Source: a virus (taxonomy: Duplodnaviria; Heunggongvirae; Uroviricota; Caudoviricetes). From it: 24,908 nucleotides of DNA. The stretch is taken from IMG/VR virus record IMGVR_UViG_2579778993_000003. The stretch is one strand, 5' to 3'. Positions 1 to 24,908 of the stretch are shown piece by piece. The notes below the pieces were generated by a model that saw nothing but the letters and a program-made list of their open reading frames with translations, made no database searches and was not told the origin of the DNA. A program made the position numbers and the translations under genes. How positions within the stretch are numbered: position 1 is the stretch's first letter; the number at the start of each line of letters is the position of its first letter.

Positions 1-721
1 CTGGCGTCAGTTGTTACGGGAAGGAATCAGGGTGGCCAGATGTACAGTGGCGCGCCTCATGGCGGTTATGGGACTTGCCGGTGTTCTCCGGGGTAAAAAG
101 GTCCGCACTACCGTCAGCCGGAAAACCGTTGCCACAGGTGACCGCGTAAACCGTCAGTTCGTGGCAGAACGACCTGACCAGCTGTGGGTGGCTGATTTTA
201 CTTACGTCAGCACATGGCAGGGCTTCGTCTATGTGGCGTTTATCATTGATGTGTTTGCCGGATACATCGTGGGGTGGCGGGTCTCATCGTCTATGGAAAC
301 GACATTCGTGCTGGATGCGCTGGAGCAGGCGTTGTGGGCCCGTCGTCCGTCTGGCACCATCCATCACAGCGATAAAGGCTCTCAGTATGTGTCACTGGCC
401 TATACGGAGCGACTAAAAGAAGCCGGATTACTGGCATCAACAGGGAGTACAGGCGACTCGTATGACAACGCGATGGCTGAGAGCATCAATGGTCTTTACA
501 AAGCGGAGGTAATACACCGTAAGAGCTGGAAAAACCGTGCAGAAGTGGAACTGGCCACACTAACGTGGGTGGACTGGTATAACAATCGACGATTGCTGGG
601 AAGGCTGGGCCATACTCCTCCGGCAGAAGCAGAAAAAGCTTATTATGCTTCCATCGGAAACGATGATCTGGCAGCCTGAGTTCACAGATAAAACACTCTC
701 CAGGAAACCCGGGGCGGTTCA
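1..721 (+). mobile_element. IS3-family insertion sequence, right-hand part (element continues upstream of the window); right terminus at 721
   Basis: Transposase OrfB occupies 2-679. Sequence 678-721 (gagttcacagataaaacactctccaggaaacccggggcggttca) is the reverse complement of a TGAACCGCCCCGGG... terminal inverted repeat that I recall for IS629/IS3411-type IS3-family elements. The left end is outside the window, so length and target-site duplication cannot be checked. Confidence 0.7.
2..679 (+). CDS. IS3-family transposase OrfB (DDE integrase catalytic domain), 5'-partial at window edge
   Basis: The track ORF 11..679 begins at a TTG, and the frame is open back to position 2, so the true N-terminus lies upstream. 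The translation carries IS3-family OrfB hallmarks (WVADFTYV, HSDKGSQY, GDSYDNAMAESINGLYKAE). Stop TGA at 677-679, immediately followed by the terminal repeat. Confidence 0.85.
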   Translation, partial: WRQLLREGIRVARCTVARLMAVMGLAGVLRGKKVRTTVSRKTVATGDRVNRQFVAERPDQLWVADFTYVSTWQGFVYVAFIIDVFAGYIVGWRVSSSMETTFVLDALEQALWARRPSGTIHHSDKGSQYVSLAYTERLKEAGLLASTGSTGDSYDNAMAESINGLYKAEVIHRKSWKNRAEVELATLTWVDWYNNRRLLGRLGHTPPAEAEKAYYASIGNDDLAA

Positions 722-744
722 CAGTTTGGTAATTGACTAATCAT
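722..744 (-). pseudogene. 5' stub of a prophage gene cut by the IS insertion (ATG at 742-744, only about 7 codons remain)
   Basis: On the minus strand, GGGAG then a 9-nt spacer then ATG ATT AGT CAA TTA CCA AAC runs directly into the IS terminus at 721. A good Shine-Dalgarno with the reading frame ending at the IS boundary suggests a disrupted gene downstream of the lysis cassette. Confidence 0.35.
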
Positions 745-819
745 GAGTCGCAACTCCCTAATCAGTTTGCTAAAATCAATCAAGGCAGCCTCCCATAGCT
801 TACTGCCATAAAAACAAAA

Positions 820-850
820 CCCCGCTTGCTGCCAACAAACGGGGTTTTTA
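820..850. terminator. Bidirectional intrinsic terminator downstream of the endolysin gene
   Basis: Hairpin ccccgcttgctgccaacaaacgggg (820-844) is flanked by an A-run (811-819) and a T-run (845-849), so it can terminate either strand. Confidence 0.6.
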
Positions 851-938
851 CTTTTATTCACTTACATTTTGCCAGTTCGCAGGATTTCGTGTTATCCGTC
901 CGCCTTGGCCAACGTCATTGATTAGCAAAATATTCTGC

Positions 939-1472
939 TTATCTGTCGATTCCCCAGCACGCCAGCGCGCTCTCCTGGTCACGACGGGATACCTGACCGT
1001 AACAGTTATTTGAGCGAATACGGCAGTCTCTGCCACCGTCCTTAATCCACCAGCGAATCGCCTCACACGCTCCCCTGCGATCACCTGCATTAATTCGTTT
1101 ATAAAACGTCGACGGAAAACACTTACCGGGGCCAATGTTGTACGGACAGAATGACGCGATCCCCGCTTTCTGGGGTTCACTCAATGGCACTCTGATGTTT
1201 TTCTCCACCCATGCCAGCGCCTTATCACGCTCAATGGCGTTAACCCGGTCGCATTTTTCCTTCGACAACTTCATGCCCGGAACGACAGGTTTGCCATCCA
1301 CCAGGATGGCACCGCGGCAGATGGTCCAGATACCCGCGCCATCACGGTATGCCGTGGTGTGGTTACCTTCCTTTTCATCCAGAAACTGGTCGAGAATGTC
1401 AGGCGCAGGCGCACCAGCGGCAATCAGCGCCAGAACGGCAGCCGACAGGCCGTATCTGATTTTTGCGTTCAT
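939..1472 (-). CDS. Phage endolysin, lysozyme-like with N-terminal SAR (signal-anchor-release) segment
   Basis: 177-aa ORF. The N-terminus MNAKIRYGLSAAVLALIAAGAPAPD is a weakly hydrophobic Ala/Gly-rich stretch typical of SAR endolysins such as phage 21 R. The body resembles a T4-lysozyme-like muramidase. It lies downstream of a pinholin gene on the same strand. Confidence 0.8.
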   Translation of the reverse strand: MNAKIRYGLSAAVLALIAAGAPAPDILDQFLDEKEGNHTTAYRDGAGIWTICRGAILVDGKPVVPGMKLSKEKCDRVNAIERDKALAWVEKNIRVPLSEPQKAGIASFCPYNIGPGKCFPSTFYKRINAGDRRGACEAIRWWIKDGGRDCRIRSNNCYGQVSRRDQESALACWGIDR

Positions 1473-1577
1473 GGATATTTATCAGGATTTATCGGTTTCT
1501 GAGCCCTGGATATGTTTATCAGTTCCAGCCTGTTGCCTCAGGCTGCTAACAGGTCAATACAATCATGAGGATTATTT

Positions 1578-1850
1578 ATGGACAATAACACCATTTCTCT
1601 ACAGGAGTTGCTCGACAGCATTTCCAGGCTTCGGGAAGACGTGAATACCCTTACCGTCGCCTTCTCATATCTGGCATTCTCAATTCCAAGGGAACAGATG
1701 CAATCAACGCTGGCATCAATCCAGTTTGAATCATGCAATCCCAAATGGTCTCAGGAACAACAAGACTCTTTCAGGCGGCTTGCTGTATTACTGGATGAAA
1801 AATATGCTGGTAAAATTACCATTTCGGCGGACTCTTCAGAGAACCCGTAA
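1578..1850 (+). CDS. Hypothetical 90-aa protein encoded opposite to the lysis genes (possible moron)
   Basis: ATG at 1578 preceded by GAGG with a 7-nt spacer. It sits in the unusually long 343-bp gap between the 114-aa gene and the endolysin start, and its 3' end overlaps the convergent 114-aa gene by about 35 bp. No recognisable motif. Confidence 0.35.
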   Translation: MDNNTISLQELLDSISRLREDVNTLTVAFSYLAFSIPREQMQSTLASIQFESCNPKWSQEQQDSFRRLAVLLDEKYAGKITISADSSENP

Positions 1851-2160
1851 TTATTCCCGGTAGTTTTCCTCTGTAGGTTATCAACACATCCTGCGCCTCT
1901 AAAATTACGGGGCGCTTTTCCGGCGACTGCTCATCCCCTTCACATAACCCGGCAGCAACATCCAGGAAGACCTGTCTGATGCTCCTTCTGGCTGCTGCCT
2001 CATAAAACTCCAGCGCGGCACCTTCAACACGGTCCAGCGAGATGTCCAGGTCAAAAATTTCACCGTCAAAGCGTTTTTTGTCCCGTAACGCTAAAGTTAC
2101 CGTAACTTTATTCTCAAAATTGCGGATCCCTTTCACAATCAGTTCATAGTTTTGAGTCAT
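1816..2160 (-). CDS. Hypothetical 114-aa protein between holin and endolysin
   Basis: ATG at 2158-2160 is preceded by GGGAGAG, 4 bp after the holin stop, so it appears translationally linked within the lysis cassette. No motif recognised. Confidence 0.5.
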   Translation of the reverse strand: MTQNYELIVKGIRNFENKVTVTLALRDKKRFDGEIFDLDISLDRVEGAALEFYEAAARRSIRQVFLDVAAGLCEGDEQSPEKRPVILEAQDVLITYRGKLPGIITGSLKSPPKW

Positions 2161-2164
2161 TGAA

Positions 2165-2380
2165 TTACTCTCCCCGTGCAGCCTTACGACGGTCCTCTCT
2201 GATTTTGAAATACAGGTTAGTCAGATATGTCAGCAGCCCAAACAGCAGACTCCCCAGCACGCCTATTGCCGCCCACTGAGACGGGGAAACCCTGTCCAGC
2301 AACTGCAGGAACCAGTAGCCCGTTCCCACCGCTGACGTGGTGTATGACACACCTGTTGTGATTTTTTCCATCTGGTACAT
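2165..2380 (-). CDS. Class II holin / pinholin (phage 21 S-like), 71 aa
   Basis: The track ORF is 97 aa, but the convincing start is the ATG at 2378-2380, preceded by GGGAGACGGGGT. The product [71 protein letters not shown] closely resembles the phage 21 S pinholin as I recall it (two TMDs, charged C-tail). A second in-frame ATG three codons later could give a dual-start holin/antiholin pair. Confidence 0.8.
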
Positions 2381-2530
2381 ACCCCGTCTCCCGTTATCCG
2401 GAAGCTGACAACAATAAAAAAAGCCACCAGTTAAGTACTGATGGCTCTGATAACTCATGCAGGCATCTCAGACGACCCACTGACACTACCGGTGAGTTTA
2501 ACGATACCTTCCATTTGACTGGCTCACTTT

Positions 2531-4387
2531 TTATGATGATGCTGGTGCATTTATCTCCAGCACCAGACTTTCTATCTCAACGCCATACGCTGCATTTTTG
2601 GTAATATCCGTCAGCGTCAGCGCATTCAGCCCCAGTGTCAGACTGTCTTTTATGACCTGGAATGCCGGGCCAGCCACTCCATTCAGTTTCGGAGTAACCG
2701 TGGCACTGCCGGCGGTGAACACCAGCTCCAGCGTCTGCCAGTCGTTACTGTAATTCCCGAACTCGCCCAACTTTGTGTTTCCTGCTTTCCTGTGATGCAT
2801 CAGATTCAGTTTGCCGTCTGTGGTCTGGGTGAAGAACGACATCAGGAACGGGTTACCAGTCCCGGTCATCGCCACGACGTCAGGTAACGCTACATCGGTA
2901 TACAGATAAATTCCCAGACCGAACTGGTTGTTGGTCAGTGCGCCTGACAGTCGAAACTTACAGCTCAGTCTGCCACCCCGTGTCAGCAGGGAGACTGCGT
3001 CATCCACCGGATGCATCAGGGACCAGGTTTTATTGCTCTGCTTGGTAACCTTAAACACACCATCTTCCAGCGCAACACTGCCGCCGGTGATGGTCCAGCC
3101 CTGCGCAGCAGCCTCTCCGGCTGTCGGCAGCAGGGAGACTGTACGAACGGATGTGTCACCATCAGACGGCCCCGATGGCGTGTCGCCGCCGGGCGAGGGT
3201 TTAATCTCCGGTGCGGTACCGCTGATGAAGGCGCTGGTTCGACCAACTGCGTTCAGAATAGCGGTTGCCAGGCGATCCGAAATAATGCCCCTGCGCGCCC
3301 ATGAACTGAAATGTGTCGGACGATTTGACGATACCCAATTACCATTACTACGGGATTGCGCGCCGTAATAACCTGCATCAGCAATATCCGGGTCTTCTGC
3401 CGGTAAGTTGGTGGGCGTGTTGTTGCCGTTACCGTCGGTCATGAACGGCACAAAGAAAACGTTGTCGCTCTCCCTGTTTTTGTACGCGCCGTAGACGGAG
3501 TCATACTGTGTGCCGTATGTGTTTTTCCAGTAATACGTCGTGTCGCCACAAATCCACGGTACAACTGCAGCACTGCCGCCATGGCACTGCGCCGCCAGCC
3601 CGGCAAGGTCAGCACGGAACTGCTGTACCATTGCAAGAAATGCTGCTGGCTGCTGGGCGTAACTGGCATTCGTCATATCGAATTCCCCCTGCATCCAGCA
3701 TATCGCCAGCAAAACGTTTTTCGGGTTTTTCTGCAATGCTGCCTTCGTGCGGAAAAGCAGATCCTGATATAATGGTTTACCCACACCCCAGCGTGCCGAA
3801 TCCTGGCTGGCCCCCGTGTCCGCACTGAATGTCCCCTCCGCGCCCTGGGTGAATGCCGAACCACCACGACAGCATGGTACCAGCAGGATCCCCGCATTAT
3901 TAGGGATATACGGAAGCAGTTTTTTGGCAATATGTAAGCCCTGTCCGACACAGCCGTACTGCCCTTTGCTCAGGTCAGCCCGGGGATGGTTAATCGTACT
4001 CATATCCTGAACATCATGCAGACAATGGTCAGCAGGAATGATGTCGTTAAATACGCATACTTCACCACCGGGAGTCACTGTGTTACGACGGGCCAGTTGC
4101 TTAATGCGCGGATGGGGCGCATCGTATGAATCCGGAAGCGGAAGCCCTTCACCGTAAGCCATGGCATTGGACTGCCCGGCCAGTACGATGACGTAGTACC
4201 ACTCCGGCTCAGTTGCACCACTGACGACCACATCACCTTCTGCTGCAATCGCCTGCATCAGGGTATAAGGGGTTATGGCCACCGGACTACCAAACGGCTG
4301 CCAGCCCTCTTTCAGTTTATGTGTCAGCTTTTCCGCAAGATCTGACGGCGACGCCGCCCTGACAACATCATAGTGTTTAAATGCCAT
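2531..4387 (-). CDS. Prophage sialate O-acetylesterase-like protein (NanS-p-like; SGNH/SASA hydrolase with extra N- and C-terminal domains), 618 aa
   Basis: Contains the esterase motif LAGQSNAMAYGEG (GQSN catalytic serine block) after an N-terminal ~60-aa domain (MAFKHYDVVRAASPSDLAEKL...), plus a long C-terminal beta-rich region. It sits between the tRNA/stx slot and the holin, the position of NanS-p genes in Stx-type prophages. Confidence 0.7.
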   Translation of the reverse strand: MAFKHYDVVRAASPSDLAEKLTHKLKEGWQPFGSPVAITPYTLMQAIAAEGDVVVSGATEPEWYYVIVLAGQSNAMAYGEGLPLPDSYDAPHPRIKQLARRNTVTPGGEVCVFNDIIPADHCLHDVQDMSTINHPRADLSKGQYGCVGQGLHIAKKLLPYIPNNAGILLVPCCRGGSAFTQGAEGTFSADTGASQDSARWGVGKPLYQDLLFRTKAALQKNPKNVLLAICWMQGEFDMTNASYAQQPAAFLAMVQQFRADLAGLAAQCHGGSAAVVPWICGDTTYYWKNTYGTQYDSVYGAYKNRESDNVFFVPFMTDGNGNNTPTNLPAEDPDIADAGYYGAQSRSNGNWVSSNRPTHFSSWARRGIISDRLATAILNAVGRTSAFISGTAPEIKPSPGGDTPSGPSDGDTSVRTVSLLPTAGEAAAQGWTITGGSVALEDGVFKVTKQSNKTWSLMHPVDDAVSLLTRGGRLSCKFRLSGALTNNQFGLGIYLYTDVALPDVVAMTGTGNPFLMSFFTQTTDGKLNLMHHRKAGNTKLGEFGNYSNDWQTLELVFTAGSATVTPKLNGVAGPAFQVIKDSLTLGLNALTLTDITKNAAYGVEIESLVLEINAPASS

Positions 4388-4580
4388 GAATCCTCCCGGC
4401 CGGGATAATATTGTGAGTAAAATGAGGAGCGGGCTGAAGTCCGGAAGTTACAGGACAATGGCAGAAGAGAGACAACAGCCCGCAATACGAAAAAGGCCGC
4501 GCTATTGCGCAGAGTGATTACTGTCGGATATTATTCGCCAGCTGAAATATTACTTCACGTTTTATTGTTTATTCCTTGCC

Positions 4581-4609
4581 GCCCGCGTCTCCCAGCGCGG
4601 GCTTTTTTT
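4581..4609 (+). terminator. Plus-strand intrinsic terminator
   Basis: Stem gcccgcg (4581-4587) pairs with cgcgggc (4596-4602) around an 8-nt loop, followed by T7 (4603-4609). The T-tract is only on the plus strand, implying a plus-strand transcript ends here, antisense to the late operon. Confidence 0.55.
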
Positions 4610-4616
4610 GCCCACA

Positions 4617-4850
4617 AGAAAACCCCTCCGGAGAGGGGCTAAAGCCGCGTATCTGTATCATCATGCACATGGTGCCGGGTGCCTCCCGGTGAGTTCAGCC
4701 CGGTGCCACTAAACCCGCGTCATTCTCGTTTTGATAATCAGAGATTATACCGTCACCAGTCGCCCCTCCGCTCAGGGGGATTCACCATGCGAAATTTTTT
4801 TAACAAATGCCCAGTCTGACAGGCAACTGTCAACTTACTGAATTGTGAGC
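4617..4850. repeat. Direct repeat unit A (~230 bp), degenerate copy of unit B, rich in palindromic hairpins
   Basis: Shares ordered conserved blocks with 5105-5318: aaaa(c/g)ccctccggagaggggct, gcatggtgccgggtgcctcccggtga, cccctccgc.cagggggattcaccatgc, ttttaacaaa and cagtcaac...ctgaattgtgag. The first block is a perfect 6-bp hairpin (CCCCTC cgga GAGGGG, 4623-4638) preceded by an A-run, so it is a minus-strand terminator. Confidence 0.6.
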
Positions 4851-4875
4851 AACATAGCATTTAACGGGGAACCTG

Positions 4876-4903
4876 TTTTCTGCAGTAAAAAGGCCCACCG
4901 GAG
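4876..4903 (-). terminator. Minus-strand intrinsic terminator between the two repeat units
   Basis: Hairpin GGCCCA (4882-4887) / TGGGCC (4898-4903) around a 10-nt loop, with a plus-strand A-run at 4877-4881 giving a T-tract on the minus-strand transcript. Confidence 0.5.
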
Positions 4904-5104
4904 CGGATGGGCCTGGAAGGATAGCGGTCATGTGATGCCGGTTTCCCGGTAACTCAGCACCGGTATCTGAGTCAACGTTTTCTCTACTGGGTCATTTCCG
5001 ATACGCCCTGCCTGCTGACAGGCTTTCATCACATCTGAAAATATAGCACCCTGACTGATACTGTAGTACCTAAGGTTCCAGAAACTGTGATGTATCCGGC
5101 ACAG

Positions 5105-5318
5105 AAAAGCCCCTCCGGAGAGGGGCTGGAGAGTGGCGCTATGTGCCATTGCATGGTGCCGGGTGCCTCCCGGTGAATTCAGTACCAGCACCTGAATCCG
5201 CGATTATCCCATATACCTACTCGCTGATTGCCCCTCCGCACAGGGGGATTCACCATGCCAGTTTCTTTTAACAAACTCCCCGCAAACCAGACAACAGTCA
5301 ACCGCCTGAATTGTGAGA
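5105..5318. repeat. Direct repeat unit B (~215 bp), degenerate copy of unit A
   Basis: Same conserved blocks as unit A, including the CCCCTC cgga GAGGGG hairpin (5110-5125) and the 8-bp inverted pair gcatggtg / caccatgc bracketing a variable ~110-nt core. Confidence 0.6.
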
Positions 5319-5323
5319 CATTT

Positions 5324-5347
5324 AAAAAAAAGCCCGCAAAAGCGAGC
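5324..5347 (-). terminator. Minus-strand terminator-like hairpin directly after the tRNA cluster
   Basis: Plus-strand A8 (5324-5331) then gcccgc aaaa gcgagc (5332-5347); on the minus strand this is an imperfect 6-bp hairpin followed by T8. Confidence 0.45.
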
Positions 5348-5362
5348 CAGTGAAAATAAGTG

Positions 5363-5439
5363 TGGCGCGTTGTACTGGATTCGAACCAGTGACCGATTGC
5401 TTAGAAGGCAATTGCTCTGTCCGGCTGAGCTAACAACGC
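5363..5439 (-). tRNA. tRNA-Arg (anticodon UCU)
   Basis: Manual cloverleaf on the minus strand: acceptor GCGTTGT/ACAACGC, D-stem GCTC/GAGC, anticodon stem ATTGC/GCAAT with loop CTTCTAA, T-arm ACTGG-TTCGAAT-CCAGT, discriminator G and encoded CCA. All stems perfect; 77 nt. Confidence 0.9.
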
Positions 5440-5452
5440 AGGATACAGATAA

Positions 5453-5529
5453 TGGACCGCCTTCGGGGACCCGAACTCCGCGCAACCAGCTTCGAAGGCT
5501 GGCGCTCTTTCCTGATGAGCTAATGGCGG
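5453..5529 (-). tRNA. Putative tRNA-Arg (anticodon UCG), slightly degenerate
   Basis: Cloverleaf fits with D-stem GCTC/GAGC, anticodon stem CCAGC/GCTGG with loop CTTCGAA, and encoded CCA. There is one mismatch in the acceptor stem (A-A), one in the T-stem (A-C), and an atypical T-loop TTCGGGT, so it may be a diverged or pseudo tRNA. Confidence 0.55.
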
Positions 5530-5536
5530 TATGTGA

Positions 5537-5612
5537 TGGTGGCCCTTGCTGGATTTGAACCAGCGACCTGGCGATTATGAGTCGCTCGCTCTCACCACTG
5601 AGCTAAAGGGCC
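5537..5612 (-). tRNA. tRNA with CAU anticodon (Met by anticodon; resembles the Ile2/lysidine-type ileX/ileZ class)
   Basis: Minus-strand sequence GGCCCTTTAGCTCAGTGGTGAGAGCGAGCGACTCATAATCGCCAGGTCGCTGGTTCAAATCCAGCAAGGGCCACCA folds as a 76-nt cloverleaf with one A-C mismatch in the anticodon stem. It closely resembles E. coli ileX as I recall it. Confidence 0.85.
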
Positions 5613-5661
5613 GGGAGCAGAATAATAATGGTGCGTAATTAATTCTGCAATCTCATCCGTT

Positions 5662-6711
5662 TCAAACGATTAAATCCTGAACTTCCCTGACTGTCTGCTC
5701 AAAACGTCCGGTCTCCAGCTCAACACCAATCGCACGACGCCCCAGTGCCATCGCCGCTTTTACCGTTGAACCCGACCCCATGAAAAAATCCGCAACCAGA
5801 TCACCAGGACGGCTACTTGCGCTGATTATCTGCTGCAGCATTTCTGCCGGTTTTTCGCACGGATGTTTCCCGGGATAGAACTGCACCGGTTTATGCGTCC
5901 ACACATCGGTATACGGCACCTGCACCGTCACGCCAAAATACCGCCGCAGATGTTTATATTCACTCAGCAGCTCCGCATACTGCCGGTTCAGTGAGGTATA
6001 CGTATCCACCAGCTGGTGGTGGAGCTTTTCCAGTTCACCACGCCGATGCTTCTCTTCTGCCACCCGGGCAAACAGCGCCTGTAATTTCAGATAATCGCTT
6101 TCATTCGGTAGCTGCCACTGACTGGCACTGAACCAGTGCGACACCATGTTTTTCTTTCCTGTGGCATCTGCAATCTGTTTTGCCGTTATCCCCAAGGCCG
6201 CGCGCGCATCACGAAAGTAAGAAATCAGCGGGGCCATCACATGCTGTTTCAGTGCACTGCCCTTCGCCGCATACCCGGCATCTTTCGGACGATACGGCCC
6301 CTGATAATGTTCCGCGAACAGAATGCGCTCTGTGGCGGGGAAATACGCCCGCAGGCTTTCCTTGTTGCACCCGTTCCAGCGTCCGGACGGCTTCGCCCAG
6401 ATAATATGGTTCAGCACACTGAAGCGTTCACGCATCATGATTTCGATATCAGATGCCAGGCGATGACCACAGAACAGGTAAAGACTTCCGGCAGGTTTCA
6501 GCACCCGCCAGAACTGCGCCAGACACTGGTCCAGCCATTTCAGGTAATCATCGTCGCCCTTCCACTGGTTATCCCAGCCCTCAGGCTTCACTTTAAAGTA
6601 CGGCGGGTCCGTGACTATCAGGTCAACAGAATTTTCGGGTAACGACCGGATAAATTCCAGGCAGTCGGCGTTGATTAACTCACAACTGGATATTTTTACA
6701 GTATTAAGCAT
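5662..6711 (-). CDS. Orphan DNA methyltransferase (amino-MTase, N6-adenine or N4-cytosine; motif order DPPY then FxGxG)
   Basis: 349 aa with catalytic motif IVTDPPYF near the N-terminus and the AdoMet-binding motif FFMGSGST near the C-terminus. No restriction endonuclease gene is adjacent. ATG at 6709-6711. Confidence 0.85.
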   Translation of the reverse strand: MLNTVKISSCELINADCLEFIRSLPENSVDLIVTDPPYFKVKPEGWDNQWKGDDDYLKWLDQCLAQFWRVLKPAGSLYLFCGHRLASDIEIMMRERFSVLNHIIWAKPSGRWNGCNKESLRAYFPATERILFAEHYQGPYRPKDAGYAAKGSALKQHVMAPLISYFRDARAALGITAKQIADATGKKNMVSHWFSASQWQLPNESDYLKLQALFARVAEEKHRRGELEKLHHQLVDTYTSLNRQYAELLSEYKHLRRYFGVTVQVPYTDVWTHKPVQFYPGKHPCEKPAEMLQQIISASSRPGDLVADFFMGSGSTVKAAMALGRRAIGVELETGRFEQTVREVQDLIV

Positions 6712-6804
6712 GGATCATTAAGCCTGTCTCTGATAGGCTCATTCTGCTTTTGCGCAAAGCAGTGGGCCTGAGGTTTGCTTGTGAACCCAACGCATGAGCA
6801 GATG

Positions 6805-6833
6805 GCTGGTGGGTGCCCCTAACACCCACCAGC
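6805..6833 (-). other. Perfect 11-bp stem-loop without U-tract in the 5' region upstream of the methyltransferase gene
   Basis: gctggtgggtg (6805-6815), loop cccctaa, cacccaccagc (6823-6833). No T-run on either side, so it is not a canonical terminator; possibly an RNA processing or stability element or a protein-binding site. Confidence 0.4.
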
Positions 6834-6845
6834 CGCCCATTTACC

Positions 6846-6875
6846 ACAAATAAAAAAGCCTTCACTGCGGAAGGC
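6846..6875 (-). terminator. Minus-strand intrinsic terminator (second terminator downstream of Q)
   Basis: Stem GCCTTC (6858-6863) / GAAGGC (6870-6875) with loop actgcg, preceded on the plus strand by A6 (6852-6857), giving a hairpin plus T-tract on the minus-strand RNA. Confidence 0.5.
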
Positions 6876-7059
6876 GTCTGTAACAACCGAACTGATAGTC
6901 TGCCAGACCCGCCATAACCAGCTGAGTCAGTATTAACTGGCAGCGTTCGCGTGAAAGGTAAGTATTCTGCGCAATCTCCCCGACTGTCGCCGGTTCGGTG
7001 ACGCTTAATTCATTAAACACCACTCTGGCGGTTTCTGTCATATCCTGCTGTTTTAGCAT
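6862..7059 (-). CDS. Hypothetical small protein (about 65 aa) between the Q-proximal terminator and the methyltransferase gene
   Basis: Internal ATG at 7057-7059 preceded by AAGGGA; the track ORF extends to 7146 but lacks support upstream. No motif recognised; low confidence that it is translated. Confidence 0.3.
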   Translation of the reverse strand: MLKQQDMTETARVVFNELSVTEPATVGEIAQNTYLSRERCQLILTQLVMAGLADYQFGCYRRLPQ

Positions 7060-7181
7060 GTCTTTTTCCCTTTTCCGGTTAACGTGACACACCAATAACT
7101 CTTGTCGAAAAAGCCAGCAAGCTGAAAGACAGGTATTCACCGCCACCAGCGCGTTTACTGTACTGACGCGATTTCAGTCAT

Positions 7182-7203
7182 AAAAAACCCGCCAGGCGGC
7201 GGG
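7182..7203 (-). terminator. tR'-like intrinsic terminator about 80 bp downstream of the Q gene
   Basis: On the minus-strand RNA: stem CCCGCC, loop GCCU, stem GGCGGG, then UUUUUU (plus-strand A-run 7182-7187, stems 7188-7193 and 7198-7203). Confidence 0.6.
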
Positions 7204-7252
7204 GTGTAAAAAATCTTCTAACGTCAGGCATAAAACGCCTATCGTTAGAGCA

Positions 7253-7280
7253 AATTTACCACAGATTCGGGAAAAATCAA
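7253..7280 (-). promoter_or_regulatory. Candidate late promoter (pR'-like) with expected Q-utilisation region
   Basis: On the minus strand, TTGATT (-35, complement of 7275-7280), a 16-nt spacer, then TAAATT (-10, complement of 7253-7258). It lies just downstream of the Q stop (7286-7288) and about 45-60 nt upstream of the terminator at 7182-7203, mirroring the lambda pR'-6S RNA-tR' layout. Confidence 0.4.
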
Positions 7281-7285
7281 CAACA

Positions 7286-8107
7286 CTATCGCGTTACCCT
7301 CTTTAACTGCCGCTCCGCCCATGCCTCTTCAATGTCAAACCGAACCACCAACGTATCGTAAAAGCGTTTCACTGATTTTTTCCACGTATCAAGCGTGATA
7401 GCACTCGTCACTTTGCGTATGGCATTAAATGCCTCCGTTGATGGTAGTCTTTCACAGCCACGACCACCACAACGCTGGCAGTCTCTGATAACAGGCATAC
7501 CACGTTTTACCGACTCTTCACGATGAATGGCAACACCACGCCCACGGCAGTCTTTACAGGCAGTGGAAATCTCCCCCTTCCCTTTACATTCAGGACAAGA
7601 AACTTTCACCACCTCCCGAATTTTTTTCCATTCTTCCCAGTAAGACGGATACACACCTTTCGTACACTTTGCCCATACTGGCGGCTTGCCATCCGGATAC
7701 TGAACCTTGTTTGTAAAAACTTCGCCTTCAATAAATTTTTCCCCTCGGCAACAGGGGCACTGCTTTTTACTCGCTGCGCTGCGGGCATAATCCTCAAAAG
7801 CGTACGAAGCCATAATGCGCATCACTACCGGTTTTATTTCTGCCGGAAGTTTTCTCAACGCCGCCACACGATCGCACCGACTGAGTGCATAATCTGCCAG
7901 TAATTCTGTTGCCCGCGCCCTGTCATTCATACTGATGCCCATTTTCCCCAGGAACGCAGAAAACCCCATCTCAGCCCGATTCTGTGTCATGCCCTGCGCG
8001 GCCATCACATCAGTGATACTCAGCGCATCTTTCGACGTTGAGGCCGATGCATCAGTCAGGCCGGGGGATTTTGGGGAGTAGTATTTCGGTAAATCTTCCA
8101 GTTTCAT
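7286..8107 (-). CDS. Putative late-gene antiterminator Q (Cys-rich, zinc-finger type), 273 aa
   Basis: Directly downstream of rusA with a 4-bp ATGA overlap, and followed by a promoter plus terminator pair. Contains repeated CxxC motifs (CPCCRGEK, CPECKGKGE, CKDCRGRG, CQRCGGRGCE). Family assignment rests on synteny and motifs. Confidence 0.6.
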   Translation of the reverse strand: MKLEDLPKYYSPKSPGLTDASASTSKDALSITDVMAAQGMTQNRAEMGFSAFLGKMGISMNDRARATELLADYALSRCDRVAALRKLPAEIKPVVMRIMASYAFEDYARSAASKKQCPCCRGEKFIEGEVFTNKVQYPDGKPPVWAKCTKGVYPSYWEEWKKIREVVKVSCPECKGKGEISTACKDCRGRGVAIHREESVKRGMPVIRDCQRCGGRGCERLPSTEAFNAIRKVTSAITLDTWKKSVKRFYDTLVVRFDIEEAWAERQLKRVTR

Positions 8108-8484
8108 TTTTTGACCTGCTCTTCATGCATTATGGGGTAAATCTTCACCCCCAGACGTCCACCAGATACTGGCTGACCACGAACGATATTGATTTCATCA
8201 AACTGCTCATCGTCCATTAGCAACCCCGCATGCGTCAGCGCATCCAGCGGCGCTTTCAGAATATTGTCCAGATCACGGCGGCGCTTATCCGGTGGTTCTG
8301 CAATAATTTTTATTGCCAACCTTCCGGACAGGCTTAATTTCAGCCGCTGCTGGCGAACAATAAGCGCCACTGCCCGGCGATAACGCTCCCCGGCTTTTGA
8401 TACAAAATATGTGCTGCCACGACGACGCCAGTAAGTGTTCACCGTTGGCGGGTAAGGCAAAACAAATTCTATGCGTTCAGTCAT
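8104..8484 (-). CDS. rusA: RusA-family Holliday junction resolvase
   Basis: 126 aa; the segments LPYPPTVNTYWRRRG and DKRRRDLDNILKAPLDALTHAGLLMDDEQ match the RusA fold and catalytic Asp cluster. Typical position in a lambdoid nin region just upstream of Q. Confidence 0.85.
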   Translation of the reverse strand: MTERIEFVLPYPPTVNTYWRRRGSTYFVSKAGERYRRAVALIVRQQRLKLSLSGRLAIKIIAEPPDKRRRDLDNILKAPLDALTHAGLLMDDEQFDEINIVRGQPVSGGRLGVKIYPIMHEEQVKK

Positions 8485-9543
8485 TTATGCTTTCCACTTC
8501 AGAACACCCGAATTTCTCGCGTGCATTAAAAAACGAATCAGCAACAACAGCTGGCTGCCGTGTTTTTCTTCAAAATCTTTTACCCCGGCGTGTAGTTCGC
8601 TATGGCATTTACGGCACAGCGGAATAACAAACAAATCATCAGCCTTTGTTCCCATCCCTCCCAGTCCATGACCAATGATGTGATGCGGATCATCTGCCTG
8701 ATTGCCACACGTCATGCATTTCTGCGTTTTTACCCAGCGCGTGTATACAGGCATCTCTTCCCGTTGTGATTTCTGGCGCTGGAGATACTGAGCCGGTGAC
8801 TCGGGATCAACGGCAATGCTGACCACCGTCTTTTCCTGTGGTGGGTTCTGTTGCTGGTGGGCGTGAGGCAGCGGCGCAAGATTTTTTGTGCGCTGTTTCA
8901 GTATGCTGGTGGCGGTCTGCTCTCCCGGTATGATGTCGCTTTCACTGTACACAGAGCGAATTTTTTCCGCACGCAACCCCAGCGAACGACGTAATACCGC
9001 TTCCGGTAGCGCGTCCGCCACCTGATTGCGGACCGCCCACCAGGATAATTCAGCCAGAGATAATTCACGCTCCTGCGTACCGCTTATTGCGTGACCGATG
9101 ACGTCAATCATCCATGCTGACAGGTTTTGATGAGCAAGTTGCCCGAGTGATTCGGATGTCTGGTCACGCAGCTGGTTGTCGCAGTGCCAGCACAACACCA
9201 TTGCGCCGGTACCATAACGGTGAATGACGGTTTCGCTGTGATGATAATCGCCGTGTGGCCACTGGCAGGATTTAATATGGCGCAACAGCCAGTCAGACAA
9301 TGCACCAGCACCACCAGCAGCACGAATCACCCGTGCGTTACTGAAAAACGGCAGCAATGTTTTGTCTTCCACCAGCGGCTGGCGAGCGGCAGGAACGACC
9401 CCGGACGGCAGATTACGCATGCTTTTTGGTTCCGGCTCCACCAGTATTCTGCCGTTATGGAATGCTGACATTGATTCACGGCCTGGCTTAACGATAACCA
9501 GACCGAGTTCCGGTACCAGAACAGATCGAAGTAATACCCGCAC
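8485..9543 (-). CDS. DUF968-type prophage protein with C-terminal HNH-like zinc-finger nuclease motif (YdfU-like)
   Basis: The C-terminus CMTCGNQADDPHHIIGHGLGGMGTKADDLFVIPLCRKCHSELH has the Cys/His spacing of HNH endonucleases. The start is ambiguous: GTG at 9541-9543 has a strong SD (GGAGG), and an alternative ATG lies at 9469-9471. Confidence 0.65.
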   Translation of the reverse strand: MRVLLRSVLVPELGLVIVKPGRESMSAFHNGRILVEPEPKSMRNLPSGVVPAARQPLVEDKTLLPFFSNARVIRAAGGAGALSDWLLRHIKSCQWPHGDYHHSETVIHRYGTGAMVLCWHCDNQLRDQTSESLGQLAHQNLSAWMIDVIGHAISGTQERELSLAELSWWAVRNQVADALPEAVLRRSLGLRAEKIRSVYSESDIIPGEQTATSILKQRTKNLAPLPHAHQQQNPPQEKTVVSIAVDPESPAQYLQRQKSQREEMPVYTRWVKTQKCMTCGNQADDPHHIIGHGLGGMGTKADDLFVIPLCRKCHSELHAGVKDFEEKHGSQLLLLIRFLMHARNSGVLKWKA

Positions 9544-9544
9544 A

Positions 9545-9823
9545 TTACCTCCAGATCCGTTGCTGGAATGTGCGGGACGGACGCGCTGGCCGTTCTGAGT
9601 AAGGGAGCCTGACGGAGATTATCCAGTGACGGTAGTCGAGGCTAAGGGCTTTTTTAACCTCGCATCCGCGCCCGCGGTAACACTGAATGAGCCATTCAGC
9701 CTGTTCTTCGGTGCAGGGGTCGTGCTGATACCAGTCAGATTTGAATGCATGAGAACGCCGCCCGTGCCTGCTGGCAGGGGCGGCAGAGTTATCCGAATTG
9801 TAAAATTTGGTATCGTGCGCCAT
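9545..9823 (-). CDS. Hypothetical nin-region protein (92 aa)
   Basis: ATG at 9821-9823; the stop abuts the start of the DUF968 gene. Four Cys residues; no motif recognised. Confidence 0.4.
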   Translation of the reverse strand: MAHDTKFYNSDNSAAPASRHGRRSHAFKSDWYQHDPCTEEQAEWLIQCYRGRGCEVKKALSLDYRHWIISVRLPYSERPARPSRTFQQRIWR

Positions 9824-10090
9824 CTGTTTTCTCTGCTGGCGCAGCAGGTGCCAGTTGTTCAGGCTGACGTATGAAGTATAAATAAACTGGCTCCAGTGTA
9901 AAGCCCCACCTTAATGGAATAAAAACCAAACAACAGATTGCTGGGATAAAAATACAACGCTTATTATTAAAAGCGGTTAGATAAATTAAATTTTAATGTT
10001 ATGCAAATCTGCCAGATTAGCATAATATTTCATTTGAAAACCGCTGAAATAACAATCTTATCGGGATTAATCATATTAAGGTGAGTAAAT

Positions 10091-10177
10091 ATGGAAAACA
10101 ACAAATCTGCACATTACGCTCCTTTTTTATCTGTAATACTTTTTGTATTTTGTTGTGTATGGGCGGTATTTTTATAA
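10091..10177 (+). CDS. Candidate small hydrophobic peptide (28 aa: MENNKSAHYAPFLSVILFVFCCVWAVFL), below the ORF-track length cut-off
   Basis: ATG at 10091 preceded by AAGGTGA (10078-10084) with a 6-nt spacer. A short polar head is followed by a single hydrophobic helix-length segment, and the stop TAA (10175-10177) lies 18 nt before a strong bidirectional terminator. It is convergent with the protease gene. Confidence 0.3.
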   Translation: MENNKSAHYAPFLSVILFVFCCVWAVFL

Positions 10178-10194
10178 AACACACCCACAAATAA

Positions 10195-10224
10195 ATCAAA
10201 CCCGCTACAGCGGGTTTGATTTAT
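10195..10224. terminator. Bidirectional intrinsic terminator shared by the small plus-strand ORF and the protease/ATPase operon
   Basis: Perfect 10-bp stem TCAAACCCGC (10196-10205), loop tacag, GCGGGTTTGA (10211-10220), with T/A-rich runs on both sides. Confidence 0.65.
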
Positions 10225-10231
10225 ATAGTTG

Positions 10232-12496
10232 TTATACGGAAACTGGCACACGAGCAGGCAATGGATAGTGAGCCCAGTTATTAGCATTTAAAGCTCTTAC
10301 GCCATCAGCATAAACTTGTGTTTTTCCATCTAATGATTTTAAAGTTACTACAATAGTTACAGGTAAAGGCTCCATTAAGGCCGGTTCATTCGCTCTCAAC
10401 GTTGTTTTAGCTTGAAGAGCCCAGTTACCCGAAGTAATTCCTTTATTAAATGCCTTGCGATGAATTTTTACTGGTGACCACTTTCCACCATGCTCAATTT
10501 GAGCTCTCTCATATCCAGATTGACCGTTTTCTCCTTCCATAGGTACTTTTCCTTTTATAGTATTATTCTCAATTAAGCCAAAACTTAGCTCTACGTTCGC
10601 GCGAACATATTCACTGCCGGCATTAGGGTTCAGTGGTGGTGCATATGCAGCAGTAATTACAATCTCACCTTTAAATTTTCCATTTTGAATAAGTGCCGAT
10701 GGTATGGGATAGTTTTCCTTTCTCCACCTCACCCCAGGAACCAAGAATGTTTGGAAAATCAGAGTAAACCTATCATCACTATCATATAAGGTCTCAATAA
10801 CCTCATTAGGAATTCCCGCTCCCAAATAGCGTCTTTCACTTGGCGAGTAATCAGGAGAAGATAATTGAGCGGAATGAATTAATAATGCTTTAATCAATGA
10901 TGGTGAAACATTAAAGTCTGAATTAGTGGCTATTCTCTGCCATGTATGCGCAGCTAAACTTGCCACAATTGGAGCAGCAAAACTAGTACCAAAATTAGAG
11001 CAAAGCCTATTATCTGGCCCTACGACCTTTAAACTGCTTGCTCCTACATTCCAAGGTCTATGAACCCCACCGCCAGCATGGATTATATCTGGCTTTGGAG
11101 TAAATACAGGCCCAGGGCCACGACGAGTATATGGTGTCGGTGTTCCAATTTCACTTAAAGCATCATTAGCTTCCATATGAGAAACTGAACCAACTGTTAG
11201 TGCTCGGACTGACTCTCCAGGAGAGGAAATTAAATCAGCACCTCCAAGCGGATCAGGATTTGGCCATGTACGTATAGGTTCATCTACATAATTACCTGCA
11301 GCAACTACAAACAAAATACCAAATTTATCGCTGAGCCGATCTAACTCCATCGCAAAATCACTAAACATCTGCTCATTACATGGTCCGCCTCCCAAAGATA
11401 AATTCCAGACTTTTATATCTGGTCTTTTATTTACAGCATCTGCTAGCCTCAGAATTAAATCTGATATATAAGATCCATTTTCATCTAAAGCACAAACATC
11501 ATGGATTTTAGATTTTGTATCAGGAATCCATGGATGATTGTCATTTAAAAAATGAGCGCCTGATATCAATGAAGACACCATAGTCCCATGTTCATAACTC
11601 GTATCAGGAGGAATTACGTATGTTTCCCTACTCACTACCCAAGGAGTAATTGTTGCCGCGATGGGGCTTACCCCAGTGTCAAATACAGCAACAATGGGTA
11701 ATTCTTCTGATGGTACGGGAAAGCTATTTGTTTCAATGCCAACAGAATCACTTACACTAACCGGGAATGCTGAATATTTTGGTTCTGGAATTAACGTTCT
11801 TATACCCGGGTAATCAATGAGAATGTCTAATATATATCTATCATTTGGGGATAAATCCATTATCCTTAATAAGGGAAGACCACATTTTGGTCTAATCTCA
11901 TCATATTTAACTCCGTGTTGTTCTAATATAGAAATAACGTTTTCATAGTTGTTGTAAGTTGCATCTTCACCTGTGTACTCAAATAGTCGTACAAGGATGT
12001 TTGATGATTCAAACAAACCATCAGTGCCTCCTGGAACCTTCCTATTCTCATCCCAAGGTTCAATGCGCTCAATCGCGCTTAGATTAGCCAAAATCGCTTT
12101 AATATTCCGATGTAAAATGACTGACTCTAATACGTCAAAACAGCCGGCATGAGCAGCAACCAACATTTCATCTATTTTGGCATGACCGGCATTTTGCAAT
12201 CCAGCCTCTTGAGCAATTTTGTTCGGCCTATGCGTTTTGGCTATTCCCTGGTCTCTTAATTTGAAAACCAAAGTACCCAAGCTTCCAGGGTACTCTGAAA
12301 GTTTGGATTCTAAATAATGTTTACTGGTTGTTAAATTTCTTACTAGCCCTTGTCTATATTCGGCTGTTACATCAACCAATACCTTTGCCCCACCGCCAGC
12401 GTTTACTATTGCACCCAAGTCACTACTGGAAAAAGGGATTCTTAACATTGGGTTTGTAACTTTTGCGTTACTAAACTGTGTACCCCTTCTGCTCAT
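10232..12496 (-). CDS. Subtilisin-like serine protease (peptidase S8) with extra N- and C-terminal domains, 754 aa; protease component of an IetAS-like two-gene system
   Basis: Catalytic residues in subtilisin order: Asp in VAVFDTGVS, His in YEHGTMVSS, oxyanion Asn in VVAAGNY, Ser in GTSFAAPIVAS. ATG at 12494-12496 with a GGAG/AGGAG SD inside the 3' end of the upstream ATPase gene (26-bp overlap). A+T-rich relative to neighbouring prophage genes. Confidence 0.9.
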   Translation of the reverse strand: MSRRGTQFSNAKVTNPMLRIPFSSSDLGAIVNAGGGAKVLVDVTAEYRQGLVRNLTTSKHYLESKLSEYPGSLGTLVFKLRDQGIAKTHRPNKIAQEAGLQNAGHAKIDEMLVAAHAGCFDVLESVILHRNIKAILANLSAIERIEPWDENRKVPGGTDGLFESSNILVRLFEYTGEDATYNNYENVISILEQHGVKYDEIRPKCGLPLLRIMDLSPNDRYILDILIDYPGIRTLIPEPKYSAFPVSVSDSVGIETNSFPVPSEELPIVAVFDTGVSPIAATITPWVVSRETYVIPPDTSYEHGTMVSSLISGAHFLNDNHPWIPDTKSKIHDVCALDENGSYISDLILRLADAVNKRPDIKVWNLSLGGGPCNEQMFSDFAMELDRLSDKFGILFVVAAGNYVDEPIRTWPNPDPLGGADLISSPGESVRALTVGSVSHMEANDALSEIGTPTPYTRRGPGPVFTPKPDIIHAGGGVHRPWNVGASSLKVVGPDNRLCSNFGTSFAAPIVASLAAHTWQRIATNSDFNVSPSLIKALLIHSAQLSSPDYSPSERRYLGAGIPNEVIETLYDSDDRFTLIFQTFLVPGVRWRKENYPIPSALIQNGKFKGEIVITAAYAPPLNPNAGSEYVRANVELSFGLIENNTIKGKVPMEGENGQSGYERAQIEHGGKWSPVKIHRKAFNKGITSGNWALQAKTTLRANEPALMEPLPVTIVVTLKSLDGKTQVYADGVRALNANNWAHYPLPARVPVSV

Positions 12497-13625
12497 ATGC
12501 TCCTGACTCCTTCAGAATGTTTGAAATTACTCTTGATGTAAGTTTGTACAAATTAGCAAGAACTCTGATAGAAAATAATTTTTTATCTTTAGAACGTAAC
12601 CAACGAATTTCATCTTCGTAAGTGCTTAAATTTACACCTTCCATAAGCGATTGCGCAAGATACAAACGCCTATACAATTTATGGTGATTTATCACACTTG
12701 CACCTTCAATAACTGCATCCCTACGTGCATCCAAGCTCACCTGTTCAATTATTGCTCCGGATAATCCCTCCGATTTTCTTGATAAATCACTTAAATCTAG
12801 ATCGCTACATATCATATTCTTTAAACGATTTTTCCAAATTAACTCTCTCTGATGTATGTCAGGCAGAGGCATTGGAATTCTGAAGCTAAATCGCCTCCAG
12901 ATTGCAGGATCCAGAAGTTGCTCATGGTTAGTTGAGGCAATAATTACCGTATCCTCTGATGCCGCATCCATATTCTGCAATAGTGAAATGACAACTCGCT
13001 GAAGCTCACCTATATCTCTCTCATTACCTCTTGCTCCAGCTAAAGCATCAAATTCGTCTAAAAAAAGCACTGATGGCCTCTGCATTACATAATCGAAAAC
13101 CTGTCTAAGATTTTTGCTGGTTTGTCCCAATAAACTACTAATCAAAGTATCGCAACGCACTGTAAGAAGTGGAAAATCTAAGCGGGTAGCGATGTACTTA
13201 GATAACATAGTCTTACCTGTTCCTGGCTTTCCATACACGAGCATACGACTCGGCAATGCTGCATCAGCTTTAACAAACTCATCATAACGTTGAACATTAG
13301 TGATAAACTCTTCAACACGGGTACTGATTGCTGCAGGCAGAAAAATCTCTGAACTGTCTAATTTAGGATAACTGACATCAACAGTGTTGAGTCGACTATC
13401 AATATCTACCGGTAATGAGCCCAGAGATATCCCACCTCCAGCCCTTTGAGCTCCTGCCAACGCCTGGGGAGCTCTAAGCAACCTTTCTCTTATCATTCTG
13501 GCTTGCTTGACCTCCCCTTTTTGTTCGAGCTTATCTGCCAGCAACCCAGCATAATTACTAGCCATCGAAGCATTTGCCTTTGTTGCACCTTCAATGATTT
13601 TTAACACTTCTGATAAATAATCCAT
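12471..13625 (-). CDS. Classic AAA-family ATPase, 384 aa; ATPase component of an IetAS-like two-gene system
   Basis: Walker A GKPGTGKT, Walker B VLFLDEFD, and a second-region-of-homology-like segment ASTNHEQLLDPAIWRRFSF with sensor Asn and Arg fingers. ATG at 13623-13625 preceded by GGGAG with a 6-nt spacer, after an AT-rich ~190-bp leader. Confidence 0.9.
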   Translation of the reverse strand: MDYLSEVLKIIEGATKANASMASNYAGLLADKLEQKGEVKQARMIRERLLRAPQALAGAQRAGGGISLGSLPVDIDSRLNTVDVSYPKLDSSEIFLPAAISTRVEEFITNVQRYDEFVKADAALPSRMLVYGKPGTGKTMLSKYIATRLDFPLLTVRCDTLISSLLGQTSKNLRQVFDYVMQRPSVLFLDEFDALAGARGNERDIGELQRVVISLLQNMDAASEDTVIIASTNHEQLLDPAIWRRFSFRIPMPLPDIHQRELIWKNRLKNMICSDLDLSDLSRKSEGLSGAIIEQVSLDARRDAVIEGASVINHHKLYRRLYLAQSLMEGVNLSTYEDEIRWLRSKDKKLFSIRVLANLYKLTSRVISNILKESGAYEQKGYTV

Positions 13626-13818
13626 TCAACACTCCCACAACAAAAAGCCACAGCAATCAAAAAATGAGCACACAGAATCAAAATACTCTCTAATCGTAAC
13701 GCATTTTGAGATTTTTGATACGTTTTTTTGGGATTATGTAACGCCAAATGGTCATTTTGTGTCAGAAAAATAAATCTTAGTACCGAGAATATGTAGCTTC
13801 CATCCTTCATCGTTCTAT

Positions 13819-14250
13819 TCATCCCTGATCTCCAAGCCTCTCTCGAAAACCATTCTGATAAAACGCCAGCACACGCTGCATAACTTCGCTCTTCCGGCAC
13901 TCGCGACAGATTATGTTCAGACGCCTGTCGTAGCGGCGTATTTCTCCGTCTGGTAATGACCAGATAAGGTCCGGATCAACCACAGATGGTTTCTTCACCT
14001 TTGCCCTGGATAGTTTTTTGCGGGCATTTTGCCAGTCCTTACGAGCCTGTTCAGACGGGAATAACCCGTAACCAGAGTTGTATACATCGCCACTGGCAAC
14101 CAGCTCTCTGGCGAGAACGCTCATCAGATATCTTGTCGCACCTGTCTTGGCTTCCAGTTGCCGTAACGTCTCGCGCCCACTCCGGCGTACTAGCTCAACA
14201 ACCTGCCCTTTAATTTTTTCCCGCTCTTCTTGTGTAAATACTTTTGCCAT
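13819..14250 (-). CDS. Hypothetical prophage protein (143 aa from the ATG at 14248-14250)
   Basis: Strong SD GGAGG 5 nt upstream of the ATG at 14250; the track ORF starts 5 codons earlier. Basic protein with a CxxC pair near the C-terminus; no family recognised. Confidence 0.55.
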   Translation of the reverse strand: MAKVFTQEEREKIKGQVVELVRRSGRETLRQLEAKTGATRYLMSVLARELVASGDVYNSGYGLFPSEQARKDWQNARKKLSRAKVKKPSVVDPDLIWSLPDGEIRRYDRRLNIICRECRKSEVMQRVLAFYQNGFRERLGDQG

Positions 14251-14265
14251 AAGCGCCTCCGGCAA

Positions 14266-15027
14266 TCACTTTTCCGATACAACACGGCGGGAAGAATCAG
14301 TAATCTGTCGAACAATATCCCGGTGCTTGTTCAGCTCCCGCAGCGCGGCGCAGACTCGCTCCCACTTCTGGACATGATTTTTCGCCCGACGCAGTTCGCG
14401 GTTTGCCATATGCAGTGATGGTAAAACCAGGTCATCCGCTCGCGTTTCAGTAAACGATGGCAGCGACTGCACAATGTCCGCCACAGTTTCTGTTTTAATA
14501 TCTTCCTGTGTTGCAGCCTCCTGTACTGGTAACGCAACACCTGCGGTATGAGGAAAGGCCTTACCATCAGTTTCCGCTACCGATGCTGCTTTCGGCTCTG
14601 CTGGTAAATTATCGCCCGGTATGCAGTAACGAAATTTACCGCCCTGATTTACGCGAATCAGACGACCTTTGCTGATTGCCATTGCCAGCGTTGAAGCCAC
14701 TTTGCGTGATGTGGTACCAAACAATGTAGCCAGCTCATCAGCCATTTGTGGTCCTCGTTGTTCAATCGTCGCGGTTAAATCGCACTCTGAGATTTTCGCT
14801 ACTGTTGCTGTGGTGATTTCTTCCGGCAGTTCTGCCTGCGCTGGCTGTTCCTGCTGAACGTTGTTATCAGCCACACGCCAGGTGTACGCGCTTTTATCAA
14901 CAAAACCAGCCTTTTTCAGTTCCCATAGTTCGTTCAGCACTTCTTCACGACTGATATCAAGTCGCGCAGCAAGTTCTATGGATGTGGCTTTTCCCATTGC
15001 TTTCAGTGCGTCAAAAACAGTCTCCAT
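14266..15027 (-). CDS. Hypothetical prophage protein with N-terminal winged-helix-like segment (253 aa from the ATG at 15025-15027)
   Basis: Internal ATG preceded by GGGAGA; N-terminus [43 protein letters not shown] resembles a small wHTH. An acidic low-complexity middle is followed by a basic C-terminus. Located immediately downstream of the DnaC-like gene. Confidence 0.5.
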
Positions 15028-15049
15028 TAAATTTTTCTCCCGGTAAAAA

Positions 15050-15796
15050 TTACTTCGCAATTCCTGGCTGGACGACATTCGGACGCCAGCTCTCCCAGTT
15101 AAAATTCACCCATAGCCCGCCGTTCATGGTCATGCGATCCATAATCCGCTCGCCGAGCAATGTTTTCATGGCCTCATAGTTCAGGTTTGTCAGCATCCCC
15201 ACGCTGCGCATCGACGCTGTCCGGCGATCAACAATCTGGTGCAGTACCACCTGCTCGTTTTTCGTCTCGCGCTGAATGCCAATTTCATCAAGAACCAGCA
15301 GATCCACTTCGCACAGTTCCCGCAAAAATTTTTCGCCTGACTGCCCATCGTCATAGCTGGCGTGGAGGGCACTCATAACATCAGCCACGGTAACCACAAT
15401 CACTGTCTGACCGTCTTTCAGCAGGCGATTCCCGATAGCTGCTGCTAAGTGGTTCTTCCCGGTACCAGGTTTTCCGCTAAACGCGAAATTTGTGCATCCG
15501 GTCATCAGTTCATCAGCGATAGATTTCGCCTGGCTCAACGCGTATCGCTGACCGTCGTTCTGCACCTGGTAATTCGCAAACGAGCATTTACGGTGCAACG
15601 GCTGGATGCCTGAGCGATTCAGAATTTTTTCCACCCGCAACTGGCGATTCAGGCGGTTGATCTCCTCGCTACGTTTCTGGCCTTCAGCAAGTTGCCACTC
15701 GTGCCACTCCGCTACCGTTCTGAATGGGGCGGTTACATGTGGCGGAGCCAGTCTTCGGATACGTTCAAGAACGCCGCCTGCCGCAATGTTTTTCAT
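15050..15796 (-). CDS. DnaC-like replicative helicase loader (IstB-like AAA+ ATPase)
   Basis: 248 aa, colinear with E. coli DnaC as I recall it: N-terminal MKN..., Walker [19 protein letters not shown], Walker [10 protein letters not shown], and the C-terminal LTNLNYEAM...LGERIMDRM block. Confidence 0.9.
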
Positions 15797-15802
15797 GACA
15801 CG

Positions 15803-16765
15803 TCACCCCCTGAATCCCGGCGGTATTTCAGTGTCCGGTTCAGAAATGTGATTCACGCAACGCTGCGCAGGCAAACGCCCCAGGCGGATAACCAGTTCAT
15901 CCCATTTTTCCCGGAGTTTTGCCGGACTCATGATGTTTTTTACCCAGAACGAATCCCGCTGGAGACGCCCAAACATTTCACAAATTTGTCTGTGAGTTCT
16001 GCCATCCAGCATCCGCATTGTGCGAACGTCATTGGCCCATGCTGTCCAGTTGGGTTCTTTCGGTCTAGTGATCTCGCCATCATAGCTGGCCGCCTGCTCG
16101 TAAAGACTCACGATTCGTCCCCAGATCCACTGTGCGCACACCAAATCTTCCTGACTTCCCCACTGGCGTTTTTTCGCACTGAACACAACCGCGTCAGGGT
16201 GTCGGGTTAAAAAATCCTGTTCAGCCGTCTGCGGGTCCGGTTGCGAAGCGTCCGGACAAGAAGATCTTTTATCTGACGGATCAGGTTTTAATACTGACGG
16301 ATCGGGGTCAATCATCGGCCCCCTAATCGGCAGTTTTTTATCAACAGTTGATCCATCAAAATTTGACGGGTCAACCGTTGAGGGGTCAATATTTGACGGG
16401 TCAACTGTTAACGGGTCATTTTTTGCCGGGCTAATTTTTCTTTTCGGTTTATATGACTCACGCGCCGCCGCCGCAGCTGCTTCGAGTTTTTCCACATTAA
16501 GCCGATAGATATTGCTTACATTACGCCCACCGACCTTACGCTCTTCCTTCGTCAGCCAGCCCTCTTTCGCCAGTTCTGCAATAGCCGATTTCACTGTGGA
16601 TTCACTTCTTGCACCGATCTGACGCCGGATAGTTTCAATGGCAGGCCATGACACGCCCTCGTCATTGCTGTAGTCTGCAAGACGGGCCATAACCGCCACC
16701 CTGGATAAGATCATGCCGGTGAAGGCGCACCCTTCCCAGACAAGACCATGAAGCTTGCTGCTCAT
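15803..16765 (-). CDS. Replication initiator (lambda O-like / YdaU-like) with origin iterons inside the gene
   Basis: Located upstream of the DnaC-like gene. The track ORF starts at a GTG (16778-16780); the first ATG is at 16763-16765. The central part encodes repetitive DPS.../VDPSN... peptide repeats that correspond to tandem DNA repeats. Confidence 0.7.
   Translation of the reverse strand: MSSKLHGLVWEGCAFTGMILSRVAVMARLADYSNDEGVSWPAIETIRRQIGARSESTVKSAIAELAKEGWLTKEERKVGGRNVSNIYRLNVEKLEAAAAAARESYKPKRKISPAKNDPLTVDPSNIDPSTVDPSNFDGSTVDKKLPIRGPMIDPDPSVLKPDPSDKRSSCPDASQPDPQTAEQDFLTRHPDAVVFSAKKRQWGSQEDLVCAQWIWGRIVSLYEQAASYDGEITRPKEPNWTAWANDVRTMRMLDGRTHRQICEMFGRLQRDSFWVKNIMSPAKLREKWDELVIRLGRLPAQRCVNHISEPDTEIPPGFRG
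16270..16437. repeat. Iteron array (putative replication origin) inside the initiator gene
   Basis: Tandem ~15-bp repeats of consensus TTGACGGGTCAAC-like sequence (for example tttgacgggtcaaccg 16362-16377, ttgaggggtcaatat 16378-16392, ttgacgggtcaactg 16393-16407, ttaacgggtcatttt 16408-16422), preceded by more degenerate copies (ctgacggatcagg, tgacggatcgggg) and followed by an A+T-rich stretch. Confidence 0.6.
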
Positions 16766-16787
16766 AAACCCCCCGAACACCGTGCTT

Positions 16788-17213
16788 TTAGTGCATCACC
16801 ACAGCATTCCCTGCCGGGCCGCCGCGATTCATCTGGTCATACAAAACAACCGCTGACGCAACAAAATCATCGACATCCTTCACCAGCCGATCCCTCCGTT
16901 CGACGATCTCACGGTAATATTCAGAACTGTGGCTGCGCATACGGGCCACCAGCAAAGGCGGCATCGCCTTTTCGATCGCCGGTAACAGAGCCTGCATTTT
17001 TTCAACAGCATCAGGGGTGTCTTTATCCAGCCAACGGAAAATTTTCTGGGTATTACGGGCCAGGGCTTCCGGATGGCTGTCGTCATACAGTTCCGGGAAC
17101 GTCATTCCCAGCTCGAAATACGCTTTGGTAATTTTCGCAGCCGGCACTTTTTCGCCGTCCGGATGCGCCCAGACATTCATCGCCATGCGGATGTGTTCAT
17201 GCTTGATTTTCAT
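16788..17213 (-). CDS. YdaT-like prophage protein (DUF1441-type), 141 aa
   Basis: N-terminus MKIKHEHI... matches my recollection of Rac YdaT. ATG at 17211-17213 with an AGGAG SD; sits downstream of a Cro-like gene as in the Rac ydaS-ydaT pair. Confidence 0.6.
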   Translation of the reverse strand: MKIKHEHIRMAMNVWAHPDGEKVPAAKITKAYFELGMTFPELYDDSHPEALARNTQKIFRWLDKDTPDAVEKMQALLPAIEKAMPPLLVARMRSHSSEYYREIVERRDRLVKDVDDFVASAVVLYDQMNRGGPAGNAVVMH

Positions 17214-17478
17214 GAATCAAGCTCCTAGAAAGTGGTTGTGTTAACGTTTTGGTATCTTCCAGCTCGGGCCAAATATTCATCCAATCAAAAGGCCTTAGTT
17301 GCTGACGTGTAACTTCACCATTACTGGCTCGCTCAATAAGGACACATAACGATGCCCCTAACACTTGACCTTTACTCAATGCCTTTCTTAGATAACCGAT
17401 GCTGGTACCACACTCGCATGCAAACATACGCTGTTCATCTGACGAAAGAGAATTGAGAAATATTCTTAATTCTTCCAT
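17197..17478 (-). CDS. Cro/YdaS-like HTH regulator, 93 aa
   Basis: ATG at 17476-17478 with an AAGGAG SD 5 nt upstream. HTH-like segment ECGTSIGYLRKALSKGQ. Divergent from the repressor gene across a 100-bp operator-containing region. Confidence 0.65.
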   Translation of the reverse strand: MEELRIFLNSLSSDEQRMFACECGTSIGYLRKALSKGQVLGASLCVLIERASNGEVTRQQLRPFDWMNIWPELEDTKTLTQPLSRSLIHENQA

Positions 17479-17505
17479 AGCTACTCCTTAGTAAACACAG
17501 CAAAG

Positions 17506-17543
17506 AATACCCACAGGTAAACAAAAGTCAATACCCACAGGTT
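17506..17543. promoter_or_regulatory. Two direct copies of a 13-bp operator-like site (AATACCCACAGGT) in the divergent repressor/cro promoter region
   Basis: Copies at 17506-17518 and 17531-17543, centres 25 bp apart. A candidate leaderless repressor promoter (-10 TATTAT 17567-17572, -35-like TTTACC 17545-17550) places the transcription start at or next to the repressor ATG (17579). Confidence 0.5.
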
Positions 17544-17578
17544 GTTTACCTTGCGGTAATCGCATCTATTATTTACCT

Positions 17579-17998
17579 ATGGACAAATATGAATTTAGAC
17601 GACAGCAACTCATCAAAATTCGTGATGAGAAATGCGATGGTAAAGCGGTTAACGTGGCCAGAAAGATCGGGCGCGAGCCTTCTTATGTATCAAGAATGTT
17701 GTACCCAGAGGGGAAAAAGGGAAAAAAACGGATCGCTGATGATATGGTGGAGATTATCGAAGAGTCCTTTGGGTTACCCCGGGGATGGATGGATGGTATC
17801 GTTTCATCATCAACGAACACAGCCTCCAGTTATGAAACAAGGGTTCTAACGCCACGACAACGTATTTTTTTAGATCTCTTAGACGAACTGCCAGAAAGTG
17901 AAGCGGATAAATTATTAAAAACTCTTGAAGAGAAAAAACAGTATTACAATATGATCTACGAAGAAATCCGTAAAAAGAAAGCACAAAACGCATCATAG
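17579..17998 (+). CDS. Prophage repressor (RacR-like HTH protein), 139 aa
   Basis: HTH-like segment AVNVARKIGREPSYVSRML. No SD upstream of the ATG, consistent with a leaderless mRNA. Flanked on both sides by related palindromic sites. Confidence 0.65.
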   Translation: MDKYEFRRQQLIKIRDEKCDGKAVNVARKIGREPSYVSRMLYPEGKKGKKRIADDMVEIIEESFGLPRGWMDGIVSSSTNTASSYETRVLTPRQRIFLDLLDELPESEADKLLKTLEEKKQYYNMIYEEIRKKKAQNAS

Positions 17999-18040
17999 CT
18001 CACCAAACAACTAGTCACCAGTTAAGACACCGCAAAAATT

Positions 18041-18077
18041 TACCCATGGGTATTTACTTTTTAAATACCTATGGGTA
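18041..18077. promoter_or_regulatory. Second operator cluster: perfect palindrome TACCCATGGGTA plus near-palindrome ATACCTATGGGTAT
   Basis: Sites at 18041-18052 and 18064-18077 share the half-site TACCCA with the sites at 17506-17543. They lie between the repressor gene and the next plus-strand operon. Confidence 0.5.
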
Positions 18078-18263
18078 TCCTTCTTTTCATACCAACCCAC
18101 CCCGCCCCACAGAATGCAGGGCAATACTTCGAGTTACCAGGCAGTGGTCAGGGGTTAAGTAGCCAGCCCGAGGCGTAAGAACATGACGGCAGGGTTCAAC
18201 TTTAATAACTATGCAGCAGGTTTTTGTTCCGCTACCCCGGCGTTAAGGGGAAATGAGGTCAAC

Positions 18264-18416
18264 ATGGATATGCTCAATCTTGGCAACAACGAATCTCTGG
18301 TATGTGGCGTGTTCCCCAACCAGGACGGCACGTTTACCGCGATGACGTATACCAGAAGCAAAACGTTTAAAACTGAAGCTGGCGCGCGTCGCTGGTTAAC
18401 CAGAAACACTGACTGA
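18264..18416 (+). CDS. Small prophage protein (50 aa), YdaF/DUF1391-like
   Basis: ATG at 18264 preceded by GAGG with a 5-nt spacer. Product MDMLNLGNNESLVCGVFPNQDGTFTAMTYTRSKTFKTEAGARRWLTRNTD. Family assignment is from memory of Rac small proteins and is uncertain. Confidence 0.45.
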   Translation: MDMLNLGNNESLVCGVFPNQDGTFTAMTYTRSKTFKTEAGARRWLTRNTD

Positions 18417-18427
18417 TGAGGTTGACG

Positions 18428-18829
18428 ATGGAATTTAAAGATTTACCAGTACCATTCCAGGAAATGGCATCGAATGTGGTTCGCTCTCAACTGGCGACTC
18501 TTGACCTGAGTACCGTAGAAAAAGAAACCATCGATACTATATCCGGTAACGTGCGTCGTGCCTTTATAGGTCTGTATGAAGAGAAGCGCCTATTCGGCGG
18601 ACAGAATTCGCCTGAAAACAAGAATCAAGCAAATGATGAGAAGCTGAAACACATTATCGCCTTACTTTTGGAAGACGCAAAACGTCTACAGCAACTGGAA
18701 CCAAATGCAGGCACAGAGGCCCGCATTTGGATTGCCATGAAATCACTCAAATGTGAAAGCAGTGATTATTTCAAAACAACAATTAAAACTACTCAACTTT
18801 CGGGAGAGCTACTGAAGAAATTGCCATAA
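18428..18829 (+). CDS. Hypothetical protein (about 133 aa)
   Basis: ATG at 18428 preceded by GAGG; the track ORF starts at 18416, overlapping the previous stop. No motif recognised. Confidence 0.45.
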   Translation: MEFKDLPVPFQEMASNVVRSQLATLDLSTVEKETIDTISGNVRRAFIGLYEEKRLFGGQNSPENKNQANDEKLKHIIALLLEDAKRLQQLEPNAGTEARIWIAMKSLKCESSDYFKTTIKTTQLSGELLKKLP

Positions 18830-19067
18830 GAGCATGGTCTTTCTCTTGTTCTGCAAGATGAGCATTAATACCTGGTATGGTTTTTTCAAATTTATCTATC
18901 TGTTGAATAACAACTTCGCGGTATACGTTTGTTTTTGTACCACCAAGCGCAGCCGTTAATGCAGAAAGCATATTTAGTATCATATCAGTGCGATATGAAA
19001 GAATCCTGATAGCTTCATCTTGTTTTTCAATAATAGATTGCAGGGCCTCAATTTGCTTTTTATCCAT
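18789..19067 (-). CDS. Hypothetical helical/coiled-coil-like protein (about 92 aa)
   Basis: ATG at 19065-19067 preceded by GAGGGTGA. Its 3' end overlaps the convergent 18428-18829 gene by about 40 bp, so one of the two may be spurious. Confidence 0.4.
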   Translation of the reverse strand: MDKKQIEALQSIIEKQDEAIRILSYRTDMILNMLSALTAALGGTKTNVYREVVIQQIDKFEKTIPGINAHLAEQEKDHALMAISSVALPKVE

Positions 19068-19099
19068 TTCACCCTCCTGAGGGTTGGTAATTAAGGAGT

Positions 19100-19460
19100 T
19101 CTCCACGGGTCAGGTGGAGTGCGTGCGCCGGACACGGGTGAACATCCGGCACTGACAGTTTACTGAAAGGATATGTCCCTGAAAAGTCAGGGCATAACGC
19201 GAAAGCGCACGGCGAAATTGGTCTCTCTGTACGGTGTCGTTAAATTTAGTTCGACCGTGCGCTTCCGGTTGTGGCAATCCGCGAAATGGTGCGGCGGTAA
19301 GTATGGCGGGGGTATTCCTTCCCCCGTTGAGGACACCGGGTTGTCAGGTTGACCATACGCTTAAGTGACAACCCCGCTGCAACGCCCTCTGTTATCAATT
19401 TTCTGGTGACGTTTGGCGGTATCAGTTTTACTCCGTGACTGCTCTGCCGCCCTTTTTAAA
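19100..19460. other. GC-rich, hairpin-dense non-coding region (candidate structured RNA or DNA site)
   Basis: No convincing ORF. Several perfect stems: GCCGGA/TCCGGC nested inside GTCAG/CTGAC (19111-19156), CCCTGA aaag TCAGGG (~19177-19194), GCGCACGG...CCGTGCGC enclosing ~45 nt (~19205-19262), CGGGGG tattcctt CCCCCG (~19307-19326), and GGGTTGTCA-19 nt-TGACAACCC (~19338-19374). Confidence 0.3.
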
Positions 19461-19626
19461 GTGAATTTTGTGATGTGGTGAATGCGGCTGAGCGCACGCG
19501 GAACAGTTAAAACCAAAAACAGTGTTATGGGTGGATTCTCTGTATCCGGCGTTAATTGTTAACTGGTTAACGTCACCTGGAGGCACCAGGCACCGCATCA
19601 CAAAATTCATTGTTGAGGACGCGATA

Positions 19627-19815
19627 ATGGAAACGTTATTACCAAACGTTAATACGTCTGAAGGTTGTTTTGAAATTGGTGTCACTATCAGTAACCCAGT
19701 ATTTACTGAAGATGCCATTAACAAGAGAAAACACGAACGGGAGCTATTAAATAAAATATGCATTCTTTCAATGCTGGCCCGTTTACGTCCGATACAAAAA
19801 GGATGCTGGCAATGA
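19627..19815 (+). CDS. Hypothetical small protein (62 aa)
   Basis: ATG at 19627 preceded by GAGGA with a 7-nt spacer. Product METLLPNVNTSEGCFEIGVTISNPVFTEDAINKRKHERELLNKICILSMLARLRPIQKGCWQ. It occupies the position of small kil-type genes in Rac-like prophages. Confidence 0.35.
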   Translation: METLLPNVNTSEGCFEIGVTISNPVFTEDAINKRKHERELLNKICILSMLARLRPIQKGCWQ

Positions 19816-20003
19816 ATACAGCATTTGCACTTGTTCTGACAGTTTTTCTTGTTTCCGGAGAGCCAGTTGATATTGCAGTCAGTGTTCACAGGACAATGCA
19901 GGAGTGTGTGACTGCAGCAACCGAACAGAAAATTCCCGGTAACTGTTACCCGGTCGATAAAGTTATTCACCAGGATAATAACGAAATCCCGGCAGGTCTT
20001 TAA
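19812..20003 (+). CDS. Hypothetical small secreted protein (63 aa) with N-terminal signal-peptide-like segment
   Basis: ATG at 19812 preceded by AAGGA. Product MNTAFALVLTVFLVSGEPVDIAVSVHRTMQECVTAATEQKIPGNCYPVDKVIHQDNNEIPAGL has a hydrophobic N-terminus and two Cys in the mature part, with no lipobox. Confidence 0.4.
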   Translation: MNTAFALVLTVFLVSGEPVDIAVSVHRTMQECVTAATEQKIPGNCYPVDKVIHQDNNEIPAGL

Positions 20004-20095
20004 AACAGTTCCGTAATAAATATCCGGTTTCATTCTTATATGCCAGCAATGGCAGGGATTTGTTCACCCTTAAATCTGTAATGAGGTAAAACAAA

Positions 20096-22567
20096 ATGAG
20101 TAAAGTCTTTATTTGCGCCGCCATTCCGGACGAACAGGCAATAAAGGAAGAAGGTGCCGTCGCTGTAGCCACTGCCATTGAAGCCGGTGATGAACGTCGC
20201 GCCCGCGCAAAATTTCACTGGCAATTCCTGGAACATTATCCGGCTGCTCAGGACTGCGCTTATAAATTTCTTGTCTGCGAGGATAAACCCGGTATACCCC
20301 GCCCTGCCCTCGATTCCTGGGATGCTGAATATATGCAGGAAAACCGCTGGGATGAGGAGTCTGCTTCCTTTGTCCCGGTTGAGACTGAATCCGATCCGAT
20401 GAACGTCACTTTTGACAAGCTGGCCCCTGAAGTACAGAACGCTGTCATGGTTAAGTTCGACACATGTGAAAACATCACCGTTGATATGGTTATTAGCGCA
20501 CAGGAATTGTTGCAGGAAGACATGGCAACATTCGACGGCCATATCGTTGAAGCGTTGATGAAAATGCCAGAAGTTAACGCCATGTATCCGGAGCTTAAGC
20601 TGCATGCCATCGGGTGGGTTAAGCATAAATGTAAGCCTGGTGCCAAATGGCCCGAAATTCAGGCAGAGATGCGCATCTGGAAAAAACGTCGCGAAGGTGA
20701 ACGCAAGGAAACCGGAAAATACACGTCTGTTGTTGATCTCGCCCGCGCCAGAACCAATCAACAGCACAGTGAAAATTCAACAGGAAAAATCAGCCCGGTC
20801 ATTGCTGCCATTCATCGCGAATACAAGCAGACATGGAAAACACTGGATGACGAACTGGCCTACGCTCTCTGGCCTGGTGATGTGGATGCCGGAAACATTG
20901 ACGGCAGCATCCATCGCTGGGCAAAAAATGAAGTTATCGACAACGACCGCGAAGACTGGAAGCGTATCTCGGCATCAATGCGCAAACAGCCTGATGCCCT
21001 TCGCTACGACCGCCAGACTATTTTTGGCCTTGTCCGTGAACGTCCGATCGACATTCACAAAGACCCTGTGGCACTGAACAAATACATTACTGGATACCTG
21101 ACTACAAAGGGCGTGTTTGAAGATGAAGGAAGAAATCAGAGCGCAACTGATACTCTCTCGTCGCCAGTACCAGAAACTGATGCAGTGGAAACGGCAATTC
21201 CGGGCAACGAAAAAACCGAATGCAAAGTGGAAGTCGAACCATCTGTAGAGCGTGAGGGGCCGTTCTACTTCCTCTTCACCGACAAGGATGGCGAAAAATA
21301 CGGTCGCGCAAACAAACTTTCTGGTCTGGAAAAAGCACTAGCCTTGGGAGCTACGGAAATCACAAAAGAGGAATACTTCGCACGTAAAAACGGCACGTAC
21401 TCAGGTTCACAACAAAATACTGGTGCATCTGACACGACCGCACAACCAGAGCCGGTAAAAGTTACCGCTGACGAAGTAAACAAAATTATGCAGGCAGCCA
21501 ATATCAGCCAGCCTGACGCCGATAAGTTGCTTGCTGCCTCTCGCGGAGAATTTGTTGCAGGGATTAGCGACCCGAATGATCCGAAATGGGTAAAGGGGAT
21601 TGAAACCCGCGATTCTGTAAACCAGAACCAGCAAGAATCGGAACAGAACGACCAGAAAGCGGAACAAAACAGCCCAAATACGCAACAAAACGAGCCAGAA
21701 ACGAAACAACCTGAGCCAGTAGCGCAACAGGAACCGGAAAAAGTCTGCACCGCCTGCGGTCAAAGCGGTGGCGGCAACTGCCCTGATTGTGGCGCGGTGA
21801 TGGGTGACGCAACATACCAGGAAACATTCGATGAAGAGAATCAGGTTGAAGTTCAGGAAAATGATCCGAAGGAAATCGAAGGCGCTGAACATCCACACAA
21901 GGAGAATGCTGGTAGCGCTCAGGATCACGCCAGCGATAGTGAAACTGGCGAGACGGCAGATCCCTTAATTGCGATGAACGGTCATCACGTTATCACATCC
22001 ACCAGCAGGACGTGTGACCATCTAATGATCGACCTTGAAACCATGGGAAAAAATCCTGATGCCCCGATTATCTCAATAGGTGCAATATTTTTCGATCCGC
22101 AAACCGGAGATATGGGACCGGAATTTAGTAAGACTATCGATCTGGAAACTGCTGGCGGAGTCATTGATCGTGACGTCATTAAAAGGTGGCTGAAGCAATC
22201 ACGTGAAGCGCAGTCTGCCATTATGACCGATGAAATCCCGTTAGATGATGCACTGTTACAATTGCGGGAATTTATCGACGAAAACTCCGGTGAATTTTTT
22301 GTTCAGGTCTGGGGAAATGGAGCCAACTTCGACAACACGATTTTGCGCCGTTCATACGAACGGCAGGGGATCCCCTGCCCGTGGCGTTACTACAACGATC
22401 GCGATGTACGCACAATCGTTGAGCTGGGGAAAGCCATAGACTTCGATGCCAGAACGGCTATTCCATTCGAAGGTGAGCGCCATAATGCACTTGATGACGC
22501 CCGTTACCAGGCAAAATACGTTTCAGTTATCTGGCAAAAACTGATCCCGAATCAGGCTGATTTTTAA
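20096..22567 (+). CDS. Large prophage exonuclease (823 aa) with C-terminal DnaQ-like DEDDh 3'-5' exonuclease domain, Q/E-rich linker and CxxC...CxxC zinc-ribbon-like motif
   Basis: ATG at 20096. C-terminal motifs Exo I ([10 protein letters not shown]), Exo II ([12 protein letters not shown]) and Exo III ([14 protein letters not shown]). Low-complexity linker [41 protein letters not shown] followed by [16 protein letters not shown]. It occupies the recE position of Rac-like prophages, but no recT-like gene follows. Confidence 0.8.
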
Positions 22568-22631
22568 TGTTCAACCCCGGTCGTTGCCCACCAGCTATAG
22601 TGGCGGCGACCATGATTAGCGAACGACGCTC

Positions 22632-22880
22632 ATGGCAAGACTTATTCTGCTCACTGAGTGGGCAAAAGAGGAATTCAGTGAACCGGTCCCAACTCCGAGT
22701 ACGTTAAGTAAATACGCTAAAGCCGGAATGATATTTCCTCTCCCCAAAAAAGTTGGAAGACGCTGGCGAGTGGATCCGCAAGCTCGCTTTGTCGGAATGG
22801 TAAACAAGCCGGAGGTGATCGCCACAGATCACCCTGCTTTGAAGAGGATACTGGAAGATGGCGCGCCCGCGAAAATATAA
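22632..22880 (+). CDS. Excisionase / AlpA-like small DNA-binding protein
   Basis: 82 aa, basic, immediately upstream of and overlapping (23 bp) the integrase gene, the typical xis-int arrangement. Family assignment is by position and size. Confidence 0.55.
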   Translation: MARLILLTEWAKEEFSEPVPTPSTLSKYAKAGMIFPLPKKVGRRWRVDPQARFVGMVNKPEVIATDHPALKRILEDGAPAKI

Positions 22881-23988
22881 AACCAATGTTCCGGGATTAT
22901 CTCCGTATTTTGACAAAAGAAATAACAAAGTTTACTGGCGTTACAGGCATCCCATAACAGGCAAAAATCACGGTCTCGGCAGTATTGACCAGAAACTGGC
23001 AGAAACTATTGCAGCAGAAGCGAACAGCCGTCTTGCCCGGCAGCAAATGGAACAAATGCTCAGTCTGCAGGAGAAAATTATTAGTGATACCGGCGGTTCA
23101 TCAACCGTTACCATTTTTCTGAATAATTACAGAAAAATTCAACAGGAAAGATATGAAAACGGCGAGATCAAACTCAACACGCTGAAACAGAAAGCGGCTC
23201 CTCTCAGGGTATTTGATGAACGTTTTGGCACCAGACCGTTAGATGCCATAACCGTAAAAGATGTGGTATCAGTACTGGAAGAGTACAAGGCCAGAGGACA
23301 TAACAGAATGGGACAAATTTTCAGGAAGGTACTGATCGATGTTTTCCGGGAAGCTCAGCAAACGGGCGATGTCCCGCCAGGCTTTAACCCTGCAGAATCG
23401 GCAAAAAAACCGCAGGTGCGGATATCAAGACAGCGACTGACTTTTGATGAGTGGATGATGATTTATAACGCAGCGGAAAAGGATGGTTACTTTTTACAGC
23501 GCGGTATGCTGCTGGCACTGATGACAGGCCAGCGCCTTTCAGATATTTGCAAAATGCAATTTTCGGATATCCGGGATGGTTATCTTCATGTCGAACAGCA
23601 AAAAACAGGAACCCGGATTGCCATCCCTCTGGCTCTGCGTTGCGATAAATTAAATCTCACCCTGGATGATGTGGTGTCATCCTGCCGCGATTGCGTTCTT
23701 AGTCCGTGGCTATTGCACCACCATCACGCGAAAGGGACAGCTAAGCGCGGCGGGATGGTTAAGCCAGCAACATTAACCGTTGCATTTAAAAAAGCCCGGG
23801 ATTCTGTGGATTACAACTGGCGTGCTAATGGCACCCCTCCCTCTTTCCATGAGCAGAGATCTTTATCAGAGCGATTGTTCAGAGAGCAGGGGGTTGATAC
23901 CAAAATTTTGCTAGGCCATTCGAATCAAAAAATGACCGATATTTACAACGACGCACGCGGTAAGGAATGGAAAAAACTGGTCATTTGA
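22858..23988 (+). CDS. Tyrosine site-specific integrase
   Basis: 376 aa with tyrosine-recombinase boxes: TGQRLSDI (box I Arg), HEQRSL (His-x-x-Arg) and LLGHSNQKMTDIYN (box II with catalytic Tyr). Adjacent to the prophage/host junction beside ompW. Confidence 0.9.
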   Translation: MARPRKYKTNVPGLSPYFDKRNNKVYWRYRHPITGKNHGLGSIDQKLAETIAAEANSRLARQQMEQMLSLQEKIISDTGGSSTVTIFLNNYRKIQQERYENGEIKLNTLKQKAAPLRVFDERFGTRPLDAITVKDVVSVLEEYKARGHNRMGQIFRKVLIDVFREAQQTGDVPPGFNPAESAKKPQVRISRQRLTFDEWMMIYNAAEKDGYFLQRGMLLALMTGQRLSDICKMQFSDIRDGYLHVEQQKTGTRIAIPLALRCDKLNLTLDDVVSSCRDCVLSPWLLHHHHAKGTAKRGGMVKPATLTVAFKKARDSVDYNWRANGTPPSFHEQRSLSERLFREQGVDTKILLGHSNQKMTDIYNDARGKEWKKLVI

Positions 23989-23995
23989 TGACCAG
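23971..23995. terminator. Palindrome (CTGGTCAT ttg ATGACCAG) overlapping the integrase stop codon; functions as a terminator, most clearly for ompW on the minus strand
   Basis: Perfect 8-bp stem at 23977-23995, flanked by A6 (23971-23976) on one side and TTTT (23996-23999) on the other. The int stop TGA (23986-23988) is in the loop. Confidence 0.55.
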
Positions 23996-24030
23996 TTTTG
24001 CAGAGGGGTTTTGCAGAGGTTTTGCAGAGA
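23995..24030. repeat. Three tandem copies of GTTTTGCAGAG(G) at the prophage/host junction (candidate att or integrase-binding repeats)
   Basis: gttttgcagagg (23995-24006), ggttttgcagagg (24007-24019) and tttgcagaga (24021-24030), between the integrase 3' end and the ompW stop. Confidence 0.5.
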
Positions 24031-24033
24031 AAA

Positions 24034-24672
24034 TTAAAAACGATATCCTGCGGAGAACATAAACACCCACGGATCCAGTCGTACCGAGTCTTTTACGGTA
24101 GTAACACCAGATTTGTACTTAGCCGTGGTATCGATATCCATGTACCACACTGACATGTTAACCAACCAGTCACGGTTAATCAGATAATCAACCCCCACCT
24201 GCCCGGCAGCTCCCCAGGAATCTTTCAGACTGAGATCGGAAAGCCCTGCCTCTTTGCCATGATCGTTAAATCCATTATCAAAGAAGGTGGTGTAGTTAAT
24301 ACCTGCCCCAACGTAAGGACGGAATTTGCTGCTGGCATCACCAAAATACCACTGCGCCATCAGTGTTGGTGGCAGATGATGAACGGTTGCAATATCGCCG
24401 GTCGCCCGGGTGCCGATTTTATGGCGGAACGGCGTCGCTGCCAGTAATTCCACACCAATGTTGTCGGTCGCCATATAAGTAAACGTAAGGCCCAGTTGCG
24501 TGTTATTGGTCACGCTGAATCCACCCAGACTTCCTAACGTACCACCAGCACCTTCTGTTGGACGTACGGTTGCAGAACCTGCACGCATAAAAAATTCGCC
24601 TGCTTCATGCGCAAAGGCACTGCCAGAGAGAAGAGTTGTTACTGCCAAAGCCGCCACTGTTAATTTTTTCAT
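24034..24672 (-). CDS. ompW: Outer membrane protein W (8-stranded beta-barrel)
   Basis: 212 aa; signal peptide MKKLTVAALAVTTLLSGSAFA followed by HEAGEFFMRAGSATVRPTEG... and a C-terminal ...WVFMFSAGYRF beta-barrel signature. Recognised as E. coli OmpW from memory. Confidence 0.9.
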   Translation of the reverse strand: MKKLTVAALAVTTLLSGSAFAHEAGEFFMRAGSATVRPTEGAGGTLGSLGGFSVTNNTQLGLTFTYMATDNIGVELLAATPFRHKIGTRATGDIATVHHLPPTLMAQWYFGDASSKFRPYVGAGINYTTFFDNGFNDHGKEAGLSDLSLKDSWGAAGQVGVDYLINRDWLVNMSVWYMDIDTTAKYKSGVTTVKDSVRLDPWVFMFSAGYRF

Positions 24673-24767
24673 ATCCGCTCCGTCGTTATGGTTATAAAAA
24701 CGTGACGAATATACCTACATTGGAGTAACAAATGATCCTACATAGATCACATTACATATGATAATTC

Positions 24768-24908
24768 GGTAATGACTCCAACTTATTGATAGTGTTTTAT
24801 GTTCAGATAATGCCCGATGACTTTGTCATGCAGCTCCACCGATTTTGAGAACGACAGCGACTTCCGTCCCAGCCGTGCCAGGTGCTGCCTCAGATTCAGG
24901 TTATGCCG
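24768..24908 (-). mobile_element. IS1 insertion sequence, IRR-proximal end (element continues beyond window end)
   Basis: GGTAATGACTCCAACTTATTGATAGTG... from 24768 matches the IS1 right inverted repeat as I recall it; the following sequence encodes the InsB C-terminus on the minus strand. Confidence 0.85.
24783..24908 (-). CDS. insB: IS1 transposase InsB, 3' end (5'-partial at window edge)
   Basis: Minus-strand translation of 24908-24783 gives ...[41 protein letters not shown] followed by a stop (TAA, complement of 24783-24785), overlapping the IS1 terminal repeat. Confidence 0.8.

What the first reader, a model, noticed from the sequence alone, without database searches (positions are those of the whole stretch)
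10078..10224. Unannotated 28-codon hydrophobic ORF convergent with the protease gene
A 28-aa ORF (MENNKSAHYAPFLSVILFVFCCVWAVFL) has a strong SD (AAGGTGA, 6-nt spacer) and ends 18 nt before a perfect 10-bp bidirectional terminator. It is too short for the ORF track. The single hydrophobic segment resembles small membrane peptides (type I toxins or small regulatory membrane proteins). It sits at the 3' end of the candidate defence operon, so it could be a third, functionally linked component or an independent small toxin.
Basis: partly seen in the sequence, partly recalled or inferred. Interest (0 to 1): 0.55.

Follow-up and report, generated by a model that had tools for sequence, protein, structure and literature searches.

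The report
Conserved tiny membrane-peptide ORF beside defence slot
The 28-codon hydrophobic ORF is real and conserved, but it belongs to the backbone of a Rac-type E. coli prophage, at the edge of a slot that holds many different defence cargoes, and is not a third part of the ATPase/protease (IetAS) system; its function is untested.

Summary
ORF 10091-10177 (+) encodes MENNKSAHYAPFLSVILFVFCCVWAVFL. It has SD AAGGTGA 6 nt upstream and is followed by a perfect 15-bp hairpin (10191-10224). It is the only SD-preceded hydrophobic sORF in the window (P about 0.0006 in shuffles).

The window is a Rac-like lambdoid prophage of E. coli. The ORF sits in a roughly 355-bp intergenic module (9824-10178) found in 1177 of 5426 complete E. 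coli genomes and never annotated. Only 78 of those genomes carry this IetS.

In the roughly 240 copies I read, the 28-codon frame was intact in every copy read in full. It has no indels, half the diversity of the upstream spacer, and pN/pS 0.36, the lowest of six frames (P about 0.03).

Downstream I found at least 42 different cargoes, including hok, AbiL-like, AbiH, a PD-Lambda-2 component and IS elements. Three divergent IetAS loci lack any such ORF. It is therefore a backbone gene at the border of a cargo hotspot.

It is most likely a small inner-membrane peptide expressed from the prophage, and possibly a type I toxin with a cis-antisense RNA. It matches no known family. Expression and toxicity are untested.

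The parts
10091..10177 (+). 28-codon ORF including its stop (MENNKSAHYAPFLSVILFVFCCVWAVFL). Residues 1-9 are polar. Residues 10-28 form one hydrophobic segment that runs to the C-terminus.
   Evidence: Translation. The frame is intact in every homologous copy read in full. There are no gap columns, and diversity is half that of the upstream spacer. pN/pS is 0.36, the lowest of six frames. Hydrophobicity retention has P about 0.05 and the joint test P = 0.016.
10078..10084 (+). Shine-Dalgarno AAGGTGA, 6 nt before the ATG.
   Evidence: It is kept in clades A and B but weakened to AAAGTGA or AAAGCGA in clade C, which is about a quarter of copies. In the MFE fold it pairs with GCUCCUUU of codons 10-12.
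10191..10224 (.). Perfect 15-bp hairpin acting as a bidirectional terminator. It is primarily the terminator of the cargo gene (IetS here).
   Evidence: It is homologous to the terminator of a convergent hok gene in most related loci.
9824..10178 (.). Conserved intergenic backbone module. It runs from the start codon of the first nin-side gene to the stop codon of the small ORF. In some relatives homology continues to 10216, through the terminator.
   Evidence: In most genomes homology ends at query position 255/256, which is the ORF stop.
10070..10097 (-). Promoter-like site TTTCCA-16-TATGAT that overlaps the ORF's start codon. It is a candidate promoter of a cis-antisense or divergent RNA.
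   Evidence: A -10-like hexamer is kept at this spacing with different sequences in clades A (TATGAT), C (CATAAT) and B (AATAAT at 15 nt). This is an inference, with no transcript data.
10054..10068 (+). Small hairpin AATCT-TATCG-GGATT just upstream of the SD.
   Evidence: Variants AACCC/GGGTT and AATCC/GGATT are compensatory, but mismatched intermediates are common. Clade C has a different hairpin at the same place. The evidence is weak.
9991..10028 (+). Two conserved blocks, TTTTAATGTTATGCAAA and CATAATAT, separated by a variable stretch of about 13 nt. This is a possible unconventional promoter for the ORF.
   Evidence: Alignment. No consensus sigma-70 match on the + strand. Inference only.
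9938..9967 (+). Alternative weak promoter-like site TTGCTG-18-TATTAT. It would give a 5' UTR of about 115 nt.
   Evidence: PWM scan. The -35 is not kept in clade B.
9958..9975 (-). Weak hairpin plus T-run, CGCTTTTAATAATAAGCG followed by TTGTATTTTT. This is a tR2-like terminator, or a possible 3' end of the candidate antisense RNA.
   Evidence: In clade B pairing is kept only through G-U pairs valid on the minus-strand RNA.
9875..9902 (-). Strong promoter-like site TTTACA-16-TATACT upstream of the nin-side genes. It is invariant across clades.
10217..13854 (-). Variable cargo slot. Here it holds IetS (10232-12496) and IetA (12471-13625).
   Evidence: PGAP names. Pfam AAA and Peptidase_S8. Slot borders from comparison with eight related loci.

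Best explanation
The ORF is a genuine, so far unannotated small gene of the Rac-type lambdoid prophage backbone. It is not part of IetAS.

It lies in a conserved intergenic module that forms the nin-proximal border of a highly variable cargo slot between the replication genes and the nin/Q genes. It is read in the opposite direction to the phage early-right operon. It would therefore be expressed from its own promoter in the lysogen (moron-like), when the early operon is repressed, and be opposed by converging transcription during lytic growth.

Its product is a 28-residue peptide with a short polar N-terminus and a single hydrophobic helix that runs to the C-terminus, so it should insert into the inner membrane and act there.

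Shown:
- the ORF, its SD and the terminator;
- conservation of the open frame and of hydrophobicity;
- a modest purifying-selection signal;
- linkage to the backbone rather than to the cargo.

Inferred:
- transcription, translation and membrane insertion;
- expression specific to the lysogen;
- any phenotype.
For: - ORF plus a 6-mer SD plus a hydrophobic helix is unique in the window. It is not expected by chance (P = 0.0006).
- The element is present in 1177 of 5426 E. coli genomes, and homology ends at the ORF's stop codon.
- The frame was intact in every copy read in full in each sample:
  - 140 of 140 loci fetched with an anchor outside the ORF;
  - 46 of 46 element-bearing loci fetched through the neighbouring DUF1367 gene;
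  - 73 of 73 metagenome copies, where codons 1-10 were unconstrained by the pattern.
- There are no indels in the ORF, against many in the upstream spacer. ORF diversity is 0.08 against 0.16 upstream.
- pN/pS is 0.36, the lowest of six frames, and this is the only frame without stops. P = 0.027 against position shuffles.
- No charged or polar residue ever enters residues 10-28 (P = 0.048). The joint test with the open frame gives P = 0.016.
- Cargo independence: at least 42 downstream contexts; IetS in only 78 genomes; no such ORF beside divergent IetAS loci.
Against: - No consensus sigma-70 promoter was found on the + strand.
- The SD is weakened to AAAGTGA or AAAGCGA in about a quarter of copies.
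- Variable sites by codon position are 6/9/13, not significantly skewed.
- All copies are closely related and confined to Escherichia and Shigella. There are about 22 haplotypes, so the coding tests have little power (P only 0.02-0.05).
- There are no homologues in Pfam, NCBIfam or PHROGs, and the exact sequence is not in the protein collection searched.
- There are no transcript or ribosome-profiling data, and no paper contains the peptide string.
- The start-codon region doubles as the -35 of a minus-strand promoter-like site. That could explain part of the conservation.
Confidence: 0.55

Rival explanations
1. It is a type I toxin-antitoxin module. The peptide is a membrane-damaging toxin. 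Its mRNA is kept silent by SD sequestration and by a cis-encoded antisense RNA started at the minus-strand promoter that overlaps the start codon (10097..10070). The RNA would run about 100 nt to the 9958-9975 hairpin. The module would stabilise the prophage or kill infected cells. This is a specific sub-case of the best explanation.
For: - The peptide has the size and architecture of Ibs, ShoB or TisB-type toxins: 28 aa and one hydrophobic helix.
- A face-to-face promoter-like site is kept in three clades with different -10 sequences.
- The predicted fold pairs the SD with GCUCCUUU and the AUG with CAU.
- The same slot border often carries another type I toxin, hok.
Against: - No Rfam antitoxin RNA family (Sok, IstR, OhsC, Sib, Rdl, OrzO and others) matches, even at E <= 10.
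- No toxin family matches.
- The candidate antisense RNA has a weak terminator and z = -1.9 only.
- The clade-B promoter is poor (score 0.3).
- SD pairing with a pyrimidine tract is easy to obtain by chance in a T-rich ORF.
- Toxicity is untested.
Confidence: 0.22
2. The ORF is not translated. The conserved module is regulatory DNA or RNA of the phage backbone: terminators that insulate the nin/Q genes from cargo transcription, promoters for the nin side, and a homology 'linker' used for cargo exchange by recombination. On this reading the open frame is a by-product of a conserved T-rich stretch.
For: - The module holds an invariant strong minus-strand promoter-like site (9902..9875), a terminator-like hairpin (9975..9958) and a second promoter-like site over the ATG.
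- Homology blocks end exactly at gene borders, as in mosaic lambdoid linkers.
- No + strand promoter was found.
- The SD is degraded in clade C.
- The codon-position skew is not significant.
Against: - It does not explain why 87 nt stay free of indels and stops in all copies, while the adjacent spacer accumulates both.
- It does not explain why pN/pS is lowest in exactly this frame.
- It does not explain why substitutions never introduce a charged residue.
- It does not explain why a 6-mer SD sits at ideal spacing.
Confidence: 0.28
3. It is a third, functionally linked component of the IetA/IetS defence system.
For: Only adjacency in this window, and in the 78 genomes that carry this IetAS allele in the same prophage slot.
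Against: - 1177 genomes carry the ORF element against 78 with this IetS.
- At least 42 other cargoes sit next to the same ORF.
- The IetAS loci at 75%, 51% and 33% identity, in other contexts, have no comparable ORF. In Acidovorax the downstream gap is only 88 nt.
- Opposite strand, own SD.
Confidence: 0.02
4. It is a leader peptide or attenuator that controls downstream + strand genes.
For: An ORF followed closely by a hairpin. There are weak sub-threshold Rfam similarities to Phe and Leu leaders (24.9 and 20.7 bits against gathering scores of 55 and 50).
Against: - In the window, and in the hok and IetAS contexts, the next gene is convergent, so there is nothing to attenuate.
- The hairpin belongs to the convergent gene.
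- There is no run of regulatory codons conserved across clades.
Confidence: 0.02

Closest known systems
Small hydrophobic type I toxins of enterobacteria (Ibs/Sib, ShoB/OhsC, TisB/IstR-1, Ldr/Rdl, DinQ/AgrB, ZorO/OrzO)
   Same: A peptide under 60 aa with one hydrophobic helix, its own SD, a short transcription unit, a possible face-to-face antisense promoter and predicted SD occlusion.
   Different: No sequence or RNA-family match. The antisense RNA is only a promoter-like pattern. Toxicity is unknown. The gene is single-copy, prophage-borne and restricted to Escherichia and Shigella.
Hok/Gef (PF01848), e.g. hokD (relF) next to rem and ydfU (DUF968) in K-12 Qin
   Same: A small membrane peptide gene at the same replication-nin junction of lambdoid prophages. 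In about 40% of related loci a hok gene lies immediately convergent to this ORF.
   Different: Not homologous. It is 28 aa against about 50 aa, on the opposite strand, with no mok-like overlapping frame and none of the hok mRNA fold elements. K-12 Qin and Rac lack the element.
Small inner-membrane proteins of E. coli found by sORF screens and ribosome profiling (my own recollection of the field, not checked here)
   Same: Length, single helix, missed by standard annotation.
   Different: Those proteins were shown to be expressed. This ORF has no expression evidence and no homology to them.
Prophage morons and lysogenic-conversion genes (lambda bor and lom, HK97 gp15 superinfection exclusion; my own knowledge)
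   Same: A self-contained unit inserted between backbone genes, oriented so that it can be expressed while the lytic operons are repressed.
   Different: It is far smaller, no promoter has been identified, and no phenotype is known. Unlike typical morons, it is the conserved flank of the slot and not the variable cargo.
IetAS (IteA/IteS) two-gene defence system
   Same: Physical neighbour in this window.
   Different: No co-occurrence outside this one prophage allele.

Membership tests
IetAS defence system (as an extra component) | Co-occurs with IetA/IetS across contexts | tested here: not met
   The element is in 1177 genomes and this IetS in 78. The ORF is absent beside IetAS in L185, L190 and L191. 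At least 42 other cargoes lie beside the ORF.
IetAS defence system (as an extra component) | Same operon and strand as IetA/IetS | tested here: not met
   The ORF is on the + strand and convergent, separated by a bidirectional terminator.
Type I toxin-antitoxin (generic) | Small (<60 aa) hydrophobic membrane peptide | tested here: met
   28 aa. Residues 10-28 are hydrophobic, with best 17-mer KD 2.88.
Type I toxin-antitoxin (generic) | Cis- or divergently encoded antisense RNA antitoxin with promoter and terminator | tested here: inconclusive
   The minus-strand promoter-like site over the ATG is kept in clades A and C and is weak in B. The terminator is weak, with fold z = -1.9. No Rfam antitoxin family matches.
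Type I toxin-antitoxin (generic) | Toxicity on overexpression, neutralised by the RNA | not testable with these tools
   Needs an induction experiment.
Known toxin families (Hok/Gef PF01848, and the Ibs, Ldr, TisB and ShoB models in Pfam/NCBIfam) | Profile match above threshold | tested here: not met
   No hit even at E <= 10, apart from noise (Sec20, Lp6.6, Rz-like). A true Hok from a related locus scores 82.9 bits.
Protein-coding gene (generic) | Frame preserved and purifying selection in that frame | tested here: met
   The frame is intact in every copy read in full. pN/pS is 0.36, the lowest of six frames, P = 0.027. There are no indels. The signal is modest because the sequences are close relatives.
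Protein-coding gene (generic) | Transcribed and translated | not testable with these tools
   No expression data. No consensus + strand promoter.
Leader peptide / attenuator | Co-directional regulated gene downstream of the hairpin | tested here: not met
   The next gene is convergent here and in the hok contexts. The Rfam leader matches are far below the gathering scores.
Lipoprotein / secreted peptide | Lipobox [LVI][ASTVI][GAS]C with a mature part | tested here: not met
   Only the rare clade-B allele reads FAGC. Other alleles read VFCC, VLCC or FACC, and only 7 residues would remain after cleavage.

The most novel reading that the evidence does not exclude
The ORF and the promoter-like site facing it form a previously undescribed type I toxin/antisense pair that is a fixed part of the hotspot border. 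It would act as a border guard. In the lysogen the peptide is silenced. When early-right or cargo transcription, or recombination at the slot, disturbs the balance, the membrane peptide is made and arrests the cell. That would link prophage induction or superinfection to an abortive response and stabilise the cargo slot.
Probability: 0.1. Interest if true: 0.55.

Novelty: new member of a known kind. Interest (0 to 1): 0.3.

Why it matters
- If translated, this is an unannotated small membrane protein carried by about a fifth of complete E. coli genomes. It is a candidate toxin or lysogenic-conversion factor that standard pipelines miss because it falls below their length cut-off.
- The conserved ORF element on one side, and the DUF977 gene on the other, give clean anchors for a lambdoid (Rac-type) cargo slot. 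That slot holds IetAS, hok, AbiL-like, AbiH, a PD-Lambda-2 component and many uncharacterised genes, so the anchors can be used to mine new defence systems.
- It removes a false lead for IetAS: the system remains a two-gene system.

Tried and rejected
- The exact sequence is not in the 15-billion-protein collection.
- tblastn against phages and plasmids found only E. coli copies.
- Pfam, NCBIfam and PHROGs gave only noise.
- Rfam at E <= 10 gave only sub-threshold terminator-driven hits: NrrF, Phe and Leu leaders, MicC.
- A literature search for the peptide strings found nothing. Searches on Rac hotspots and IetAS gave nothing specific.
- K-12 Rac and Qin were checked as possible annotated homologues. 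Both lack the element.
- A search for diverged family members with an alternative Pro codon found none in metagenomes or IMG/VR.
- Covariation in the 5' hairpin and in a long-range GCGGTT/AACCGC pairing was examined by eye and was not convincing.
- One apparent truncated allele (MENNKSA) was most likely a locus cut by the end of the fetched sequence: no allele with an internal stop was found on re-checking.
- A lipoprotein-signal reading was rejected (and the alleles).

Full report
**1. The observation**

Positions 10091-10177 (+) read ATG...TAA and translate to MENNKSAHYAPFLSVILFVFCCVWAVFL. AAGGTGA lies at 10078-10084, six bases before the ATG.

Thirteen bases after the stop begins a perfect 15-bp stem: 10191-10205 pairs with 10210-10224, with loop TACA. 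Its GC core, AAACCCGC/GCGGGTTT, has T-rich tails on both strands. The stem ends 7 nt from the stop of the 754-aa S8 peptidase gene (10232-12496, minus strand).

I scanned the whole window on both strands for ATG ORFs of 20-60 aa. I required a 6-mer match to the anti-SD complement at 4-16 nt upstream and a hydrophobic 17-mer. This ORF is the only hit. In 5000 shuffles of the 408-nt intergenic region such an ORF arose with P = 0.0006.

**2. Where the window comes from**

The region is identical to the chromosome of E. coli AR_0069. PGAP annotates a lambdoid, Rac-like prophage there. On the minus strand of the window the order is:
- ydaS/T/U/V-like immunity and replication genes, then DUF1627 and DUF977;
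- IteA (anti-phage ATPase) and IteS (S8 anti-phage peptidase);
- a gap with no annotation;
- a 92-aa hypothetical protein, DUF968, RusA, and the Q-like antiterminator;
- the lysis genes.

Pfam confirms AAA, Peptidase_S8, DUF968 and DUF977. The small ORF lies in the unannotated gap and is read against the direction of the phage early-right operon.

**3. The ORF belongs to a conserved backbone module, not to the cargo**

A 267-nt query (9924-10190) matches 1177 of 5426 complete E. coli genomes. No feature is annotated under any of 60 sampled matches. In most genomes homology stops at query position 255/256, which is the stop codon of the ORF. The 3' end of this IetS is found in only 78 genomes.

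Alignment with induced phages vB_EcoS-683R6 and -666R9 defines the module.
- It starts right at the start codon of the first nin-side gene. That gene is the 92-aa ORF here and a DUF1367 gene in those phages.
- It ends at the ORF's stop.
- In 666R9 the module is only about 75% identical, and everything to the right is different. It still contains a 28-codon ORF, MENNNYAHLAPFLSVILFAGCFIWALFL, with the same start, stop and SD.

Comparison with eight related loci puts the variable slot at about 10217-13854 in window coordinates. That is from the terminator to the last codons of the DUF977 gene.

Among 129 loci with enough downstream sequence there are at least 42 different contents within 1.2 kb. 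IetAS accounts for 15. Other contents include:
- an AbiL-like pair, AbiH, and a PD-Lambda-2 component;
- IS elements, a KilA-N protein, and an MFS transporter.

In about 40% of loci a Hok/Gef gene (PF01848, 82.9 bits) lies convergent to the small ORF. The hok terminator reads AACCCGCTTCGGCGGGTTTATTTTAT on the minus strand. It sits about 20 nt after the small ORF's stop and is homologous to the window's hairpin. The 'terminator of the small ORF' is therefore primarily the cargo's terminator.

**4. IetAS elsewhere**

IetS alleles at 99% identity or more are all in this same slot. Three divergent loci show no comparable convergent, SD-preceded hydrophobic sORF:
- a 75%-identical IetS in another IMG/VR contig (L185);
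- IteAS on an Acidovorax plasmid (51%), where the downstream gap is only 88 nt;
- IteAS on a Dongshaea plasmid (33%).

The 'third component' reading is therefore rejected.

**5. Is it a gene?**

Copies were collected in four ways:
- (a) a pattern on the SD and start;
- (b) a pattern on an upstream block outside the ORF: 140 loci, all with an intact 28-codon frame;
- (c) the neighbouring DUF1367 gene: 80 loci, of which 46 carry the element, all intact, and 34 carry other upstream modules;
- (d) a protein-level degenerate pattern over codons 11 to the stop in metagenomes: 73 copies read in full, all keeping the ATG and open codons 1-10.

No disrupted allele was seen. One apparent truncation was most likely a locus cut by the end of the fetched sequence, since no allele with an internal stop was found on re-checking.

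There are about 22 nucleotide haplotypes and about 19 peptide variants, in three main clades plus a rare fourth allele group (MGNNK...) seen only in metagenome copies.

| Test | Result |
|---|---|
| Gap columns in the ORF | none, against many in the spacer |
| Mean pairwise diversity, ORF vs 190 nt upstream | 0.08 vs 0.16 |
| Variable columns, ORF vs upstream | 33% vs 75% |
| pN/pS in the ORF frame | 0.36, lowest of six frames, and the only frame without stops |
| pN/pS vs 1500 position shuffles | P = 0.027 |
| All alleles stay open | P = 0.12 |
| No charged or polar residue enters residues 10-28 | P = 0.048 |
| Joint (open frame and hydrophobic) | P = 0.016 |

Against coding:
- variable sites by codon position are 6/9/13, not significant;
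- clade C has a weakened SD, AAAGTGA or AAAGCGA;
- no consensus sigma-70 promoter is found on the + strand.

The best + strand promoter candidates are TTGCTG-18-TATTAT (9938-9967, clade A only) and a pair of conserved blocks (9991-10007 and 10021-10028) separated by a variable spacer.

The family is narrow. It occurs only in Escherichia and Shigella. No copy uses another proline codon in 241 million metagenome records or in IMG/VR. I put the probability that it is a translated gene at roughly 0.6-0.7.

**6. What it might do**

The peptide has nine polar residues followed by a 19-residue hydrophobic stretch that ends the protein. The invariant parts are MENN, H8, P11, L13-S14, I16-L17-F18, W24-A25 and F27-L28. 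That is the build of small inner-membrane peptides.

Its orientation, antisense to the early-right operon, is that of a lysogen-expressed moron. So is its position, between the cargo's terminator and a terminator-like hairpin on the nin side (9975..9958).

Three features recall type I toxin loci:
- A minus-strand promoter-like site, TTTCCA-16-TATGAT, overlaps the start codon (10097..10070). A -10-like hexamer is kept at that spacing with different sequences in clade A (TATGAT), clade C (CATAAT) and, weakly, clade B (AATAAT at 15 nt). The chance of one such hexamer per clade is about 0.09.
- The predicted mRNA fold pairs the SD with GCUCCUUU (codons 10-12) and the AUG with CAU.
- Hok toxins frequent the same junction.

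None of this is decisive. The candidate antisense RNA folds weakly (z = -1.9), and no Rfam antitoxin family matches. SD pairing with a pyrimidine tract is cheap in a T-rich ORF. I therefore treat the toxin model as a sub-hypothesis (about 0.2) of the more general 'small membrane peptide of the prophage backbone'.

**7. The main rival**

The main rival is that the module is purely regulatory. It contains an invariant strong promoter-like site for the nin side (TTTACA-16-TATACT, 9902..9875), terminator-like hairpins, and sharp homology borders typical of lambdoid mosaic junctions.

That would explain conservation of parts of the module. It does not explain the indel-free, stop-free, hydrophobicity-preserving evolution of exactly these 87 nt, nor the frame-specific pN/pS.

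**8. Comparison with known systems, and novelty**

It works like, and may be, a small membrane peptide or type I toxin. It is not a member of Hok/Gef, Ibs, Ldr, TisB or any profiled family, and it is not part of IetAS.

It is best filed as a new, unannotated member of the known kind 'prophage-encoded small hydrophobic ORF'. Specialist surprise would be low. Two results have practical value. The finding is uncoupled from IetAS. The ORF element and DUF977 are identified as conserved flanks of a rich Rac-type cargo slot.

Noticed in passing
window 9875-9902 (-): A strong promoter-like site, TTTACA-16-TATACT, lies about 45 nt upstream of the first nin-side gene. It is invariant in all clades of the module, even where the downstream gene differs (92-aa ORF here, DUF1367 elsewhere). 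A constitutive promoter in front of the nin/Q genes would be unusual for a lambdoid prophage.
   Followed up: partly
related loci, e.g. L009, L012, L132 (first 300 nt after the small ORF); window 10191-10224: In about 40% of related prophages a Hok/Gef gene, with a mok-like overlapping frame and structured 3' UTR, lies convergent to the small ORF. The window's IetS terminator hairpin is homologous to that hok terminator. This suggests IetAS replaced a hok-containing cargo but kept its terminator.
   Followed up: partly
window ~10217-13854 and homologous slots in L002-L170: The interval between the small-ORF element and the 3' end of the DUF977 gene is a hypervariable cargo slot, with at least 42 contents in 129 loci. 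Contents include IetAS, an AbiL-like pair, AbiH, a PD-Lambda-2 component, IS elements, an MFS transporter with a gamma-glutamylcyclotransferase-like gene, and several proteins with no PADLOC match.
   Followed up: partly
window 10070-10097 (-): A promoter-like site overlaps the small ORF's start codon. Its -10 hexamer is kept at 16-nt spacing with different sequences in different clades (TATGAT, CATAAT, TATTCT, TATTAT). It is a candidate antisense or nin-directed promoter.
   Followed up: partly
window 9545-9823 (-) and K-12 Qin (L170 4307-4602): The 92-aa hypothetical ORF next to DUF968 has an 82%-identical nucleotide match in an unannotated gap between ydfU and rem in E. coli K-12 Qin.
   Followed up: no
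window 5363-5612 (-): ARAGORN predicts three prophage tRNA genes: Arg-tct, Arg-tcg and Met-cat. PGAP lists only tRNA-Arg and tRNA-Ile in the corresponding stretch of the AR_0069 record. I did not map the two sets onto each other. The Met-cat and tRNA-Ile calls may be the same gene (a lysidine-modified CAU anticodon).
   Followed up: no
window 13601-13900 (-): A 99-codon GTG ORF overlaps the IetA start and the slot border. It has no Pfam match and PGAP does not annotate it. Phage 683R6's record calls the equivalent stretch a 'kinase fragment'.
   Followed up: no
L127 (E. coli 3PT) 2975-3898: An IS5 element is inserted into the module just upstream of the small ORF's SD. The ORF itself is left intact, which makes this a natural test case for promoter dependence.
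   Followed up: no

What the first reader, a model, noticed from the sequence alone, without database searches (positions are those of the whole stretch)
10232..13625. Translationally coupled AAA ATPase + subtilisin-like S8 protease operon: candidate anti-phage defence / addiction module (IetAS-like architecture)
Two overlapping genes (26-bp overlap, internal SD) encode a classic AAA ATPase (Walker A GKPGTGKT, Walker B LFLDEFD, SRH-like TNHEQLLDPAIWRRF) and a 754-aa S8 peptidase with an intact Asp-His-Asn-Ser set plus about 260 aa N-terminal and about 230 aa C-terminal domains of unknown function. Neither product is expected in a lambdoid replication or nin module. The pairing, gene order and sizes (about 380 + about 750 aa) match the ietA/ietS pair, described as a plasmid stability/incompatibility module on an Agrobacterium Ti plasmid and later listed among anti-phage systems. 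The mechanism is, to my knowledge, unresolved, and the large extra protease domains here are uncharacterised. A prophage-borne copy would probably act in superinfection exclusion or abortive infection.
Basis: partly seen in the sequence, partly recalled or inferred. Interest (0 to 1): 0.9.

Follow-up and report, generated by a model that had tools for sequence, protein, structure and literature searches.

The report
Known IetAS anti-phage module in prophage
The two overlapping genes are a textbook copy of IetAS, an ATPase-plus-protease anti-phage defence system that is already catalogued. It is carried as optional cargo in an E. coli lambda-like prophage, so the call is correct but not new.

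Summary
ietA is 12471-13625 (384 aa) and ietS is 10232-12496 (754 aa), with a 26-bp overlap and a purine-rich ribosome-binding region inside the ietA 3' end.

Both proteins match the IetA and IetS models over their full length. PADLOC gives E=8.9e-143 and 6.3e-300. Both also pass NCBI's curated equivalog cut-offs (526.6 vs 510 bits; 1039.4 vs 900).

RefSeq already annotates this exact DNA as iteA/iteS. It occurs in 78 of 5426 complete E. coli genomes at >=99.5% identity. The Walker A and B motifs, sensor 1, arginine fingers, and the Asp273/His303/Asn402/Ser505 set are invariant across homologues.

The pair sits in a 4.0-kb low-GC cassette (about 9840-13855). The cassette has its own conserved upstream element and a strong terminator. 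It lies in a variable cargo site between the replication and nin modules of a Rac/lambda-like prophage.

The system is already known. Its mechanism is still described as unknown in 2026 literature. This work adds structure-prediction hints only: a propeptide-like domain in IetS and an extra C-terminal helical domain in IetA.

The parts
12471..13625 (-). ietA (iteA): 384-aa classic-clade AAA+ ATPase. N-terminal helical region is aa 1-80 (nt 13386-13625), the AAA alpha/beta domain aa 81-255 (12861-13385), the lid aa 256-330 (12636-12860), and an extra small 3-helix C-terminal domain aa 331-384 (12474-12635).
   Evidence: PADLOC PDLC02196 E=8.9e-143; NCBIfam NF042959 526.6 bits vs cut-off 510; invariant G132-K138-T139, D190-E191, N233, R244-R245; best solved relatives are p97/Cdc48 D2 domains (E=4e-68). 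AF2 model, pLDDT 78.8.
10232..12496 (-). ietS (iteS): 754-aa cytoplasmic subtilisin-like S8 protease. N-terminal alpha/beta region is aa 1-267 (nt 11696-12496), including a propeptide-like ferredoxin fold at about aa 167-242. The catalytic domain is aa 268-560 (10817-11695). The C-terminal beta-sandwich domain is aa 561-754 (10235-10816).
12471..12510 (-). Gene junction: 26-bp ietA/ietS overlap (12471-12496) with the SD-like GGAG..AGGAG (12500-12510) upstream of the ietS ATG. This fits translational coupling.
   Evidence: sequence. The same 26-bp overlap is present in Klebsiella and other enterobacterial homologues. Overlaps of 41-53 nt occur in Pseudomonas and Burkholderia.
13693..13729 (-). 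Conserved upstream element AAAAAACGTATCAAAAATCTCAAAATGCGTTACGAT, ending 68 nt before the ietA ATG. It is a candidate for the cassette's own promoter or operator. An ietA SD (GGGAG) lies at 13632-13636.
   Evidence: this block is nearly invariant between the E. coli window and loci whose IetS is 74-84% identical, while the surrounding intergenic DNA diverges; no strong sigma-70 consensus was found, so promoter function is inferred, not shown.
10191..10224 (-). Intrinsic-terminator-like hairpin (15-bp perfect stem, GC-rich core, T-rich tail) starting 8 nt after the ietS stop codon.
   Evidence: dG -26 kcal/mol, z = -5.7 against shuffles.
9840..13855 (-). The whole 4.0-kb low-GC cargo cassette: leader, ietA, ietS, terminator and a 350-bp AT-rich non-coding tail. 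It is inserted between the prophage DUF977 gene (replication module) and the 92-aa/DUF968/RusA/Q (nin-like) module.
   Evidence: GC 0.39 against 0.49-0.52 in the flanks; homology to other ietAS prophages starts at 9839-9841; prophages without ietAS match only up to about 9840-9882 and from about 13855 onward, and carry other cargo between.

Best explanation
This is a canonical two-gene IetAS (PGAP spelling IteAS) anti-phage defence system. It is carried as a self-contained cargo cassette in a lambdoid (Rac-like, ompW-adjacent) E. coli prophage.

Shown here: both proteins are full-length, curated-threshold members of the IetA and IetS families with all catalytic residues intact. Both are cytoplasmic. 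The genes overlap and are probably translationally coupled. The cassette has foreign base composition, a conserved leader and its own terminator. It occupies a variable cargo site rather than being part of the phage core.

Inferred mechanism, from literature on homologues plus the predicted structures: IetS is a latent intracellular subtilase and acts as the toxic effector. Part of its restraint may come from a built-in propeptide-like domain just N-terminal to the catalytic domain. IetA is a Cdc48/p97-D2-like AAA+ machine whose ATPase activity restrains IetS in uninfected cells, in an antitoxin-like way, and probably acts as the infection sensor. When a phage product engages or disables IetA, IetS is unleashed and cleaves cellular and/or phage proteins. 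The infected lysogen stops growing or dies before the superinfecting phage completes its cycle (abortive infection). This protects the clonal population and hence the prophage.
For: Identity: (Pfam, PADLOC, NCBIfam equivalog cut-offs passed). RefSeq annotates the identical DNA as iteA/iteS, and 78 of 5426 complete E. coli genomes carry it at >=99.5% identity.

Intact chemistry: (invariant D273/H303/N402/S505; Walker A/B, N233, R244/R245).

Conserved pairing and overlap across Enterobacteriaceae, Pseudomonas, Burkholderia and Agrobacterium plasmids.

Cargo status.

Effector/antitoxin logic and need for protease activity: PMC13069673. It cites Yamamoto 2009 for IetS as toxin and IetA as antitoxin, reports that protease activity is required for defence, and reports that ietA-mutant constructs could not be obtained.

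Abortive-infection phenotype and triggering by a single phage protein (SPbeta YosG) for a B. cereus IetAS: preprint 10.1101/2022.08.27.505566.

Prophage location of ietAS in E. coli: preprint 10.1101/2022.08.21.504612.

Cytoplasmic location.
Against: No experiment was done on this allele. I could not read Gao et al. 2020 or Yamamoto et al. 2009 directly, so their findings are taken from citing papers.

The abortive-infection and trigger data come from a distant Bacillus homologue. In Wu et al. an E. coli (ECOR52) ietAS alone gave limited protection.

The archetypal pTiC58 IetS is only weakly similar to this IetS (E=3e-5), so toxin-antitoxin behaviour may not transfer.

The propeptide-like domain has no sequence-level support (no Pfam I9 hit). 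Its position relative to the active site could not be inspected.

The pore-loop-1 position reads Leu-Leu-Gly (L165-L166-G167; L166 and G167 invariant, L165 nearly invariant) rather than the usual aromatic-hydrophobic-Gly. This leaves open whether IetA threads substrates at all.
Confidence: 0.9

Rival explanations
1. The main role is prophage addiction or stabilisation, acting as a toxin-antitoxin module as on pTiC58. Loss of the prophage would leave the stable IetS protease unopposed and kill cured cells. Phage defence would be a side effect or absent for this allele.
For: IetAS was first described as a plasmid stability/incompatibility TA system, and ietA mutants are unclonable (PMC13069673). 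The cassette travels with mobile elements: prophages, ICEs, Pf phages and plasmids. The ECOR52 ietAS alone gave limited anti-phage activity.
Against: Systems of this family are reported to protect against phages and to need protease activity for it. NCBI's curated equivalog that names the proteins 'anti-phage' is passed. The pTiC58 protease is only marginally similar to this one. The two roles are not mutually exclusive.
Confidence: 0.25
2. Direct, non-abortive immunity. IetS specifically cleaves an essential protein of the superinfecting phage, with IetA unfolding or presenting it like a regulatory particle. The host cell survives.
For: IetA is most similar to the Cdc48/p97, PAN and FtsH unfoldases that feed proteases. 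The large, highly conserved IetS C-terminal beta-sandwich could be a substrate- or partner-binding domain.
Against: A Bacillus homologue becomes toxic when the phage trigger is expressed alone, and cultures collapse at high MOI. ietA-mutant constructs could not be obtained, which points to self-toxicity of IetS. The pore loop is non-canonical.
Confidence: 0.15
3. The pair is a core morphogenesis or replication function of this prophage family, for example a maturation protease with its ATPase.
For: It lies in the early-right operon, in the same orientation as the replication and nin genes.
Against: It is present in only 78 of 5426 E. coli genomes. The flanking DUF977 and DUF968 genes occur in thousands of genomes with unrelated cargo at the same site, including QueH, HokD, RelE/ParD, Paa and hydrolases. 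Its GC content is foreign. The same pair occurs outside prophages in Pseudomonas, Burkholderia and on plasmids. There is no PHROG-type structural context. The prophage's lysis and terminase genes lie elsewhere.
Confidence: 0.01

Closest known systems
IetAS anti-phage defence system (Gao et al. 2020; PADLOC IetA PDLC02196 / IetS PDLC02197; NCBIfam NF042959 IteA / NF042956 IteS)
   Same: Gene order, sizes, overlap, and full-length HMM matches above curated cut-offs. Intact AAA+ and S8 catalytic residues. Location on a mobile element. RefSeq gives the identical DNA these names.
   Different: Nothing detectable; this is a member.
IetA/IetS toxin-antitoxin stability module of Agrobacterium pTiC58 (Yamamoto et al. 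2009)
   Same: An AAA ATPase gene directly followed by an S8 peptidase gene (L003 17874-21371). The ATPase cores are 36% identical (E=1e-42). I inferred that this L003 pair is the archetypal ietA/ietS from its position on pTiC58; it was not confirmed against the original paper.
   Different: The pTiC58 proteins are 328 and 836 aa. The protease aligns only partially and weakly (25% over about 250 aa, E=3e-5), so its N- and C-terminal regions are not demonstrably homologous. A second Agrobacterium/Rhizobium plasmid pair (pRi, L002) is closer: 39% and 28% identity, with the IetS alignment running through the C-terminal domain.
ietHAS (Liu-DS4), the three-gene IetAS variant with an SNF2-family helicase (NAR 2026, PMC13069673)
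   Same: It shares the IetA and IetS components and the requirement for protease activity.
   Different: No helicase gene is adjacent here. Upstream is the phage DUF977 gene and downstream is 350 bp of non-coding DNA.
Bacillus cereus m1293 IetAS (Stokar-Avihail et al. preprint)
   Same: It is filed under the same system name. It provides the only trigger and abortive-infection data available.
   Different: It is a Gram-positive homologue tested in B. subtilis against SPbeta-like phages. Its sequence relationship to this allele was not measured here.
Subtilases with retained prodomains and C-terminal beta-sandwich domains (Tk-SP 3afg, KP-43 1wmd, CspB 4i0w)
   Different: Those are secreted or spore-associated enzymes with 17-24% identity. 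IetS is cytoplasmic, has an additional N-terminal region of about 165 aa, and is partnered with an AAA+ ATPase.

Membership tests
IetAS defence system | An AAA+ ATPase gene immediately upstream of, and co-oriented with, an S8 peptidase gene | tested here: met
   12471-13625(-) then 10232-12496(-), with a 26-bp overlap.
IetAS defence system | The ATPase matches the IetA family model above the curated threshold | tested here: met
   PDLC02196 E=8.9e-143, aa 1-374 on model positions 1-371 of 374. NF042959 equivalog 526.6 bits against cut-off 510.
IetAS defence system | The protease matches the IetS family model above the curated threshold | tested here: met
   PDLC02197 E=6.3e-300, aa 12-753 on model positions 3-748 of 749. 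NF042956 equivalog 1039.4 bits against cut-off 900.
IetAS defence system | Intact S8 catalytic triad and oxyanion Asn (protease activity is reported as required for defence) | tested here: met
   D273, H303, N402 and S505 are invariant in 58-59 homologues, including an Agrobacterium plasmid IetS.
IetAS defence system | Intact AAA+ ATPase motifs (Walker A, Walker B, sensor 1, Arg fingers) | tested here: met
   G132-P-G-T-G-K138-T139, D190-E191, N233 and R244-R245 are invariant in 53 homologues.
IetAS defence system | Confers resistance to phage infection when expressed | not testable with these tools
   Only literature on homologues is available. No data exist for this allele.
IetAS toxin-antitoxin (pTiC58 archetype) | Sequence homology of both components to pTiC58 IetA and IetS | tested here: inconclusive
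   ATPase: 36% identity, E=1e-42. Protease: only E=3e-5 over part of the catalytic domain. Same architecture, distant subfamily.
IetAS toxin-antitoxin (pTiC58 archetype) | IetS is toxic without IetA, and the module stabilises its replicon | not testable with these tools
   Reported for homologues (PMC13069673).
ietHAS three-gene variant | An adjacent SNF2-family helicase gene (ietH) | tested here: not met
   the neighbours are a DUF977 phage gene and non-coding DNA.
CBASS-associated TRIP13/HORMA regulators | A TRIP13-type AAA+ with neighbouring HORMA and CD-NTase genes | tested here: not met
   The TRIP13 models score far below IetA (E=2.4e-16 against 8.9e-143). No such neighbours are present.
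Phage core morphogenesis protease/ATPase | Conserved presence and position across the phage family | tested here: not met
   present in 78 of 5426 genomes, with alternative cargo at the same site in related prophages.

The most novel reading that the evidence does not exclude
IetS is a cytoplasmic zymogen whose N-terminal region contains subtilisin-propeptide-like (ferredoxin-fold) domains that plug or chaperone the active site. IetA is the AAA+ machine that controls this plug, either holding it in place or stripping it off when a phage protein engages the ring. In addition, IetA's conserved C-terminal three-helix, HTH-like domain binds the conserved leader element (13693-13729) to autoregulate the cassette, as classical antitoxins do. 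This would give a concrete, testable activation mechanism for a defence system whose mechanism is still described as unknown.
Probability: 0.2. Interest if true: 0.5.

Novelty: already known. Interest (0 to 1): 0.15.

Why it matters
As a genome feature it is routine: NCBI's pipeline and PADLOC already name it. Its practical value is as a clean, compact, naturally prophage-borne example of IetAS, a 4.0-kb cassette with its own leader and terminator in a tractable E. coli background. The system's trigger, substrates and ATPase-protease coupling remain unsolved according to papers up to 2026, and no solved structure of either component was found. The structural hints recorded here suggest specific mutants and assays: a propeptide-like domain, a strongly conserved C-terminal beta-sandwich, a non-aromatic pore loop, an HTH-like tail on IetA, and a conserved leader element. 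They are predictions only. The locus also documents the replication/nin junction of lambdoid prophages, downstream of DUF977, as a cargo site that holds toxin-antitoxin, defence and virulence genes in different strains.

Tried and rejected
1. I tried to read the primary papers, Gao et al. 2020 (PMID 32855333 / PMC7985843) and Yamamoto et al. 2009 (PMC2704731). Neither is held. I therefore could not establish whether this allele is the experimentally tested one, or its phage spectrum.

2. I searched for mechanistic or structural IetAS papers. None was found. The most recent statements say the mechanism is unknown.

3. Pfam scans of the four accessory regions at E<=10 gave no hits. The regions were IetA N-terminus, IetA C-terminus, IetS aa 1-259 and IetS aa 550-754.

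4. I tested the idea that the IetA C-terminal domain is an HTH against PDB sequences. The single sequence gave nothing meaningful. A 22-sequence profile gave only weak matches to a motif in mitochondrial ribosomal proteins (E=2e-4). There was no match to a DNA-binding HTH family, so the HTH reading remains a guess based on the sequence pattern and the three-helix prediction.

5. The sigma-70 promoter scan found no consensus promoter in the 13626-13830 leader. Short repeats and palindromes in the leader are unconvincing in AT-rich DNA. Only the cross-species conserved block was kept.

It was repeated without that sequence.

7. I looked for other defence systems among ten neighbouring window proteins with PADLOC. 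Only an orphan type II methyltransferase and a weak DEDDh exonuclease hit appeared.

8. ECOR52, the source of the ietAS used by Wu et al., was not among the 60 of 78 matching genomes listed.

9. I could not model the IetA-IetS complex, or inspect model coordinates to see whether the aa 243-267 linker lies in the active-site cleft. The tools do not allow either.
Full report
**Observation**

The ORF listing shows two long overlapping ORFs, both on the minus strand. The first is 12471-13625 (384 aa). The second is 10232-12496 (754 aa). They overlap by 26 bp.

The sequence at the junction shows GGAG..AGGAG at 12500-12510, just upstream of the ietS ATG at 12496 and inside the 3' end of the first gene. 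A GGGAG lies 6 nt before the ietA ATG.

GKPGTGKT is at aa 132, LFLDEFD at aa 187, and TNHEQLLDPAIWRRF at aa 232 of the ATPase. VFDTG (D273), EHGT (H303), AAGN (N402) and GTSFAAP (S505) are in the protease.

Pfam assigns AAA (PF00004, E=2.6e-30, aa 128-253) and Peptidase_S8 (PF00082, E=5.6e-26, aa 268-544). The only addition is the strand.

**Identity**

PADLOC models for IetA (PDLC02196, E=8.9e-143) and IetS (PDLC02197, E=6.3e-300) match essentially end to end. NCBIfam equivalog models NF042959 'anti-phage ATPase IteA' (526.6 bits, cut-off 510) and NF042956 'S8 family anti-phage peptidase IteS' (1039.4 bits, cut-off 900) are both passed. PGAP spells the names IteA/IteS, but it is the same system.

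The window is 100% identical to E. coli strain 102651 (NZ_CP189662.1), where RefSeq annotates the two genes as iteA and iteS. The coding region is found in 78 of 5426 complete E. coli genomes. All copies are chromosomal and all are >=99.5% identical. Two of the listed records carry a disrupted iteS. The region is also in one deposited phage genome, vB_EcoS-683R6 (99.6%). There the genes are annotated only as 'S8 family peptidase' and 'cell division protein FtsH'.

**Conservation**

The large protein database holds full-length IetS and IetA homologues at 50-86% identity. Named sources include Morganella, Klebsiella, Leclercia, Providencia, Salmonella, Aeromonas, Pseudomonas, Burkholderia, Comamonas and Ralstonia, and many are named IteS/IteA by NCBI.

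In a 58-sequence IetS alignment, and in a 59-sequence version that adds an Agrobacterium pRi-plasmid homologue, D273, H303, N402 and S505 are invariant.

In a 53-sequence IetA alignment the following are invariant: Walker A (G132..K138-T139), Walker B (D190-E191), sensor 1 (N233), the two SRH arginines (R244, R245) and R302. At the pore-loop-1 position S163, S164, L166 and G167 are invariant and L165 is nearly invariant. This gives a Leu-Leu-Gly loop rather than the usual aromatic-hydrophobic-Gly.

The gene pairing and the overlap are conserved. The overlap is 26 bp in Klebsiella and another enterobacterium and 41-53 nt in P. aeruginosa and Burkholderia.

**Genomic setting**

The window is a lambdoid, Rac-like prophage integrated next to ompW. 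The annotated order runs integrase/excisionase, dicB/DicF region, repressor region, ydaT/replication genes, DUF1627, DUF977, iteA, iteS, a 92-aa hypothetical, DUF968, RusA, the Q-like antiterminator, an orphan methyltransferase, tRNAs, lysis genes and terminase.

The ietAS region is a low-GC island: 0.39 for 9840-13855 against 0.49-0.52 on either side.

Two comparisons define the cassette ends. Other ietAS-bearing prophages lose homology with the window at 9839-9841 and have different downstream genes, DUF1367/DUF1364/DUF1133 instead of DUF968/RusA/Q. Prophages without ietAS match the window only up to about 9840-9882 and again from about 13855. Between DUF977 and DUF968 they carry quite different cargo, including QueH, HokD, RelE/ParD, the Paa adhesin, an alpha/beta hydrolase, DUF7167 proteins and IS elements.

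In Klebsiella and another enterobacterium, ietAS homologues with 74-84% identical IetS sit at the equivalent place, directly after lambda-P-like, DnaC-like or DUF977 replication genes. From general knowledge of lambda's gene order (O-P-ren-nin-Q), this corresponds to the ren/nin junction.

The pair is therefore optional cargo, not a core phage function.

**Cassette anatomy**

A 15-bp perfect hairpin with a T-rich tail begins 8 nt after the ietS stop codon (10191-10224). Its dG is -26 kcal/mol and z is -5.7 against shuffles. About 350 bp of AT-rich DNA follows, with no credible ORF.

Upstream of ietA the consensus scan finds no strong sigma-70 promoter. However, an alignment of the leaders from the window and the 74-84% loci shows a nearly invariant 37-nt block within otherwise divergent sequence. 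The block is AAAAAACGTATCAAAAATCTCAAAATGCGTTACGAT at window 13693-13729. I interpret it as the cassette's own promoter or operator. This is inference only.

**Predicted structures**

IetS gives a confident AF2 model (pLDDT 85.3, pTM 0.89) with three parts:
- an alpha/beta N-terminal region (aa about 1-245);
- the subtilase core (about 268-560);
- a beta-sandwich C-terminal domain (about 575-745) that is very strongly conserved.

Neither protein has a hydrophobic segment, so both should be cytoplasmic.

IetA is modelled less confidently (pLDDT 78.8). It shows an N-terminal helical bundle, a classic AAA module plus lid, and an extra three-helix C-terminal domain (aa 336-372). The conserved pattern of that domain (FSlRxLAxLYxxSTRxITNILKE) looks like a helix-turn-helix. 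Pfam and PDB sequence searches do not confirm this.

By sequence, IetA's nearest solved relatives are p97/Cdc48 D2 domains (E=4e-68). IetS's nearest is Tk-SP (E=4e-14). No IetA or IetS structure appears in the PDB copy searched.

**What is known about function**

I could not open Gao et al. 2020 or Yamamoto et al. 2009. What follows comes from papers that cite them.

A 2026 NAR paper (PMC13069673) makes four relevant statements:
- IetAS was first described as a plasmid-stabilising toxin-antitoxin pair, with the protease as toxin and the ATPase as antitoxin.
- Its anti-phage mechanism 'remains unknown'.
- Protease activity is required for defence.
- Constructs with mutated ietA could not be obtained.

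The same paper describes a three-gene variant with a helicase (ietHAS), which is not what is present here.

A Sorek-lab preprint (10.1101/2022.08.27.505566) found that a B. cereus IetAS behaves as an abortive-infection system. It becomes toxic when the SPbeta gene yosG is expressed.

Wu et al. (10.1101/2022.08.21.504612) cloned ietAS from ECOR52. They describe prophage location as a possible explanation for its mutual exclusion with Zorya II. They also found limited activity for ietAS on its own.

Other surveys repeat that the mechanism is unknown.

**Relationship to the archetype**

pTiC58 carries an ATPase (328 aa) plus S8 peptidase (836 aa) pair. I take this to be the archetypal ietA/ietS. 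That identification rests on its position on pTiC58 and was not checked against the original paper. The ATPase is clearly homologous (36% identity, E=1e-42). The protease aligns only weakly and partially (E=3e-5). A pRi-plasmid pair is closer: 39% and 28% identity, with the alignment running through the C-terminal domain. The E. coli system therefore belongs to a different subfamily from the original TA module. PADLOC handles this diversity with several IetA and IetS models.

**Most likely mechanism**

These points are shown: the identity, the intact chemistry, the cytoplasmic location, the coupling, and the cargo status.

These points are inferred. IetS is the latent toxic effector. IetA's ATPase activity keeps it in check and probably senses infection. 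A phage product perturbs IetA, IetS is released and degrades cellular and/or phage proteins, and the infection aborts.

The propeptide-like domain suggests zymogen-style auto-inhibition that IetA could enforce or relieve. This last step is speculative; I give it about 0.2.

The rivals are a primary role in prophage addiction (not exclusive with defence, about 0.25), direct non-abortive proteolysis of a phage target (about 0.15), and a core phage function (refuted).

**Verdict**

The finding is real and correctly interpreted, but it is an already catalogued and automatically annotated defence system. Novelty: already known. Interest: low (0.15). The residual value is that the IetAS mechanism is still open, and this cassette is a convenient native example.

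Noticed in passing
window 9840-13855 relative to related prophages: The junction between the replication module (after DUF977) and the nin-like module (DUF968/RusA/Q) is a variable cargo site in E. coli lambdoid prophages. Depending on the strain it holds IetAS, QueH, HokD, RelE/ParD, the Paa adhesin, an alpha/beta hydrolase, DUF7167 proteins or IS elements.
   Followed up: partly
window 13693-13729 (-): A 37-nt block in the ietA leader is nearly invariant between E. coli and loci whose IetS is only 74-84% identical, while the rest of the leader diverges. It is a candidate promoter or operator. The consensus scan found no sigma-70 match.
   Followed up: partly
window 12474-12635 (-), IetA aa 331-384: A conserved extra three-helix C-terminal domain has an HTH-like pattern (FSIRVLANLYKLTSRVISNILKE). 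It has no Pfam hit. Its profile matches only a motif in mitochondrial ribosomal proteins mS45/mL-type (E=2e-4).
   Followed up: partly
window 13125-13139 (-), IetA aa 163-167: The pore-loop-1 position reads Ser-Ser-Leu-Leu-Gly. S163, S164, L166 and G167 are invariant and L165 is nearly invariant. Classic-clade AAA+ unfoldases usually have an aromatic-hydrophobic-Gly motif here.
   Followed up: no
L005 (ON470595.1, phage vB_EcoS-683R6) 5001-8591: The deposited phage record annotates IetA as 'cell division protein FtsH' and IetS as a shorter S8 peptidase starting at Met17, with no overlap. It also calls a 73-aa 'kinase (fragment)' ORF across the ietA leader. RefSeq calls none of these. The SD sequence supports the upstream ietS start at 12496.
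   Followed up: partly
H140 (NZ_AP040205.1) and H141 (NZ_CP196120.1): In two of the listed E. coli genomes the iteS gene appears disrupted. It is annotated as 'S8 family peptidase' plus 'hypothetical protein', while iteA stays intact. This is notable if IetS is the toxin.
   Followed up: no
window 19401-19452 (+); 4610-4819 (-) and 5097-5287 (-): A DicF sRNA (76.7 bits) lies next to dicB/ydfD. Two copies of the STnc100 sRNA family (161 and 136 bits) lie in the late-region leader.
   Followed up: no
window 5363-5612 (-): Three prophage tRNA genes lie downstream of the Q-like antiterminator: Arg-TCT, Arg-TCG and a CAT-anticodon tRNA. ARAGORN calls the third Met; RefSeq calls it Ile, presumably lysidine-modified.
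   Followed up: no
window 5662-6711 (-): An orphan type II DNA methyltransferase (PADLOC MTase_II PDLC03265, E=5e-166) has no adjacent restriction gene.
   Followed up: no
window 20096-22567 (+): An 823-aa early-left protein has a C-terminal DEDDh 3'-5' exonuclease domain (PADLOC DEDDh E=1.5e-5, aa 643-807). RefSeq annotates it as '3'-5' exoribonuclease domain-containing protein'.
   Followed up: no
L006 (P. aeruginosa contig JBCIYL010000008.1) 2473-12880: The Pseudomonas IetAS homologue sits in a defence-island-like neighbourhood with Fic/DUF4172, NERD, an AAA_15/AAA_21 ATPase pair and an IS30-like transposase. Its IetA was called with a longer N-terminus (478 aa).
   Followed up: no

What the first reader, a model, noticed from the sequence alone, without database searches (positions are those of the whole stretch)
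16270..16437. Iteron array and AT-rich stretch inside the initiator gene (lambda-type ori architecture)
At least six tandem ~15-bp TTGACGGGTCAAC-like repeats lie within the O-like gene, translating as repetitive DPS/VDPSN peptide units, followed by an A+T-rich stretch. This is the hallmark of an origin embedded in the initiator gene. It suggests the replication module is intact, so the element might replicate on induction even though lysis/morphogenesis may be damaged.
Basis: partly seen in the sequence, partly recalled or inferred. Interest (0 to 1): 0.45.

Follow-up and report, generated by a model that had tools for sequence, protein, structure and literature searches.

The report
Prophage replication origin inside initiator gene
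A run of 15-base palindromic repeats in the middle of a prophage's replication-initiator gene is held constant at the DNA level in many bacterial genera, so it is most likely the prophage's replication origin, built like phage lambda's; this is an expected kind of feature, in a common initiator family whose origin I found no description of.

Summary
The repeats are real. Five clear 15-bp units (window 16346-16420, core TTGACCCGTCAA on the coding strand) lie in exact register, with a decayed unit at each end. Three related sites follow in a GATC-bearing block (16259-16312). All lie in the initiator gene (15803-16765, minus strand), in the part that encodes a predicted disordered linker. That linker joins a winged-helix N-domain (Pfam HTH_36) to a C-domain 36% identical to that of lambda O. 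A full-length DnaC-like loader gene follows.

The decisive result is comparative. In about 80 homologous genes from many enterobacterial genera, the same part of the gene carries 15-bp repeats with fixed synonymous codons. Ser is TCA in 92% of cases against 16% elsewhere in these genes. The commonest codon takes 0.84-0.96 of sequences in the linker against 0.50-0.67 in both flanking domains. This argues strongly against a purely protein-level repeat.

The position corresponds to ori-lambda. The A+T-rich stretch is only modest: 70% over 40 bp, like phi80, against 80% in lambda. Binding and replication are untested.

Verdict: a lambda-type origin; a new member of a known kind, of moderate interest. 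The module occurs in 28% of complete E. coli genomes.

The parts
15803..16765 (-). Replication initiator gene (320 aa from the PGAP start; the ORF runs on to a GTG at 16780)
   Evidence: ORF list. Annotated CDS in a 100%-identical genome. PHROG 391 'replication initiation O-like', E 2.8e-114, end to end.
16454..16765 (-). Codes for the N-terminal winged-helix domain (aa 1-104), the presumed iteron-binding domain
   Evidence: Pfam HTH_36, E 2.2e-6, above the cut-off. Confident AlphaFold2 model with helices and a two-strand wing. Only generic winged-helix matches in the PDB.
16220..16447 (-). Codes for the predicted disordered linker (aa 107-182); this segment holds all the origin-like DNA elements
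   Evidence: pLDDT below 50 for residues 107-182. Island of synonymous-codon fixity in homologues.
16346..16420 (-). Array of five 15-bp units with the palindromic core TTGACCCGTCAA (putative iterons)
   Evidence: A near-identical prophage differs by a 30-bp (two-unit) indel here.
16421..16435 (-). Decayed unit on the upstream side (ATTAGCCCGGCAAAA, 10 of 15 bases match)
   Evidence: Read from the sequence.
16331..16345 (-). Decayed unit on the downstream side (GTTGATAAAAAACTG), which starts an A-tract
   Evidence: Read from the sequence.
16325..16364 (.). The most A+T-rich 40 bp of the gene (70%; 77% over 30 bp), at the downstream end of the array; a candidate unwinding region
   Evidence: Lambda O reaches 80% and phi80 gene 15 reaches 70% by the same measure.
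16259..16312 (-). Conserved block TTGACCCC-GATCCGTCAG-N11-GATCCGTCAG-ATAAAAGATCT, with three GATC sites (16263, 16279, 16300)
   Evidence: Codons in this block are 91-100% identical across 79 homologues. It aligns with the A+T-rich part of lambda O.
16228..16264 (.). Short palindromes downstream of the block (GTCCGGAC at 16250-16257; an imperfect 13-nt inverted repeat)
   Evidence: They are weak. They lie where ori-lambda has its right-arm palindrome.
15875..16219 (-). Codes for the C-terminal domain homologous to that of lambda O and of phi80 gp15
   Evidence: BLASTP: 36% identity, E 7e-26 to lambda O; 36%, E 1e-25 to phi80 gp15.
15806..15880 (-). Codes for a C-terminal tail that matches the tail of host DnaT (...SEPDTEIPPGFRG)
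15050..15796 (-). DnaC-like helicase-loader gene (ydaV), 7 bp downstream of the initiator gene
   Evidence: NCBIfam PRK12377, positions 1-248 of 248, E 1.9e-152; DnaC model E 1.4e-92, 309.8 bits, below that model's 357-bit cut-off. PHROG 50.
17504..17531 (-). pR-like promoter match that would drive cro-like, ydaT, initiator and loader genes through the origin
   Evidence: Consensus scan, 9 of 12. A consensus match only; function is inferred.

Best explanation
The segment 16228-16435 is the replication origin of this lambdoid prophage, embedded in the linker-coding part of its initiator gene.

Proposed mechanism:
1. After derepression, transcription from the pR-like promoter expresses the cro-like, YdaT-like, initiator and DnaC-like genes and passes through the origin.
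2. Dimers of the initiator's winged-helix N-domain bind the palindromic 12-mers of the 15-bp array and the related sites just downstream.
3. This nucleoprotein complex destabilises the adjacent, moderately A+T-rich, GATC-bearing conserved block.
4. The lambda-O-like C-domain and the DnaT-like tail recruit the phage DnaC-like loader with host DnaB.

Shown here:
- the anatomy of the repeats;
- DNA-level selection on the array and the block;
- the domain homologies;
- correspondence in position with ori-lambda.

Inferred: binding of the initiator, the site of unwinding, recruitment of the loader, and replication itself.
For: - **Repeats.** Palindromic 15-bp units lie in exact register, and only here in 24.9 kb.
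- **Position.** They lie in a predicted disordered linker between a winged-helix domain and a domain 36% identical to the C-domain of lambda O. The protein alignment with lambda O starts exactly where lambda's A+T-rich region is encoded.
- **Precedent.** phi80 gene 15 carries annotated gp15-binding sites at the same relative place.
- **Loader and promoter.** A full-length DnaC-like loader gene follows, and a pR-like promoter lies upstream.
- **Codon fixity in the repeats.** In homologues from many genera, units of subfamily B use Ser TCA in 270 of 293 cases (16% in the rest of these genes), Ser TCT in 192 of 224 (9%), and Lys AAA in 191 of 191 (62%). The central codon of the unit is free. Amino-acid changes keep the bases (TCA to CCA or TTA).
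- **A bounded island.** The commonest codon takes 0.92 of sequences in the block against 0.51 in the N-domain (p = 2e-8). Along 47 genes with a different C-domain the value is 0.84-0.96 in the linker only, and 0.50-0.67 on both sides.
- **Co-inheritance.** The N-domain, array and block stay together while the segment after the block and the next gene vary. This fits origin specificity residing in the N-domain.
- **Copy number.** It varies in whole units among close relatives, as iteron number does between lambda (4) and Stx phages (6) (PMC7466680).
Against: - No experiment on any member of this initiator family turned up. A 2022 survey says nothing is known about how such replication units work (PMC8951638).
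- There is no strongly A+T-rich unwinding element (70% against 80% in lambda).
- The 15-bp spacing (1.4 helical turns) is unlike the roughly 20-24 bp spacing of the lambda and phi80 iterons.
- Intact homologues have as few as two units.
- Synonymous fixity could partly reflect concerted evolution of repeats, recent exchange at a module junction, or mRNA structure.
- The codon counts treat related units and related loci as independent.
Confidence: 0.8

Rival explanations
1. The repeats are only a protein feature. They encode a slippage-prone pentapeptide repeat in a disordered linker and have no function as DNA.
For: The segment is predicted to be disordered. Copy number changes in 5-aa steps among close relatives, as expected for replication slippage in any tandem repeat.
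Against: Synonymous positions are fixed across genera, while the same genes' folded domains have diverged at synonymous sites. The central residue of each unit is free (P, A, T, G, V or R) although its neighbours keep a single codon. Amino-acid changes preserve the bases. The unit is a DNA palindrome, which a protein repeat does not need.
Confidence: 0.06
2. The array and block are a DNA element bound by the initiator or a host factor, but they serve autoregulation, copy control or exclusion of related phages, or act as a recombination junction. The true start site of replication is elsewhere.
For: The analysis shows DNA-level selection, not initiation. The block sits exactly at the junction where the downstream segment is exchanged. 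There is no strong A+T-rich element. In lambda, cloned iterons inhibit replication of related phages (abstract of PMC3349717, seen).
Against: The motif has no second cluster anywhere in the window. The position corresponds to a proven origin in lambda and to the annotated gp15 sites of phi80. In lambda, the origin and the regulatory effects of the iterons coincide rather than exclude each other.
Confidence: 0.09
3. Selection acts on an mRNA hairpin formed by the palindromic array, affecting translation or stability of the initiator message.
For: The RNA of 16325-16440 folds at -37.7 kcal/mol, z-score -7.3 against shuffles.
Against: Any tandem array of palindromes folds this way. What is conserved across genera is the sequence itself (TGAC-NNN-TCA and the GATC block), not pairing kept through compensating changes. 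The number of units varies, which changes the fold. No Rfam family matches.
Confidence: 0.03

Closest known systems
ori-lambda inside gene O, with the O and P proteins
   Same: Direct repeats with internal dyad symmetry lie in the middle of the initiator gene and encode an inter-domain linker. An A-rich stretch lies on the downstream side. The C-terminal domain is homologous (36% identity). A helicase-loader gene follows. The whole unit lies downstream of cro and cII analogues (PMC7466680).
   Different: The N-terminal DNA-binding domain is Pfam HTH_36, with no match to the lambda O N-domain. Units are 15 bp apart rather than 19-bp iterons about 23-24 bp apart. The A+T-rich part is 70% rather than 80%. 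The loader is DnaC-like, not P. The initiator carries a DnaT-like tail.
Phage phi80 gene 15, with four annotated gp15-binding sites inside the gene
   Same: The architecture is the same and the A+T content comparable (70% over 40 bp). The C-domain is 36% identical. Both have the words AAAAGATCT and KRSS just after the origin repeats.
   Different: The phi80 sites are 20-21 bp apart, have a different sequence (TTCCCGAAAACGG-like) and encode 7-aa repeats. gp15 shows no N-terminal similarity to this initiator. Its partner gp14 is annotated as similar to lambda P.
Origins of Stx phages 933W and P27 (six iterons)
   Same: Iteron number differs between related origins, and the added iterons matter for replication (PMC7466680). 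Here copy number runs from 2 to 7 among close relatives.
   Different: Those phages use true lambda-type O proteins and iterons.
Eru8 and Eru11 replication units of Stx phages (Fagerlund et al. 2022, PMC8951638)
   Same: A YdaT-family gene and an HTH_36 protein gene lie next to the repressor gene, as described for these units.
   Different: That paper defines the units by gene content only, names no origin, and states that the replication mechanism is unknown. I did not compare the window with its reference phages by sequence.
Rac prophage oriJ region (YdaU-YdaV)
   Same: The DnaC-like YdaV (about 93% DNA identity), YdaW and the last residues of the initiator (IPPGFRG) are shared.
   Different: The Rac-type YdaU is an unrelated protein without the 15-bp repeats. 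The origin proposed here is therefore not oriJ.
Iteron plasmids (F, R6K, pSC101, P1)
   Same: Tandem initiator-binding repeats lie next to an unwinding region, and the initiator is a winged-helix protein.
   Different: In those plasmids the iterons are about 17-22 bp, phased with the DNA helix, and lie outside the rep gene; the Rep proteins belong to other families (general knowledge). No plasmid Rep family matched here.

Membership tests
Lambda-type origin (origin embedded in the initiator gene) | Four or more direct repeats with internal dyad symmetry inside the initiator ORF | tested here: met
   Five clear units and two decayed ones, with the core TTGACCCGTCAA palindromic in 5 of 6 pairs.
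Lambda-type origin (origin embedded in the initiator gene) | The repeats lie in the segment that encodes the linker between the DNA-binding N-domain and the loader-recruiting C-domain | tested here: met
   pLDDT is below 50 for aa 107-182, between two confident domains. The alignment with lambda O starts at aa 153.
Lambda-type origin (origin embedded in the initiator gene) | A strongly A+T-rich unwinding region next to the repeats on the downstream side | tested here: inconclusive
   The gene's A+T maximum does abut the array on that side, but it is 70% over 40 bp. phi80 also reaches 70% and lambda 80%.
Lambda-type origin (origin embedded in the initiator gene) | The DNA element is under selection independent of the coding function | tested here: met
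   The commonest codon takes 0.84-0.96 of sequences in the linker against 0.50-0.67 in the flanking domains.
Lambda-type origin (origin embedded in the initiator gene) | A helicase-loader gene lies immediately downstream of the initiator gene | tested here: met
   A DnaC-like gene lies 7 bp downstream and matches its model over its full length. It is of the DnaC type, not the P type.
Lambda-type origin (origin embedded in the initiator gene) | The initiator binds the repeats, and the fragment supports replication | not testable with these tools
   This needs gel-shift or footprinting assays and a plasmid replication assay.
Lambda O protein family | An N-terminal DNA-binding domain of the lambda O type | tested here: not met
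   Pfam finds HTH_36 only. BLASTP against lambda O and phi80 gp15 aligns only the C-terminal halves.
Lambda O protein family | A C-terminal domain homologous to that of lambda O | tested here: met
   36% identity over 141 aa, E 7e-26.
Plasmid iteron replicons (Rep_3-type initiators) | An initiator of a plasmid Rep family, with iterons outside the rep gene and phased with the helix | tested here: not met
   No plasmid Rep family matched in Pfam. The repeats lie inside the gene at 15-bp spacing.
Rac oriJ / YdaU-type replication module | An initiator homologous to the Rac-type YdaU | tested here: not met
   The Rac-type YdaU (L165) has a different sequence and no 15-bp repeats. Only the last residues and the loader are shared.
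Eru8/Eru11 replication units of Stx phages | A YdaT-family gene and an HTH_36 gene next to the repressor gene | tested here: met
   Pfam YdaT_toxin (16788-17213) and HTH_36 (initiator); definition from PMC8951638. Sequence identity to the reference phages was not tested.

The most novel reading that the evidence does not exclude
This initiator family may open DNA in a way that differs from lambda.

- Tightly packed palindromic sites every 15 bp would place successive dimers on nearly opposite faces of the helix.
- There is no true A+T-rich element.
- The most strictly conserved DNA is a GATC-bearing block, which might put initiation under Dam methylation and SeqA control.
- The initiator ends in a copy of the host DnaT tail, which might plug it directly into the host DnaB-DnaC or restart primosome machinery.

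Together these would make a distinct class of phage origin, present in more than a quarter of complete E. coli genomes and in some Stx phages.
Probability: 0.12. Interest if true: 0.6.

Novelty: new member of a known kind. Interest (0 to 1): 0.35.

Why it matters
The N-domain plus origin module is in 1521 of 5426 complete E. coli genomes, including O157:H7, O104:H4 and O127:H6 strains. Similar initiators occur in prophages across Enterobacterales. Replication units with this gene content have been catalogued in Shiga-toxin phages with the remark that nothing is known about how they replicate (PMC8951638), and phage replication affects toxin output (PMC7466680).

Pinpointing a candidate origin and its recognition motif gives a direct target for binding and replication assays. 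It also helps prophage annotation and the reading of sequencing-depth peaks after induction. It is a clean example of a cis-acting DNA element detectable by a bounded island of synonymous-codon fixity inside a gene.

It does not change how lambdoid replication is understood.

Tried and rejected
- **Rac oriJ.** The window looked Rac-like (YdaS, YdaT and YdaV families), so I tested whether this is oriJ. The Rac-type YdaU is an unrelated initiator without the repeats. A literature search for oriJ gave only passing mentions, and a second search gave noise.
- **phi80 gp15 relationship.** One homologue is named 'Replication protein 15', which suggested a phi80 relative. Only the C-domain is shared.
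- **Near-identical relatives.** The scan of viral contigs returned only 99-100% identical copies, useless for divergence analysis.
- **RNA families.** Only chance-level microRNA matches caused by the palindromes.
- **DnaA boxes.** 23 matches against 22.8 expected, with no cluster at the array.
- **Antisense promoter in the TTGACG repeats.** The promoter scan found none.
- **Solved structures.** By sequence, only the DnaT tail matched. By fold, only generic winged-helix regulators matched, at weak E-values; this gives no specific functional lead.
- **Literature search for the motif sequences.** Only unrelated hits.
- **Plasmids using this module as sole replicon.** One 16-kb circular record looks like a lambda-dv-type circle. 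Its ydaT and initiator genes are split by frameshifts, so it may be an assembly artefact. I do not use it as evidence.
- **Clustering of C-terminal domains.** It lumped almost all sequences together and was uninformative. Only the diversity of the next gene was usable.

Full report
**Context.** The window is part of a lambdoid prophage of Escherichia coli, integrated beside ompW. It is 100% identical to strain 102651 over the tested 2.6 kb. On the minus strand the gene order is:

- a pR-like promoter match (17531-17504);
- a cro-like gene;
- a YdaT-family gene (16788-17213);
- the initiator gene (15803-16765);
- a DnaC-like gene (15050-15796);
- DUF1627 and DUF977 genes.

A repressor-like gene is transcribed divergently from 17579.

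**The observation.** Tandem Repeats Finder and the repeat finder both report a 15-bp periodic array at 16341-16439, and the 30-bp period scores better. On the coding strand there are five clear units between 16420 and 16346, encoding NDPLT, VDPSN, IDPST, VDPSN and FDGST. A decayed unit lies on each side. The core TTGACCCGTCAA is a near-perfect palindrome and, with up to two mismatches, occurs nowhere else in 24.9 kb. A looser core gives 5 hits against 0.38 expected. Downstream in the gene lie a half-site (TTGACCCC) and two copies of GATCCGTCAG 21 bp apart, at 16294-16303 and 16273-16282, followed by AAAAGATCT. 'At least six' therefore holds only if decayed or related sites are counted; five units are clear.

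**The A+T-rich stretch.** It is modest. The gene's A+T maximum abuts the downstream end of the array (16325-16364, 70% over 40 bp; 77% over 30 bp). By the same measure lambda O reaches 80% and phi80 gene 15 reaches 70%.

**The protein.**
- It matches PHROG 391 'replication initiation O-like' end to end.
- Its N-terminus matches Pfam HTH_36.
- An AlphaFold2 model gives a confident winged-helix domain (aa 1-104), a low-confidence segment (aa 107-182) and a confident helical C-domain (aa 183-297).
- Fold search finds only generic winged-helix regulators, among them MarR, ArsR and PadR families, at weak E-values.
- The C-domain is 36% identical to those of lambda O (E 7e-26) and phi80 gp15 (E 1e-25). 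The N-domains do not align.
- The alignment with lambda O begins at residue 153 here and residue 145 in O, the point where O is encoded by the A+T-rich part of ori-lambda.
- The array and the GATC block thus occupy the place of lambda's iterons and A+T-rich region. phi80 has annotated gp15-binding sites at the same relative place.
- The next gene matches the NCBIfam DnaC-like model PRK12377 over its full length.

- A scan of one genome per species returned 80 loci with homologous initiators from Edwardsiella, Erwinia, Morganella, Providencia, Proteus, Pantoea, Enterobacter, Kluyvera, Rahnella, Yersinia and others, at 34-74% amino-acid identity.
- Nearly all carry 5-aa (15-bp) repeats at the same place. 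The window's subfamily has GAC-CCn-TCA-Ann-nTT. The larger subfamily has TCA-AAA-TCT-GAC-nnn. Both share the core TGAC-NNN-TCA.
- Codon choice in the units is almost fixed: Ser TCA 270 of 293 (16% elsewhere in the same genes), Ser TCT 192 of 224 (9%), Lys AAA 191 of 191 (62%). In the window's subfamily, Ser is TCA in 21 of 21, Val GTT in 18 of 18 and Ile ATT in 16 of 16.
- The central codon is free (Pro, Ala, Thr, Gly, Val, Arg). Replacements of the Ser keep two of the three bases (CCA, TTA).
- Downstream, the block GGGGATCCGTCAGTAAAyTCAAAACAAGATCCATCAGATAAAAAAC is nearly invariant as DNA. There the commonest codon takes a mean 0.92 of sequences, against 0.51 at conserved residues of the N-domain (p = 2e-8).
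- In 47 genes that share a different C-domain, this measure is 0.50-0.67 through both folded domains and 0.84-0.96 only across the array and block, with sharp edges.
- Asp is always GAT in the block, which keeps GATC, but mostly GAC in the array.

A purely protein-level repeat does not predict any of this. My counts treat related units and loci as independent, so the p-value is indicative only. The within-gene contrast is the robust part.

**Modularity.** The N-domain, array and block travel together, while the next gene varies. The segment after the block also varies. In Proteus and Providencia members the DNA after the block reads like the right arm of ori-lambda and phi80. Co-inheritance of binding domain and repeats is what origin specificity predicts. 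Among near-identical E. coli prophages the array differs by whole units: a 30-bp indel in strain TUM10008, and protein lengths of 305, 310, 315, 320 and 330 aa.

**Rivals.**
- An mRNA hairpin is possible in principle (z-score -7.3). However, any array of palindromes folds, what is conserved is sequence rather than pairing, and no RNA family matches.
- A regulatory or exclusion role of the same sites is not excluded and would probably coexist with origin function, as in lambda.
- The motif has no second cluster in the window.
- DnaA boxes are at chance level, and the scan found no promoter inside the array.

**What it is not.** It is not oriJ of Rac. The Rac-type YdaU is a different protein without these repeats and shares only the last residues and the YdaV loader. 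It is not a member of the lambda O family by its N-domain, although it works like one by architecture.

**Known or new?** The architecture is textbook for lambdoid phages (PMC7466680). I found no description of an origin or of iterons for this HTH_36 initiator family. The motif sequences give no relevant hits. A survey of Stx-phage replication units lists YdaT plus HTH_36 gene pairs (Eru8, Eru11) and states that nothing is known about the proteins involved in their replication (PMC8951638). The literature tool covers open-access papers only, so older descriptions could have been missed. The N-domain plus origin module is common, in 1521 of 5426 complete E. coli genomes.

**Verdict.** It is a new member of a known kind. 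The unusual details are the 15-bp phasing, the weak A+T-rich element, the conserved GATC block and the DnaT-like tail. Confidence that this is the origin is 0.8. Interest is moderate, at 0.35.

Noticed in passing
window 15806-15880 (minus strand); L165 3804-4592: The last 25 residues of the initiator (VNHISEPDTEIPPGFRG) match the C-terminal tail of host DnaT (PDB 2ru8, 6aep, 9zbt). The unrelated Rac-type YdaU initiator ends in the same IPPGFRG and also precedes a YdaV loader gene. The tail therefore seems to travel with the DnaC-like loader and may be its docking peptide.
   Followed up: partly
L168 (NZ_CP148542.1, whole record): A 15,977-bp circular 'plasmid' record of E. coli consists only of the repressor, cro, ydaT, initiator, ydaV, nin, Q and lysis part of such a prophage, and no plasmid replicon is typed for it. 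Its ydaT and initiator genes are split by frameshifts. It could be a lambda-dv-like circle, a product of in-situ over-replication, or an assembly artefact.
   Followed up: partly
L094-L100, about 30 codons after the GATC block: In Proteus and Providencia homologues, the DNA after the conserved block reads TCGTCGCAGAATTCTGACGAATCC, close to the right arm of ori-lambda and phi80. This suggests that modules are exchanged at a junction inside the origin.
   Followed up: partly
L162-L164 (Providencia, Proteus), codons about 135-165: A third lineage amplifies a different sub-element, a 33-bp unit (GGTTTTCACCCTCCAGAATCTGGCGTTCAAGGG, encoding FHPPESGVQGG), instead of the 15-bp unit.
   Followed up: no
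window about 10232-13625: An IteA/IteS anti-phage ATPase and S8 peptidase pair sits between the replication genes and the nin region, according to the annotation of the identical genome.
   Followed up: no
window about 5363-5612: Three tRNA genes (Arg, Arg, Ile) lie downstream of the Q antiterminator gene (on its transcribed strand), between the adjacent DNA-methyltransferase gene and the lysis genes, as is typical of Stx-like lambdoid prophages.
   Followed up: no
window 21626-21729: A 21-bp tandem repeat (4-5 copies, 72-73% matches) lies inside the large gene with a 3'-5' exonuclease domain.
   Followed up: no
window 1-24908 versus L001: The holin, lysozyme and Rz-like lysis genes, the Q antiterminator, integrase and excisionase are annotated without pseudogene flags in the 100%-identical genome, and a terminase gene lies just beyond the window.
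   Followed up: partly

Follow-up and report, generated by a model that had tools for sequence, protein, structure and literature searches.

For a lysogenic phage region in which related palindromes flank a small gene annotated only as a hypothetical protein, two questions arise: what kind of switch is encoded, and which protein reads the sites. They concern a 24,908-nucleotide stretch of viral DNA (here called the window), for which an initial annotation had proposed a compact OR/OL-like switch around a 139-aa repressor. Sequence comparison indicates that the flagged region is very probably the immunity (lysis/lysogeny) switch of an Escherichia coli lambdoid prophage integrated beside ompW. 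The switch type has already been characterized in the E. coli O157 prophage CP-933P, and the present region is an ordinary variant of it with a new predicted operator specificity. The results leave the understanding of how such switches work unchanged. The coordinates of all features are collected in Table 1.

Table 1. Features of the immunity region and its neighbors in the window
Feature	Position (strand)	Basis or composition
ydaT, CII-equivalent, 141 aa	16788..17213 (-)	Pfam YdaT_toxin
Cro-like gene, YdaS-like, 93 aa	17197..17478 (-)	ORF; phrog_35 transcriptional repressor, E 5e-23
Putative YdaT binding site, TTGATTttcatgAATCAA	17203..17220	cro-like stop / ydaT start; single exact match in the window
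Exchangeable immunity cassette	17226..18087	3' part of cro-like gene, OR, repressor gene, OL/PL
PR-like promoter	17504..17531 (-)	-35 TTGACT 17531..17526, 16-nt spacer, -10 TATTCT 17509..17504
Putative operator OR1, TACCCACAGGTA	17508..17519	Exact motif match
Putative operator OR2, TACCCACAGGTT	17532..17543	One-mismatch match; degenerate right half-site
PRM-like promoter	17545..17572 (+)	-35 TTTACC, 16-nt spacer, -10 TATTAT; promoter scan
Putative operator OR3, TACCTTGCGGTA	17547..17558	Exact motif match; overlaps -35 of repressor promoter
Repressor gene, 139 aa	17579..17998 (+)	ORF; RefSeq WP_000362153.1, annotated "hypothetical protein"
Putative operator OL2, TACCCATGGGTA	18041..18052	Exact motif match; perfect palindrome; abuts PL-like -35
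Hairpin OL2, TTTA, loop, TAAA, OL1, then TCCTTCTTTTC	18041..18087 (+)	16 pairs (terminator-like match)
PL-like promoter	18053..18081 (+)	-35 TTTACT 18053-18058, 17-nt spacer, -10 TATCCT 18076-18081; read by hand
Putative operator OL1, TACCTATGGGTA	18066..18077	Exact motif match; conserved geometry
ydfA-like DUF1391 gene	18264..18416 (+)	Pfam DUF1391, RefSeq annotation, alignment with Qin ydfA
DicF RNA	19401-19452	
Putative DNA target of the repressor dimer, TTACCCATGGGTAA		

Five copies of one palindrome in the flagged region

The motif TACC-N4-GGTA has four exact matches in the 24.9-kb window, all of them in the flagged region, where 0.14 would be expected by chance, and none of 100 shuffles reached four. 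A fifth site in the region differs from the motif by one mismatch. Together, these sites place three copies in the divergent region and two more 3' of the repressor gene. When the rest of the prophage was searched with the motif, as had been suggested at the outset, no further exact site was obtained, and the seven one-mismatch sites found elsewhere in the window were close to the 5.5 or so expected by chance.

The initial annotation had described four related operator-like sites. Their relatedness holds, but the count rises to five, three at OR and two at OL. The sequence AATACCCACAGGT, of which it placed two direct copies in the divergent region, was found exactly twice (17506-17518 and 17530-17542; chance expectation, 0), although the common unit is the palindrome TACC-N4-GGTA and not the 13-nt direct repeat. 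The perfect palindrome TACCCATGGGTA and the near-palindrome (A)TACCTATGGGTA(T) are likewise present 3' of the repressor gene, as described, at 18041-18052 and 18065-18078, respectively. The second direct copy of the 13-nt repeat corresponds to the one-mismatch site TACCCACAGGTT. OR3 and the hairpin formed by the two downstream sites had been omitted. A fourth OR candidate lying over the ATG, TACCTATGGACA (17574-17585), was rejected; it differs from the motif at two positions, and other loci do not retain it.

Conservation of the sites with the repressor DNA-binding domain

Together with the window, the comparison covered the functional phage mEp043 and 26 related loci, which belong to Enterobacterales, Aeromonas, and Betaproteobacteria. 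At set distances from the repressor ATG (about -72, -47, and -32), the half-sites TACC and GGTA showed almost no variation, whereas the central four bases varied, most of all in OR3. An O1 site was located at about -72 in 26/28 sequences, and an O3 site at -32 or -33 (-35 in two loci) in 25/28. O2 keeps its GGTT variant: among the 17 sequences having an O2 site, 15 show it at -47 or -48 (-50 in two loci). The small number of copies might suggest that the repeats are accidental or left over from a duplication, without a regulatory function; however, no shuffle matched the four exact sites, and the conservation is position specific across genera despite the variable central bases. This explanation is effectively refuted.

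In this comparison, the operators track the DNA-binding domain of the repressor. The three most distant repressor homologues (30-38% identity) lack the sites. In the Klebsiella loci, the domain is kept together with the O1, O3, and OL sites, with no YdaS-like Cro gene nearby. Both observations argue against recognition of the sites mainly by the Cro-like, YdaS-type protein, with some other role or other targets for the 139-aa protein. That arrangement would fit the inheritance of the Cro-like protein with the sites in most loci, as well as the footprints of YdaS and PaaR2 on the same region in CP-933P (PMC8630535), but it is very unlikely. Since both proteins share operators in known switches, recognition by the Cro-like protein is more a complement to recognition by the repressor than a rival of it.

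With the repressor as the principal reader, the 139-aa protein would recognize the 12-14-bp palindrome (T)TACC-N4-GGTA(A) in dimeric or higher oligomeric form. This would define an operator code for a DNA-binding domain not represented in Pfam, which occurs in Gamma- and Betaproteobacteria within repressors of both the S24 and the DicA type. The initial proposal of a compact OR/OL-like switch is backed both by the sites following the DNA-binding domain through the 26 loci and mEp043 and by the cassette exchange described below.

Putative operators and promoters in the divergent region

The ATG codons of the cro-like gene (17478, minus strand) and the repressor gene (17579, plus strand) are separated by 100 bp containing back-to-back promoters. 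The operators overlap both of these divergent promoters, with three sites at OR, and the second set of two lies at a PL-like promoter. The rightward PR-like promoter, with 9/12 matches in the promoter scan, has a predicted start near 17497, and the cro-like gene is preceded by AGGAG at 17488..17484. This promoter would drive the ydaS-like cro gene, ydaT, and the replication genes. OR1 overlaps its spacer and the first two bases of its -10 element. Two features of this arrangement recur in related loci: TTGA adjoins O2, and the TA of the -10 element is provided by O1. More generally, the placement of the operators with respect to the -35 and -10 elements is conserved in the 26 loci.

OR2 lies between the two -35 boxes, with its center at -41.5 from the repressor ATG. 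In lambda, CI activates PRM from an operator centered near -42 of PRM, and OR2, with its one weak half-site, would occupy the equivalent position. OR3, placed on the -35 element of the repressor's own promoter, would provide negative autoregulation. The Cro-like protein is presumably a competitor for these operators. The center-to-center distance between OR2 and OR3 is only 15 bp, unlike the 23-24 bp of the lambda operators, so the occupancy logic of lambda may not carry over.

A probably leaderless repressor mRNA

As initially annotated, TATTAT (17567-17572) is followed by six bases (ttacct) and then the ATG, with no GGAG-like sequence upstream. This hexamer is the -10 element of the PRM-like promoter, which matches the consensus at 9/12 positions. 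The arrangement TTTACC-16-TANNNT, then 6-7 nt, then ATG is kept in about 20 of 25 related loci (the gap is 9 nt in two loci), and none of these loci has a Shine-Dalgarno sequence within reach of the repressor ATG. A leaderless mRNA is supported by this conservation of -35 and -10 elements close to a start codon that lacks a Shine-Dalgarno sequence. The repressor gene is probably leaderless: its transcript would begin with the A of the ATG or one base to either side. The proposed analogy with lambda cI, whose mRNA is leaderless, fits this layout but not the type of protein, which has no S24 domain.

Alternatively, the repressor gene could be transcribed from a more distant upstream promoter, such as a PRE-like one close to the YdaT site; translation would then proceed from a long leader that lacks a Shine-Dalgarno sequence. 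A YdaT-dependent PRE933P was described in a sister cassette (PMC9986795), the YdaT site is present in the window, and the TATTAT/TTTACC promoter reaches only 9/12. However, more than 20 diverged loci, none of them with a Shine-Dalgarno sequence within reach, retain a -10-like hexamer 16 bp after TTTACC and 6-7 nt from the ATG, and the paaR2 mRNA of CP-933P was shown experimentally to be leaderless, with leaderless translation (PMC8630535). Moreover, a PRE transcript could coexist with a leaderless maintenance transcript, as in lambda. A long leader is therefore considered unlikely. With a leaderless start preferred, a whole family of probably leaderless repressor genes would join the few known cases, such as lambda cI and paaR2.

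The putative operator pair downstream of the repressor gene

The two downstream sites, OL2 and OL1, lie 25 bp apart and bracket a PL-like promoter with a predicted start at about 18088. Its geometry equals that of the PR-like promoter: one site abuts the -35 element, and the other, OL1, overlaps the spacer and the first two bases (TA) of the -10 element. The promoter itself has only 8/12 consensus matches, which is below the scan threshold. A unit consisting of a site, a -35 element, a spacer, and a site over the -10 element, with the two sites 24-26 bp apart, was found in 22 related loci and mEp043. By occupying this pair, the repressor would repress the ydfA-dicF-dicB-exo-xis-int operon. In support of the promoter, the cassette junction at 18088/9 falls at the end position of the -10 elements of both other cassettes, PL933P among them.

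The same sequence forms a hairpin when transcribed. Its predicted RNA has a minimum free energy of -22.2 kcal/mol (z = -5.8), and none of 200 shuffles folded equally well. The stem has only five G-C pairs among its 16, the loop is 5 nt, and the T-rich tail, UCCUUCUUUUC, is interrupted. Equivalent pairs in other loci gave hairpins of only -6 to -17 kcal/mol, and terminator scans of two sister cassettes found nothing clear before PL on the relevant strand. The weak folding elsewhere, the few G-C pairs, and the interrupted T-tract mean that termination may be incidental. Nevertheless, the OL pair may double as an intrinsic terminator of the repressor transcript, in which case the hairpin with its T-rich tail would probably help to keep repressor transcripts out of the toxic dicB operon.

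Could the downstream palindromes be nothing but the arms of a rho-independent terminator, being neither operators nor part of a PL promoter? A stem of this length and stability, with a 5-nt loop followed by TCCTTCTTTT, would be accounted for, as would the absence of any further terminator-like element from the stop codon (17998) to 18040 and the negative result of the promoter scan, which at its threshold detected no plus-strand promoter there. On the other hand, both arms are exact TACC-N4-GGTA sites of the same kind as the OR sites, and their 24-26-bp arrangement is kept in 22 loci and mEp043 although the hairpin energy drops to the lower range given above. In addition, -35-like TTGACA/TTTACT and -10-like TANNNT elements stand in fixed register with the downstream sites, and 6-7 nt separate the proposed -10 element from the cassette junction, as in the experimentally active PL933P (PMC8630535). 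A terminator without operators is thus improbable, and a dual role of the palindromes, as operator pair and terminator, is likely.

A repressor without an autocleavage domain

The 139-aa ORF of the initial annotation is present (17579-17998). No in-frame start codon lies upstream of its ATG, and residues M1, K3, Y4, and E5 are invariant in homologues. The protein consists of a helix-turn-helix (HTH) DNA-binding domain (residues 1-72), a linker (76-87), and a DicA/PaaR2-like helical C-terminal domain (92-138). Its AlphaFold2 model (pLDDT 85.7) has helices at 92-103 and 106-138. A fold search with this model gave weak matches to XRE-type HTH proteins and the SPC32H repressor (best E 1.6e-3, TM about 0.46) and was used only as support for an XRE-type HTH with a helical C-terminal domain.

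Pfam and PDB sequence searches with the repressor gave no significant match, while PHROG 5736 ("transcriptional regulator") was matched and the DicA model was matched in part. The NCBIfam DicA model aligned with residues 86-136 (E 1.9e-5, below the family cut-off). By BLASTP, the C-terminal region was 33% identical to DicA over 46 aa, and the repressor was 23% identical to PaaR2 over 90 aa (E 8e-9). The L(T/S)P..L.L...LPE.E motif of the PaaR2/DicA-type C-terminal domain is present together with the N-terminal HTH. The N-terminal MDKYE...LPRGWMDG domain is shared, at 65-82% identity, with S24-type CI repressors, including mEp043 cI. According to these alignments, the repressor combines a DNA-binding domain of the mEp043 type with a DicA/PaaR2-like C terminus.

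Homologues with the same N-terminal domain carry PF00717, but the 139-aa protein has no Pfam match to Peptidase_S24. The lack of the S24 autocleavage domain makes it a PaaR2/DicA-type repressor rather than one of the lambda CI type, and thus RecA-mediated cleavage is not expected. The LexA box CTGT-N8-ACAG, which was sought as a hint of SOS or antirepressor control, is absent from the window. The prophage may not be inducible.

WP_000362153.1 is present in 822 of 5,426 complete E. coli genomes (about 15%). The comparisons would give this "hypothetical" protein a function: the control of dicB/dicF, of xis-int recombination, and of the prophage replication genes.

Cassette exchange and neighboring genes

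Sequence similarity to two other loci, one CP-933P-type (L033) and one S24-cI/P22-Cro-type (L035), ends at 17219-17225 and resumes at 18088-18089. In E. coli, an identical YdaT protein adjoins three different cassettes on a shared Qin-like dicB backbone, and one alternative cassette is the paaR2-paaA2-parE2 cassette of CP-933P. The junctions lie at the YdaT site, which marks the right edge, and at the predicted PL start. This is a clean natural example of immunity cassettes swapped at defined junctions. A nucleotide search of phage records recovered the flanks only and not this cassette; the protein-level search found phage mEp043.

The Cro-like protein scored 25.8 bits against Pfam YdaS_toxin, below the cut-off of 30, and is 36% identical to CP-933P YdaS. 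Its homologues are divergent from the repressor gene in three-site loci. YdaT residues 2-141 are 100% identical to CP-933P YdaT (PDB 8bt1). YdaT would bind TTGATT-N6-AATCAA at the cro/ydaT junction. In both sequence and location, this motif agrees with the OM site footprinted for CP-933P YdaT (PMC9986795). On the other side, the ydfA-like gene is the predicted first gene of the PL-driven Qin-like dicB operon.

Comparison with known switches

CP-933P (Sp12 of E. coli O157:H7) is alike in backbone, position, YdaT, and the TTGATT-N6-AATCAA site (PMC8630535, PMC9986795), and it shares the PL transcript leader and the dicB region. Both systems have a divergent region of about 100 bp in which PR and PRM lie back to back, further operators at PL, a repressor gene without a Shine-Dalgarno sequence, a small repressor with an HTH and a DicA-like C terminus but no S24 domain, and a YdaS-type Cro. 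However, the two repressors share only the low identity to PaaR2 noted above, and the operators are unrelated, those of CP-933P being 18-bp repeats with the half-site GTTTAGTAA (PMC8630535). The window also lacks paaA2-parE2: there is no gene between the repressor stop (17998) and OL (18041), where L033 has PaaA2 and ParE_toxin genes. In contrast to CP-933P, the OL pair comes right after the repressor gene and folds into a hairpin.

Phage mEp043 has the operator consensus and positions of the window (-72, -47, -32, and the OL pair), a YdaS-like Cro, and a similar repressor start, TTTACC-16-TAGAAT-6 nt-ATG. In contrast, mEp043-type repressors are 220-242 aa long with Peptidase_S24 (LexA/CI-type autocleavage), which is replaced in the window by a 50-residue DicA-like helical domain, and the mEp043 PL drives the N antiterminator gene, whereas the PL-like promoter would drive ydfA-dicB. 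A literature search on the operator strings, WP_000362153.1, and mEp043 immunity, with subscription journals outside its scope, yielded nothing relevant.

Qin of E. coli K-12 (dicC-dicA-ydfABC-dicF-dicB) has the gene order of the window: cro-like, repressor, DUF1391/ydfA, dicF, dicB, ydfD. Nucleotide identity is 89-95% from 18226 onward, but the sequences are unrelated upstream of 18226, and the DNA-binding domain, operators, and Cro all differ.

Lambda is alike in placing three operators in the interval from which PR and PRM diverge and further operators at PL beyond the repressor operon. Its repressor mRNA is leaderless, as the one here probably is, and the OR1-OR2 spacing of 24 bp is also that of lambda. 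There is no sequence similarity, however, and the operators are 12-14 bp long, compared with 17 bp in lambda. The window has two OL sites 0.5 kb from OR, whereas lambda has three at 2.4 kb.

A further, tentative and rather doubtful possibility is that the same 37 bp serve as OL1/OL2 and the PL core in DNA and as a terminator in RNA and that, with the S24-to-DicA-like swap, the result is a minimal 0.86-kb RecA-independent cassette. If this were true, the cassette, which about 15% of complete E. coli genomes carry, might respond only to an antirepressor or lack induction altogether, and there might be cross-reaction with mEp043-type phages, whose operator consensus it shares.

Proposed operator sites around the repressor gene

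The unit common to all sites in the immunity region is TACC-N4-GGTA. Exact matches number four in the 24.9-kb window against 0.14 expected, all of them within the flagged region, and 0 of 100 shuffles reached four sites. When one mismatch was allowed, an extra site, TACCCACAGGTT, appeared at 17532; outside the flagged region, the seven one-mismatch sites were at background (whole-window expectation, 5.5). The motif search proposed in the initial annotation thus places exact sites in this region only. The two direct copies described there were also recovered, as AATACCCACAGGT occurs exactly twice (starts 17506 and 17530; chance expectation zero), as were the two palindromes just 3' of the repressor gene. 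The four sites were indeed related, but their number was too low: an exact site, TACCTTGCGGTA (OR3), had been overlooked. The divergent region holds three sites, giving a total of five.

Coordinates of the immunity region and other prophage features in the window
Feature	Position	Strand	Remarks
tRNA genes (Arg, Arg, Ile)	about 5363-5612	-	RefSeq annotation, identical locus
IteS (S8 peptidase)	10232-12496	-	RefSeq annotation, identical locus
IteA (ATPase)	12471-13625	-	RefSeq annotation, identical locus
dnaC-like ydaV, then O-like HTH gene		-	next to ydaT
ydaT	16788-17213	-	
cro-like gene	17197-17478	-	93 aa; 100-bp gap to repressor ORF
YdaT site	17203-17220		TTGATT-N6-AATCAA
PR-like promoter, -10	17509..17504	-	TATTCT; promoter scan
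OR1	17508-17519		proposed operator
PR-like promoter, -35	17531..17526	-	TTGACT; 16-nt spacer
OR2	17532-17543		proposed operator
PRM-like promoter, -35	17545-17550	+	TTTACC; 16-nt spacer; promoter scan
OR3	17547-17558		proposed operator
PRM-like promoter, -10	17567-17572	+	TATTAT
repressor ORF	17579-17998	+	139 aa; 265-bp gap to ydfA-like gene
OL2	18041-18052		proposed operator
PL-like unit			OL2, TTTACT, 7 nt, OL1 overlapping TATCCT; downstream of repressor gene
OL1	18066-18077		proposed operator
DicF small RNA	19401-19452	+	Rfam, 76.7 bits
dicB	about 19627-19815		downstream of PL-like promoter, as are DicF and ydfD

Conservation of the sites with the DNA-binding domain

A scan of one genome per species yielded 29 loci encoding the repressor's DNA-binding domain. 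The TACC-N4-GGTA sites of 26 of these, and of the functional lambdoid phage mEp043, keep fixed distances from the repressor ATG: O1 at -72/-73, O2 (almost always a GGTT variant) at -47/-48, and O3 at -32/-33. Of those 26 loci, 22 also have a pair of sites spaced by 24 to 26 bp on the 3' side of the repressor gene or operon, as does mEp043. The half-sites are essentially invariant and the central four bases variable, being Y-R-Y-R in O1, OL1, and OL2 and nearly free in O3; with T at position 0 and A at position 13, the palindrome reaches 14 bp. The sites are absent from the loci of the three most distant homologues (30 to 38% identity), and the operators of PaaR2, the repressor of E. coli O157 prophage CP-933P, are unrelated to them (PMC8630535). 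In five Klebsiella loci, the domain is retained together with O1, usually O3, and one or more downstream sites, but no YdaS-like gene adjoins; thus, the sites follow the repressor's DNA-binding domain. This comparison provides strong indirect evidence that they are the operators of the repressor.

The Klebsiella subgroup (loci L005, L007, and L009-L011) encodes S24-type homologues of 233 aa (242 aa according to gene callers). Its sites lie at about -73 and -33 from the repressor ATG and downstream at about +910 to +980, without O2 and without a divergent YdaS-like cro gene, which suggests a different, possibly stand-alone, regulatory arrangement.

A chimeric repressor

The 139-aa protein has no Pfam match and no PDB sequence relative. 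Residues 1 to 72 (MDKYE...LPRGWMDG) are 65 to 82% identical to the N-terminal domain of many 220- to 242-aa LexA/S24-family CI repressors from Salmonella, Klebsiella, Pantoea, Edwardsiella, Yersinia, and others, including the cI product of mEp043. Residues 86 to 136 resemble the DicA C terminus (NCBIfam E value, 1.9e-5; BLASTP, 33% over 46 aa), and, taken as a whole, the protein is distantly homologous to PaaR2 (23% over 90 aa; E value, 8e-9). Because of these N- and C-terminal matches, the repressor is a chimera of an mEp043-type DNA-binding domain and a DicA/PaaR2-type C-terminal domain, without an autocleavage domain. The 139-aa repressor of the initial annotation is of the PaaR2/DicA rather than the lambda CI type. 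In the AlphaFold2 model (pLDDT 85.7), a disordered linker (76-87) separates a helical HTH domain from a C-terminal helical hairpin (92-138). Foldseek matched the model to XRE-type HTH proteins, with the antirepressor-controlled repressor of Salmonella phage SPC32H as the best, weak match (E value, 1.6e-3).

M1, K3, Y4, and E5 are invariant among homologues, and sequence inspection found no other in-frame start in the interval from the upstream stop (17492-17494) to 17579. Some E. coli genomes carry frameshifted, probably inactive, alleles (P0010, P0019, and others). These encode 135 to 136 aa and start with MNLDDSNSS, in an overlapping alternative frame (17589-17849, +1 relative to the repressor), before returning to the repressor frame further on.

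Predicted promoters and leaderless layout

In the predicted PR-like promoter, OR2 abuts the -35 element and OR1 supplies the TA of the -10 element. OR3 and the PRM-like -35 element have TACC in common. The centre of OR2 is at -41.5 from the repressor ATG and about -40.5 from the predicted PR start near 17497. The PL layout, TACCCATGGGTA-TTTACT-ttttaaa-TACCTATGGGTA-tcct, reproduces the PR arrangement, aACCTGTGGGTA-TTGACT-tttgtt-TACCTGTGGGTA-ttct, and a PL-like unit with TTGACA-like and TANNNT elements was found in 22 related loci and mEp043.

As originally described, six bases separate the TATTAT element from the repressor ATG, and no Shine-Dalgarno-like sequence lies ahead of this ATG. The arrangement TTTACC-16-TANNNT, 6 to 7 nt, ATG is kept in about 20 of 25 loci, and two more have an 18-nt spacer. 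Shine-Dalgarno-like strings in the compared loci coincide with the -10 hexamer or precede it and thus would fall outside any transcript starting at the ATG. This layout matches what would be expected of a conserved leaderless gene. For paaR2, 5'-RACE, N-terminal sequencing, and mass spectrometry established that both transcription and translation are leaderless (PMC8630535).

An exchangeable immunity cassette

The window belongs to a lambdoid prophage of E. coli whose integration site adjoins ompW, and several complete E. coli chromosomes are 100% identical to it. The sister cassette of CP-933P (PaaR2-YdaS-YdaT), on the same backbone, has been characterised by experiment (PMC8630535, PMC9986795). 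The cro-like protein shares 36% identity with CP-933P YdaS, and YdaT residues 2 to 141 match the crystallised CP-933P YdaT (PDB 8bt1) at 100% identity. The footprinted recognition sequence of the latter, TTGATT-N6-AATCAA (PMC9986795), has one exact copy in the window, at the cro-stop/ydaT-start junction, the same place as in CP-933P.

The exact YdaT protein adjoins three different E. coli cassettes: paaR2-paaA2-parE2 with ydaS (CP-933P type), an S24-type cI with a P22-type cro, and the pair described here. Nucleotide similarity between the window and the other two stops at 17219-17225, so that the YdaT site coincides with the right-hand recombination junction, and restarts at 18088-18089. By this comparison, the region is an exchangeable immunity cassette. 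In all three cassettes, a -10 element ends 4 to 7 nt ahead of the left-hand junction at 18088-18089; thus, the common sequence begins at about the PL transcription start. One of these elements belongs to PL933P (TTGACT-16-TAAACT), an active promoter that PaaR2 and YdaS repress (PMC8630535). The junction position lends independent support to the putative PL/OL assignment.

Proposed switch and its induction

A switch of this kind is well known from lambda. Here, PR and PL would be turned off by repressor bound at two pairs of sites, OR1-OR2 (spaced by 24 bp) and OL1-OL2 (spaced by 25 bp). At OR2 the repressor may activate PRM, and at OR3 it would exert autorepression; Cro would compete for the same sites, and YdaT would act at its own. 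The compact OR/OL-like switch of the initial annotation is supported, with five sites, a PaaR2/DicA-type repressor, and an OL pair that also forms a hairpin. Neither this repressor, which is annotated "hypothetical protein", nor its operator sequence was found described in the literature searched. Neither a LexA box (CTGT-N8-ACAG) nor a recognisable antirepressor gene was found in the window. With neither an S24 domain in the repressor nor a LexA box in the window, any induction would not proceed via RecA-stimulated cleavage; an antirepressor is one possible route.

Transcripts of 18041-18077 can form a 16-pair hairpin (-22.2 kcal/mol; z = -5.8), followed by UCCUUCUUUUC, because the OL sites, themselves near-perfect palindromes, have TTTA and TAAA at their flanks. 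It is the sole terminator candidate in the interval from the repressor stop codon to PL, and read-through would express dicB, making terminator function plausible. Against this, the stem is rich in A+T, the corresponding pairs of other loci reach only -6 to -17 kcal/mol, and a terminator scan gave no clear terminator at the equivalent place in the two sister cassettes. Termination is therefore proposed only tentatively as a secondary role of the hairpin.

The 265-bp gap is followed by the ydfA-like DUF1391 gene, DicF RNA, dicB, ydfD, an exonuclease gene, xis, int, and ompW. With DicF and dicB/ydfD downstream of the PL-like promoter, the switch would control a Qin-like cell-division-inhibitor operon. 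Elsewhere in the prophage, the IteS/IteA anti-phage defence pair is cargo situated between the replication genes and the Q-antiterminator region, and the three prophage-borne tRNA genes adjoin a DNA methyltransferase gene in the late region.

Follow-up and report, generated by a model that had tools for sequence, protein, structure and literature searches.

What is encoded at positions 19100-19460 of this tailed-phage genome (Caudoviricetes; IMG/VR record IMGVR_UViG_2579778993_000003), a block without an evident gene that lies between the immunity region and the recombination genes? The window, that is, the whole stretch of DNA that was analysed, comprises 24,908 nucleotides, and all coordinates refer to it. 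A sequence-only reading had described the block as GC-rich, dense in hairpins and free of any convincing ORF, and each of these properties holds. The GC content is 0.55 over 19100-19399, as compared to 0.38-0.45 in the flanks; the stems that had been named are found at their places (Table 1); and the ORFs are short and overlapping, all of 59 aa or less, with the 59-aa one at 19173-19352. As candidate functions, the same reading proposed a structured regulatory or antisense RNA, the leader of the adjacent minus-strand gene, or a protein-recognition DNA site. These proposals are weighed below against sequence homology, covariation and genomic context.

Identity of the block

The 3′ end of the block provides the most direct assignment. 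An Rfam/Infernal scan, which had been suggested as a check, identifies the DicF sRNA (Rfam RF00039) on the plus strand with 76.7 bits against a gathering threshold of 48 bits (E 1.4e-15), and the match covers model positions 1-52 of 52. A single-stranded 5′ seed precedes the terminator hairpin and U tract of DicF. In a fold of 19384-19460, the stem 19415-19451 is followed directly by UUUUU, and the terminator has a z-score of -3.9. The DicF sequence is identical to that of K-12, and the equivalent 53 nt of phage Tritos carry a DicF annotation. Over the larger interval 18700-19900, the Rfam scan returned only DicF and a sub-threshold STnc100 match downstream. The latter is an STnc100-like structure in the DicF-dicB spacer (match 19450-19659), for which cmscan gives 38.7 bits where the gathering score is 47.

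DicF is a well-known small RNA of prophages, and it prevents E. coli cells from dividing. In K-12 it acts together with Hfq, repressing ftsZ and other mRNAs (for the K-12 DicF/dicBF literature, see Faubladier 1990 as cited in PMC10448788; PMC5069750).

The homology to K-12 extends well beyond the sRNA. Positions 19082-19460 are 92-95% identical to the dicF-containing untranslated region that runs from ydfC to dicB in the K-12 Qin prophage, where the annotation of the ydfC-dicB interval is empty. By BLAST, 19082-19700 is 95% identical to K-12 ydfC-dicF-dicB. The stretch 19000-19700 is matched in 4644 of 5426 complete E. coli genomes (BLAST). The locus is already known and is very common.

The neighbouring genes fit a dicBF-type early-left operon. 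As in K-12, the block is flanked by the immunity region and an exonuclease. Upstream lie a Cro/CI-type gene pair and a DUF1391 (ydfA-like) gene, and the next operon gene after DicF is dicB, followed by a DUF1482 (ydfD-like) gene and an 823-aa exonuclease; the DUF1391, DUF1482 and dicB genes are likenesses to K-12 Qin, as is the identical DicF. Three differences from K-12 Qin are apparent. The place of ydfC, directly upstream of the block, is taken by a 137-aa plus-strand ORF overlapped by a minus-strand 92-aa ORF (18789-19068), for which Pfam gave no match; the apex of the candidate RNase III hairpin described below differs; and hairpin B of the conserved domain has one extra base pair here. 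Consistent with the Rfam assignment, DicF is found in a repressor-controlled dicBF-type operon, upstream of dicB, and on every testable criterion the locus is a DicF/dicBF family member.

Taken in aggregate, these data suggest, with a probability of roughly 85%, that the block belongs to an early-left (PL-like) prophage operon of the Qin/dicBF type, in which it forms, on the plus strand, the untranslated precursor region of DicF. For annotation, this means that the block is to be entered as the dicF precursor together with the DicF sRNA, not as an unknown element.

The earlier proposal of a structured regulatory or antisense RNA was right in kind, in that DicF and a structured precursor are present on the plus strand, but DicF and dicB went unrecognised. 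The last 60 nt of the flagged interval are the DicF sRNA and its terminator, which that reading missed. Its two exclusions are borne out. ARAGORN and the Rfam tRNA model find no tRNA in the block, tRNAs in the window being confined to 5363-5612. No reverse transcriptase stands among the neighbouring genes (DUF1391, hypothetical proteins, dicB, DUF1482, exonuclease), in agreement with the argument made against a retron.

Table 1. Features in and around the block, with their positions in the window, strand and basis of assignment.
Feature	Position	Strand	Basis
Cro/YdaS-like gene and DicA-like repressor gene (Cro/CI-type pair)	17197-17998		
Putative PL-like (dicBp-equivalent) promoter, TTTACT-17-TATCCT	18054..18082	+	Read from sequence
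5′ spacer specific to the prophage module	19082..19195	+	K-12 homology begins 19082; stems
Stem CTCCAC / GTGGAG	19101-06 / 19114-19		Inverted-repeat search
GTCAG / CTGAC	19109-13 / 19152-56		Read in sequence
Stem GCCGGA / TCCGGC	19127-32 / 19145-50		Inverted-repeat search
Stem CCCTGA / TCAGGG	19177-82 / 19187-92		Inverted-repeat search
Long imperfect hairpin, core CGAAAGCGCACGGCGA / TCGACCGTGCGCTTCCG	19196..19267	+	Inverted repeat, fold
13-nt pair, 92% complementary	19200-12 / 19255-67		Inverted-repeat search
Conserved 116-nt domain, four-way junction and pseudoknot	19268..19383	+	Covariation, MFE fold
Closing helix P1	19268-75 / 19376-83	+	
Hairpin A	19279-83 / 19290-94	+	
Hairpin B (stem CGGGGG / CCCCCG)	19307-12 / 19321-26	+	Inverted-repeat search
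Hairpin C (9-bp perfect stem GGGTTGTCA / TGACAACCC, 19-nt loop)	19338-46 / 19366-74	+	Inverted-repeat search
Pseudoknot	19296-98 + 19301-06 / 19353-58 + 19359-61 (hairpin C loop)	+	
Linker GCCCUCUGUUAUCAAUU	19384..19400	+	DicF model starts 19401
DicF sRNA and Rho-independent terminator	19401..19457 (DicF 19401-19452; hairpin 19415-19451; U tract 19453-57)	+	Rfam RF00039, fold
Untranslated DicF-dicB spacer	19458..19626	+	~98% identity to K-12
dicB, 62-aa cell-division inhibitor	19627..19815	+	Annotated dicB in near-identical genomes; ORF

Fold and covariation upstream of DicF

Folding of both strands, likewise suggested beforehand, gives z = -2.1 for the plus strand and z = -4.2 for the minus strand of 19082-19460 as compared to shuffled sequences, and z = -1.2 for the conserved domain at 19268-19383 by itself. 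The thermodynamic excess of the block is modest, and folding energy by itself proves little. The case for RNA structure is made instead by conservation and covariation.

The 5′ spacer contains three local hairpins, at 19101-19119, 19127-19150 and 19174-19195. This segment is common to Qin-type prophages and is swapped entirely in other classes, in which homology begins only from ~19177-19200. Among the homologues compared, these hairpins have no compensatory changes. The stems named in the sequence-only reading are present, but not all are kept by relatives: most homologues disrupt the GTCAG/CTGAC helix, having GTGAG or GTAAG instead, and the hairpin at 19177-92 is weaker in K-12, with part of its stem not conserved.

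The most conserved part of the block is the 116-nt domain between this region and DicF, which is more tightly constrained than the DicF seed and occurs as a single copy in the window. Here, closing helix P1 and hairpins A, B and C form a four-way junction, and the hairpin C loop takes part in a pseudoknot. The single-sequence MFE fold recovers the four nested helices independently. Homologues for comparison came from ~90 loci collected by way of DicB and ~120 collected with a DNA pattern. In a covariance-model alignment of 85 distinct sequences, all from Enterobacteriaceae phages and of shallow diversity, so that much of the pairing is plain conservation, 95.8% of cells are paired and 10 pairs (37 cells) are changed on both sides, the structure having been derived from the same sequences used for counting. 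A MAFFT alignment gives similar numbers. None of 500 shuffles reaches the observed domain values. When partners are slid, 34-53% of cells are paired and the covariation score falls from 0.094 to 0.059 or less.

The individual helices vary in different ways. Hairpin B has at least eight unrelated replacement sequences, each of them hairpin-forming; examples are CGGGG/CCCCG, CTGGG/CCCAG, CAGGTG/CACCTG, CAGGGG/CTCCTG and GGGT/ACCC. Pairs of hairpin C change from UA to CG and from UA to UG, and those of helix P1 from UG through UA to CG and from GU through GC to UA. Invariant nucleotides occur in the junction and in loops. In the pseudoknot helix, 100% of cells are paired and three pairs vary (GU 69, GC 16; UG 84, CG 1; UA 80, CG 3, UG 2). 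A double change is seen between phages P1 (GCATGG/CCATGC) and P7 (GTATGG/CCATAC). RNAalifold, which cannot draw pseudoknots, preferred the pseudoknot helix over hairpin C. Copies with a mutated GUAUGG strand were also sought prospectively. Most pattern matches were chance, and of the three real copies one pairs as G·U and two are uncompensated singletons.

Many conserved pairs are wobble pairs, for example in helix P1 (UG 56, GU 63) and in the pseudoknot (GU 69, UG 84). As each G·U would turn into A·C if the minus strand were the RNA, the functional molecule is the plus-strand RNA. This bears directly on the proposal that the block is the leader of the adjacent minus-strand gene, or more broadly a promoter, 5′ leader or antisense regulator of the 92-aa ORF. 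The ATG of that ORF at 19068 and its AGGAGG directly adjoin the block, and the minus-strand fold has the lower z-score. However, in K-12 the same block stands behind ydfC, which is on the plus strand, and the homology starts 14 nt from the position of the minus-strand ATG. Furthermore, 19069-19200 contains no sigma-70-like minus-strand promoter, and DicF and dicB are both on the plus strand. Together with the wobble pairs, these observations largely refute the minus-strand reading, which we regard as highly improbable.

A similarly slight probability attaches to the reading of the block as a decayed ORF or as a site in the DNA at which proteins bind or recombination occurs. Short ORFs do exist in the block, and mosaic breakpoints cluster in its 5′ part. 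The ORFs are disrupted by 1-nt indels among homologues, which also carry hairpin-for-hairpin replacements of varying length, and no CDS is annotated in the block in any close relative, among them a genome 99.9% identical to this one and K-12. The refutation named in the sequence-only reading, a degraded ORF that relatives retain as coding, is excluded. For the protein-recognition DNA site nothing speaks in favour; the compensatory and wobble changes are strand-specific, which contradicts it, and experiments have revealed RNA species from this region.

Predicted processing of the precursor

In K-12, dicBp drives a polycistronic transcript; RNase III cleavage produces a 190-nt form of DicF, and RNase E then yields the 53-nt DicF (PMC10448788). 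There is no internal promoter, all species deriving from dicBp; terminated (ydfABC-dicF) and read-through (ydfABC-dicFB-ydfD) transcripts are both present, and in stationary phase the 190-nt form builds up as a stable RNA (PMC10448788). The function and processing of DicF in the present prophage are assumed from the identical K-12 sequence. If they proceed as in K-12, the pathway likely involves: transcription from an upstream promoter; RNase III cleavage ahead of the conserved domain; and RNase E cleavage in the linker.

The first step would be transcription of the region within a polycistronic RNA from a repressor-controlled upstream promoter, as suggested by the identity to K-12. A putative PL-like promoter lies within two operator-like palindromes, TACCCATGGGTA / TACCTATGGGTA (18041-18077). 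It scores below the promoter-scan threshold; its position, just downstream of the repressor gene, matches that of K-12 dicBp. This promoter is presumed to be the start of the transcript that carries the block. Transcription through 18789-19068, where the minus-strand ORF stands in the place of ydfC, is assumed.

Next, RNase III would cut upstream of the domain and leave a species of ~190 nt. Here, the candidate substrate is the long imperfect hairpin at 19196-19267, in which the stem is retained and the apical 35 nt are wholly different from K-12. A distance of 190 nt upstream of the 3′ end of DicF (19452-19457) corresponds to 19263-19268, which lies within the 3′ arm, at the stem base. Because this distance ends there, the hairpin is probably the RNase III substrate that gives the 5′ end of the 190-nt 'long DicF', with the cut placed by length alone. 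A cut at this hairpin would mean that the 190-nt species begins within a few nucleotides of the 116-nt domain. In Salmonella and cdtI-type relatives, the same position before the domain is occupied by another long hairpin whose sequence is unrelated.

The final requirement for maturation would be RNase E cleavage in the AU-rich linker, releasing a 53-nt DicF that ends at its own intrinsic terminator. It is the 3′ part of the linker that is AU-rich, and in the fold of 19384-19460 the 5′ seed of DicF (19404-11) has a possible pairing partner in 19390-97. Since the linker is identical to that of K-12, we infer an RNase E cut at 19400/19401, which would lie in the loop of this local, seed-masking hairpin. 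Partial read-through past the DicF terminator would extend transcription into dicB.

What, then, does the 116-nt domain contribute? The reading to which we commit, still unproven, is that it forms the folded 5′ body of a pro-sRNA. As such, the domain would give the precursor a defined, nuclease-resistant 5′ end and keep the downstream seed from mispairing. It would also present the linker to RNase E, setting the amount of active 53-nt DicF.

The mature sRNA resembles RNase E-matured sRNAs such as ArcZ, RprA and 3′UTR-derived species, in which a short seed-terminator sRNA is released in an AU-rich single-stranded stretch (PMC9438474). In contrast to sRNAs of the ArcZ/RprA type, the DicF precursor lies within an operon, would first be trimmed by RNase III, and has a large conserved 5′ domain with tertiary structure. 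ArcZ, RprA and 3′UTR-derived sRNAs are not known to have an equivalent 5′ domain.

Distribution of the domain and possible roles

The domain is not confined to loci that carry DicF. It occurs without the DicF seed in cdtI, Ayreon, 2H10, Stx2c-converting phages and Salmonella phage F1055, and also in P1, P7 and hundreds of P1-like plasmids; Rfam searches of the P1, cdtI and Stx2c loci find no DicF. In complete E. coli genomes, the domain is found at 9436 places in 4415 genomes, 480 of these places being on plasmids, and the DicF segment at 7244 places, 11 of them on plasmids, a comparison that is indicative only as the two queries differ in length. A scan of genome contigs with DicB yielded only 7 loci, all from Escherichia/Shigella plus one mis-binned MAG, and added no phylogenetic depth.

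Phages P1 and P7 provide the clearest comparison. Their 'dicF-like region' in the ban operon leader (GenBank AF234173, 68472-68573) contains the same four-helix pseudoknotted domain, with covariance-model matches of 85-88 bits, 75-82% identity over the core, and compensatory changes. As in the present prophage, an intrinsic terminator stands behind the domain in an early, repressor-controlled transcript. In contrast to the present locus, the closing helix is of other sequence and there is neither a DicF seed nor an Rfam DicF match. Moreover, the domain starts ~25 nt downstream of a predicted C1-controlled Pban start, so that the promoter sets the 5′ end without a processing hairpin, and the genes behind the terminator are tRNA genes and tciABC-ban, not dicB. 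In cdtI, the domain lies ~280 nt downstream of a strong PL-like promoter just after cI, with a DicF-like terminator directly behind it.

Across 17 classes of 3′ flank, a hairpin and T-run follow 45-92 nt past the domain in 16, and the linker ('seed') and loop sequences vary widely. One Salmonella copy has no terminator, the domain running directly into the Shine-Dalgarno sequence and ATG of a CDS. From these arrangements, we infer that the conserved functional unit across phages consists of the folded domain, a variable single-stranded seed and a terminator hairpin. Its 5′ end would come from a promoter ~25 nt upstream, as in P1/P7, or from a long processing hairpin, as in lambdoid prophages. 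This recurrent unit matches the experimentally seen 190-nt 'long DicF'. The persistence of the domain in P1 and in the terminator-less Salmonella copy points to a function that is not tied to DicF release.

One such function would be cis-acting control of transcription at the following terminator, with the domain serving as a ligand- or factor-sensing attenuator, or as a processive antiterminator in the manner of HK022 put or Bacillus EAR. The domain would then determine the amount of early transcription that continues beyond the DicF terminator to reach dicB and the recombination genes. Consistent with this proposal, the domain is always located in a repressor-controlled early operon, behind PL-like promoters or the C1-controlled Pban, and the downstream genes need read-through of the terminator that follows in nearly all flank classes. 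Read-through transcripts are those observed in K-12, and Pfam searches of the neighbouring ORFs here find no N-like antiterminator. However, the domain is followed by linkers and terminators of unrelated sequence and at varying distance; a search for a conserved antiterminator alternative, in which the 3′ strand of helix P1 would pair with the terminators, gave nothing consistent across the 17 flank classes, and the Salmonella copy lacks a terminator altogether.

The architecture of the domain also bears on this reading. The four-way junction, the pseudoknot and the invariant junction and loop nucleotides amount to riboswitch- or EAR-like complexity, and the size is EAR-like as well. Like put and EAR, the domain lies just inside early phage operons, upstream of terminators. 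Nevertheless, no Rfam riboswitch, EAR or other family matches it: against the 4227 models of Rfam 15, at E<=10, positions 19190-19400 gave only a chance-level c4-a1b1 match of 9.3 bits. HK022 put is ~70 nt long, with two stem-loops in a V shape just downstream of PL/PR (PMC9378689), an architecture unlike the 116 nt, four helices and pseudoknot of the domain. When the block, the dicF-dicB spacer and the two STnc100 copies were compared by BLAST with 22-30 kb of HK022, a stretch that is sparsely annotated and may lack put, only chance matches emerged. On balance, we consider cis control a possible but unlikely explanation.

A second possibility would be that the domain functions in trans, perhaps binding a protein or serving as a decoy, as a structured RNA of cloverleaf-like shape that is made early in infection; DicF-type seeds would have been appended to it secondarily. 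The wider spread of the domain than of the DicF seed, on plasmids too, speaks for this reading, as does its presence without that seed, and beside tRNA genes, in P1/P7. The four-way junction with a loop-linker tertiary pairing is reminiscent of tRNA D-loop/T-loop contacts, and the stable accumulation of the 190-nt form in K-12 stationary phase likewise speaks for it. Neither ARAGORN nor the Rfam tRNA model recognises the domain, however, and no conserved CCA-like 3′ tail stands behind helix P1. As a deduction purely from distribution and shape, the trans-acting reading is more doubtful still than cis control.

Both roles fall under a broader proposal, which we hold tentatively and at well under even odds: that the domain represents a class of structured phage RNA not described before and has a function of its own, be it as a cis-acting regulator of early-operon termination or as a trans-acting protein-binding or decoy RNA. 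This class would be common to lambdoid prophages and the phage-plasmids of the P1 family, and DicF and at least 12 other seed-terminator variants would then be interchangeable 3′ appendages.

In the searchable literature, no description of the conserved 5′ domain was found. Three points are absent from searchable sources: that the long DicF 5′ extension is a conserved, pseudoknotted four-helix domain; that the 'dicF-like region' of P1 is that 116-nt domain rather than DicF; and that many different seed/terminator cassettes stand behind the domain. If the domain controls maturation or terminator read-through, as the pro-sRNA reading and the cis-acting alternative respectively propose, this would explain how DicF/DicB output is set, why there is a stable 190-nt 'long DicF' at all, and how one scaffold serves many sRNA seeds across phages. 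The domain is a worthwhile lead rather than a demonstrated new system.

For the prophage itself, the consequences of the DicF assignment are those of ordinary prophage cargo: upon derepression, DicF and DicB act as inhibitors of cell division and also change metabolism and phage sensitivity. A further variation among relatives concerns the 5′ spacer, which in two homologous loci (L019 and L043) contains an insertion of ~590 nt that encodes a minus-strand ORF.

Diversification around the shared domain

In the homologous loci L059/L067, L116/L205, L095, L111, L122, L144, L175 and L195, the 3' flanks of the conserved pseudoknotted domain contain many DicF-like cassettes, in which the 5' seeds and terminator loops have been replaced (e.g. 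CCCATGCGTAGTCTTTGGTGGCATCAG and CCCATGTTGATTACCTTTTGGCGGGTATTCG). The cassettes, all placed behind one shared domain, suggest that these sRNAs form a family whose target specificity has diversified. One DicB/dicF locus (L008) is assigned to a 'Veillonella parvula' metagenome-assembled genome and has 85-94% identity to E. coli; its assignment is almost certainly the result of a binning contaminant.

In two IMG/VR contigs, L019 (1962-2554) and L043, the 5' spacer of the untranslated DicF precursor region is interrupted by ~590 nt of inserted sequence, between the equivalents of window positions ~19152 and ~19182. The insert contains an ORF on the minus strand, up to 191 aa long, and looks like a moron within the dicF untranslated region. 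The deletion variants L051, L011/L041/L086 and L144 have lost the long hairpin of RNase III type and, from the closing helix P1 of the domain, the 5' strand; the remainder of the domain is retained together with DicF. These variants could act as natural tests of whether the hairpin and the 5' strand of P1 are required.

Candidate control elements and an antisense ORF in the early operon

Downstream of the repressor gene, a promoter-like site, TTTACT-17-TATCCT, is bracketed by the palindromes TACCCATGGGTA and TACCTATGGGTA. Together, these likely represent OL-type operators and the equivalent of dicBp, the K-12 promoter of the dicBF operon. In the terminator scan, the palindromes appear as a 16-bp 'terminator' stem.

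The minus-strand 92-aa ORF lies antisense within the plus-strand early operon, where it shares 41 nt with the 3' end of a 137-aa plus-strand ORF (18416-18829). It is preceded by a good ribosome-binding site, AGGAGG; searches for a Pfam match and for a recognisable promoter found neither. If this ORF is transcribed, its transcription would collide with that of dicBF.

Features of the window outside the DicF precursor region
Feature	Position	Strand	Basis
STnc100 (RF02076) sRNA copy	4610-4819	-	Rfam match, 161 bits, full-length
STnc100 (RF02076) sRNA copy	5097-5287	-	Rfam match, 136 bits, full-length
tRNA-Met/Arg/Arg cluster	5363-5612	-	
Two near-identical 12-bp palindromes, TACCCATGGGTA / TACCTATGGGTA	within 18041-18082	+	Read from sequence
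92-aa ORF, PGAP hypothetical protein WP_000358771.1	18789-19068	-	

STnc100 copies and STnc100-like matches

The two STnc100 prophage sRNA copies form a tandem pair directly downstream of the tRNA cluster, as is typical for Stx-type lambdoid phages in their late region. The domain covariance model gives a weak match (13.7 bits) within one copy, at 4661-4795.

The spacer that separates the DicF terminator from the start of dicB gives an STnc100-like match at 19450-19659 (+), which at 38.7 bits falls below the gathering score of 47. Phage P1 (L091) has a similar sub-threshold match of 33.4 bits at 2842-2961 (+), just upstream of tciA and within the C1-controlled Pban operon, whose first element is the DicF-like domain. 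Both phage types thus share one order: domain, STnc100-like element, first ORF.

What the first reader, a model, noticed from the sequence alone, without database searches (positions are those of the whole stretch)
20096..22567. 823-aa exonuclease at the recE position with a DEDDh 3'-5' domain and no recT partner
The C-terminal ~220 aa carry clear DnaQ-like Exo I/II/III motifs ([23 protein letters not shown]), preceded by a Q/E-rich low-complexity linker and a CxxC...CxxC motif. The gene sits where Rac-like prophages encode RecE (a 5'-3' exonuclease) with RecT, yet no annealing-protein gene follows (excisionase and integrase come next). It could be a distinct recombination/repair nuclease, or an anti-defence or exclusion nuclease.
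Basis: partly seen in the sequence, partly recalled or inferred. Interest (0 to 1): 0.5.

Follow-up and report, generated by a model that had tools for sequence, protein, structure and literature searches.

The report
RecE-like prophage protein with swapped nuclease
This is the intact form of the E. coli K-12 pseudogene ydfE: a very common lambdoid-prophage early gene in which the non-catalytic body of the recombination nuclease RecE carries a T4 DexA-like 3'-5' exonuclease instead of RecE's own 5'-3' nuclease. It has no annealing-protein partner and its biological role is untested.

Summary
ORF 20096-22567 (+) encodes 823 aa. Its C-terminal domain is a DEDDh exonuclease (Pfam PF16473, E=3e-63; D646, E648, D746, H796, D801). 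In front of it lie a CxxC-x7-CxxC motif and an acidic Q/E-rich linker. No RecT, Rad52-like or RecE-nuclease coding sequence exists anywhere in the window.

The gene is not only at the recE position. Residues 262-626 are homologous to K-12 RecE 278-592, and the zinc-ribbon/linker stretch is much the most similar part. The homology ends about where RecE's PD-(D/E)XK domain begins, so this is a nuclease-domain swap.

It is the intact ydfE of the dicF-dicB-ydfD operon. It matches in 4714 of 5426 complete E. coli genomes and is full-length in the phage record mEp460_ev081.

The shared N-terminal body forms a narrow mosaic family (247 representatives). Its C-terminal ends are DEDDh, RecE-type nuclease (followed by RecT where checked), a Rad52/Sak-fold annealase, or a small unknown domain. 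DEDDh versions are always followed directly by excisionase/integrase.

The closest characterised relative is T4 DexA. A different E. coli DexA homologue (EcD) defends against T4. The function here is inferred, not shown. The family is already catalogued and annotated, so interest is moderate.

The parts
20096..22567 (+). Whole gene: 823-aa intact ydfE-type exonuclease (stop codon included)
   Evidence: ORF list. PHROG 2082 'exonuclease' matched end to end, 1874 bits. 99.9% identical copies annotated 'exonuclease' or '3'-5' exonuclease' in E. coli chromosomes. The K-12 pseudogene ydfE is its IS2-truncated 5' part.
20096..20380 (+). Scaffold bead 1 (aa 1-95): small alpha/beta domain, start of the YdfE-type head
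20408..20713 (+). Scaffold bead 2 (aa 105-206): helical domain of the YdfE-type head
   Evidence: AF2 pLDDT 90-97. Conserved among YdfE-head relatives (alignment A2).
20828..21115 (+). Scaffold bead 3 (aa 245-340): helical domain. The similarity to RecE begins here (aa 262).
   Evidence: AF2 pLDDT 86-97. BLASTP to K-12 RecE 278-592 starts at aa 262. NCBIfam PRK09709 matched only at aa 246-626.
21260..21391 (+). Scaffold bead 4 (aa 389-432): beta-hairpin plus helix mini-domain with the motif GPFYF...GRANK...[13 protein letters not shown]
   Evidence: AF2 pLDDT 94-96. The motif recurs in DEDDh-, nuclease- and annealase-ended relatives.
21524..21592 (+). Conserved motif [22 protein letters not shown] (aa 477-499), shared almost exactly with RecE
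   Evidence: BLASTP alignment with RecE. Present in many family members.
21593..22015 (+). Acidic, Q/E/P-rich disordered linker (aa 500-640) containing the zinc-ribbon-like motif
   Evidence: Composition 50-65% QEDNPST. Much the best-conserved stretch of the alignment with RecE. dN/dS 0.20-0.35.
21746..21793 (+). CxxC-x7-CxxC zinc-ribbon-like motif (C551, C554, C562, C565)
   Evidence: Positions. Weak Pfam DZR match, E=0.11. The four Cys are conserved in K-12 RecE. The motif is absent from some DEDDh relatives such as P0122.
22016..22564 (+). DexA-like DEDDh 3'-5' exonuclease domain (aa 641-823): catalytic D646, E648 (Exo I), D746 (Exo II), H796, D801 (Exo III)
   Evidence: PF16473 E=3.1e-63. 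The only solved relative detectable by sequence is the 227-aa 'Exodeoxyribonuclease' of 8KEL/8KEN, E=2.4e-5, which matches T4 DexA. Stand-alone homologue Sb30 of phage ST64B is 57% identical.
19401..20003 (+). Upstream operon partners: DicF sRNA (19401-19452), dicB (19627-19815), ydfD/DUF1482 (reading frame ending at 20003)
   Evidence: Rfam DicF 76.7 bits. Pfam DicB E=1.7e-37 and DUF1482 E=7.8e-25. Same gene order as K-12 Qin dicF-dicB-ydfD-ydfE.
22632..23988 (+). Downstream genes: excisionase (22632-22880) and lambda-type integrase (22858-23988), then host ompW (24034-24672, minus strand)
   Evidence: Pfam Exc, Arm-DNA-bind_1 and Phage_integrase. Annotation of the near-identical record NZ_AP022177.

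Best explanation
The gene is the intact version of the K-12 Qin pseudogene ydfE. It is the last large gene of the early-left (dicF-dicB-ydfD) operon of a Rac/Qin-type lambdoid prophage integrated next to ompW.

The protein is a mosaic of three parts:
1. A non-catalytic scaffold of four small folded domains joined by disordered linkers (aa 1-~500).
2. A zinc-ribbon-like motif inside an acidic Q/E-rich linker (aa ~500-640).
3. A DexA-like DEDDh exonuclease domain (aa 641-823).

Parts 1 (from aa 262) and 2 are homologous to the non-catalytic body of RecE. Part 3 sits where RecE carries its PD-(D/E)XK 5'-3' nuclease. This much is shown.

The following is inferred:
- The C-terminal domain is an active Mg2+-dependent 3'-5' exonuclease acting mainly on DNA 3' ends, like T4 DexA.
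- The scaffold brings it to whatever target or partner the same scaffold brings RecE and Rad52-type annealases to.
- It is made with DicB/YdfD when the prophage is derepressed, not in the quiescent lysogen.
- It works alone in phage DNA-end processing or DNA turnover during lytic growth, not as half of an exonuclease/annealase recombinase.
For: Domain identity:
- PF16473 at aa 642-813, E=3e-63, with all five DEDDh residues.
- The closest solved relative by sequence is the 8KEL/8KEN exodeoxyribonuclease, which matches T4 DexA, a DNA 3'-5' exonuclease (PMC12153337).

Domain swap:
- BLASTP to K-12 RecE covers only aa 262-626 (RecE 278-592). The zinc-ribbon/linker stretch is much the most similar part, and the match ends about where the RecE nuclease begins (review PMC11611040 places the nuclease domain at 564-866).
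- The NCBIfam RecE model is matched only on positions 271-603.
- P0128 is K-12 RecE aa 1-270 (100%) plus linker plus this DEDDh domain (97%).

Operon:
- DicF, dicB and ydfD lie directly upstream, as in Qin.
- There are no more promoter-like sites than chance, and none between ydfD and the gene.

Family logic:
- The same body carries a PD-(D/E)XK nuclease followed by a RecT-family gene (P0132, E=2e-36).
- The slot is therefore a recombination/DNA-end module.

DEDDh versions stand alone: all six contexts (window, mEp460_ev081, 640R1, P0128, P0251, P0122) run straight into xis/int or int.

Under selection: dN/dS is 0.15-0.35 in all four segments against the mEp460_ev081 copy. The gene is full-length in that phage record and covers >=80% of the query in 3533 of 5426 E. 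coli genomes.
Against: - No activity, polarity, substrate or expression data exist for this protein. I found no paper on ydfE function.
- The Pfam family is named after an RNA exonuclease, so DNA preference rests on 27% identity to DexA.
- A 3'-5' exonuclease cannot make the 3' tails that single-strand annealing needs, so its use in a 'recombination slot' is unexplained.
- An E. coli DexA homologue (EcD) acts in defence (PMC12153337), and the neighbouring dicB has exclusion activity according to the literature (my recollection, not checked here). A defence role is therefore a live rival.
- Co-transcription with dicB and repression in lysogens are extrapolated from K-12 Qin (preprint PMC11430063), not tested.
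Confidence: 0.5

Rival explanations
1. It is a defence or superinfection-exclusion nuclease of the HREX type. The DexA-like domain would destroy incoming phage DNA, for example the 5hmC-modified DNA of T-even phages, to the benefit of the lysogen.
For: - The E. coli DexA homologue EcD cleaves 5hmC DNA but not unmodified DNA, and protects against T4 even from leaky expression (PMC12153337).
- That paper reports Escherichia as 38% of bacterial DexA homologues and none in K-12. Both fit this family, since ydfE is truncated in K-12.
- The gene is prophage-borne and present in up to 10 places per genome.
- Another defence system (IetAS) sits in the same prophage.
Against: - EcD is a different, short stand-alone protein (primers give MIDTET... 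and ...TIPETYD), not this domain.
- In the alignment with DexA, the 5hmC-recognition residue D169 falls in a DexA-only insertion that is absent here. W152 aligns with Tyr766. The tetramer residue D90, which is Ala in EcD, aligns with Asp718.
- The gene lies downstream of the toxic genes dicB and ydfD in an operon that is repressed in K-12 lysogens (PMC11430063).
- The 640-aa scaffold is shared with RecE and annealase fusions.
- PADLOC gives only a generic DEDDh match, E=1.5e-5.
Confidence: 0.22
2. It is still a recombination exonuclease. It would cooperate in trans with the host RecA/RecFOR pathway or with an annealase from another prophage (such as Rac RecT), trimming 3' flaps or non-homologous 3' tails.
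For: - It occupies the recombination slot and keeps the RecE body.
- T4 DexA takes part in intron homing, a recombination-dependent process (PMC12153337).
- E. coli genomes carry a median of 2 related places, so prophages co-reside.
Against: - None of the six DEDDh-type contexts has an annealase, whereas the PD-(D/E)XK-type context examined has RecT.
- The wrong polarity for resection makes it at best an accessory.
Confidence: 0.15
3. It is an RNA 3'-5' exonuclease. It would act on host or phage RNA, for example degrading host transcripts, maturing operon RNAs such as DicF, or restricting RNA phages as the TONDO/ISG20-like enzymes do.
For: - PF16473 is named after the M. tuberculosis exoribonuclease Rv2179c, and NCBI names many copies '3'-5' exoribonuclease'.
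- Prophage or plasmid DEDDh enzymes with auxiliary domains defend against MS2 and Qbeta (preprint PMC13344964).
Against: - By sequence the only solved relative found is the DNA exonuclease DexA. Rv2179c is not detected even at E<=10.
- TONDOs were chosen as ISG20-like proteins under 500 aa and are said to be distinct from other defence DEDDh domains.
- No RNA-binding domain was detected.
Confidence: 0.1
4. It is a decaying remnant with no current function, merely hitch-hiking in defective prophages.
For: - K-12 carries only an IS2-truncated copy.
- Truncated and internally deleted copies exist. P0121 (527 aa) lacks Exo I, and there are many fragments.
Against: - The 823-codon frame is intact, with all catalytic residues.
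- dN/dS is 0.13-0.36 in every segment where it could be estimated.
- It is full-length in the phage record mEp460_ev081 and in 3533 genomes.
Confidence: 0.03

Closest known systems
RecE (exodeoxyribonuclease VIII) of the Rac prophage, E. coli K-12
   Same: - Same slot: last large gene of the early-left operon before xis/int.
- Homologous central body and zinc-ribbon/acidic linker: aa 262-626 against RecE 278-592, 39% identical overall, with the linker/zinc-ribbon stretch much the most similar.
- The N-terminal part is of unknown function in both (PMC11611040).
   Different: - RecE's PD-(D/E)XK 5'-3' dsDNA nuclease domain is absent and replaced by a DEDDh domain.
- The head (aa 1-245) is the YdfE type, not the RecE type PF06630.
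- No recT follows.
- The NCBIfam RecE equivalog score is 280 against a cutoff of 1269.
T4 DexA (exonuclease A; PDB 8KEL/8KEN) and its E. coli homologue EcD ('HREX')
   Same: Same Pfam family and the same DEDDh catalytic residues. DexA is the only solved structure detectable by sequence (E=2.4e-5). It is phage-encoded.
   Different: - Only 27% identical to DexA.
- Lacks the DexA insertions, including the one carrying D169.
- Fused to a 640-aa scaffold, whereas DexA (227 aa) and EcD stand alone.
- EcD has different termini.
- The substrate and any 5hmC specificity are untested.
Stand-alone lambdoid-phage DEDDh exonucleases, e.g. Sb30 of Salmonella phage ST64B
   Same: 57% identical over the nuclease domain, and the same position immediately upstream of xis/int.
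   Different: Sb30 is 189 aa with no scaffold. Its function is also uncharacterised.
YdfE/RecE-scaffold fusions to a Rad52/Sak-fold annealase (PHROG 2489/7838; e.g. P0129)
   Same: Same YdfE_N/YdfE_C body and the same genomic slot.
Lambda Exo/Beta-type two-component ('SynExo') recombinases
   Same: Encoded in the early-left operon of a lambdoid phage, between the immunity region and xis/int.
   Different: There is no 5'-3' exonuclease and no annealase here, so it does not meet the definition.

Membership tests
DEDDh (DnaQ-like) exonucleases, Pfam PF16473 Rv2179c-like / DexA family | Profile match above the curated threshold | tested here: met
   213.1 bits against a cutoff of 27, E=3.1e-63, aa 642-813 covering profile positions 2-177 of 177.
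DEDDh (DnaQ-like) exonucleases, Pfam PF16473 Rv2179c-like / DexA family | Exo I (D-x-E), Exo II (D) and Exo III (H-x4-D) acidic and His residues | tested here: met
   D646 and E648 in DLETMG, D746 in GNGANFD, H796 and D801 in HNALDD. D646, E648 and D746 align with DexA D7, E9 and D119. The H-x4-D motif aligns with a 4-residue ambiguity, because DexA has two overlapping H-x4-D motifs.
DEDDh (DnaQ-like) exonucleases, Pfam PF16473 Rv2179c-like / DexA family | Metal-dependent 3'-5' exonuclease activity | not testable with these tools
   Needs purified protein.
RecE / exodeoxyribonuclease VIII (NCBIfam NF007259 equivalog) | Full-length match above the equivalog cutoff | tested here: not met
   279.8 bits against a cutoff of 1269. 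Only profile positions 271-603 of 877 are matched.
RecE / exodeoxyribonuclease VIII (NCBIfam NF007259 equivalog) | C-terminal PD-(D/E)XK 5'-3' nuclease domain | tested here: not met
   The BLASTP match to RecE stops at RecE residue 592. tblastn of RecE 596-866 and of a second RecE-type nuclease against the window gives a best E of 0.58.
RecE / exodeoxyribonuclease VIII (NCBIfam NF007259 equivalog) | Shared central region, [11 protein letters not shown] motif and CxxC...CxxC zinc-ribbon linker | tested here: met
   Aa 262-626 against RecE 278-592, E=2e-62.
RecE / exodeoxyribonuclease VIII (NCBIfam NF007259 equivalog) | Adjacent recT (annealase) gene | tested here: not met
   xis and int follow. 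There is no RecT similarity in the window.
YdfE family (Pfam PF27430 YdfE_N + PF27432 YdfE_C) | Carries both YdfE domains and is orthologous to K-12 ydfE | tested here: met
   Cluster representatives 90-98% identical to the protein carry PF27430 and PF27432 (family names). The K-12 dicB-ydfD-ydfE DNA matches the query window:19600-22567 over its first 1263 bases at 96% identity, then is cut by IS2. The two models are not in the local Pfam copy, so this is indirect.
HREX (5hmC-recognising DexA/EcD exonucleases, PMC12153337) | Residues equivalent to DexA W152 and D169 (5hmC recognition) | tested here: inconclusive
   In the MAFFT alignment W152 aligns with Tyr766, with a Trp at 763 nearby. D169 lies in a DexA-only insertion with no counterpart here. 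The alignment is at 27% identity and uncertain in this region.
HREX (5hmC-recognising DexA/EcD exonucleases, PMC12153337) | Loss of the tetramer residue D90 (Ala in EcD), giving the dimer-only, host-safe form | tested here: not met
   DexA D90 aligns with Asp718 and S87 with Pro715.
HREX (5hmC-recognising DexA/EcD exonucleases, PMC12153337) | Selective cleavage of 5hmC DNA and protection against T4 | not testable with these tools
   Needs biochemistry and plaque assays.
Two-component phage recombinase (exonuclease + single-strand annealing protein) | A 5'-3' dsDNA exonuclease paired with an SSAP gene | tested here: not met
   The nuclease is DEDDh. There is no SSAP in the window or in five other DEDDh-type contexts.
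Known anti-phage defence systems (PADLOC-DB v2) | Match to a defence-system protein model | tested here: inconclusive
   Only the generic 'DEDDh, CRISPR-associated' model matches, E=1.5e-5, 23.7 bits. HREX post-dates that library.

The most novel reading that the evidence does not exclude
The non-catalytic RecE/YdfE body is a general delivery platform. It would take interchangeable DNA-end effectors (5'-3' nuclease, 3'-5' nuclease, Rad52-type annealase, a small unknown domain) to one common cellular target. The DEDDh version would then be a previously unrecognised, annealase-independent phage DNA-end system, either pro-phage DNA processing or an induced anti-competitor nuclease. Full-length or nearly full-length copies are carried by about two-thirds of complete E. 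coli genomes. Working out its target would also explain the long-unexplained N-terminal two-thirds of RecE.
Probability: 0.3. Interest if true: 0.6.

Novelty: new variant of a known kind. Interest (0 to 1): 0.4.

Why it matters
The N-terminal body of RecE is described as a domain of unknown function, even though full-length RecE is used for linear-linear recombineering (PMC11611040). This gene shows that the same body is reused in nature with a nuclease of opposite polarity and, in relatives, with a Rad52-type annealase. That argues the body has its own function, independent of the effector it carries.

The DEDDh version has a match in 87% of complete E. coli genomes and in the Shiga-toxin-era lambdoid prophage pool, yet it has never been assayed. 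If it degrades DNA 3' ends during induction, it bears on prophage induction biology and on recombination between co-resident prophages. It may also bear on phage-phage competition of the HREX type.

It also flags likely mis-annotation. 'Exodeoxyribonuclease VIII' is applied to DEDDh proteins, and 'exonuclease' is applied to Rad52-like annealase fusions.

Tried and rejected
1. Finding EcD (HREX paper) to measure its identity to this domain. The primers in the supplement give only its ends. An exact-pattern scan of genome contigs for its 5' end returned 14 chance hits in unrelated MAGs and no Escherichia.
4. The search for homologous proteins with the full protein. All 120 listed hits were 90-98% identical Escherichia copies (nearly all E. 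coli), useful only for prevalence and the precomputed Pfam ids.
5. Promoter and terminator scans. Counts do not exceed shuffles, so they give no evidence for or against an own promoter.
6. PADLOC. Only a generic DEDDh hit.
7. Literature searches for ydfE, exoD, and Rv2179c with phage. They found no functional study of this protein.
8. Considered and rejected: that the ORF is a RecE orthologue mislabelled (nuclease domain absent); that a recT lies elsewhere in the window; that the ORF is a pseudogene.
Full report
**1. Observation**

The window holds an ATG-initiated ORF at 20096-22567 (+) of 823 codons, with a GAGG ribosome-binding site 9 nt upstream.
- DLETMG at aa 646-651
- GNGANFD at aa 740-746
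- [10 protein letters not shown] at aa 796-805
- CTAC and CPDC at aa 551-554 and 562-565

Aa 481-640 are 50-65% Q/E/D/N/P/S/T. Pfam places PF16473 (Rv2179c-like 3'-5' exoribonuclease domain) on aa 642-813 with E=3.1e-63, and gives a weak RNase_T match on the same residues. The only correction is that the nuclease domain is about 180 aa rather than about 220 aa.

**2. Where it sits**

The window is 99.9% identical, across this gene, to chromosomal prophages of E. coli. In the annotated record NZ_AP022177 the region runs as follows:
- lysis genes, Q, RusA, DUF968
- the IetA/IetS defence pair
- replication genes (ydaV-like, O-like), YdaT, and a Cro-like regulator
- a divergent repressor-like gene
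- DUF1391, dicB, DUF1482, 'exonuclease', excisionase, integrase
- host ompW

Rfam finds DicF RNA at 19401-19452. Pfam confirms DicB, YdfD (DUF1482), excisionase and a lambda-type integrase. The order dicF-dicB-ydfD-X-int is that of the K-12 Qin prophage, where X is the pseudogene ydfE, cut by IS2. K-12 DNA matches the query window:19600-22567 over its first 1263 bases at 96% identity and then runs into IS2. The finding is therefore the intact form of ydfE.

It is extremely common. 4714 of 5426 complete E. coli genomes have a match and 3533 have at least 80% of the gene. The median is 2 places per genome and the maximum is 10. A 94%-identical full-length copy sits in the same gene order in the phage record mEp460_ev081.

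**3. Relation to RecE**

BLASTP against K-12 RecE (taken from NC_000913) aligns aa 262-626 with RecE 278-592 (E=2e-62, 39% identity overall). The stretch from LLAASRGEF through the zinc ribbon and acidic linker is much the most similar part, and the alignment ends at RecE 592. The review PMC11611040 puts the RecE nuclease domain at residues 564-866 and calls the rest a domain of unknown function.

The NCBIfam RecE equivalog is matched only on profile positions 271-603, at 280 bits against a cutoff of 1269. So the protein keeps the RecE body up to the linker and carries a different nuclease after it.

One natural relative makes the swap explicit. P0128 is K-12 RecE aa 1-270 at 100% identity, plus the linker, plus this DEDDh domain at 97%. 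It sits in a Rac-like context (KilR, YdaE, SieB) and is followed by an integrase with no recT.

**4. No annealase**

- Pfam and PHROG scans of the other early ORFs give regulators, DUF1391, DicB, YdfD, a Ren-like protein, O-like and DnaC-like replication proteins and an HNH/DUF968 protein, but no RecT, Erf, Rad52 or Sak4 family.
- tblastn of RecT, a Rad52-like domain and two RecE-type nuclease domains against the six frames of the window gives nothing better than E=0.19.
- The window spans the prophage from the lysis genes to attachment-site-proximal int, so it covers the whole early region.

**5. The family**

An exhaustive HMMER search with aa 1-640 against 1.84 billion cluster representatives finds only 247 proteins at E<=0.001. 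This is a narrow family.

I classified the 49 representatives of at least 450 aa by BLASTP to reference segments. They form a combinatorial mosaic:
- Heads: two alternatives, the YdfE type or the RecE type (PF06630).
- Middle: shared. It contains the GPFYF...GRANK...EEYxARKNG mini-domain and the [11 protein letters not shown] motif.
- Linker: an optional zinc-ribbon/acidic linker.
- C-terminal ends:

| C-terminal type | Representatives |
|---|---|
| Rad52-like ('SSAP-like') domain | 16 |
| RecE-type PD-(D/E)XK nuclease | 12 |
| DEDDh | 7 |
| Small domain with the motif QQLTIAAL-GLCANPA | 7 |
| No match to any reference C-terminal domain | 6 |
| RecE::RecT fusion | 1 |

Genomic contexts follow the C-terminal type:
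- The PD-(D/E)XK version P0132 is followed, with overlapping stop and start codons, by a RecT-family gene (E=2e-36).
- The Rad52-like version P0129 is flanked by a Gam-like gene and a Gp157-family gene.
- The DEDDh versions run straight into xis/int or int. These are the window, mEp460_ev081, 640R1, P0128, P0251 and P0122.
- The small-domain version P0125 does the same, at the same ompW site.

**6. The nuclease domain**

The only solved structure detectable by sequence is the 227-aa 'Exodeoxyribonuclease' of 8KEL/8KEN (E=2.4e-5). Its printed residues match T4 DexA as taken from NC_000866.

Alignment with DexA (27% identity) gives these equivalences:
- D646, E648 and D746 align with DexA D7, E9 and D119.
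- The H-x4-D motif (H796, D801) corresponds to the DexA Exo III motif, with a 4-residue ambiguity.

Kang et al. (NAR 2025, PMC12153337) report the following:
- A short E. coli homologue, EcD, cuts only 5hmC DNA and protects against T4 ('HREX').

EcD is not this domain. Its primers encode MIDTET... and ...TIPETYD, whereas this protein has MIDLETMG... and ...IPNQADF.

The HREX signature residues do not map cleanly:
- DexA D169 lies in an insertion missing here.
- W152 aligns with Tyr766.
- D90, which is Ala in EcD, aligns with Asp718.

Stand-alone versions of this domain occur at the same place in other lambdoid phages. An example is Sb30 of ST64B, which is 57% identical and lies directly before xis/int.

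**7. The scaffold**

AF2 on aa 1-510, with a 24-sequence alignment, gives four confidently folded beads separated by disordered linkers (pTM 0.34):
- aa 1-95, alpha/beta
- aa 105-206, helical
- aa 245-340, helical
- aa 389-432, beta-hairpin plus helix

**8. Selection**

Against the mEp460_ev081 copy, dN/dS is 0.26, 0.15, 0.35 and 0.30 for the head, middle, linker and nuclease segments. The nuclease domain is 97-98% identical between proteins whose heads are unrelated in sequence (640R1, P0128). That indicates recent modular exchange. The gene is not a decaying remnant, although truncated and internally deleted copies exist (K-12 ydfE; P0121).

**9. Mechanism**

Shown:
- The architecture and the domain swap.
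- The operon position.
- The absence of an annealase.
- The family mosaic.
- Purifying selection.

Inferred:
- The C-terminal domain is an active 3'-5' exonuclease preferring DNA, by its kinship to DexA.
- It is expressed with dicF-dicB-ydfD on derepression. This is by analogy with Qin, where DicA represses that operon (preprint PMC11430063). There is no excess of promoter-like sites.
- The scaffold targets it to the site or partner it shares with RecE and the Rad52-type fusions.
- It acts alone on DNA 3' ends during lytic development.

Rivals:
- An HREX-type exclusion nuclease.
- An accessory recombination nuclease working with annealases in trans.
- An RNA exonuclease. The TONDO/ISG20-like precedent is in PMC13344964.
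- A remnant.

I put about 0.5 on the main reading and 0.22 on defence.

**10. Novelty**

The protein family is catalogued and annotated: PHROG 2082, Pfam YdfE_N/YdfE_C plus PF16473, and NCBI '3'-5' exonuclease'. Its nuclease family has a recently characterised member.

In the searchable literature I found none of the following:
- a functional study of ydfE-type proteins
- a description of the RecE-body/DEDDh swap
- a description of the Rad52-type fusions on the same body

I rate it a new variant of a known kind, of moderate interest.

Noticed in passing
window 10232-13625 (-): An IetA (12471-13625) / IetS (10232-12496) anti-phage ATPase plus S8 protease pair is inserted between the replication genes and the nin-like region of the prophage. 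PADLOC gives E=9e-143 and 6e-300. The pair is annotated iteA/iteS in the near-identical record.
   Followed up: partly
window 19401-19452 (+): A DicF small RNA (Rfam RF00039, 76.7 bits) lies upstream of dicB. It confirms that the finding lies in a dicBF-type operon.
   Followed up: yes
window 4610-4819 (-), 5097-5287 (-), 5366-5612 (-): Two copies of the sRNA family STnc100 (161 and 136 bits) and three tRNA genes lie in the late-region leader downstream of Q.
   Followed up: no
[not shown]
   Followed up: partly
L027 5001-7109 (P0125): A prophage at the same ompW integration site carries, in the same slot, a variant whose C-terminus is a ~250-aa domain of unknown function (motif QQLTIAALHGLCANPA) instead of a nuclease or annealase. 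It has no Pfam hit.
   Followed up: no
P0206 (703 aa): This representative is K-12 RecE aa 1-~520 fused in frame to RecT (97% identical). It looks like a deletion that removed the RecE nuclease domain.
   Followed up: no
P0121 (527 aa): An internally deleted copy of this same protein. Aa 1-368 are joined to the DEDDh domain after its Exo I motif, so it is presumably inactive. This is an example of decay within the family.
   Followed up: no
window 18041-18077 (+): A 16-bp-stem hairpin followed by a T-rich tail lies directly after the repressor-like gene (17579-17998). It is a likely terminator separating that gene from the DUF1391-dicF-dicB operon.
   Followed up: no
Pfam PF06630 'Exonuc_VIII' on P0122, P0133, P0156: The Pfam family named 'Enterobacterial exodeoxyribonuclease VIII' models the non-catalytic N-terminal head of RecE, not the nuclease. 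Its presence therefore leads to 'exonuclease VIII' names on proteins that lack the RecE nuclease.
   Followed up: partly

Follow-up and report, generated by a model that had tools for sequence, protein, structure and literature searches.

The window analyzed here, a stretch of 24,908 nucleotides taken as a whole, carries an excisionase gene adjoining the gene of an arm-domain tyrosine integrase, which converges on ompW (Table 1). The Pfam search matched the integrase to Arm-DNA-bind_1 (PF09003, E = 1.2e-21, residues 2-71) and Phage_integrase (PF00589, E = 1.3e-16), while the ompW product of 212 amino acids gave a full-length Pfam match. Between the last base of the integrase ORF (23988) and the ompW stop codon, which reads TTA on the + strand at 24034-24036, there are 45 bp and not 46 bp as given in the first-pass annotation of this DNA. 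The three tandem repeats of about 12 bp described there were recovered as three exact copies of GTTTTGCAGAG at 23995-24029, with start-to-start spacings of 13 and 11. The perfect 8-bp palindrome described beside them is real but longer, namely a hairpin with arms AAAACTGGTCAT (23973-23984) and ATGACCAGTTTT (23988-23999), each of 12 nt and 100% complementary, around a 3-nt loop. The int stop codon TGA (23986-23988) reaches from the loop into the right arm, of which it takes up the first base, and this arm shares 5 nt with repeat 1.

Table 1. Genes and attR features at the integrase-ompW end of the window.
Feature	Position	Strand	Basis
xis, excisionase, 82 aa	22632..22880	+	Pfam Exc PF07825, E = 1.3e-7; annotated excisionase in TUM14664, xisE in PPompW records
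int, lambda-family tyrosine integrase, 376 aa, N-terminal arm-DNA-binding domain	22858..23988	+	Pfam matches
Hairpin AAAACTGGTCAT-TTG-ATGACCAGTTTT, overlaps int stop codon; probable bidirectional intrinsic terminator	23973..23999	.	Folding, conservation in relatives
R1, candidate arm-type site GTTTTGCAGAG, P' arm	23995..24005	+	Exact match, conservation
R2, candidate arm-type site GTTTTGCAGAG, P' arm	24008..24018	+	Exact match, conservation
R3, candidate arm-type site GTTTTGCAGAG, P' arm	24019..24029	+	Exact match, far-arm copy
121-bp imperfect att duplication of PPompW prophages, attR copy	24032..24152	.	95/121 identical to K-12; published attL/R (PMC8112680); repeat_region in LC567822.1
Phage-borne substitute ompW 3' end (stop and last 30 codons)	24034..24124	-	Comparison of attP, attL and K-12
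28-bp block GTGGTATCGATATCCATGTACCACACTG, core region	24125..24152	.	Identical in attP, attB, attL and attR
Host-derived ompW part, 5' 520 bp	24153..24672	-	Alignment to empty site

Prophages of the PPompW type have been described in STEC and EPEC (Nakamura et al., 2021, PLoS Pathog, PMC8112680; GenBank LC567818-LC567841), and their att was published as a 121-bp attL/R in ompW (PMC8112680). In a tblastn comparison, the integrase encoded here was 99.7% identical to the PPompW intE product over residues 1-376, which lies above the family cut-off of >90% identity and >90% coverage. Moreover, the DNA is 100% identical to PPompW GenBank records over 23600-24160 (561 bases), and the 121-bp ompW duplication, at 24032-24152 with its second copy beside yciE, equals the repeat_region in LC567822.1. 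Judged from these matches, the prophage is a PPompW-type lambdoid prophage, the same element as published, although it carries other cargo, e.g., iteAS, and resides in a non-STEC-looking host strain (TUM14664). The earlier view that a phage had integrated at the 3' end of ompW was thus borne out by the lambdoid prophage found there, for which attL, attR, attB and attP could be compared. Of 5426 complete E. coli genomes, 1715 (about 32%) gave a match that spans both the int 3' end and ompW and covers at least 80% of the query. The original description defined the att duplication and makes no mention of arm-type sites, a hairpin or a change in the OmpW C-terminus (PMC8112680).

The hairpin at the int stop is probably a two-way intrinsic terminator that the phage supplies to ompW, a reading less certain than that of the repeats discussed below. 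On the ompW-sense strand, its folding energy is -17 kcal/mol (z = -5.95), which none of 200 shuffles equalled. The stem of 8 bp is extended by 4 A-U pairs and followed by U6 in the ompW direction and by U4 in the int direction; against a terminator speak its mere 4 G-C pairs and the competition of the A/U extensions with the U-tract. A scan of 23700-24300 for consensus promoters and terminators flagged nothing on either strand, so that the case for a terminator is built on folding and comparison. The first-pass suggestion that the palindrome with its A-run ends ompW transcription is plausible in the light of the U6 tract and the folding score, but found no echo in the consensus scan. Relatives in Kluyvera and Raoultella, with an int that is 67% identical, have retained 93-100% of the hairpin sequence, and other family members as well as phage 21 carry an A-run and a GC hairpin on the same strand past the repeats. 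Alternatively, the palindrome might terminate int only, or be a protein-binding palindrome, with no part in ending ompW transcription. This would be in line with its overlap with the int stop and the U4 downstream on the int strand, with the -21.3 kcal/mol obtained when it is folded with its flanks, with the null result of the terminator scan on both strands and with a non-ompW relative (L016) in which a degenerate hairpin still pairs on the int strand only. However, the ompW strand has the longer U-tract, and wherever the stem varies in the ompW-linked set, at three positions, the bases still form G-U pairs in the ompW sense but are mismatched in the int sense; this strand-specific pattern comprises these three positions and no compensatory double changes, the left arm being constrained also by coding for the integrase C-terminus. 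Furthermore, the hairpin stays by the repeats in L013 and L017 although a 1.45-kb insert parts it from int, and no further hairpin was found between the ompW stop and int, where an alternative ompW terminator candidate would have to lie. On balance, we regard a function restricted to int or to protein binding as unlikely, albeit with enough in its favour to be given some weight.

Within the 24.9-kb window, GTTTTGCAGAG at up to one mismatch occurred at just these three sites as compared to 0.67 expected, and three matches were reached in 3 of 100 shuffles when counted anywhere in the window and without requiring clustering; TRF reported a period of 11 with 2.9 copies and a score of 54. The TTTTGCAGAG cores were near-invariant among six attR variants, with one change (in STEC1589), and most changes fell in spacer bases. 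In Kluyvera, Raoultella and one further Enterobacteriaceae genome, the three TTTTGCAG cores are 96-100% identical and the 13/11 spacing is constant, as compared to 63-67% identity for int DNA and just 32-40% for the neighbouring ompW loop-coding DNA. When viral contigs were scanned for the pattern, 55 of the 80 hits had the triplet 7-25 nt past the stop codon of a lambda-type integrase; the other 25, without an integrase ORF ending just upstream, were mostly coding tandem repeats in unrelated contigs, with a few family members truncated or parted from int. Grouping of the 55 hits and four further sequences below 90% identity yielded at least 18 integrase groups that carry the triplet, with many and different downstream targets. 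The diversity of this set came from the DNA pattern scan and not from the integrase search of viral contigs, in which nearly all matches were 99-100% identical copies cut at the int end.

With regard to their function, the repeats most likely represent three integrase-binding sites of the P' arm, as read from their placement and conservation. A fourth copy, GTTTTGCAGAA, is located at the far prophage end (L003, 14874-14884), 120 bp past the core and in the same orientation, and is the only motif match with up to one mismatch in 47 kb of that end. Copies of the motif, which is unrelated to the core, are therefore present in both attP arms, three on the int side and one on the far side. The heavily diverged PPompW far arm still keeps the fourth copy together with an adjacent IHF-like AATCA[AG]NNNNTTA. 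The IHF consensus scan detected one WATCARNNNNTTR match in the far arm beside the fourth site, kept in two diverged arms. On the int side, none was found from the repeats to the core, although the repeats lie 96-130 bp from the core and a DNA bend would be needed to reach it, a point that speaks against the arm-site reading. Contigs in the attP form carry a further exact GTTTTGCAGA 177-355 bp downstream. Moreover, among the 18 groups and phage 21 the motif co-varies with the arm-binding domain of the integrase and not with the target site. Mean identity in the motif-sharing set is 74% for the arm-binding, 51% for the core-binding and 60% for the catalytic domain, whereas phage 21 Int, which has the motif TTTTGGGGAA, shares 54% with the set in the arm domain and 58% in the catalytic domain, in the latter being as close as the members are mutually. 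These data define an arm-site motif, TTTTGCAG, with three copies at 13/11 spacing and one distal copy, shared by at least 18 diverged enterobacterial integrase lineages, which could aid the annotation of prophage ends and the prediction of att sites. A full-text literature search for TTTTGCAG with 'arm-type' retrieved nothing. As a design only, TTTTCGTC was devised as a substitute for the TTTTGCAG core at R1-R3.

It is improbable that the repeats bind another protein, such as a regulator of int expression, Fis or another host factor, or the excisionase. The prophage does encode an excisionase, and lambda Xis also binds direct repeats near att (X1/X2). The lambda Xis sites, however, are found in one arm only, whereas the motif occurs in both attP arms; in addition, its conservation tracks the arm-binding domain of the integrase, and three tandem sites by int are the pattern of lambda P'1-P'3 and of phage 21. 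Still less credence can be given to an action as RNA, in which the repeats and the hairpin would form a phage-supplied ompW 3' UTR or a small RNA derived from it, with the CUCUGCAAAAC repeats binding a regulator or target. A lysogen would indeed transcribe the repeats as an ompW 3' UTR ending in a stable hairpin and U6, and the variation in the stem keeps pairing on the ompW-sense strand. Yet the triplet is conserved behind integrases with unrelated targets and in attP-form contigs, the fourth copy lies across the core and outside the ompW transcript, and a permissive Rfam search of 23700-24300 gave no match at E ≤ 1, which likewise counts against it; a role as RNA could be at most secondary to that of integrase-binding sites. 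The small RNA svsR/C0293 was rejected as a candidate since svsR is located at the cI 3' end, away from att (PMC12803456).

The repeats, for which the first-pass annotation had offered no function, have no part in the phage/host join itself. The first-pass annotation had placed this junction at 23971-24036; all but the last 5 bases of the interval are phage-only and unchanged in the free-phage attP, and the comparison of attL, attR, attB and attP ruled out a junction inside it. Two checks proposed there were run: the uninterrupted ompW locus does not contain 23971-24031, and the att repeat sought at the other prophage end was found as an ompW 3' remnant, which in the same genome is a 126-bp pseudogene (attL) adjoining yciE. 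Hence, neither of the outcomes named there as counter-evidence, an identical uninterrupted locus or a missing att repeat, was obtained. Homology to the empty site begins at 24032, and this left edge is all that the interval contains of the 121-bp imperfect duplication. Phage and host differ by 26 mismatches from 24052 to 24124, the last one at 24124, in comparison with the native remnant at attL and with K-12. The sole block identical among attL, attR, attB and attP, as determined by three-way alignment and comparison with attP, is 24125-24152, which lies 90-120 bp to the right of 23971-24036 and within the ompW coding sequence. As judged from this alignment, strand exchange must occur in 24125-24152, inside ompW, and of the 121 bp of the published att duplication, 28 bp are left for the crossover. 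The inverted repeat GTGGTA/TACCAC within the block might represent core-type integrase sites. In phage 204576 (CP025907.1), the predicted attP is unbroken and has all four motif copies together. The view that the repeats and the palindrome are the att core itself, where phage and host are joined, is hardly credible: the left edge of host homology does fall inside 23971-24036, but empty sites are without all of 23971-24031, the attP of the free phage has this stretch in unaltered form along with the phage-borne ompW end, and both the mismatches and the block of common identity lie outside it. Practically no likelihood is left for functionless slippage products in a non-coding spacer, since the repeats, although short, tandem and non-coding, have kept their cores and spacing where int and the ompW loop-coding DNA diverged, and recur behind 18 diverged integrase groups.

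As the phage supplies the ompW 3' end, the OmpW C-terminus is phage-derived. This had been raised as a possibility before, and is confirmed by the presence of 24034-24124 in the free-phage attP and by 7 amino-acid differences from K-12, all of them in the phage-borne segment and all in the last surface loop; from the solved E. coli OmpW, the protein likewise differs in this segment only. According to the comparison of the att sites, integration restores a full-length ompW ORF from a diverged phage copy, leaving the native end as the attL pseudogene. The phage-borne segment codes for the stretch from the end of beta-7 through the last surface loop and beta-8 of a protein with 8-strand topology (PMC10833342). 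A single-sequence AlphaFold model of OmpW was useless and discarded (pLDDT 28), and the loop placement therefore rests on the alignment to the solved structure and the published topology. The loop cassettes differ among PPompW lineages; E. coli-type elements have four or more versions, including one with 5 additional residues, and the loop-coding DNA is 62-65% identical between phages with int sequences that are 93-96% identical. This may point to PPompW lysogeny as a surface conversion, in which the last extracellular OmpW loop (beta-7/beta-8) is swapped for the phage version, an idea we consider rather doubtful. Native ompW alleles vary in the same last loop, and the phage copies may therefore merely sample natural alleles without a selected effect. 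If the loop swap were selected, it could alter recognition of OmpW by the TraN-alpha conjugation adhesin, colicin S4, OmpW-dependent phages or antibodies. Since about one third of complete E. coli genomes have the integrase beside ompW, OmpW in these presumably ends in phage-made, loop-altering DNA, which is of relevance to users of OmpW as conjugation receptor, vaccine antigen or typing target.

The model we propose combines a PPompW-type attR end, arm-type repeats and a phage-supplied ompW end with its terminator, and as a whole we consider it likely; it builds on what was observed of the att sites, on the finding that the ompW end comes from the phage, and on how the motif is conserved and distributed. 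In the circular phage, attP consists of int, the hairpin at the int stop, three GTTTTGCAGAG copies, the diverged last 91 bp of ompW, the 28-bp core and an AT-rich arm with the fourth GTTTTGCAGA. The integrase would recombine the core with the identical 28 bp in chromosomal ompW, which encode the conserved VWYMDIDT, and in the integrated state the host ompW is intact with its last 30 codons phage-made, the native 3' end being a pseudogene beside yciE. The N-terminal domain of the integrase is proposed to bind the three P'-arm repeats, and these, together with the fourth site in the far arm, would link arms and core within the recombination complex, like lambda P'1-P'3 and P1/P2. The hairpin with its flanking A and T runs would end int transcripts and, in the lysogen, ompW transcripts about 65 nt past the stop, thereby sparing int and xis antisense read-through.

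The attP of lambda contains the arm-type sites P1, P2 and P'1-P'3, sites for IHF, Xis and Fis, and tI/sib. The integrase studied here belongs to the same family as that of lambda (36.7% identity, Arm-DNA-bind_1 domain), and in both systems a xis-int operon reads toward att, with three adjacent arm sites on the int side and one or more in the other arm. By contrast, the arm motif of lambda is unrelated to that found here, its attB lies between genes, has a core of 15 bp and restores no gene of the host, and its tI/sib is placed beyond att instead of at the int stop. Because the ompW fragment intervenes, the arm sites of the present system are farther from the core than those of lambda. A prophage at the ompW site and its 121-bp att have already been published, arm-type sites and a supplied terminator are textbook lambda-type features, and the system is in this respect ordinary and largely known.

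The closest named integrase is that of phage 21 (50.5% amino acid identity), whose attP/Int/icd system was reportedly described by Wang et al. in 1997, in J Bacteriol 179:5705. The insertion site of phage 21, too, is within the 3' end of a protein-coding gene, for which the phage brings a replacement end, and a terminator is present on the host-gene strand. Its subsites, taken from the GenBank annotation of record OL657228.1, are three in number and directly past int, followed by the terminator and then an icd pseudogene; they are tandem and 11-13 nt long, with spacings of 13 and 12 as compared to 13 and 11 here, and the fourth copy found in the present analysis lies about 117 bp past the phage 21 core as compared to 120 bp here. 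The terminator of phage 21 is situated between the subsites and the gene fragment, whereas the sole hairpin here is on the int side and overlaps the int stop. Furthermore, phage 21 targets icd and has the arm motif TTTTGGGGAA (YYTTCCCCAAAA), as opposed to ompW and TTTTGCAGAG (GTTTTGCAGAG), and its arm-binding domain is specifically diverged (54% vs. 74% within the TTTTGCAG set). Taken together, the att of PPompW works like that of phage 21, but with a different specificity.

The interval between the integrase gene (int) and ompW contains all the features that the first-pass annotation had listed for it (see the table below), including a palindrome that is real and bigger than had been stated. 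Tandem Repeats Finder (TRF) described the repeats with a period of 11 and 2.9 copies, and with at most one mismatch allowed, the window contains the motif at just these three places, as compared to 0.67 expected.

Features of the interval between int and ompW (positions in the window)
Feature	Position	Strand	Remarks
Exact repeat GTTTTGCAGAG, three copies	23995-24005, 24008-24018, 24019-24029		Start-to-start distances 13 and 11
Inverted repeat (hairpin), arms AAAACTGGTCAT / ATGACCAGTTTT	23973-23984 and 23988-23999		Fully complementary, 3-nt loop
Integrase ORF	22858-23988		TGA stop extends across the hairpin loop into the first base of the right arm
ompW ORF	24034-24672	minus	Its end lies 45 bp from the int end

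The stretch 23971-24036 had been proposed as the junction between phage and host; instead, this stretch makes up the attP arm on the int side, with the crossover block located at 24125-24152. When window 23700-24760 was compared by megablast with 5,426 complete E. coli genomes, the full query, comprising the int end and ompW, was matched in 1,715 genomes, and in the others the match began only at query base 333, i.e., window 24032. In the uninterrupted K-12-type site, ompW is adjoined directly by yciE and the yciE terminator, and no counterpart of 23971-24031 was found there. The genome of strain TUM14664 is 100% identical to the window, and its far prophage end, about 51 kb distant, carries a 126-bp pseudogene ("OmpW family, missing N-terminus") that directly adjoins yciE. 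A three-way alignment of attR (the window end), attL (the far end) and the empty site revealed that attL follows the native sequence as far as ...CCACACTG with phage DNA beyond, that attR is phage DNA through 24124 with a native match after that, and that only one block, GTGGTATCGATATCCATGTACCACACTG (24125-24152), is the same in all three. The segment 24032-24124 resembles native ompW only partially: the whole 121 bp has 95 matching positions and 26 mismatches, which are spread over 24052 to 24124. The alignment thus implies that a diverged version of the ompW 3' end is carried by the phage itself and that the crossover must fall inside the 28-bp block. Exactly the predicted attP is held by the free-phage record Escherichia phage 204576 (CP025907.1), in the order int, hairpin, three repeats, ompW fragment, core and the phage arm as at attL. 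The view that the phage sits at the ompW 3' end and supplies the end of the gene, perhaps together with the terminator, was essentially right.

The 28-bp core contains an inverted repeat, GTGGTA...TACCAC, around 12 bp with the palindrome TATCGATA in the centre, and these elements are candidates for the overlap region and the core-type integrase sites. In OmpW, the block corresponds to the conserved motif VWYMDIDT, a possible reason why the site can be used across genera. Escherichia albertii NBRC 107761 (L012, 2600-2900) shares with the window everything from int through hairpin, repeats and ompW fragment to the core, but its DNA past the core belongs to neither ompW nor the phage arm, pointing to a rearrangement or a secondary site.

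The prophage family and its att sites are both known: these elements were named PPompW and their 121-bp attL/R in ompW was determined previously (Nakamura et al., 2021; PMC8112680). PPompW GenBank records, in which the duplication is annotated, are 100% identical to the window across 23600-24160; the att anatomy described here is already published, and assigning the arm sites adds to it in a routine way, with a feature of known kind. Elsewhere, the prophage carries two genes on the minus strand (10232-13625), one S8 subtilase-like (754 aa) and one for an AAA ATPase (384 aa), annotated in the identical RefSeq genome as the anti-phage pair IteS/IteA. Three consecutive tRNA genes are found at 5363-5612 (minus strand), namely Arg(tct), Arg(tcg) and a CAT-anticodon tRNA called Met by ARAGORN but Ile in RefSeq. 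An 823-aa ORF at 20096-22567 (plus strand), annotated as 3'-5' exonuclease, has a long acidic, glutamine-rich low-complexity middle, and the ORF is overlapped by several spurious opposite-strand ORFs.

The integrase combines a lambda arm-DNA-binding domain (Pfam PF09003, E = 1.2e-21) with a tyrosine recombinase catalytic domain, and an Exc-family excisionase gene lies before its gene. Integrases with this domain make-up bind short arm-type sites in both attP arms. A fourth copy, GTTTTGCAGAA, is present in the same orientation 120 bp past the core, as the only match with at most one mismatch in 47 kb around the far end, and it is also found in the intact attP. In PPompW_132418 the far arm is heavily diverged, but GTTTTGCAGGAG is kept at equal distance, adjoined by a conserved IHF-like AATCA[AG]NNNNTTA. 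The TTTTGCAGAG cores hardly vary among six E. coli attR variants, with one change (STEC1589), and the bases between them hold most changes. In relatives from Kluyvera, Raoultella and another Enterobacteriaceae genome, DNA identity is 63-67% for int and just 32-40% for the loop-coding part of ompW next to the repeats, but 96-100% for the three TTTTGCAG cores, at unaltered 13/11 spacing; one of these relatives (L016) lies elsewhere than at ompW and still keeps the triplet. Moreover, of 80 hits in a pattern scan of viral contigs, 55 had the triplet 7-25 nt past a lambda-type integrase stop codon. Grouping of the integrases from these hits plus four further sequences (groups below 90% identity) yielded 18 groups that carry the triplet, with many different C-termini and downstream sequences; attP-form contigs have one further exact GTTTTGCAGA 177-355 bp downstream. 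Mean identity in this set was 74% for the arm-binding, 51% for the core-binding and 60% for the catalytic domain, as expected if its members share one arm motif and differ in their cores. Judged from these sequence comparisons, the repeats are very probably arm-type integrase sites.

The hairpin folds with -17 kcal/mol (z = -5.95) on the ompW-sense strand, where UUUUUU follows it; on the int-sense strand it is followed by UUUU. A simple terminator scan did not flag the hairpin. Only four of its stem pairs are G-C, and the U-tract has to compete with the A/U extensions, a usual trait of two-way terminators. No other hairpin was found between the ompW stop and int. The hairpin is 93-100% conserved in Kluyvera and Raoultella elements; in phage 21 and several further members of the family, the repeats are accompanied on the same strand by an A-run and a GC hairpin. 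In Kluyvera georgiana (L013, 2690-3610) and Enterobacter bugandensis (L017), the hairpin remains attached to the repeats, of which the locus is readable as far as repeat 1, despite a 1.45-kb insert that parts it from int. This insert contains a 306-aa ORF with no Pfam match, a cargo gene inside the att arm. Across seven distinct hairpin variants, each of the three variable stem positions gives a G-U pair in the ompW-strand RNA (100% of cells paired) and a mismatch on the int strand (92.9% paired); this pattern, from three sites and with no compensatory double changes, is only suggestive of a role on the ompW strand. Taken together, the hairpin probably serves as phage-supplied ompW terminator and int transcript end, which would prevent antisense transcription into int/xis.

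OmpW from the window is full length (212 aa; Pfam OmpW 1-195/195) and departs from the solved E. coli OmpW (2MHL, 2F1T) at seven residues only, ANYKLGGAQQHDS to AKYKSGVTTVKDS, all within the phage-borne segment, which confirms the anticipated phage-derived C-terminus. OmpW is the receptor for colicin S4. Furthermore, it serves TraN-alpha of plasmid R100-1 as the receptor on the recipient, and forms an eight-stranded barrel with extracellular loop 1 between beta-1 and beta-2 (PMC10833342); by strand alternation, the beta-7/beta-8 connection, the last loop and the place of the seven changes, should also be extracellular. Other PPompW lineages have other loop versions, with five additional residues in STEC1589. 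Loop-coding DNA is 62-65% identical between elements with 93-96% identical int, and the 40 bp at 24085-24124 diverge far faster than int or the remaining ompW fragment. A long loop is also encoded by the native ompW allele of E. coli strain 131, which is prophage-free; natural variation thus exists in this loop, and the copies carried by the phages may simply be samples of it. Upstream, the end of an IS1 copy (24768-24908) starts 95 bp before the ompW start codon, where K-12 continues as ACCCTTTATTGATCTGGATTAA...; ompW is thereby cut off from its upstream regulatory DNA, and its expression may be altered in this strain.

The closest named relative of the integrase is phage 21 Int (50.5% identity). 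In the phage 21 record, "attP ... 3 subsites P1P2P3, consensus YYTTCCCCAAAA" is annotated straight after int, followed by a terminator and an icd pseudogene comprising the last 53 codons. On the int strand the subsites read GTTTTGGGGAAGG three times with a spacing of 13 and 12, and a fourth ATTTTGGGGAAAG lies about 117 bp past the icd fragment end. Thus, the architecture is alike, whereas the arm motif is different. This is in accordance with the arm-binding domain of phage 21 Int, which shows only 54% identity to the TTTTGCAG set, whereas its catalytic domain is as near to the set as the set members are to one another.

Follow-up and report, generated by a model that had tools for sequence, protein, structure and literature searches.

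An IS1 element lying just upstream of ompW raises the question of how much of the ompW promoter has been left with the gene, and under what control the gene would then stand. We addressed this in the 24,908-nucleotide stretch of IMG/VR virus record IMGVR_UViG_2579778993_000003, referred to here as the window and numbered from its first base. The ompW coding sequence occupies 24034-24672 on the minus strand and is intact, encoding 212 amino acids (from the list of open reading frames; Pfam OmpW, E=1.6e-80); the identical RefSeq loci also carry it as ompW. On its other flank lie the integrase and excisionase of a prophage, and an earlier note was correct in placing ompW between a prophage and an IS.

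The prophage side of the gene has features of its own. The 3' end of ompW (24032-24152) coincides with a 121-bp segment which records of PPompW-type phages, LC567822 among them, annotate as 'duplication due to insertion'. Differences from K-12 within this segment are concentrated in 24076-24124, where 25 of 49 bases differ and OmpW residues 185-194 change from NYKLGGAQQH in K-12 to KYKSGVTTVK. The prophage thus seems to supply a substitute 3' end of ompW, unlike that of K-12 near the C-terminus. Three direct copies of TTTTGCAGAG(G) occupy 23996-24030, after the integrase stop (23988) and before the att boundary (24032), and may be arm-type sites for the integrase or excisionase.

On the opposite side, the window edge cuts off an IS1 element of which the right-hand 141 bp (24768-24908) remain. 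The A of the ompW start codon is at 24672 on the minus strand, and the gap to IS1 spans 24673-24767, which makes the approximately 95 bp given earlier exactly 95 bp. When window positions 24640-24800 were compared by megablast with 5426 complete E. coli genomes, IS1-free genomes, including K-12, matched only as far as 24767. From 24768 onward the window reads GGTAATGACTCCAACTTATTGATAGTG, the start of the IS1 right inverted repeat, as had been claimed, and the IS1 part of the window matched IS1 in thousands of records at 100%. The terminal repeat covers 23 bp (24768-24790). Behind it lies the C-terminal coding region of InsB on the minus strand (24783-24908), with 41 codons in 24786-24908 and a TAA stop at 24785-24783; the 41-residue fragment aligns with positions 91-131 of the 131 positions of Pfam DDE_Tnp_IS1 (E=1.3e-19). 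InsB and ompW share a strand, and the transposase genes, insA-insB', are transcribed toward ompW. The earlier note had the InsB C-terminus reading away from ompW, and its orientation has to be reversed.

Since the window ends 141 bp into the element, full-length IS1 features were read in the corresponding loci of relatives. The identical junction is present at 100% identity in two complete genomes, TUM14664 (Japan, NZ_CP135649.1) and strain 102651 (NZ_CP189662.1), the latter a GEMS case isolate from the Gambia described as a hybrid EPEC/ETEC (PMC12697144). Over 6.9 kb (window 18000-24908 against L001 and L006, the two loci concerned) the window differs from each of them by four substitutions, which makes its source a third member of this lineage. 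In both genomes the element is 768 bp long (6769-7536 in L001) and has the features that follow. Its inverted repeats begin GGT(A/G)ATG, and a script comparison of the two ends matched the right repeat to the left at 18 of 23 positions. The A6C frameshift motif TTAAAAAAC lies at element position 305, with insA followed by insB' through a -1 frameshift, and RefSeq annotates the element in the junction genomes with 'programmed frameshift'. Pfam matches to Zn_ribbon_InsA, HTH_Tnp_IS1 and DDE_Tnp_IS1 (E=3e-77) indicate that the InsA and InsB domains are intact.

In both genomes the element lies between two copies of the 9-bp sequence TGATAATTC. The ompW-proximal copy is at 24759-24767 of the window (-58 to -66 of the ompW promoter), and K-12 and the closely related NCTC86 each have the sequence once, as an empty site. 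NCTC86 shares its prophage and its ompW allele with the window but lacks the insertion. Past the element the gene order yciC-yciB-yciA-tonB is normal, with no deletion or rearrangement. An assembly artefact or chimera is ruled out by the occurrence of the same junction at 100% identity in two independent complete genomes, together with the target duplication. A complete and apparently functional IS1, pointing in the same direction as ompW, has entered the ompW-yciC spacer by one ordinary transposition. This spacer also contains a 90-bp pseudogene fragment annotated in RefSeq as 'YkgJ family cysteine cluster protein' (L001 7690-7779, outside the window); it is found upstream of yciC in all strains examined and is unaffected by IS1.

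The regulation of ompW in K-12 provides a map on which the insertion can be placed. Transcription starts at a G 29 nt upstream of the ATG, as determined by 5' RLM-RACE (Xiao et al. 2016, PMC4886647). The same study located a NarL repressor box, TACTCCAATGTAGGTA, at -18.5, a CRP activator box, TGTGATCTATGTAGGA, at -42.5, an activating FNR site, TTAATCCAGATCAA, at -81.5 and a repressing FNR site, TTGATTTAAATCAC, at -126.5. H-NS represses ompW aerobically, and FNR bound at -81.5 counteracts H-NS. When four bases of the -81.5 site were changed, anaerobic induction disappeared and expression fell approximately threefold, to the level of a delta-fnr strain; both repression by ArcA and repression through the -126.5 site required FNR at -81.5. 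Expression of ompW was higher in a delta-fnr delta-hns strain than in a delta-fnr strain. The site mutants were assayed on a -215 to +56 lacZ fusion in a K-12 background (all PMC4886647).

By script, all four published promoter strings were found exactly, and their four centres fit one transcription start, at window position 24701. The insertion point is between -67 and -66, with the first base of IS1 at -67. On the ompW side, all on the minus strand, lie the 29-nt 5' UTR (24673-24701, +29 to +1; the base at 24701 was checked to be the start G), a -10 hexamer, TATATT, at 24708-24713 (-7 to -12), which was read from the sequence and whose position is deduced relative to the published start, the NarL box at 24712-24727 (centre -18.5) and the class II CRP box at 24736-24751 (centre -42.5). 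The two boxes match the published sites exactly. The whole retained stretch from -66 to +29 has zero differences from K-12, and the nearest change to it is a single synonymous one at 24664.

The window itself, on the other hand, contains neither FNR site. In TUM14664 both are found beyond IS1, with centres now at -858.5 and -903.5; together with the DNA upstream of them they have been shifted 777 bp further upstream. The earlier suggestion that the promoter and 5' UTR had been displaced or altered is therefore wrong for the 5' UTR, the -10 hexamer and the NarL and CRP boxes, which are identical to K-12, and right for the FNR module. Comparison with the reference upstream region accordingly places the core promoter, intact, within 24673-24767, and the activating FNR site outside this interval, displaced. 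The base composition of the upstream region has changed as well: from -67 to -215 the GC content is 38% natively and 48% in the IS1 DNA now in its place, and the stretch of lowest GC (27-36%) is now beyond IS1.

Several further elements were considered around the insertion point. In Salmonella an ArcA box (ABS-1) occupies -70 to -55, directly downstream of an FNR-like site (PMC3358236). IS1 sits at the homologous position and may clip the corresponding stretch; the E. coli stretch is itself a poor match to the ArcA consensus (approximately 8/15 by eye). Inside the right inverted repeat of IS1, TATCAATAAGTTG at 24779-24791 on the minus strand (-78 to -90) matches the IHF consensus pattern WATCAANNNNTTR. 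IHF binding to both ends of IS1 is referred to in PMC11043490 through the literature cited there, and an action of this IHF site at ompW would be speculative. The repeat also contains TTGATAGTGTTTTA, which matches an FNR site at 7 of 10 positions with its centre at -91.5, in helical phase with -81.5. It was rejected as a surrogate FNR site and is taken as a chance-level, post-hoc match because its second half-site lacks the key C. Neither the spacer nor the junction gave a match at or above the gathering score of any Rfam family.

What would such an arrangement do to ompW? The leader, the early coding region, the -10/-35 core and the NarL and CRP boxes stay joined to ompW, and the activating and repressing FNR sites are pushed 777 bp further upstream. 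FNR at -81.5 turns ompW on during an anaerobic shift by countering H-NS, and in the mechanism we propose such induction would be lost. Repression by ArcA would be lost with it, the FNR-bound state being required. From the published mutants we infer that the IS1 allele probably leaves ompW uncoupled from oxygen control by FNR and ArcA, expressed near a basal level like that of aerobic or delta-fnr cells, approximately threefold below normal anaerobic expression, and still responsive to CRP and NarL. The allele is expected to be blind to FNR and ArcA because the -81.5 mutation alone abolishes induction, and because ArcA and the -126.5 site need FNR at -81.5.

A quite different possibility is that the insertion is a passenger in an IS1-rich genome and that OmpW shows no measurable change in level under natural conditions. 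The distribution of the allele is in keeping with this. The exact junction was found in 2 of the 5426 complete genomes, in addition to the source of the window, and the ompW-yciC spacer was uninterrupted in 5418 of the 5423 genomes that possess it and interrupted in five. Approximately 9 IS1 copies, the 356-bp spacer as target in 5 Mb and 5423 genomes give a neutral expectation of approximately 3, a rough figure that ignores shared ancestry. The observed 2 is of the same order, and on this rough estimate nothing points to a hotspot or to selection. Both allele-bearing genomes contain at least 40 IS1 matches, and the ompW reading frame remains intact. Against an unchanged OmpW level stands the approximately threefold effect of mutating the -81.5 site alone (PMC4886647), and a site moved by approximately 0.78 kb is unlikely to keep its function. 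We regard neutrality in this sense as very improbable.

Other IS events near ompW were of different kinds. An IS1 hotspot upstream of ompW was considered and rejected: of the matches H3-H10, which resembled further IS1-ompW junctions, the three inspected (H3, H5 and H8) carry the element on the trpA flank of the gene instead, and interruptions of the ompW-yciC spacer number only the five among 5423 genomes noted above. In these three other E. coli genomes IS1 lies between trpA and ompW (L003 1517-2214, L004 1521-2217 and L005 1516-2213), and the stress genes yciG-yciF-yciE are wholly or partly deleted; the loci appear to represent separate, IS1-associated deletions. Strain ET729 carries an independent insertion of ISEc68, an IS5-like element, in the same ompW-yciC spacer (L008 3366-4346). 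ISEc68 lies approximately 190 bp upstream of the ATG (approximately -164), beyond both FNR sites, so that, in contrast to the IS1 allele, the mapped regulatory region stays with ompW. The 29-mer spanning the IS1 junction was unmatched in metagenome contigs, a result that carries little weight because IS junctions rarely assemble.

The main rival to reduced, oxygen-blind expression starts from H-NS. As at bgl, IS1 might break H-NS silencing by setting less AT-rich DNA directly beside the CRP box; ompW would then be constitutive, dependent on CRP and independent of FNR, and expressed at least as strongly as in the induced wild type. The target has the required properties, being CRP-dependent and H-NS-repressed aerobically according to the published work, with higher expression in the delta-fnr delta-hns than in the delta-fnr strain (PMC4886647), and IS1 (-67) lies upstream of the CRP box (-42.5). 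This box is a class II site, as in bgl, a CRP-activated and H-NS-silenced operon that is activated by upstream IS1 or IS5. Along with the activating FNR site the repressing one at -126.5 is lost, and the rise in GC from 38% to 48% and the placement of the most AT-rich stretch beyond IS1 fit a loss of silencer DNA. Such a loss, given the relative levels in the two deletion strains, could offset or outweigh the loss of FNR activation. However, the retained -66 to +29 stretch is itself 32-38% GC and may still bind H-NS; and whereas the switching on of bgl by IS elements is seen under selection, an allele found in 2 of 5426 genomes gives no sign of selection. On balance we consider relief of silencing to the induced level unlikely, and reduced expression without oxygen control remains the reading we prefer.

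A broader version of rewiring can also be framed, in which the promoter loses its two FNR inputs together with the upstream portion of the H-NS silencer and gains the IHF site beside the CRP core, making OmpW constitutive or purely catabolite-controlled in a diarrhoeagenic lineage. We hold this to be doubtful. If true, oxygen-independent OmpW could be selected through OmpW-dependent traits. These traits include the function of OmpW as a receptor for colicin S4 and for phage, serum resistance and stress tolerance.

The orientation of the element bears on a further alternative, namely that transcripts from pIRL, or from a hybrid promoter at the right inverted repeat, read through and dominate ompW expression. 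Both ompW and the transposase genes are read in the same direction, and a pIRL-like promoter, CTGCCA-16-TATGAT, is present on that strand; a scan found no intrinsic terminator on the ompW-directed strand between this promoter and ompW. Some read-through is therefore possible. IS1 insertions are, however, classically polar, which counts against a dominant contribution. In a consensus scan, no sigma-70-like promoter scoring at least 9/12 spanned the junction, and thus no hybrid promoter with the IS end was recognized at that threshold; the best candidate by eye, TTGGAG-17-TATGTA, reached 6/12. An IS1 promoter-lacZ reporter also showed low activity (PMC11043490). Expression of ompW driven mainly by IS1 is thus highly improbable, and the preferred reading, a CRP- and NarL-responsive core promoter parted from FNR and ArcA, is retained.

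Viewed in this way, the allele is a natural promoter dissection, in which the FNR/ArcA oxygen module has been parted from the CRP/NarL core. A carrier strain would lend itself to a test of the published model of anti-silencing by FNR at the unusual -81.5 position. For annotation, the lesson is that an IS placed 95 bp from a start codon may spare the core promoter and the 5' UTR. No description of the present insertion was apparent in the titles and abstract openings of the literature on IS1 and ompW. The allele is nevertheless already known in kind: its IS1 is fully typical, the regulation it interrupts has been published and the locus is annotated in two RefSeq genomes. It represents a single rare event of a well-known kind, with little import beyond the prediction of strain-level phenotype. 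The rewiring of promoters by IS insertions is textbook knowledge, with bgl and flhDC as examples.

Compared with known copies of IS1, the element shows no structural difference. It shares with the family the length of 768 bp, the inverted repeats, insA and insB' joined at an A6C motif, the 9-bp duplication in an AT-rich target and an end matching the IHF consensus, and the insertion site alone is particular. The closest functional likeness is to the m-81.5 mutant (PMC4886647), in which FNR activation is lost from a core promoter that keeps its CRP and NarL sites and is otherwise intact. That mutant changes four bases, whereas in the IS1 allele the -126.5 FNR site and everything upstream are removed as well; unlike the mutant, it adds 768 bp of foreign DNA with an IHF-consensus site and co-directional transposase genes. 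With bgl and flhDC the allele has in common an IS inserted just upstream of an activator site, in AT-rich DNA, at a CRP-dependent promoter silenced by H-NS. The difference lies in the starting state: bgl is silent and is switched on under selection, whereas ompW is normally expressed and here loses an anti-silencing site that it needs.
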